Positions 1 through 20,000 of a DNA stretch of 20,000 nt are shown here, in pieces. The stretch comes from an uncultured virus (IMG/VR IMGVR_UViG_3300001765_000054). Lineage: Duplodnaviria > Heunggongvirae > Uroviricota > Caudoviricetes. The position numbers were made by a program, and so were the translations under genes. Where the stretch lies: the IMG/VR virus record IMGVR_UViG_3300001765_000054, positions 45,902 to 65,901 of that record. One strand, written 5' to 3'. Numbering within the stretch: the first letter of the stretch is position 1; each line of letters begins with the position of its first letter. The notes under the pieces are model-generated. The model searched no databases. It was not told the origin of the DNA and was given only the letters and a program-made list of their open reading frames with translations.

Positions 1-126
1 GGCAGTTGGGATAGTTTCGTCTTCGACGATCTTCAAGCGAAGTGCGAGCACTCCGATAAAGGGCTGGTCCAGTACGAGAGCGGTACGTGCTCGTGTGATC
101 TGGTCAGCTACGGTTTGGTTTTTCAT
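1..126 (-). CDS. 5' part of a DUF2201-type putative metallopeptidase/VWA protein (truncated by window edge)
   Basis: Not in the ORF track. Hand translation from ATG at 126 gives MKNQTVADQITRARTALVLDQPFIGVLALRLKIVEDETIPTA, resembling the 'AR..L....PF.G.L.L.L.......TA' N-terminus of DUF2201/VWA proteins. ATGA overlap with the stop of 123..869; a MoxR ATPase lies upstream in the same operon. Confidence 0.7.
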   Translation of the reverse strand, partial: MKNQTVADQITRARTALVLDQPFIGVLALRLKIVEDETIPTA

Positions 127-869
127 CTTGTTACCCTCGGTAGGCAGGTTATGGGGATAGGTCTGTGCTTATATGCACCGCAAATGTCATACGCTACAGA
201 CAACAATCTCTTATCCACAGGCCCAAGGTCTTGGATAAACGCTGCATGGAATAGCTCAGTGTTTTCTGGGCTTATGATCAACTCAGTGATCAACTGTTTG
301 GACGGATATGGGTAGGGATATCGCTTAGCGCCTATCAGCTTCGTCGTTATCTCATACCAGCGCTTGTAATGGCTCAGTTTTTTACGCACCGCTGCAGCTT
401 CCTTCAGATCTAAAACAAACTCGAAGTCCTGGGCGGGTTCATTGAGTAGGGCGAATATGCCCTGCTTGATCGGGCTGATCCGAAGAGGTTCGTGCGCATC
501 ACGCACAAAAAGCTCCTCTTTTTCGCCCCCAGTGAATTGCCAGTACATTCTGCCGTTTCGGCTAACAATATTTGTCCCGGTAGGGCGCACCTTCCATGCG
601 AACTGGTGACTCATATTGCTGTTGTGGGTGCTTAGCTCGATCTGCCCATCTCGATGGTATTTAACAAGAGGCGTGCTGTATAACACACACATGTATCCAT
701 CACCATCATTAATACGAACGATGCGCTTGTTCTTATCACGCCTGGCGGCGAGTGGGCGCCAAGTAGTGAGTTCGTCTTTCCACGGTTTTGCATCATTCCA
801 GACACGTTCTGCTTCATCGAAGCAGCTAATACGTGCTACCTCGTTACAGTTCCCACTATGCCATCCCAT
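123..869 (-). CDS. hypothetical phage protein (248 aa)
   Basis: Long ORF tightly coupled to both neighbours; AGGAA SD-like sequence upstream; no recognised motif. Confidence 0.8.
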   Translation of the reverse strand: MGWHSGNCNEVARISCFDEAERVWNDAKPWKDELTTWRPLAARRDKNKRIVRINDGDGYMCVLYSTPLVKYHRDGQIELSTHNSNMSHQFAWKVRPTGTNIVSRNGRMYWQFTGGEKEELFVRDAHEPLRISPIKQGIFALLNEPAQDFEFVLDLKEAAAVRKKLSHYKRWYEITTKLIGAKRYPYPYPSKQLITELIISPENTELFHAAFIQDLGPVDKRLLSVAYDICGAYKHRPIPITCLPRVTR

Positions 870-1701
870 TTGGTATTCCTTTCAAAATATCCCTCGCTGC
901 TTGGGCAGTGAGGGCGCGGATGTCGAGACGAGTGCGTAGGACGCTCGGGGGCATCAGCAGCTTGCCGCGCATTTCGCGAATGATGTGCCAGATGCCGATG
1001 TCATCTGTTAGGTTGAGCGCGTCGAGGATTCGACAGAGCTCGACAGCGTTCGTGATCAGGCTGTCCTTGAAGATCGCATCAGGGTCGCTTAGTCTTTCTT
1101 CGATCTTCGATACAACGTCAAAGATGCGCGAGTAACACGCTTTGACTGCGTCCGCCTGGCGGTCAGCTACGGCCTGGGTGACTGACGCCCGGAGCTCGTC
1201 CTGAGCTTCAGCGGGTAGGTCTACCCGGAAGTCTTCGGCTGCGGGTATTGGCGTGAACTCGAGCTTGATAGCGAAACGCTTGGCCAGATCATCAGGGTCA
1301 GGATAATCACCTGGATCGTACATCGTGCCCAGCCGGTTTCGAGCCGCTTGAACTTCGGTTGGATAGGACGCCAGCATGTCTGTCACCAGCATTGAAAATT
1401 GAGTTTTGTACTGGCGCATCATCGCGCTGTAGTCCATAAACAGAGCGTTCGGCAGTAGGCGTGCTCCGCTATCTGCCCAGGAATACGTGTTGAAGTAGTG
1501 GCTCTCACGGATGCGTGCTACCAGCTTGTTGATAGGCTCAAGCAAGCTCTTGGCGACGAGTGCTTTGTTGAACTTGCCAGAGTCATGTGCGTTGTGGGTG
1601 GATTCCACTTCGCGTGTGACCTTAGCGTCTTGCTTGCGTGCTGTCCATTGGGAAATAGATAGGGTGGCGAGCATAGCTTTCTCTTGAAGTATGTAGCTCA
1701 T
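856..1701 (-). CDS. DUF3150-like protein (281 aa)
   Basis: Pattern 'L.ISQWTARK.D...K.L...W.D.G.RLLP...F...YP...L..RF' resembles proteins that accompany AAA/VWA pairs in phages and ICEs; AAGGA SD upstream. Confidence 0.6.
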   Translation of the reverse strand: MSYILQEKAMLATLSISQWTARKQDAKVTREVESTHNAHDSGKFNKALVAKSLLEPINKLVARIRESHYFNTYSWADSGARLLPNALFMDYSAMMRQYKTQFSMLVTDMLASYPTEVQAARNRLGTMYDPGDYPDPDDLAKRFAIKLEFTPIPAAEDFRVDLPAEAQDELRASVTQAVADRQADAVKACYSRIFDVVSKIEERLSDPDAIFKDSLITNAVELCRILDALNLTDDIGIWHIIREMRGKLLMPPSVLRTRLDIRALTAQAARDILKGIPNGMA

Positions 1702-1879
1702 GGTTTTCCTTTATGTGTTTCATAAGTTCGGCCACGCTCTCAGCACGAAGCTCAAGGGTGCAGACGGCGTGGTACTGGAACGTGGCGATATAGTCTTCAG
1801 GCTTACCACCGAACTTCCGCACTCGCTCGGCGACGGAAGGTATGAGGACTATGGGTTTATGACAGTGAAGGCAGTTCAT
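1622..1879 (-). CDS. small hypothetical protein, possible Zn-binding (CxxC...HxxC)
   Basis: MNCLHC...YHAVC; GAGGA SD; ATGA coupling with the upstream ORF. Confidence 0.65.
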   Translation of the reverse strand: MNCLHCHKPIVLIPSVAERVRKFGGKPEDYIATFQYHAVCTLELRAESVAELMKHIKENHELHTSRESYARHPIYFPMDSTQARR

Positions 1880-2040
1880 AATCCTCTTCTTTTTCTGGAT
1901 ATGAGCGTTTCAAGGTGATGCACAGTTCGCCTCGTTACTTCGCGTAGTAACGAAACGTTAATGCCCAACAAACGGGCTTCGATTATCCTGGCAGTGTGAA
2001 GCTCGATGAGCTCAGCGTGCTTCTGGGTCTTGGATTTCAT
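1876..2040 (-). CDS. small basic protein (54 aa), paralog of 2012..2212
   Basis: Not in the ORF track. Hand translation MKSKTQKHAELIELHTARIIEARLLGINVSLLREVTRRTVHHLETLISRKRRGL*; its stop overlaps the next ATG (ATGA). Confidence 0.7.
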   Translation of the reverse strand: MKSKTQKHAELIELHTARIIEARLLGINVSLLREVTRRTVHHLETLISRKRRGL

Positions 2041-2212
2041 AATCGCCCCGCCTTTTAAACTCTATGAACCGTCTGAGGTTTTCGAGGTTCTTTTTAGTCG
2101 GCTTGCTCATGGAGATCATCCATTGAGGGTGAGCTCCTAGCATGCGCGCTTCGATCAGTTTGCTCGCGTATAGCTCGAGGAACTGTTTGCGTTTCCAGAG
2201 AGCGCTTTTCAT
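2012..2212 (-). CDS. small basic protein (66 aa)
   Basis: Start placed at ATG 2212 (ATGA overlap with the HNH stop): MKSALWKRKQFLELYASKLIEARMLG...; similar to 1876..2040. Confidence 0.7.
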   Translation of the reverse strand: MKSALWKRKQFLELYASKLIEARMLGAHPQWMISMSKPTKKNLENLRRFIEFKRRGDYEIQDPEAR

Positions 2213-2817
2213 TTGTGATAGCATTTTCTTTTCTGCCCTTTGGGGATGAGACAAGCTTCTTCCTCAGTCCAACCGTATTTCAGTCGGTTTAGGATGAGCG
2301 TACTTTCTCCTCCAAGTTCTCTGACCCATGCACTTATGCACATCGTTCTACCTCCTGCAGTTAAAAGCCGTGTTCGAGTTGTGTTTTGAGCCTGCTGGAG
2401 GTCAGTAGCCCAGTAGCAGTTGCTCGGTTCGTAGTTACCATTGTTGTTGCGTCGCTCGATACTGCATCCCTCCGGGCGAGCTCCCATATCTTTTAGGAAT
2501 GATTCGAAGTTGTTCCACCTTTCACATACCCTAATTCCGCGAGCGCCGTAGTGCATGTACGATTTAGCTTTTGGGTTGCTACATCGTTCACGCATCGAGG
2601 TCCACACTTTATGTAGCGGGGTGCCAGACAAACCATGAATGGTTCGAACACACCCGCATGACGATGTGTTTCCTTCTTGCAGTGCTTTGTTGTTGGTGAT
2701 CTTGAAACCACCACAGCTACATGCGCAATACCAAGAAGAGCGACTTTTTTCGTTGGGCAGCCTGGTAAGGACGGTAAGCTGGCCAAATGTTTTACCTGTA
2801 ATGTCTGGAGTCTTCAT
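2209..2817 (-). CDS. free-standing HNH-type homing endonuclease
   Basis: Typical phage HNH motifs: 'DITGKTFGQLTV', 'WYCACSCG', 'SSCGC', 'W.SMRERC.NP...Y..YGARGIRVCERW..FE.FL.DMG.RP', 'SIERRNNNGNYEPSNC.WAT'. Confidence 0.88.
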   Translation of the reverse strand: MKTPDITGKTFGQLTVLTRLPNEKSRSSWYCACSCGGFKITNNKALQEGNTSSCGCVRTIHGLSGTPLHKVWTSMRERCSNPKAKSYMHYGARGIRVCERWNNFESFLKDMGARPEGCSIERRNNNGNYEPSNCYWATDLQQAQNTTRTRLLTAGGRTMCISAWVRELGGESTLILNRLKYGWTEEEACLIPKGQKRKCYHK

Positions 2818-2827
2818 AAAATGCCTT

Positions 2828-2846
2828 TAATCTAAGTTAGATTATA
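2828..2846 (-). promoter_or_regulatory. TATAAT -10-like box overlapping a TCTAA-N-TTAGA palindrome upstream of the HNH gene
   Basis: - strand CTATAATCTAACTTAGATTA. Inverted repeat TAATCTA/TAGATTA at 2828-2844; only a weak -35 candidate. Confidence 0.45.
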
Positions 2847-2874
2847 GTAGTTTAGGAAGATCAACAAAAGGACA

Positions 2875-3861
2875 TCACAATAAAATTGACTGGTTCTTCA
2901 CGCACCAATCCCGATACGATTTCGTACCCGTCAGCTTCCCGTCCCGGCGGATCGCGCTGCGCACGAACACGGCCTGGAACTCGACAGGCAGTCGAGCGGT
3001 GTACTTCATGATCCGCTCCAGGTTCCCGGTGGTGGCCTTCGCGTCAAGGGCTGTGACCATGGCGTACATCGAGGCTGGATTGGCCGGCACTTTGACACTA
3101 TCAGGGTCAATCAGCACCTGGTTGATGTCTGGTAAGTCCTTGATAAGGTTCACGAAGCTCGTAAACTCGGCTGTGGTGCCCTCACCGACAGCACCTTTGA
3201 TGAGTTCGAACTCGATGTCTCGGGGCAGGTTCTTTTTGTACTGTTTGTTGACGAAGCTCCAGGAACGTGGGCTGGGGAAGGCACGCGGGTTGTTGGCCAC
3301 GTCGAAGTTAAACAGCAGGTTCGGACGGAACTGGATGAAGGCACGGAGATCATCGTGCATCTCGTTCTCCATCGCCCAGAAGTTCCAGTCGTCGACGCTG
3401 ACCTCGAAGTCCAGGTGTACAAACCGGTTGGCCAGTGCTGCGGGCATGGCGTGAACAACTGAGCGGTCAGAGGCACGATTACCAGCGGCGATGACGCTCC
3501 AACCATCAGGCAGGTGGTACTCACCGATACGGCGGTTGAGGATGAGCTGGTACGCAGCGGCCTGCACGGACTGAGGGGCAGCGTTGAGCTCGTCGAGGAA
3601 CAGGATGCCCTTGCCCTTCTTGGGCAGGAAGTCAGCGGGCAGCCATTCCATCTGCTTCTTGACTGTGTTGATCGTAGGAAACCCACGAAGATCGATCGGG
3701 TCCATGAGGGACAGCCGCACGTCGCGCAGCTCGAGCTTCATCGACTCAGCAACTTGTGCGATCACGTCGGATTTACCGACTCCAGGTGCGCCCCAGATAA
3801 AGACCGGAGACTGCTCGTGGATCATATGAGGAAGGGCAACTTTGAGGGCGGAAGGTTTCAT
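2875..3861 (-). CDS. MoxR-like AAA+ ATPase (328 aa)
   Basis: Walker A GAPGVGKS, Walker B ILFLDE, 'DLRGFP', sensor 'AAGNR', arginine finger 'ALANRF', 'SPRSW'; AGGAG SD. Confidence 0.92.
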   Translation of the reverse strand: MKPSALKVALPHMIHEQSPVFIWGAPGVGKSDVIAQVAESMKLELRDVRLSLMDPIDLRGFPTINTVKKQMEWLPADFLPKKGKGILFLDELNAAPQSVQAAAYQLILNRRIGEYHLPDGWSVIAAGNRASDRSVVHAMPAALANRFVHLDFEVSVDDWNFWAMENEMHDDLRAFIQFRPNLLFNFDVANNPRAFPSPRSWSFVNKQYKKNLPRDIEFELIKGAVGEGTTAEFTSFVNLIKDLPDINQVLIDPDSVKVPANPASMYAMVTALDAKATTGNLERIMKYTARLPVEFQAVFVRSAIRRDGKLTGTKSYRDWCVKNQSILL

Positions 3862-3909
3862 TTTGGATACTCCTGGTTTGAATGTAGAACTTAGAACTTA
3901 GAAGTTTGG

Positions 3910-4161
3910 TCAGACTGTTTCGGCCTCTCCGGTCAGTCTGTAGGTGATAGCGTTTTGTGGTGTCATCCAGATGATGCTGTGGTTAATGCAGCGGACATCT
4001 CCTGGGAAAGTGCAACGGTGGCGATCTATGCGTTTTTCAGCAAATTCGCATCCTGTGCAAAAGACCCCATCTGTTTTTACTGCGAACAACGTCCTGAACT
4101 GGTGGACCATCGTTTCACCTGGTCGTGCTTGTTTCATATCGATACGATCGTTAGTAGACAT
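3910..4161 (-). CDS. small Cys-containing hypothetical protein (83 aa)
   Basis: CTGC...C...C pattern; fits the packed - strand operon. Confidence 0.6.
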   Translation of the reverse strand: MSTNDRIDMKQARPGETMVHQFRTLFAVKTDGVFCTGCEFAEKRIDRHRCTFPGDVRCINHSIIWMTPQNAITYRLTGEAETV

Positions 4162-4406
4162 ACAACAACTACAAGGAACACGAACACATCATTCAGGATG
4201 CAGGATATGAGCAAATCGAAGTGCAAGTCGTCTTCGATTCTGTCCAGGTGGCTGAATGGATTGATCATCATGTCGGGGGTAGGTCGATGGCGGCGGTCTG
4301 CCAGCTTCCACTTATCACCAAGGAACTCGACACTGCGCAGCCAGGCTTGCTGGTTGTGCTCGCTGTTCGGGTAGTGGTGTTGGGCACGCTCTTCGAGGGT
4401 TAACAT
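4134..4406 (-). CDS. hypothetical protein (90 aa)
   Basis: Overlaps neighbours in the operon; hydrophobic C-terminus. Confidence 0.55.
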   Translation of the reverse strand: MLTLEERAQHHYPNSEHNQQAWLRSVEFLGDKWKLADRRHRPTPDMMINPFSHLDRIEDDLHFDLLISCILNDVFVFLVVVVCLLTIVSI

Positions 4407-4573
4407 GGTCGGCGTCCGTGATGAGGTTCGAGAGCATCCGGGTGGAATGCTTTGGGGTTTTCGTTTTTGAGCCGATCGACCATGTCGTCGATGGCATCAA
4501 TCTTGTCTTTGGCCGTTATGTATTTCATTTTGGCTACAGCACGGAGCCGTTCACGTTGTTGGTCGGTCAGCAT
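4400..4573 (-). CDS. small hypothetical protein (57 aa)
   Basis: Not in the ORF track. Hand translation MLTDQQRERLRAVAKMKYITAKDKIDAIDDMVDRLKNENPKAFHPDALEPHHGRRPC*; exactly fills the gap with 7-nt overlaps at both ends. Confidence 0.65.
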   Translation of the reverse strand: MLTDQQRERLRAVAKMKYITAKDKIDAIDDMVDRLKNENPKAFHPDALEPHHGRRPC

Positions 4574-4875
4574 AGGGTTCCCGCAGATTTAAGGTGCGAA
4601 TGATCAGAGCCTGGGCGGCGGATACTTAAGGTGTCACCGTCGCCCGTAGCGTATGGTCGGAGGTGGTAAGTGACATAGTCGCGAGAGTTGGCCTCATCGG
4701 GTTTAGGGGTACGTGCTTCCCAAGGAGCACCGTTTAGGCCATTCGCGTACTTAGGCTTGCCCGCTTGAGAAGGACGGACTCGTACTTGTTTGCGCGCCTC
4801 GATATGTCTGGGTGGGACGACTGTTGACTGATAGTCGTTGGACTTTTGACTGAGGTTGAAGAGTTGGTTTGCCAT
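4567..4875 (-). CDS. hypothetical protein (102 aa)
   Basis: ORF in the operon; C-terminal 'RPGSDHSHLKSAG' resembles small phage proteins. Confidence 0.65.
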   Translation of the reverse strand: MANQLFNLSQKSNDYQSTVVPPRHIEARKQVRVRPSQAGKPKYANGLNGAPWEARTPKPDEANSRDYVTYHLRPYATGDGDTLSIRRPGSDHSHLKSAGTLC

Positions 4876-4930
4876 GATCTGTGTTCGATCTTAGATGGTT
4901 AGATGAGGCGTTTCATTTGATTTCTCCTAT

Positions 4931-7369
4931 TTAGACTGATGTACTGATAGTCGTTTTGATGTCTGTGAAGTATGTCTTCAGCAGGTCGGGGAATGTTTCT
5001 GGGCGCTGCCAGGTCACTGTCAGCCCCTTCTGGGTCTTGCCGTCGATGAACACCGGCTTTATGGCGAGCTGGCGGTGGCCAAGGAAACGCGTGAAGCTGG
5101 CAGGGCTTGGGTTCATCTTGCCGACGGTGTAGTCGAACAGCACAAACAGCTCATCACGATGCACGTGGCACCACCCTGCAGCACGAGTGCGTGCAATGAT
5201 ATCTGCGAGCGTCCTGCGGTAGTTGCTGACTGAGGTGAGCTTTTCGAGATCGAGCTTGTAGCGGTCATCTGTCGGGAGCTGGTCGATGAAGAAGTCGATG
5301 TTGCCTTCAGTAATGGCTGAAGCGGTTGATTCAGCAGTGGTTTGGGACAACTCAATCAGATGATCACGTGCTTTGGACTTCAGTGGTGTGCTTGCGATCT
5401 GAGTGTCCACAGCGTAGCTCAACAGGTAATGGTAGAACGCTTGAAGGTCGCCTTCGATGGCATCGACTTCGGCATCGGTTGGGCGGGGATATTCAGCACC
5501 TTGGTAAAAGCCAATGTTGAACCGTCGATCATTTTTGTCAACGGTGACAGGGTCAGGTTTGTTGCTTGCAAAAATCCAGTTGGTGAAATTGGCTACAGCG
5601 TAGCTGTTCTTGTTCATGATTCGAATCATCGCAGTTGGTTCTGTGATCAGGTTTTTCATGTTGGCAATAACCCCTGCTTCATCTTTGAGAGCAGAAGTTT
5701 GGATTTCGTCGATAAACACAATGAGTTTGCCTTCCACGAAGTCCGTCCACTTTTCAGTCAGCTCCCCAGCGCGTTTGATAACGGCTTGGTTCACACCGAA
5801 TAGGGGCTGCAGAATCTTGTTGAACAGCAGGCCCTTCCCTGTACCAGGTACGCCTTGAAATACCCAGGCTGTACGGGTACGGTCAAGGTTCTGGGCGATA
5901 CATGCGAGCCAGTTCATGAAATGCTCGATGCTGTCGAAGTCATCGGCTAAGATATGGCTGATGATGCGTAGTATCCGAGGAGGAATCTTTGTAACTCGTT
6001 TGGCTTCCGCCTTCATGTACTTGGTACGCTCGAATGTGTTGATGCTTCGATTGTCAAAGTCCACACGAACGCCATCCATTGGGTTGAAGGTCATATCCCA
6101 TTCAGGAATGTTTTCACCAAGACGTAATCCATTAGCTGATGCAAATTGACGCACCATCGATTCGTTCTTGGCTTGGAACAATTCAAGTTTGTCTTCTGAC
6201 TGGTTATACGTGCCACGGTAATAGGTGGACGTGCTTCGCTCTAAAAAGGCTAGGTAGGTCAAGCCTGTTGAGCTAACACGATAGGCTTGGTGGGAGAGGG
6301 TCTCCCAATACGCTGGTAAGAGTTCTTTGGTGAGGTAGACAGGTTCACCCTTAAAGTTGAAGATGTAATCGGGGTTGTTTTCAGGATGAAAGTAGGCCCA
6401 GGAATCTCCACCATTAAGGTTGAAGTAGACAAACCCCCGATCAGTCTTAATTTCTGTGGCGATGCACTCGCCTGGTTTCACGAGAATCTCGTGACCACCC
6501 ACAAACTTGTAGGCAAGCTTGCGCTTGGGCAGTCCAGCGACATCACGTAATTCGAGAACACGTGTATCGGTAAGAGCACGGTTTTGGTCGGTTGAATTGA
6601 TGCGTTCATTGAGATCGAAGGTTGCTTCTGACTTAGATATTATAGATATTCGCGGGGTTCTCCCGAGCGGATTCTTGATCCCTTTTAGGGTAGGAGGCGC
6701 GATGTAGATGAGCTTGTCTGATTGGCATGCTGTGATGTCCAAGCCCCATAATAATGAGTTGCCTGTTTTCGTCAGTTGCTGATGAGCTCTGAGCACAGAT
6801 ACTTCATGGTTCTTTTGGATTAACCACTGTTTGATGAGCGGGGCAGACACAGGTTTGGTGAGCATCACGAAGATGTGGCAGCGCAACGAATTGTTGCTGA
6901 TCCCCATAGAGCCTGACCATTGCACTATATAAGATGTGTTCTTAATACCGAGAGCGTCGAGTACAGCATTTGGGGTGATAGCGAGAGTCGTTTTCACTTG
7001 AGTAATTACTTCTTCCAATAGCCCCGTGCTCAAGTTAGTTTGTTTAGTTGTGACTGATGAAGTTGTATCGAATGTTGGGGGGATACCGTCGATGTCGAGG
7101 CACAACCAGTCGGTGGGCGCGTTGCGGTCAGTCGAATCTTTTCGTGACTCCTTTGTTAACGGCTTTAACACATTGCCTTTCAGCAGACAATTTCCAAGGG
7201 CTGCATGTTTAACGATTGCGGATTCAAACGATTTCAAATCGTTCACATCCTCAGTTATCGAGCTGACTTTCCACACGTTGGGGTAGCTGGACTTCTCAAT
7301 TGATCCGTCTGGGAGTTTGGTGTACGACTTGGTCAGGGGCACTGACGAATTCAAAAAGGTTAGTTTCAT
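4931..7369 (-). CDS. primase-helicase (N-terminal AEP/prim-pol-like domain, C-terminal SF3-like/DUF5906 NTPase)
   Basis: N-term 'LCLDIDG' (DxD), 'QWSGS...RCHIF', 'KLIYIAPP'. C-term Walker A 'QGVPGTGKG', Walker B 'IVFIDE', 'NLITE', 'IFASN', 'DRRF'. ATG at 7369 (MKLTFL) preferred over the 7408 start. Confidence 0.85.
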   Translation of the reverse strand: MKLTFLNSSVPLTKSYTKLPDGSIEKSSYPNVWKVSSITEDVNDLKSFESAIVKHAALGNCLLKGNVLKPLTKESRKDSTDRNAPTDWLCLDIDGIPPTFDTTSSVTTKQTNLSTGLLEEVITQVKTTLAITPNAVLDALGIKNTSYIVQWSGSMGISNNSLRCHIFVMLTKPVSAPLIKQWLIQKNHEVSVLRAHQQLTKTGNSLLWGLDITACQSDKLIYIAPPTLKGIKNPLGRTPRISIISKSEATFDLNERINSTDQNRALTDTRVLELRDVAGLPKRKLAYKFVGGHEILVKPGECIATEIKTDRGFVYFNLNGGDSWAYFHPENNPDYIFNFKGEPVYLTKELLPAYWETLSHQAYRVSSTGLTYLAFLERSTSTYYRGTYNQSEDKLELFQAKNESMVRQFASANGLRLGENIPEWDMTFNPMDGVRVDFDNRSINTFERTKYMKAEAKRVTKIPPRILRIISHILADDFDSIEHFMNWLACIAQNLDRTRTAWVFQGVPGTGKGLLFNKILQPLFGVNQAVIKRAGELTEKWTDFVEGKLIVFIDEIQTSALKDEAGVIANMKNLITEPTAMIRIMNKNSYAVANFTNWIFASNKPDPVTVDKNDRRFNIGFYQGAEYPRPTDAEVDAIEGDLQAFYHYLLSYAVDTQIASTPLKSKARDHLIELSQTTAESTASAITEGNIDFFIDQLPTDDRYKLDLEKLTSVSNYRRTLADIIARTRAAGWCHVHRDELFVLFDYTVGKMNPSPASFTRFLGHRQLAIKPVFIDGKTQKGLTVTWQRPETFPDLLKTYFTDIKTTISTSV

Positions 7370-7489
7370 GGCGGTTTTAGAGGTTGATGGGAGGGTGATT
7401 CTAAGCACGAATTTAGATCAAAACCACTGTTCATTTGTACAGTTGTTTCGTGTTTTCGCGTCTTCTTAGTGATTTTTCCAACTTTTCGA

Positions 7490-7680
7490 CAAAGCACCAT
7501 TTTGGTGCATTTTTCAGTGTAATAGCGTAATGAAAAAGTCCCTCTATAACCCCTCTATCCCTCTTTCTTACTCTTCTTCTATATTACTCTACTCTAAATT
7601 AAAGTTAGAAAAGAGAAGTAGTAGTATAGGTAGGGTATATATGATTCCTATATAGGGTTTCAGGCTCTGGTGTAACGGCA
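7490..7680. other. candidate replication origin region
   Basis: Non-coding and AT-rich. A C/T tract (~7539-7595) faces an A/G tract (~7601-7636); small inverted repeat GCACCA-TTT-TGGTGC at 7494-7508; directly upstream of the primase-helicase. Confidence 0.45.
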
Positions 7681-7744
7681 TTTGCTAGTCCGTCTCACTT
7701 GGGGCAGGAGAAAACAGTGGTGCTCACACTTGAGTGCAGACGCA

Positions 7745-7777
7745 TAAAAATAAAACGAAACCCTTGCGGGTCTCGTT
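7745..7777 (-). terminator. intrinsic terminator of the early leftward operon
   Basis: - strand AACGAGACCC-GCAA-GGGTTTCGTT (10 bp with one G.U, GNRA loop) followed by TTATTTTTA, 12 nt after the stop at 7790. Confidence 0.85.
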
Positions 7778-7789
7778 GAGCTCTAATCT

Positions 7790-8941
7790 TTAGTCGATGG
7801 AGCAAGCTTTACGTTTTTGGCCACGCTCATGCTCGATGGAACCTTGGGTCCGAACCAGCTCAAGTTCGCAACTGGAGTTGTACTTAACTCGGATGACGTC
7901 GTTGAGTTTCTGGGTGCAGAGGTATGCAGCTTCAGCGATGTGTGCGAAGGCGATTGGTTGACGGGCATACTTTTTTGCCACGTCTACTTTGCATCGTTCA
8001 ATTACTCCAACCGCGAAGGTTGTAAGTTGTTTCTGTTTGACCTCGGGGAGGTCGTTGAATTTGGCTGAAGCAGGTGCGTGCTTTGAGGCAGCGCGAAGGA
8101 TTTCGAGGATGGTGGGCATGAGTCTCTTATTAGACTCTATACGCTGTGTGGATGCAGCAGTGTCTGCTTCCATATACGCATCGTAAAAACGTTGCTCCTT
8201 GTTTTCGATGGTGGTGTTGTACTCGAGTTCGGCCTGCTCGACTTTAGCTTTCGCTGATACCCATGCGGCGTTGAGATTAGAGAATTCATCTGCGTAAATA
8301 AGAGCTGCGTTATCTCCTGTGTAAATAGGGTCGTGCTCGTCTGGCAGATTATCAAGTGCCTTTGCTGCTTTGTCCAACGCGCCGCGTGCCTTGACCAACG
8401 TGTTCATGAGTCCATCGGTTAACGTGCTACGCCCCGCAGCTTCGAGCTGAGCCATCTTGCGATAATTGGCACGTGTGCCTACGTTGGGCTTTTGCGCCTT
8501 TTCTTGCTCCATTTGCTCGCGTAGTGATTTTGACTTGTAGTCGCGATCGTCTGCGCCTGCTGCTGCATACGCATCGTCGTGCCATTGTGTGCGCAGGGCT
8601 AACAACGTAGCTAATGTTTTTTCATCGCCATCGAAATCGAAATGGCTTGAGCGTGAGAGTTCCTCGCCAATGTCCTGACAGAAGCCATCGAAGTCGGTGA
8701 CTTCTTCGGGATCGATATCCTTCCAGCGTTCGAACAAGACTGTTCGAGCTTGGCTAATGCACGAGCTGTCGATCATCCAGCACATGCTTTCGAGAACTCT
8801 CGAATGCAGCGCAGGCTGTTCGGCCATGGTCTCGTCAAGGAGGTCAATGATGTCGAACATTGTGTAGCTGGTCGCGACTTGTTTGACTGCAGCCTCGATG
8901 GTGCCAGTTGCAAGTTTGTGGGTTTTGGTTTTGGTAGCCAT
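7790..8941 (-). CDS. hypothetical alpha-helical protein (383 aa)
   Basis: Long ORF with AGGAAA SD and a downstream terminator; no recognised family. Confidence 0.85.
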   Translation of the reverse strand: MATKTKTHKLATGTIEAAVKQVATSYTMFDIIDLLDETMAEQPALHSRVLESMCWMIDSSCISQARTVLFERWKDIDPEEVTDFDGFCQDIGEELSRSSHFDFDGDEKTLATLLALRTQWHDDAYAAAGADDRDYKSKSLREQMEQEKAQKPNVGTRANYRKMAQLEAAGRSTLTDGLMNTLVKARGALDKAAKALDNLPDEHDPIYTGDNAALIYADEFSNLNAAWVSAKAKVEQAELEYNTTIENKEQRFYDAYMEADTAASTQRIESNKRLMPTILEILRAASKHAPASAKFNDLPEVKQKQLTTFAVGVIERCKVDVAKKYARQPIAFAHIAEAAYLCTQKLNDVIRVKYNSSCELELVRTQGSIEHERGQKRKACSID

Positions 8942-8965
8942 GGTAGTTTCCTAGGTTAGGGTTAT

Positions 8966-9015
8966 GAAGCGCGAGACGCTTCCCGATGAGCACTGAGATC
9001 AATGCCCATCAGGAA
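8966..9015 (-). repeat. structured intergenic motif type II, copy 1
   Basis: + strand GAAGCG-CGAGA-CGCTTC overlapping a long stem TTCCCGATGAGCA...TGCCCATCAGGAA; the mismatches become G.U pairs on the - strand. Confidence 0.6.
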
Positions 9016-9021
9016 TCGAAC

Positions 9022-9270
9022 TTAGACGTTAGATTCATCCGTTGAGAAAAAGCTGTACTCTTCAGCGAGGTAACGTTGCCGAGATTGAGGTTTAGGGATT
9101 TTGTGCTGAGGCACGTCTTGTTCAGGAAGAGCTTTAAACAGATCGCGATGCTTTTGCATAAAGCTGTAAGCCTCTGCTGCTTTGGCTGCATCGGTGACGT
9201 TGGGGAAGCAGGGGAATTCGTAGTATTTGGACATGGTGGTGTTTAAGGTTGTAGAAGCAAAGCGCTTCAT
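9022..9270 (-). CDS. hypothetical protein (82 aa; alternative start at 9234, 70 aa)
   Basis: ORF fills the gap in the early cluster; start uncertain. Confidence 0.6.
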   Translation of the reverse strand: MKRFASTTLNTTMSKYYEFPCFPNVTDAAKAAEAYSFMQKHRDLFKALPEQDVPQHKIPKPQSRQRYLAEEYSFFSTDESNV

Positions 9271-9306
9271 ACTGCTGTCTCATAACCAACAGTGTTGAAG
9301 AGTTTT

Positions 9307-9360
9307 GGCACAGATAGTGCTTGTATGCACCATAACAGTGCATACTACAGTTTCGATAGC
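9307..9360 (-). repeat. structured intergenic motif type III, copy 1
   Basis: - strand GCTATCGAAACTGTAGTA...GCACTATCTGTGCC, with an additional 8-bp hairpin GTATGCAC/GTGCATAC at 9323-9345. Confidence 0.45.
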
Positions 9361-9368
9361 AAATCGAT

Positions 9369-9653
9369 TTAAACGAGCTTAGAGCTCATATCGTAGTATC
9401 CGGCTACATAGGTGCCATCCTCGACGTGGCCGACCAGCCAGCGGGCCGCTGATAGCGTCAGTGAGCACGTTAAAGCGCTGATGCTCGCGATCATCAAACC
9501 AGAAAAGGAACCCCAGTGAATGAGAATCATTCCTATTAAGATAATCGTGTCGATGAGCACCGGATTTGACAGGATGTGCATACGCCAAGACCAAGGCAAT
9601 TTGGTCAATGTCCATAGCAGGCCAGCGCCTACTATGATGCCCATCTCAATCAC
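9369..9653 (-). CDS. membrane protein (~94 aa)
   Basis: GTG at 9653 overlaps the upstream stop (GTGA); several hydrophobic segments (IIVGAGLLWTL, LIDTIILIGMILIHWG, LMIASISALTCSLTL). Confidence 0.75.
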   Translation of the reverse strand: MIEMGIIVGAGLLWTLTKLPWSWRMHILSNPVLIDTIILIGMILIHWGSFSGLMIASISALTCSLTLSAARWLVGHVEDGTYVAGYYDMSSKLV

Positions 9654-10090
9654 GCTACGCTCAAAGTTGGAGTTACGAAGCGCGAAGCTACCCAGCCGTA
9701 GCCCATGATCGACAGCGTAGTTGCGAAGTGCGCAGCGATAAGCGAGATGAGCCAACCAACGATGGTTATGACCCAGTGCATAAACGCCCAGCCGGTAAAC
9801 GTAACCGCAGCGGCAGAAGCCGAAGCGATAAGCGGTGCAGCAAGAACGCCAGCACCGACAGCGATGGCGATAGTTGCAAGACCTTTGATCACAGGTTTGA
9901 CCCAAGCGTGCTCAGGCGTAGGTGTAGCTGCAACAGGTGCAGCTTTTTTCTCGGCTTTCTTTTCAGCCTTGCGAGCTTTGTGCTCAGCACGAGCTTGCTC
10001 GAGTTTTTGCTCAGTAGTGAGTTCAGCCTCGACAGCCTCAACGTCGATAACGGTTTCGGCTGCGGTGGATTTGTTGGTACGAGTTGCCAT
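9650..10090 (-). CDS. membrane protein (146 aa), charged N-terminus and two hydrophobic segments
   Basis: AAGGAAA SD; Ala-rich; 'GLATIAIAVGAGVLAAPLIA' and 'WVITIVGWLISLIAA'. Confidence 0.8.
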   Translation of the reverse strand: MATRTNKSTAAETVIDVEAVEAELTTEQKLEQARAEHKARKAEKKAEKKAAPVAATPTPEHAWVKPVIKGLATIAIAVGAGVLAAPLIASASAAAVTFTGWAFMHWVITIVGWLISLIAAHFATTLSIMGYGWVASRFVTPTLSVA

Positions 10091-10119
10091 GATGTTTCCT
10101 TAGAAAGGTTAAGTTGTTT

Positions 10120-10166
10120 GAAGCGGACGCTTCGCTCTGAACACGGAGAACCATGCTCAGAGCGAA
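10120..10166 (-). repeat. structured intergenic motif type II, copy 2
   Basis: + strand GAAGCG-GA-CGCTTC overlapping stem TTCGCTCTGA...TCAGAGCGAA (10 perfect bp, extended by G.U pairs on the - strand). Confidence 0.6.
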
Positions 10167-10179
10167 ACTCGCAAAGGGG

Positions 10180-10210
10180 GACTGACTTAGGGCCGGTACT
10201 CCGGCCCTAA
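10180..10210. repeat. hairpin motif type I, copy 1
   Basis: GACTGAC-TTAGGGCCGG-TACT-CCGGCCCTAA (perfect 10-bp stem). Confidence 0.85.
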
Positions 10211-10236
10211 TGTTCCTAACCCCGATACGCGAGGAG

Positions 10237-10284
10237 GGCACCGATAAATGCATAGACGACGAGCGTTGCTATGACTTCGATAGC
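10237..10284 (-). repeat. structured intergenic motif type III, copy 2
   Basis: - strand GCTATCGAAGTCATAGCA...GCATTTATCGGTGCC immediately after the stop at 10286. Confidence 0.45.
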
Positions 10285-10285
10285 G

Positions 10286-10684
10286 TTACGCATGTGCCAC
10301 CTCGGCAGCAGGTGTTACGCAGACTGACGTGAACTGGTTGAAGCCAGTACAACGCTTCTCCCAGACGCTGCCGTCGCGCTTTGTGAATTGCGTGACGCGC
10401 GATGCGCTTGCAGATTTGCGGATGGTTTTAACCGGTACGCGGACATCGGCGCCGCACATGAACGCGTACTCGTCGATCGCGGCGTTGCGCGCTTCACCGA
10501 CTACACGTGCGTGGTCGTTAGCCTCGACCACGGAGTCTTCAAGTGTTGGCGCAGGTGCTGCCGCTGTCGCTGCTACTGTTGCTTCAGCGAGCTGACGCTT
10601 AAGCTCGACAATGTGTGCATTCAGCACGTCGATGGTGGTGTTGGCTGCAGCGAGCTGAGCGGTGAGGGTGAGAGGCTTGGCCAT
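10286..10684 (-). CDS. hypothetical protein (132 aa), N-terminal coiled coil
   Basis: AGGAG SD; Ala-rich heptad N-terminus. Confidence 0.8.
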   Translation of the reverse strand: MAKPLTLTAQLAAANTTIDVLNAHIVELKRQLAEATVAATAAAPAPTLEDSVVEANDHARVVGEARNAAIDEYAFMCGADVRVPVKTIRKSASASRVTQFTKRDGSVWEKRCTGFNQFTSVCVTPAAEVAHA

Positions 10685-10703
10685 GATAGGCTCCTAAGTT
10701 AGA

Positions 10704-10753
10704 TGAACGAACCACAAGGGGTGACTGACCTAGCCCCGGTACTCCGGGGCTGG
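10704..10753. repeat. hairpin motif type I, copy 2
   Basis: TGAACGAACCACA-N6-GACTGAC-CTAGCCCCGG-TACT-CCGGGGCTGG. Confidence 0.85.
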
Positions 10754-10762
10754 TGTGCGTGC

Positions 10763-11077
10763 TTATGCAGCTTTGGCTTTGGGGATGAAGGACGATGCCC
10801 AGCCGGTGAAGGCGCCGACCTTGGCGCCGAGCGCTGCGAACGTAGACTCGTCAAGCTTGAAGCTGAGGAAGATGTGGATGCACAGCATGAGGATGGCGAC
10901 AGCAAGGGCTACAGCGATGAACATGCAGATACCGCCGAACACAGAGGCACAGCCCCAGGCAGCGGCGATGCCGCAGCCCCACGAGATGAGCCGACCGCAC
11001 CAGGCGATGACCTTGTGACCACGCTCGACGTCAGCGTCGTGGGTTGTGGATGCGTCGATAGTTGAAGAGAAAGACAT
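10763..11077 (-). CDS. membrane protein (104 aa)
   Basis: Start reassigned to ATG 11077 (MSFSSTIDAS...) behind an AGGAG SD at 11085-11089; hydrophobic 'GGICMFIAVALAVAILMLCIHIFL'. Confidence 0.8.
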   Translation of the reverse strand: MSFSSTIDASTTHDADVERGHKVIAWCGRLISWGCGIAAAWGCASVFGGICMFIAVALAVAILMLCIHIFLSFKLDESTFAALGAKVGAFTGWASSFIPKAKAA

Positions 11078-11097
11078 GAGATAACTCCTGAGTTGAT

Positions 11098-11147
11098 TGA
11101 ACGAACCACAGAAGATGACTGATGCAGGCGCGGTACTCCGCGCCTGC
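11098..11147. repeat. hairpin motif type I, copy 3
   Basis: TGAACGAACCACA-N6-GACTGAT-GCAGGCGCGG-TACT-CCGCGCCTGC (perfect 10-bp stem). Confidence 0.85.
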
Positions 11148-11246
11148 CCTGCACGGGTGGGACCCCTACTACGGGTTGAATGCCGAATCCGAAGTGGGTG
11201 GCTCTTACCGAGGAGCCCGGGGGAGGGACCCACGCCCCCGATTCTC

Positions 11247-11335
11247 AGAAAAAATTCTAAATTTTTAGCCCTCAGCTCTTAACCCCAGCCCTACGTGATT
11301 AACCCAACGCCCTTAGAAAATTTTCTAAATTTTTA
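11247..11335. repeat. 21-bp AT-rich direct repeat pair upstream of terS (candidate packaging/terminus signal)
   Basis: AGAAAAAATTCTAAATTTTTA (11247-11267) and AGAAAATTTTCTAAATTTTTA (11315-11335); perfect 16-bp palindrome TTAGAAAATTTTCTAA at 11313-11328. Confidence 0.7.
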
Positions 11336-11356
11336 CCCCAAAACTATCGTCTAACC

Positions 11357-11367
11357 TCTAAGTTAGA
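11357..11367. promoter_or_regulatory. TCTAA-N-TTAGA palindrome 9 nt before the terS ATG
   Basis: TCTAAGTTAGA; the same motif is at 2831 and 16116. Confidence 0.55.
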
Positions 11368-11376
11368 ATCACGACC

Positions 11377-12030
11377 ATGACCGCCCGAATGAAAAATCCG
11401 TCGCCAATGGCGCTAAAGAAGCGCGACCTCGCCCCCACCCCGCCTACCCGAGAGAATAAAAAGCGCGGCGCACAAGCCGTACCTGCTATAGCCGAAGCCC
11501 GCAAGTACATCGACACCAGCACCAACGCGGGAGCTGCCTCGATCAGCCCGGATAAGCCTCTCACCGAGAAGCAGAAACAGTTTGTGAAGTTCTGGGCACA
11601 AGGTGAGTCGATCCAGACCGCTTCGCTCAGAGCGGGGTACAACGATGGAGCATCGATTGCCTACCGCATGACTATGATGCCCAACATCCTCAAGCTCAAA
11701 GCTCAGTACGAAGCGGAATGGATTGAAGAGAACCAGATGACGCGCAAGCGGGTGATGGACGGGATGCTTGAAGCTATCGAGATGGCCAAGCTGATGAGCG
11801 AACCCGCGACGATGGTTGCTGGGTGGCGTGAAGTGGGCAAACTCTGCGGTTACTACGCACCCGTCGAGTCCCGTGTGAGGGTCGATGTGACCGGCAACGT
11901 GGTCATTGACAAGATGAACAGCATGACCGACGCCGAGCTGCTGAAGATCATCACAACAGGCACCACCAGAGCACTTGAGTATGTCGAAGACATCACCAAC
12001 GAAGCCGACCAAGGCACCGACGCCGGCTGA
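11377..12030 (+). CDS. terS: terminase small subunit
   Basis: 'LTEKQKQFV......S...A..RAGY' HTH pattern and 'MTDAEL' C-terminus; directly upstream of terL. Confidence 0.85.
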   Translation: MTARMKNPSPMALKKRDLAPTPPTRENKKRGAQAVPAIAEARKYIDTSTNAGAASISPDKPLTEKQKQFVKFWAQGESIQTASLRAGYNDGASIAYRMTMMPNILKLKAQYEAEWIEENQMTRKRVMDGMLEAIEMAKLMSEPATMVAGWREVGKLCGYYAPVESRVRVDVTGNVVIDKMNSMTDAELLKIITTGTTRALEYVEDITNEADQGTDAG

Positions 12031-13546
12031 AGTCGAGCTGGCCAGCCGGCTGCTCGCCCGCCGTCGCCTCCTGCCCTTCGTGCAGAGGATCAACCCGCTC
12101 TATGAAGCAGGGTGGGTCCACCAGGACATCTGTCGGCGACTGGAGAAGTTCAGTCAGGACGTGGCCGACAAGAAGAGCCCGAGGCTGATGCTGCTGATGC
12201 CTCCCCGAAGCGGAAAGTCAGAGCTCGGCAGCCGGATGTTTCCGGCCTGGCACCTGGGCCGCTTCCCGGATCATGAGGTGATCGCCTGCTCATATAACGT
12301 GGGCCTGGCCATGTCTTTCAGTCGGAAGGTCAAGGAGGTGATCAACGACCCGGCCTATACGCCGGTGTTTGAAACCCGGCTGAACCCAGACTTCCAGGGC
12401 GCTGAGGAATGGGGTATCCAGGGCCGTAAAGGTGGGTACGTGGCTGCCGGCGTTGGGGGTGGGATAAATGGCAAGGGCGCACATGTGCTGACAATCGACG
12501 ATCCAATTAAGAATGCCGAAGAAGCGGACAGCGCTGATCTGCGCGAGAAGATCAAGGAGTGGTACGACTCGACGGCCTATACCCGGCTCGCACCTGGGGG
12601 TGGTGTACTGGTGGTGCAGACTTTTTGGCACGACGACGACCTCGCGGGTCGGCTCCAGGTGGCCATGGCTTCTGACCCTCTGGCTGATCAGTTTGTGGTC
12701 GTTAAGTACCCGGCCATTGCGGAGTTCGACGAGTATCTGGACTTCGACACTGACCTGATAGTTGACTCCCCGCCTGTCAACGGAGTCCTAAAGCGCCTCA
12801 AAGGCGAGGCCCTTCACCCAGCGCGTTTTGATTTGGCCAAGCTCACCCAGATCAAGCGCACGATCAGCCCACGGTTCTGGTCAGCTCTCTACCAGCAGAA
12901 CCCGGTGCCCGACGACGGTGCCTACTTCCTCAAGGAGCACTTCAGGCGTGCCCCGCCCCCGCACCCGGCCCGATCGAACATTTTCATCGCCTGGGACTTC
13001 GCCATCAGTGAAAAGAAGCAGAACGACTACACCGTGGGCACGGTTTTGATGCAGGATGAGGACGATGTGCTGCACGTGGCCGATCAGGTGAGGTTTAAGT
13101 CAGGAGACGCGATGTTCATTTGCGACGCCATCTTAAATCTAAGTAAGAAGTGGGATAATGGAGGGGTGGTGGTCGGGTTTGAAGATGGCCAGATATACCG
13201 CGCAGTCGAACAACTCCTGAAGAAACGCATGAAAGAACGCAAGCAGTACCTCTCGGTCCAAGCGCTTAAGGCGATTACTGACAAATTAGCCCGTGCCAGA
13301 CCCCTCCAGGGCCGGATGCAGCAGGGGATGGTCAGTTTTACGGATAAGTGCGACTGGTACGACGGCTGCAGGACGGAAATGCTGCGCTTTCCCGCCGGAG
13401 CGCATGACGATATGGTCGATAGCCTGGCGCACGCGGTAAATATGGCCGTCGGGCGCCAACCGCCGAGAAAAATCAAACACAAGGAACCCGATTCATGGCT
13501 GAAACGACTCACCAGCAGCCCAAACGGCTCGTTCATGGCGGCATAA
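11981..13546 (+). CDS. terL: terminase large subunit
   Basis: Walker A 'MPPRSGKS', 'GGGINGKGA', Walker B 'LTIDDPIK', 'T.WHDDDLAG', 'ALYQQNP', nuclease 'AWDFA', 'FPAGAHDDMVDS'. ATG 11981 preferred over TTG 11975. Confidence 0.96.
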   Translation: MSKTSPTKPTKAPTPAEVELASRLLARRRLLPFVQRINPLYEAGWVHQDICRRLEKFSQDVADKKSPRLMLLMPPRSGKSELGSRMFPAWHLGRFPDHEVIACSYNVGLAMSFSRKVKEVINDPAYTPVFETRLNPDFQGAEEWGIQGRKGGYVAAGVGGGINGKGAHVLTIDDPIKNAEEADSADLREKIKEWYDSTAYTRLAPGGGVLVVQTFWHDDDLAGRLQVAMASDPLADQFVVVKYPAIAEFDEYLDFDTDLIVDSPPVNGVLKRLKGEALHPARFDLAKLTQIKRTISPRFWSALYQQNPVPDDGAYFLKEHFRRAPPPHPARSNIFIAWDFAISEKKQNDYTVGTVLMQDEDDVLHVADQVRFKSGDAMFICDAILNLSKKWDNGGVVVGFEDGQIYRAVEQLLKKRMKERKQYLSVQALKAITDKLARARPLQGRMQQGMVSFTDKCDWYDGCRTEMLRFPAGAHDDMVDSLAHAVNMAVGRQPPRKIKHKEPDSWLKRLTSSPNGSFMAA

Positions 13547-13550
13547 CTTC

Positions 13551-13904
13551 ATGAGCTGCCCCCACTTCATCGCCAGCTCCCTCGCCCTGCGCACGGCGAC
13601 CCACCTGGCACACCTCAGCACGAAGTCCTACGCGCAGCACATGGCTCTTGGCGACTTCTACAGCGGCCTTGAGGGCCTCATCGACAAGTACGCCGAGGTC
13701 TACATGGGCCTTGAGAGCCAGATCACGTCGTTCCCCACTGTCAAGCTGCCCTCTGGCACCCCGGTTGCCCTCCTGGAGGAGTACCTGGACGCCATCAGTG
13801 CTGAGGTCGAGGAAGACCACGGCTCTGAAGCCCTGAAGAACATCCTGGCTGGGCTCGAAGAGCTGACGGCTCAGACCCTGTACAAGCTCCGAAACCTTAA
13901 GTAG
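13551..13904 (+). CDS. ferritin/Dps-like four-helix protein (DUF5856-like)
   Basis: 'HLAHLSTKSYAQHMALGDFY..L..LID.YAE' and 'L.NI...LEEL...TLYKLR.L' parallel the Dps H-x-H...D...E pattern. Confidence 0.72.
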   Translation: MSCPHFIASSLALRTATHLAHLSTKSYAQHMALGDFYSGLEGLIDKYAEVYMGLESQITSFPTVKLPSGTPVALLEEYLDAISAEVEEDHGSEALKNILAGLEELTAQTLYKLRNLK

Positions 13905-13912
13905 GCCGCACC

Positions 13913-16120
13913 ATGCCCATAGATTCAGAGCTCAGCTTCAAAACATGGTCCCGTTACGCGAGGGTCCGTGATGACGGTCACAGCAAGTACGTCCTCAAGG
14001 CTGACAAGTGCGAGCGCTTCTTCAGCGGCGACCAGTGGGACCCAGCAGATCGCGCTGTGCTCGAAGCCACCCGCCGACCGGTGTTGACGATCAACAAGAT
14101 ACTCAGCACTCTGTCCAACGTGATGGGCGAGCAGATCAACAACCGGGCAGAGATCAGCTTCAGGCCGAAGTCCGGCGCACCTGCCGAGACTGCTGACATC
14201 CTCAACAAGGTGTTCCGCCAGATCAGCGACAACAATCAGCTCCCCTGGAAGCGCAGCGATATGTTTGCTGACGGCATCATCAGTTCGCGTGGCTATCTTG
14301 ACATCCGCCTCGACATGAGCGACAGCTCGCAGGGCGAGGTGCGCATCGAGAACGTCAACAGGAAGAACGTGCTGATCGACCCCGACGCCGACGAGTACGA
14401 CCCAGACAAGTGGTCAGAGGTGTTCGTGACGAAGTGGGTCACCGCAGATGATATTGCTGTGCTGTACGGCAAGGCCGACGCGGAGCTGCTGAGGAACCGT
14501 GACAACGGCAGCTTCCCCTACGGTTACGACAGCGTCCAGATGAACCGCGACCGGTTCGGGGAATCCCGCACCGCTCAGTACAACACTGGGTTTGACCAGA
14601 CGAATGTGATCAGGAACATCCGGGTGCTGGACCGTCAGTTCCGGGAGCTCGACAAGCAGAAGTTTTTCCTTGATCCACGTACCGGCGACCAGCGCGCCGT
14701 GCCCGAAGATTTCGACCGGGACAAGATCGCATACTTCACTGAGAACTACGGGTTCCAGGTCATCAGCAAGCTGGTGCGCAGGATCAAGTGGGTGGTGGTC
14801 GCCGACAACGTCGTGCTCCACAACGACTGGTCTCCTTACAAGCACTTCACGATCGTGCCGTACTTTCCGTACTTCAGGTACGGTCACACCATGGGGCTGG
14901 TCGAGAACCTGCTCGGCCCCCAGGAGCTGCTCAACAAGGTCACCAGCCAGGAGCTGCACGTGGTCAACACCACGGCGAACTCAGGCTACATCGTCAAGAA
15001 CGGTTCCCTGAGCAACATGACTCCGGAGGAGCTCGAAGAGAAGGGCGCCCAGACCGGGCTCGTCATCGAGGTAAATGACAATGTCGCCGACGCCATTACG
15101 AAGATCAGCCCAAATCAAGTCCCACAGGGCCTGGACCGCATCAGCTACAAAGCTGAAGAAAGTATCAAGACTATCTCCGGCGTATCGGATTCGATGCAAG
15201 GAATGGACCGCGCCGATGTGGCTGCTAAGGCTATACAAGCCAAGCGCCAGGCAGGCAGCACGAATCTCGTTAAGCCGCTCGACAACCTGACCCGTACCGA
15301 CTACATCATCGCCCGCAACGTGCTCGACCTCGTCCAGGAGTTCTACACTGAAGAGAGGCTGATGACGATCACCCACGACCACGCCACCGGTGAGGCTGAG
15401 ACGTTCGCAGTCAACCAGCCGAACCCTGAGCAGGAGACCGGCGAGGAGCCACCAGAATCCCCGTACCAGGAGATCATCAACGATCTGACCCTGGGCGAGT
15501 ACGACGTGGTGGTCACATCTGTGCCGCAGCGCGAGACCCTTGAGGACAGCCAGTTTGAACAGATCATGGCCATGAAGGAGGCGGGCATCCAGATACCAGA
15601 CTCCGTGGTTATCGACGCCTCCAGACTCATGAACAAAAAGGACATCATCAAGCAGATGCAGGGTGACCAGACCAGCCCCGAGGCCCAGGCCCAGAAGGAG
15701 CTCCAGCAGCGCGCCCAGAACGCAGAGGTCAGCAAGCTCGAAGGCGAGGCAGCCTCGAAGCACGCAGACGCCGGGCTCAAGCAGGCGAAGACCCAAGAGA
15801 CCCTGAACCCCGAGACCGGCGACGGTAGCGCCCAGGCGAAGATGGCAGAGGTTCAGGTGAAGGCCCAGACCGCTGAGCACAAGATGGGGCTCGATGAGCG
15901 CCTGGCCCAGCAGAAGATGTCCCTGGCCGAGCGCGAGCACCAGCTCGAACGTGAGAAGCTCGATGCTGAGCTTCAGATCAAACAGCAGGACATGGCGCAG
16001 AAGCGCATGGACGCCCGCGTCCAGGCAGCGCAACAGGCCGCACAGGCCGCAGCAAAACCCCCGAGCAACGACAAATCACAGGTCGCGAATCGTTCGCGGC
16101 TCCCAACATCGAAGCTCTAA
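13913..16120 (+). CDS. portal protein, P22-like
   Basis: 'F..GDQW', 'RPVLTINKI', 'DPDA.EYD', 'PQELLNK', 'ISGVSD.MQG', 'GEYDVVV' and a long Q/A/E-rich helical C-terminal tail; position after terL. Confidence 0.92.
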   Translation: MPIDSELSFKTWSRYARVRDDGHSKYVLKADKCERFFSGDQWDPADRAVLEATRRPVLTINKILSTLSNVMGEQINNRAEISFRPKSGAPAETADILNKVFRQISDNNQLPWKRSDMFADGIISSRGYLDIRLDMSDSSQGEVRIENVNRKNVLIDPDADEYDPDKWSEVFVTKWVTADDIAVLYGKADAELLRNRDNGSFPYGYDSVQMNRDRFGESRTAQYNTGFDQTNVIRNIRVLDRQFRELDKQKFFLDPRTGDQRAVPEDFDRDKIAYFTENYGFQVISKLVRRIKWVVVADNVVLHNDWSPYKHFTIVPYFPYFRYGHTMGLVENLLGPQELLNKVTSQELHVVNTTANSGYIVKNGSLSNMTPEELEEKGAQTGLVIEVNDNVADAITKISPNQVPQGLDRISYKAEESIKTISGVSDSMQGMDRADVAAKAIQAKRQAGSTNLVKPLDNLTRTDYIIARNVLDLVQEFYTEERLMTITHDHATGEAETFAVNQPNPEQETGEEPPESPYQEIINDLTLGEYDVVVTSVPQRETLEDSQFEQIMAMKEAGIQIPDSVVIDASRLMNKKDIIKQMQGDQTSPEAQAQKELQQRAQNAEVSKLEGEAASKHADAGLKQAKTQETLNPETGDGSAQAKMAEVQVKAQTAEHKMGLDERLAQQKMSLAEREHQLEREKLDAELQIKQQDMAQKRMDARVQAAQQAAQAAAKPPSNDKSQVANRSRLPTSKL

Positions 16121-16126
16121 TTTAGA
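16116..16126. promoter_or_regulatory. TCTAA-N-TTAGA palindrome 9 nt before the scaffold ATG
   Basis: TCTAATTTAGA, including the portal stop codon. Confidence 0.55.
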
Positions 16127-16135
16127 AAGCACTAC

Positions 16136-17101
16136 ATGAACCTCAAACACTTCCGCCTCTACGCCCCCGAGCCCGACACTGCAGGCTCTGGCCCTACCCC
16201 AGAAGAACGGGGTGACCTGCTCGAAGACGACGCCCTTGCCCAGGCAGCGCAAACAGGCATGGACTCCTTAGTGTCGACGAACATCAAAGACGACCCTGCC
16301 GTCAAAGCGCTCGAAGACGATCTAACATCTAAAGAAGATTCTCCAAAGAAGGACAGCCGCATCCCGCTGGCCCGGCACAAAGAAATTCTGGAGAAAGAGC
16401 GTGAGCAGCGTGCCAGCCTCGAACGCCAGCTCGCCCAGTACCAGAAGGGCAACGAGCTGGCTGACATGAACGCCGAGCTCACCGCTGCCGAGAACAACAT
16501 CATGAAGCTGGAGAAGGAGTACGCCTCCCTCCTGACCGATGGCGAGATCGACAAGGCCACCGCGCTGATGGCGCAGATCAGGAAGACCGAGCGCGAGATG
16601 GCTGAAGCGAAGAGCGACATGAAGATTCATGCTGCCGAAGTCCGGGCCACTGAGCGCGCACGCTACAACACCGCCATCGAGCGCGTCGAGGCAGCATTCC
16701 CCGAACTCAACCCCGACAGCGACGAGTACAACGAGACGTCTGCAGCCGAGGTGCTCGACCTGCTCGAAGCATACAAGAGCCGGGGCATGACCCCCACCGC
16801 TGCGCTCCAGAAGGCGGTCAAGATGATCGTCGAGCCCCGCACTGCACGTCAAGAGAACGCCGTCACCGCTACCCCACGCGTGAGCGACAAAGACGTGGCT
16901 GCCGAGCGCAAGCAGGACGCCATCGCGAAGACGCTGAAGGCTACGTCGAAAACCCCAGCCTCTCTAGGGCGTGCTGGCGTCAACAGTGACCGGCTTGGCG
17001 GCGGAGAGCTCGACGCTCGCGCCGTCATGAACATGAGTCAGAAAGAATTCGCAGCCCTGAGCGACGCTCAGATCAAGAAGATGCGCGGCGACGAGCTGTA
17101 A
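16136..17101 (+). CDS. putative head scaffolding protein
   Basis: Follows the portal; acidic N-terminus, 'IPLARH.E' and coiled coil, C-terminal 'MSQKEFAALSD..IKKMRGD' helix pair typical of scaffolds. Confidence 0.7.
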   Translation: MNLKHFRLYAPEPDTAGSGPTPEERGDLLEDDALAQAAQTGMDSLVSTNIKDDPAVKALEDDLTSKEDSPKKDSRIPLARHKEILEKEREQRASLERQLAQYQKGNELADMNAELTAAENNIMKLEKEYASLLTDGEIDKATALMAQIRKTEREMAEAKSDMKIHAAEVRATERARYNTAIERVEAAFPELNPDSDEYNETSAAEVLDLLEAYKSRGMTPTAALQKAVKMIVEPRTARQENAVTATPRVSDKDVAAERKQDAIAKTLKATSKTPASLGRAGVNSDRLGGGELDARAVMNMSQKEFAALSDAQIKKMRGDEL

Positions 17102-17157
17102 CCTCACACCTACCAGCGGTCAACTGCCCGGCGTAACTGAAAACTGAAAGACACCCA

Positions 17158-17613
17158 ATGACCGATACCCCCCTGCGCCGCTACGTTGACACCCCTGAAG
17201 GTCTAAGACGTGCCACCGACAAACTGTTGCCCCACCCACACGATGCTACTGAAGCGTGTCCCGGTGGCTGTGAGGATATTCTGGTTATGGAAGACGCAGT
17301 ATGCAAATCCCGTGCTGAAGTCAAAGCACTGGATGACAGTGTTAAAAAAAGCCAAGAAAAAGTAGAGTACAACATCGAGCATCAGATCGACGCTAACTTT
17401 GTCCGCCTTGGTCGTGTTGAGGAACTACTTGCTATTAACAGCGCAAAGATCGACACCAACAGCCGTGAAACCAGCGAGATTCTTTCGCTGATGCGCGAGG
17501 GTGAGGCATTCTTCAAATTCAGCAAAAAAATTGGTGACGTGCTCAAGTGGACGCTGGGTCTTGCCTCAGCCGTTGCAGTATTTTGGGCATCAGTGAAAGG
17601 ATGGAAACTATGA
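17158..17613 (+). CDS. coiled-coil protein with C-terminal membrane anchor (lysis-cassette associated)
   Basis: Hydrophobic C-terminus 'VLKWTLGLASAVAVFWASV'; ATGA overlap with the next gene. Confidence 0.65.
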   Translation: MTDTPLRRYVDTPEGLRRATDKLLPHPHDATEACPGGCEDILVMEDAVCKSRAEVKALDDSVKKSQEKVEYNIEHQIDANFVRLGRVEELLAINSAKIDTNSRETSEILSLMREGEAFFKFSKKIGDVLKWTLGLASAVAVFWASVKGWKL

Positions 17614-17816
17614 CCTTGATCGACAACGCAGGCCAAATCCTGCGTAAAGCATGGAGCGTCAAGATGGCTTTGCTTACTACGCTTTTTGCAACGCTTGAAG
17701 TGTTGCTGCCAGCGCTCAATACCGCTATCCCTCCGGGTACTATGGCCGGGCTTGCGGCATTTACAAGTGTTGGTACAGCCGTGGTTCGTGTGCTCAAACA
17801 AAATGGGATTGAGTGA
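17610..17816 (+). CDS. putative holin (68 aa, two hydrophobic segments)
   Basis: Start reassigned to ATG 17610: MTLIDNAGQILRKAWSVKMALL...AVVRVLKQ, a pattern common in small holin-like genes next to lysozymes. Confidence 0.65.
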   Translation: MTLIDNAGQILRKAWSVKMALLTTLFATLEVLLPALNTAIPPGTMAGLAAFTSVGTAVVRVLKQNGIE

Positions 17817-17819
17817 AAA

Positions 17820-17906
17820 ATGAGCGGGATAGAAGCACTAATTCTTTTCTGCGTTTGTTTGATGGCTATTGCTATTTGGCTTTGGGTGTGGAATTCTCAT
17901 GAATAA
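17820..17906 (+). CDS. 28-aa single-TM microprotein
   Basis: Not in the ORF track. Hand translation MSGIEALILFCVCLMAIAIWLWVWNSHE*; fills the holin-endolysin gap exactly. Confidence 0.5.
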   Translation: MSGIEALILFCVCLMAIAIWLWVWNSHE

Positions 17907-18405
17907 CAAACAACGTATCGCAGTCACAGCACTGGTTTTGAGTGCAGGCGCATTTGTCAAGCTGTTGGTAAGCGAAGGCTACACAGATCACGCTGTTATC
18001 CCAACTAAAGGCGACAGGCCAACAATTGATTTTGGTATGACGCAACGCCCCGATGGTTCACCCGTTCGTTTGGGAGATACCTCAAATCCAGTGCAGGGGT
18101 TGCAGCGCAGCCTGGCATATCTCGATAAGCAAGATGCGCAAATCAAGCAATGCGTGAAAGCGCCACTGTACCAGGCTGAATTCGATGTTATGCATGATTT
18201 TTCGTATCAATATGGCGTTGGGACATTGTGCAAGTCCAGCATCGTGGCCAAGGCCAACAAGGGCGACTACGCAGGCTCTTGCCGGGCTTACCTGGCCTAT
18301 AAATTTGCTGCTGGGTACGACTGCAGCACGCCAGGAAACAAACGCTGCTATGGCGTTTGGACAAGGCAGCAAGAGCGATTTAAGAAGTGCATGGAGGCTC
18401 AATAA
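17899..18405 (+). CDS. endolysin, GH24 lysozyme with N-terminal SAR-like segment
   Basis: ATG 17899: MNNKQR + 'IAVTALVLSAGAFV', then 'EGYT..AVIP..GD.PTI.FG.T', 'LYQAEFD...DFSYQYG', 'C.GVWTRQQER..KC'. Confidence 0.9.
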   Translation: MNNKQRIAVTALVLSAGAFVKLLVSEGYTDHAVIPTKGDRPTIDFGMTQRPDGSPVRLGDTSNPVQGLQRSLAYLDKQDAQIKQCVKAPLYQAEFDVMHDFSYQYGVGTLCKSSIVAKANKGDYAGSCRAYLAYKFAAGYDCSTPGNKRCYGVWTRQQERFKKCMEAQ

Positions 18406-18611
18406 TGACTAAGGAACTACAACCCCACCAACAGCGCGTTGTCGATGAGTACAACGAACTGTCTGACAAGACACAAAAACTTGGTCTGTTCTTTGGGTCA
18501 AAAATCTTTGCATCCCTGGACGAAGCGGAACAGTCCAGGCTCAATAGGCAGTGGCAAGTAATGCAGCAGTACGGTTTGATTCTCAGCGAGCGCATTGCGG
18601 AATTCAAATGA
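18405..18611 (+). CDS. small helical phage protein (68 aa), crAss001_48-like
   Basis: ATG 18405 with GGAGG SD: 'PHQQRVVDEYNEL....KL..F....F..L...EQ..L..Q...M..Y..IL.ERIA.F'. Confidence 0.75.
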   Translation: MTKELQPHQQRVVDEYNELSDKTQKLGLFFGSKIFASLDEAEQSRLNRQWQVMQQYGLILSERIAEFK

Positions 18612-18826
18612 GCTACGAAAGCCCACTGAGGCGGCACCGGGATATGCAAAAGACATTGCTGATTGTCGCTAATGCTGACAGTTTTGCTGCATTAAAGCAG
18701 CCGCCAATCGCGCCAAAGCCGCTGAATCTCGCTGCACTGCCCGAGGAATTACTGAGGCCCGCACAGCCCGACCCGGACTACATGGACAGGCCGCGTAACC
18801 CGAATTGGAGAGGCACGCATGACTGA
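18608..18826 (+). CDS. hypothetical Pro-rich protein (72 aa)
   Basis: ATG 18608 overlaps the previous stop (ATGA). Confidence 0.55.
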   Translation: MSYESPLRRHRDMQKTLLIVANADSFAALKQPPIAPKPLNLAALPEELLRPAQPDPDYMDRPRNPNWRGTHD

Positions 18827-18980
18827 GGAACGCATGTCTAAATCATGGTCAAAACTAGCGTGTCGTCGGGTACTTGCAAGAGCACGGGCTATGCGAATGC
18901 GTCTGCCTCGAAAAGTACCACAGACTGCAATAAATCGCGCAATAGGCAACTTATGGAGAAAACTGGAGAGGGACGCATGA
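18819..18980 (+). CDS. highly cationic 53-aa peptide
   Basis: Not in the ORF track. GGAGAGG SD; MTEERMSKSWSKLACRRVLARARAMRMRLPRKVPQTAINRAIGNLWRKLERDA*; ATGA coupling to the next ORF. Confidence 0.6.
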   Translation: MTEERMSKSWSKLACRRVLARARAMRMRLPRKVPQTAINRAIGNLWRKLERDA

Positions 18981-19069
18981 CTGACACCATCACACCTGAA
19001 GCCAAGCAAGCTATAGAGGTCTGTATAAGCATCATCCTAAAAGAGCACGACCTGNNNNNGGCACGATGA
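18977..19069 (+). CDS. small ORF interrupted by an assembly gap (N at 19055-19059)
   Basis: GGAGAGG SD; MTDTITPEAKQAIEVCISIILKEHDL..; true end unknown. Confidence 0.4.
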   Translation: MTDTITPEAKQAIEVCISIILKEHDLXXAR

Positions 19070-19133
19070 TTACCAACTTGGTTTGTATGAAGCATATCGA
19101 GAGATCAAAGAGCATTTTGGGATTGACTAAACC

Positions 19134-19400
19134 ATGACTGACAGCAAGATCACACCAGAAGCAAAAGCAAGATGCGCTGCCCATTCGCTTCAAGAGCAGC
19201 TTGAGCAATACCGCGCTATGCAATCCGTTGAGCTTGCTATTGCCCGTAAGCGGTTCAAATCACATGACCAGGATGACGTGATGACTGCGTTCAAGGGTGA
19301 TCGTAATGCACCCACCCCATTCTTTACCCCAGATGAGATTCGTCGGGCGGAAGAAAAGGGAAAAGAATTGAGCGATTTTTTCGCGCAGCACTGTAGCTAG
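19134..19400 (+). CDS. hypothetical protein (88 aa)
   Basis: N-terminus MTDSKITPEAK resembles that of the 18977 ORF. Confidence 0.6.
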   Translation: MTDSKITPEAKARCAAHSLQEQLEQYRAMQSVELAIARKRFKSHDQDDVMTAFKGDRNAPTPFFTPDEIRRAEEKGKELSDFFAQHCS

Positions 19401-19582
19401 CAAGCAATCCGAAAGGATAGGAACAATGAATAACAGAGAACAACTTTTCAAAAAGCTCAAACTTGATTCTCAAAGAGTCGCAACAGCGCAGACTAAAGCG
19501 GCAATTTGCTGTGTTGTTACTCGCAACAATCGCAATTGTGCTGATTACTTGGTTTTAATTTTAATCTTATAGGAGTTACCCC

Positions 19583-19981
19583 ATGACCCGTTACGCACAT
19601 GCCGACGTACTTGACCAAGGCCCGAAGTACATCGAAGACAACTGCGACAAAGTTGTTCTCACAGACGTTTACAGCAATGTTTATGCAACTGTTACAGGTT
19701 CTGCAAAAGTTGCAGAAGCCAGCCTCGTTAGCGGAGATTTTTCCCGCGCTGGTGCTGATGGTGCAGCTCGCGTGCTGACCGCAGCTATCAGTGGCAAGTC
19801 TGGCGGCAATGCTGTAAAAGCTGTTGCTGATGGCACGAACATGCACATCGCTTTTCTTCAGACTGGTGCATTAAAAGTGCTTTATGTCACCGAGGAATCG
19901 AGTAATCAGGCGATTACTAGCGGTAATCCGGTGACGTTTAACAGCACAGCGACTTACACCGCTGGGCAACCGACTGCTTAA
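19583..19981 (+). CDS. putative virion structural protein (132 aa)
   Basis: AGGAG SD; small-residue/beta-rich composition ('SGDF..A', 'KVLYVT', 'ITSGNPVTF') like head/tail accessory proteins; next ATG at 19984. Confidence 0.6.
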   Translation: MTRYAHADVLDQGPKYIEDNCDKVVLTDVYSNVYATVTGSAKVAEASLVSGDFSRAGADGAARVLTAAISGKSGGNAVKAVADGTNMHIAFLQTGALKVLYVTEESSNQAITSGNPVTFNSTATYTAGQPTA

Positions 19982-20000
19982 TCATGCTGTACGACGAAAT

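Follow-up and report, generated by a model that had tools for sequence, protein, structure and literature searches.

The locus examined here raises a question of reading: three hairpins stand one ahead of each of the first three early genes of a podophage, and it is asked what they signal and what recognizes them. Judged from sequence comparisons, they are copies of a signal that stands before the first genes throughout the KPP25-like phages and that most likely marks the start of the earliest messages.

The hairpins lie in a 20,000-nucleotide stretch of DNA that was analyzed as a whole (the window; positions 45,902 to 65,901 of the record) and that ends a genome of 65,901 bases (65.9 kb). The phage is a podophage related to Pseudomonas phage KPP25 (Kochitakasuvirus): its portal and primase-helicase are 44% and 39% identical, respectively, to KPP25 / phiR18 proteins, and its genome layout matches that of KPP25 and is common to the members of the genus (KPP25, phiR18, A1002, and CRPAP1904). 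The distance is too great for the window phage to be placed within Kochitakasuvirus. Late genes run rightwards from the gene for the terminase small subunit (terS) and early genes run leftwards (Table 1). Because the hairpins head the leftward early genes 1, 2, and 3, the + strand is the template strand. Searches of Pfam and PHROG with early gene 1 gave no match. Upstream of the first hairpin is a CCGAA direct repeat, conserved in the family, KPP25 included, that is probably a terminus or packaging signal. In 12 of 33 cases, contigs end within the 500 nt ahead of terS or a short way into the gene, versus 2 of 16 downstream (control), a weak hint that the genome end lies between the array and terS, although assembly breaks could give the same picture.

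Elsewhere in the genome, a ParA-like ATPase gene, a 67-aa gene, and an HTH replication-initiator-like gene (genome positions 25037-26402; L002 14038-15403) sit together between the late and middle arms, in the fashion of phage-plasmids. An AT-rich stretch with purine/pyrimidine skew, recognized by eye, is present in two similar copies, at genome positions 23850-23990 and window positions 7540-7665; one copy lies between the gene for a 383-aa protein and the primase gene (a likely origin) and the other after the giant virion gene. At genome positions 34763-41768, DNA polymerase A (1160 aa) and an SNF2 helicase (1096 aa) greatly exceed their KPP25 counterparts in length and may hold inteins. The genome also carries several HNH and GIY-YIG genes.

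The first-pass annotation had described the three hairpins, with an invariant loop and an adjoining GACTGA, from the letters alone. All three are present as described, the gene map places one before each of early genes 1 to 3, GACTGA adjoins every stem in the window, and the single noncanonical pair is indeed a T.G on the + strand. The element TGAACGAACCACA, reported as shared by two copies, was recovered at 10704 and 11098, 6 nt from GACTGA. The distance to the ATG in these two copies, first given as 46-47 nt, is corrected to 46 and 45 nt; in the third copy (A3), the ATG is 96 nt from the stem, and the leader holds a second, different element. The word "invariant" is right within this genome and too strong for the relatives, in which the loop reads TACY and GACTGA is relaxed to about ATGNNNGA. 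A terminator scan lists none of the three copies, in agreement with the earlier view that they lack a U-tract and are not intrinsic terminators. No Rfam family reached its gathering threshold, and the five weak matches in 8500-11500 were all at least 23 bits below it.

Within the genome, the hairpins are confined to the array. CGGTACTCCG is matched exactly at three places in the 65,901 bases, each of them in the array, and a covariance model found only A1, A2, and A3 in the window and L001-L003, which together make up the whole genome. None of 100 dimer-shuffled versions of the window yielded three same-loop hairpins of at least 8 bp (maximum, 1).

Table 1. Coordinates of the hairpin array, its genes and neighboring signals (window positions, except where KPP25 is named)
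Feature	Position	Strand	Description
Hairpin A1	11124..11147		Leads the array in transcription order; perfect stem of 10 bp; + (template) loop TACT, - (coding) loop AGTA
Hairpin A2	10730..10753		10-bp stem, one T.G pair on + strand; 9 nt after gene 1 stop
Hairpin A3	10187..10210		10-bp perfect stem
A-poor spacer after A1	11107..11123	-	Predicted RNA 5' end G 11107 (alternative 11109), from family geometry
Spacer after A2	10713..10729	-	Predicted RNA 5' end G 10713 (alternative 10715), from family geometry
Spacer after A3	10170..10186	-	Predicted RNA 5' end G 10170 or 10172, from family geometry
Type B element, gene 3 leader	10120..10162	-	Imperfect stem with coding-strand G-U pairs, and GAAGC...GCTTC mini-hairpin
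Terminase small subunit (terS)	11377..12030	+	Divergent from early genes
Early gene 1	10763..11077	-	104 aa, hydrophobic, family F8 (7 loci)
Early gene 2	10286..10684	-	132 aa, family F5 (11 loci)
Hydrophobic ORF, 25 codons	10216..10293	-	Overlaps gene 2 stop, ends 5 nt before A3; read from sequence
Early gene 3	9650..10090	-	146 aa, family F4 (15 loci)
383-aa all-helical protein	7790-8941	-	Last of early cluster; diverged homologues in 50 loci
CCGAAT-CCGAAG direct repeat	11183..11198		Upstream of first hairpin
Two A/T-tract palindromes	11250..11334		Between hairpin array and terS; kept in relatives
Middle/late promoter-like motif TCTAACCTCTAAGTTAGAAT	11350..11369	+	Ends 7 nt before terS ATG
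TCTAnnnTCTAAGTTAGAAT motif sites	11350-11369 (+), 16109 (+), 9015-9033 (-), 3895-3909 (-), 4894 (-), 2840 (-)		Sites in window
KPP25 predicted start G	24055, 24356, 24898		KPP25; predicted from element geometry, or 2 nt off

At least 11 further contigs have hairpins with the same loop (G-RGTA-C) ahead of early genes, one to five copies in each, as found by pattern and protein scans; the stem there is 11 bp long. Five loci (L009, L058, L083, L086, and L165) repeat the sequence of the window and were left out as support. In 18 copies from six contigs, 96% of cells are paired, compared with at most 48.5% in slid controls. Eight of the 11 pairs have changed on both sides and none shows a one-sided (G-U) change, which bears out the claim that the structure is under selection. 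None of 500 shuffles scored as high in pairing, a test inflated by the relatedness of the copies, which also differ from each other inside each genome. The same-loop copies share a TCRS-CATC box exactly 11 nt after the loop. Singletons of the first pattern scan were discarded as chance matches (0 of 25 form a hairpin), as were most single-copy matches of the second, among which only L080 and one 9-bp case (L067/L076) form a hairpin.

Beyond this lineage, we surveyed 111 loci with terS and upstream DNA, among which some near-duplicates remain. They contain 250 perfect GC-rich hairpins of at least 8 bp, versus 14-18 in three shuffles, and 123 of the 250, distributed over 66 of the 111 loci, KPP25 included, stand 35-60 nt before an SD-ATG. 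The loops are lineage specific (CAAG, RGTA, TGAA, TGGC, TTC, AAACACC, and others), and one sub-lineage has N4's own TTC/GAA loop, with GAA on the template. Conservation of the loop and of GACTGA, as looked for in relatives, does not extend across the family. The loop class tracks terS (22 of 31) and the family of the 383-aa protein (23 of 31) alike (chance, 0.25), and no partner gene stands out for that reason. For measurements on the single-stem hairpins (type A), we used a hand-curated set of 102 elements, from which 17 of 119 rows had been dropped, 6 of them G-U-bearing hairpins like type B. We therefore also selected elements by an objective rule, which retained 109 repeated leader hairpins from 49 loci; 96 of these have no second stem next to them.

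These elements also share features downstream of the stem. The spacer is poor in A (3-14% per position through position 17 past the stem base), and the tail after the stem is 43% T and 8% A. A pyrimidine-G step (Y|G) peaks 16-17 nt past the stem base, in 24 and 29 of 61 elements with short stems and in 15 and 14 of 35 with long stems, and then falls. Counted from the loop instead, the peak lies at 25 for short stems and at 27 for long ones; because it is constant from the base and shifts from the loop, the ruler starts at the stem base. Small GC mini-hairpins follow downstream, and 19 of 33 begin at 16-17, versus 0.2-0.3 per position in shuffles. From its geometry, a small hairpin beginning at a Y|G step of constant position reads best as the 5' end of an mRNA. 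The three elements of KPP25 have 9-bp stems, a GGA or GGGA loop, and the G at 14, 14, and 13, and otherwise the same anatomy as those of the window.

Given this anatomy, we lean towards the hypothesis that the element is an early promoter read as a DNA hairpin, and that its reader is the host polymerase with, probably, an injected factor. Specificity would be set by the DNA hairpin or a cruciform arm and not by a -35/-10 pair. On the coding strand, such a promoter would consist of a GC-rich, nearly perfect stem of 8-12 bp, a lineage-specific loop, an A-poor and T-rich spacer of 15-16 nt, and Y|G, the G of which would be +1, the transcription start; past it would often come a 5'-terminal mini-hairpin, with the SD and ATG mostly 22-50 nt on. 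The hairpin would form in DNA, leaning to the template strand, and the array end of the genome would enter the cell first. Host core RNA polymerase loaded by the injected phage factor is the presumed reader; alternatively, it may be a polymerase too divergent to detect. With its 15-16 nt, the gap would suit the footprint of an enzyme of multi-subunit size better than the 4 nt of N4 would.

Using a sigma70 matrix of E. coli, from which the hosts may differ, we found no site of 10 bits or more in the 33 intervals from terS to the first hairpin or in 102 element windows, and the elements show no positional -10 peak. Fifty early regions (121,567 bases) gave no hits, versus 7-12 in shuffles, with the proviso that words resembling promoters are underrepresented in coding DNA in any case. 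Under the same scoring, T7 and phiKMV gave three hits each, and N4 and KPP25 gave none. Given the E. coli matrix and the coding-DNA bias, the lack of sigma70-type promoters is support and not proof. Two readings made by eye, one that took the downstream sequence as boxA-like and one in terms of sigma54, failed across lineages.

Later genes appear to be served differently. A phage-specific motif, TCTAnnnTCTAAGTTAGAAT, stands shortly before middle and late genes, with 23 matches genome-wide versus 3-8 in shuffles, and precedes terS in 29 of the 111 loci. It ends in a -10-like TAGAAT, whose distance of 7 nt from the terS ATG suggests a leaderless message. The motif's makeup also suggests an activator-dependent host promoter, at which host polymerase and a phage activator would act later in infection.

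Whether the hairpin works as DNA or as RNA bears directly on an alternative that we consider unlikely, in which one unrecognized promoter near the genome end gives a long early transcript and a hairpin-guided nuclease cuts it at Y|G, 15-16 nt downstream. Each gene would thereby gain its own protected 5' end, as it does between the early genes of T7, where RNase III is the processing enzyme. The hairpins are indeed placed as T7 sites are, past a stop codon and before the next SD; cutting would explain Y|G and the mini-hairpin equally well, and internal copies would need no special reader. However, the T7 sites fold with long lower stems, and the flanks here form none (pairing of the native flanks exceeds that of swapped flanks in only 31 of 102 elements). 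G-U pairs, moreover, are nearly absent: 795 of 816 core pairs of the type A stems in the curated set (17 of 119 rows dropped) are Watson-Crick and 4 are G-U, while in type B hairpins from the same early regions 11 of 12 mismatches are G-U on the coding strand. Nor was a promoter found upstream.

The mismatches that do occur in type A stems also carry a strand preference. Under the objective rule, non-Watson-Crick pairs contain G on the template strand in a ratio of 16:4 (P = 0.012; 13:3 by loci), opposite to the background mismatch-strand ratio of 221:272. The bias weakens to 18:8 (P = 0.08) once hairpins with a second stem are kept, the loci are related, and the G-U contrast of type A with two-stem hairpins has P = 0.08. 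Neither DNA energy parameters (27:32) nor an RNA energy model shows a strand preference. Loops of the forms cGNNAg and gCNNGc are reportedly among those stable in DNA. When DNA-stable loops (GNA, cGNNAg, and gCNNGc), classes defined after the data were seen, are counted, 37 loci have them on the template strand and 10 on the coding strand; the window lineage (GGTA) and KPP25 (GGA), with a purine loop on the coding strand, are exceptions. Among 102 elements, only 2 have a UUCG or GNRA loop on the RNA strand. G.T is described as stabilizing and C.T as destabilizing in DNA (PMC3061078). Taken together, the pairing leans moderately to DNA over RNA.

The type B element looks, from its sequence, like an RNA motif, loosely similar to put. 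Its mini-hairpin comes 2-3 nt after the stem, and we counted 14 copies in 11 loci; further copies in the window lie at 9254-9293 and 8966-9010 on the - strand.

Less probable still is a terminator, attenuator, or antitermination cassette (PeSL-, nut-, or put-like), in which hairpin and U-rich tail would make the host polymerase pause or stop unless a lineage-specific factor binds the loop. The T-rich, A-poor tail is of the kind expected, 20 of 102 elements having at least five T in the first 8 nt; some members, including the third of KPP25, resemble plain terminators, and internal copies stand directly past stop codons. Against it, the first element has no gene upstream and thus nothing to stop, and the window lineage has no U-tract. 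The consensus for polymerase pausing includes a G at -10. Here, G makes up 12-13% at the pause-consensus positions and is depleted ten bases upstream of Y|G. The known examples also differ: PeSLs carry consensus sigma70 boxes (PMC2839356), which are missing here, and put sites consist of two imperfect stems and follow host promoters (PMC9378689). Finally, we regard as very improbable that the hairpins are DNA-handling sites without a direct role in transcription, whether as cassette recombination points or as signals for ejection, packaging, or priming. In favor, they are perfect palindromes, the gene content between them varies, genes 1 and 2 are found in either order (3:2), and contig ends gather around the array. 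Against it, the order is constant in 19 of 21 family pairs, no integrase was detected among 74 proteins scanned with Pfam, and the fixed Y|G, mini-hairpin, and SD distance would be left unexplained. The cassette alternative raised in the first-pass annotation is weakened by this mostly fixed order, and what recombination takes place at the repeats may be a by-product. An integron attC array was rejected on the same order and integrase results.

A promoter read as a DNA hairpin needs a reader, and the earlier suggestion of a phage-encoded polymerase gained no support from searches by family, motif, profile, and fold. Pfam (74 predicted proteins) and PHROG (50) revealed no RNA polymerase and no sigma factor. 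The T7-like family PF00940 had no match in this genome or in three relatives; T7 and N4 controls were positive in the relatives' run, controls were silent in the PF00940 and PF21867 searches of the window's own genome, and N4 vRNAP itself is detected by PF00940 only at E = 0.007. The two-barrel family PF00623 is absent from all five genomes searched (14 of 14 controls positive). One of five genomes tested, not that of the window phage, has a sigma70-family gene; it encodes 313 aa and is found in the genome of L014 (G002:C1:4291-4509).

The first-pass annotation had also proposed to look for a very large virion protein, and three Cys-free ejection proteins of 554, 914, and 2722 aa were found. 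For the conserved last 872 aa of the largest (residues 1851-2722), the predicted fold has a pLDDT of 76 and resembles a zincin and the ejectosome protein of PhiM1 (Foldseek E = 0.0026; Z 8.6, rmsd 6.2, 256 aligned); the model points to a zincin plus a gp16-like ejection protein fold. Polymerase catalytic motifs are present in 0-1 of 140 homologues of the giant protein. Profile comparison gave T7 RNAP at 0.2%, and with N4-like vRNAP only the N-terminal glycine-rich segment aligns; an Atlas search with residues 480-1200 returned no usable match. Residues about 1190-1330 of the giant protein (L002 4649-12817) form a small accessory region shared with an N4-like vRNAP homologue, P0012, in which it lies outside the polymerase domain.

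The 383-aa protein at the end of the early cluster has a confidently predicted fold (pLDDT 88.9), for which fold searches gave coiled-coil matches only; comparisons with PDB, PHROG, Atlas, and sigma70 were blank, an outcome still compatible with membership of a family. The string HFDFDGD in this protein was considered as a polymerase active site and dropped, as it is not conserved across the 50-member family. The protein is a candidate for the middle/late activator.

The hairpin or cruciform promoter first suggested for this locus thus stands in part: selection on the structure, the position at the early unit next to terS, the absence of sigma70 promoters, the fixed putative 5' end, and the DNA-like pairing speak for it; against it, no phage RNA polymerase was found, and loop, stem, and probably spacing depart from the N4 geometry. 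More tentatively, and with more doubt than confidence, we conjecture that the whole family starts early transcription at DNA-hairpin promoters without a known RNA polymerase of its own. An injected protein (for example, the giant ejection protein through its conserved but unannotated residues 480-1200) would bind the lineage-specific hairpin and load host core in place of sigma70, or would itself be a polymerase of an undescribed fold.

If true, a sigma-independent promoter read by structure would amount to a new way of starting transcription and might serve as an orthogonal tool for expression, in a widespread podophage family that combines an N4-like layout with another geometry and has no detectable polymerase or sigma70 promoter. 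The main texts searched on KPP25 and Kochitakasuvirus, in the portions available, mention neither a promoter nor an RNA polymerase, and the available portion of one of them mentions no hairpin; a brief earlier mention, such as in the original KPP25 paper, is possible. Broader literature searches returned nothing on promoters of the KPP25-like family, and the family is not among the six P. aeruginosa phage clades named in the accessible part of a transcript-mapping study. The cultured Pseudomonas aeruginosa members (KPP25, phiR18, and A1002) make the base-level predictions testable.

Among known systems, the T7 RNase III sites resemble the element in that each gene boundary carries a single hairpin ahead of the SD, and differ in that here there is no lower stem, almost no G-U, and no strong host promoter upstream. 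The PeSLs of T4-type phages (PMC2839356, PMC4122927) are likewise repeated intergenic stem-loops before small variable early genes and may be recombination points, but they hold consensus sigma70 boxes and act as terminators, while 0 of 102 elements here reach 10 bits. The put RNA of HK022 (PMC9378689) is also a cis element of early leaders for which the distance to a downstream site matters (21 nt), and its two adjacent stems recall type B; it is about 70 nt long, imperfect, and downstream of host promoters, in contrast to the single perfect hairpin of type A.

A further close comparison is N4, the standard case of a promoter read by its shape, in a phage that brings its own giant polymerase. 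There are few hairpins, with a conserved loop and a freely covarying stem, one per first early gene and about 50 nt from the ATG, as in N4 P1-P3 (PMC4496689). The coding strand is T-rich just past the stem, there is no sigma70 promoter, and the virion has the three Cys-free ejection proteins. The N4 promoters are hairpins from -17 to +1 with a 3-nt loop, the template strand of which is read by vRNAP (PMC4496689, PMC3715699). Early transcription in N4 resists rifampicin and depends on gyrase and SSB. The N4 stem is 5-7 bp with a GNA triloop on the template, versus 8-12 bp and lineage-specific loops of 3-8 nt in the family; the window has TACT on the template and a stem of 10-11 bp, and GAA on the template is confined to one related sub-lineage. 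The +1 of N4 is five nt from the stem base, versus a distance of 16-17 nt predicted here from sequence, and the giant virion protein here has no detected T7-like polymerase domain, nor is there an RNAP II. The element is N4-like in position and logic, yet it is not of the N4 type, from which it departs in loop, in stem, and probably in spacing.
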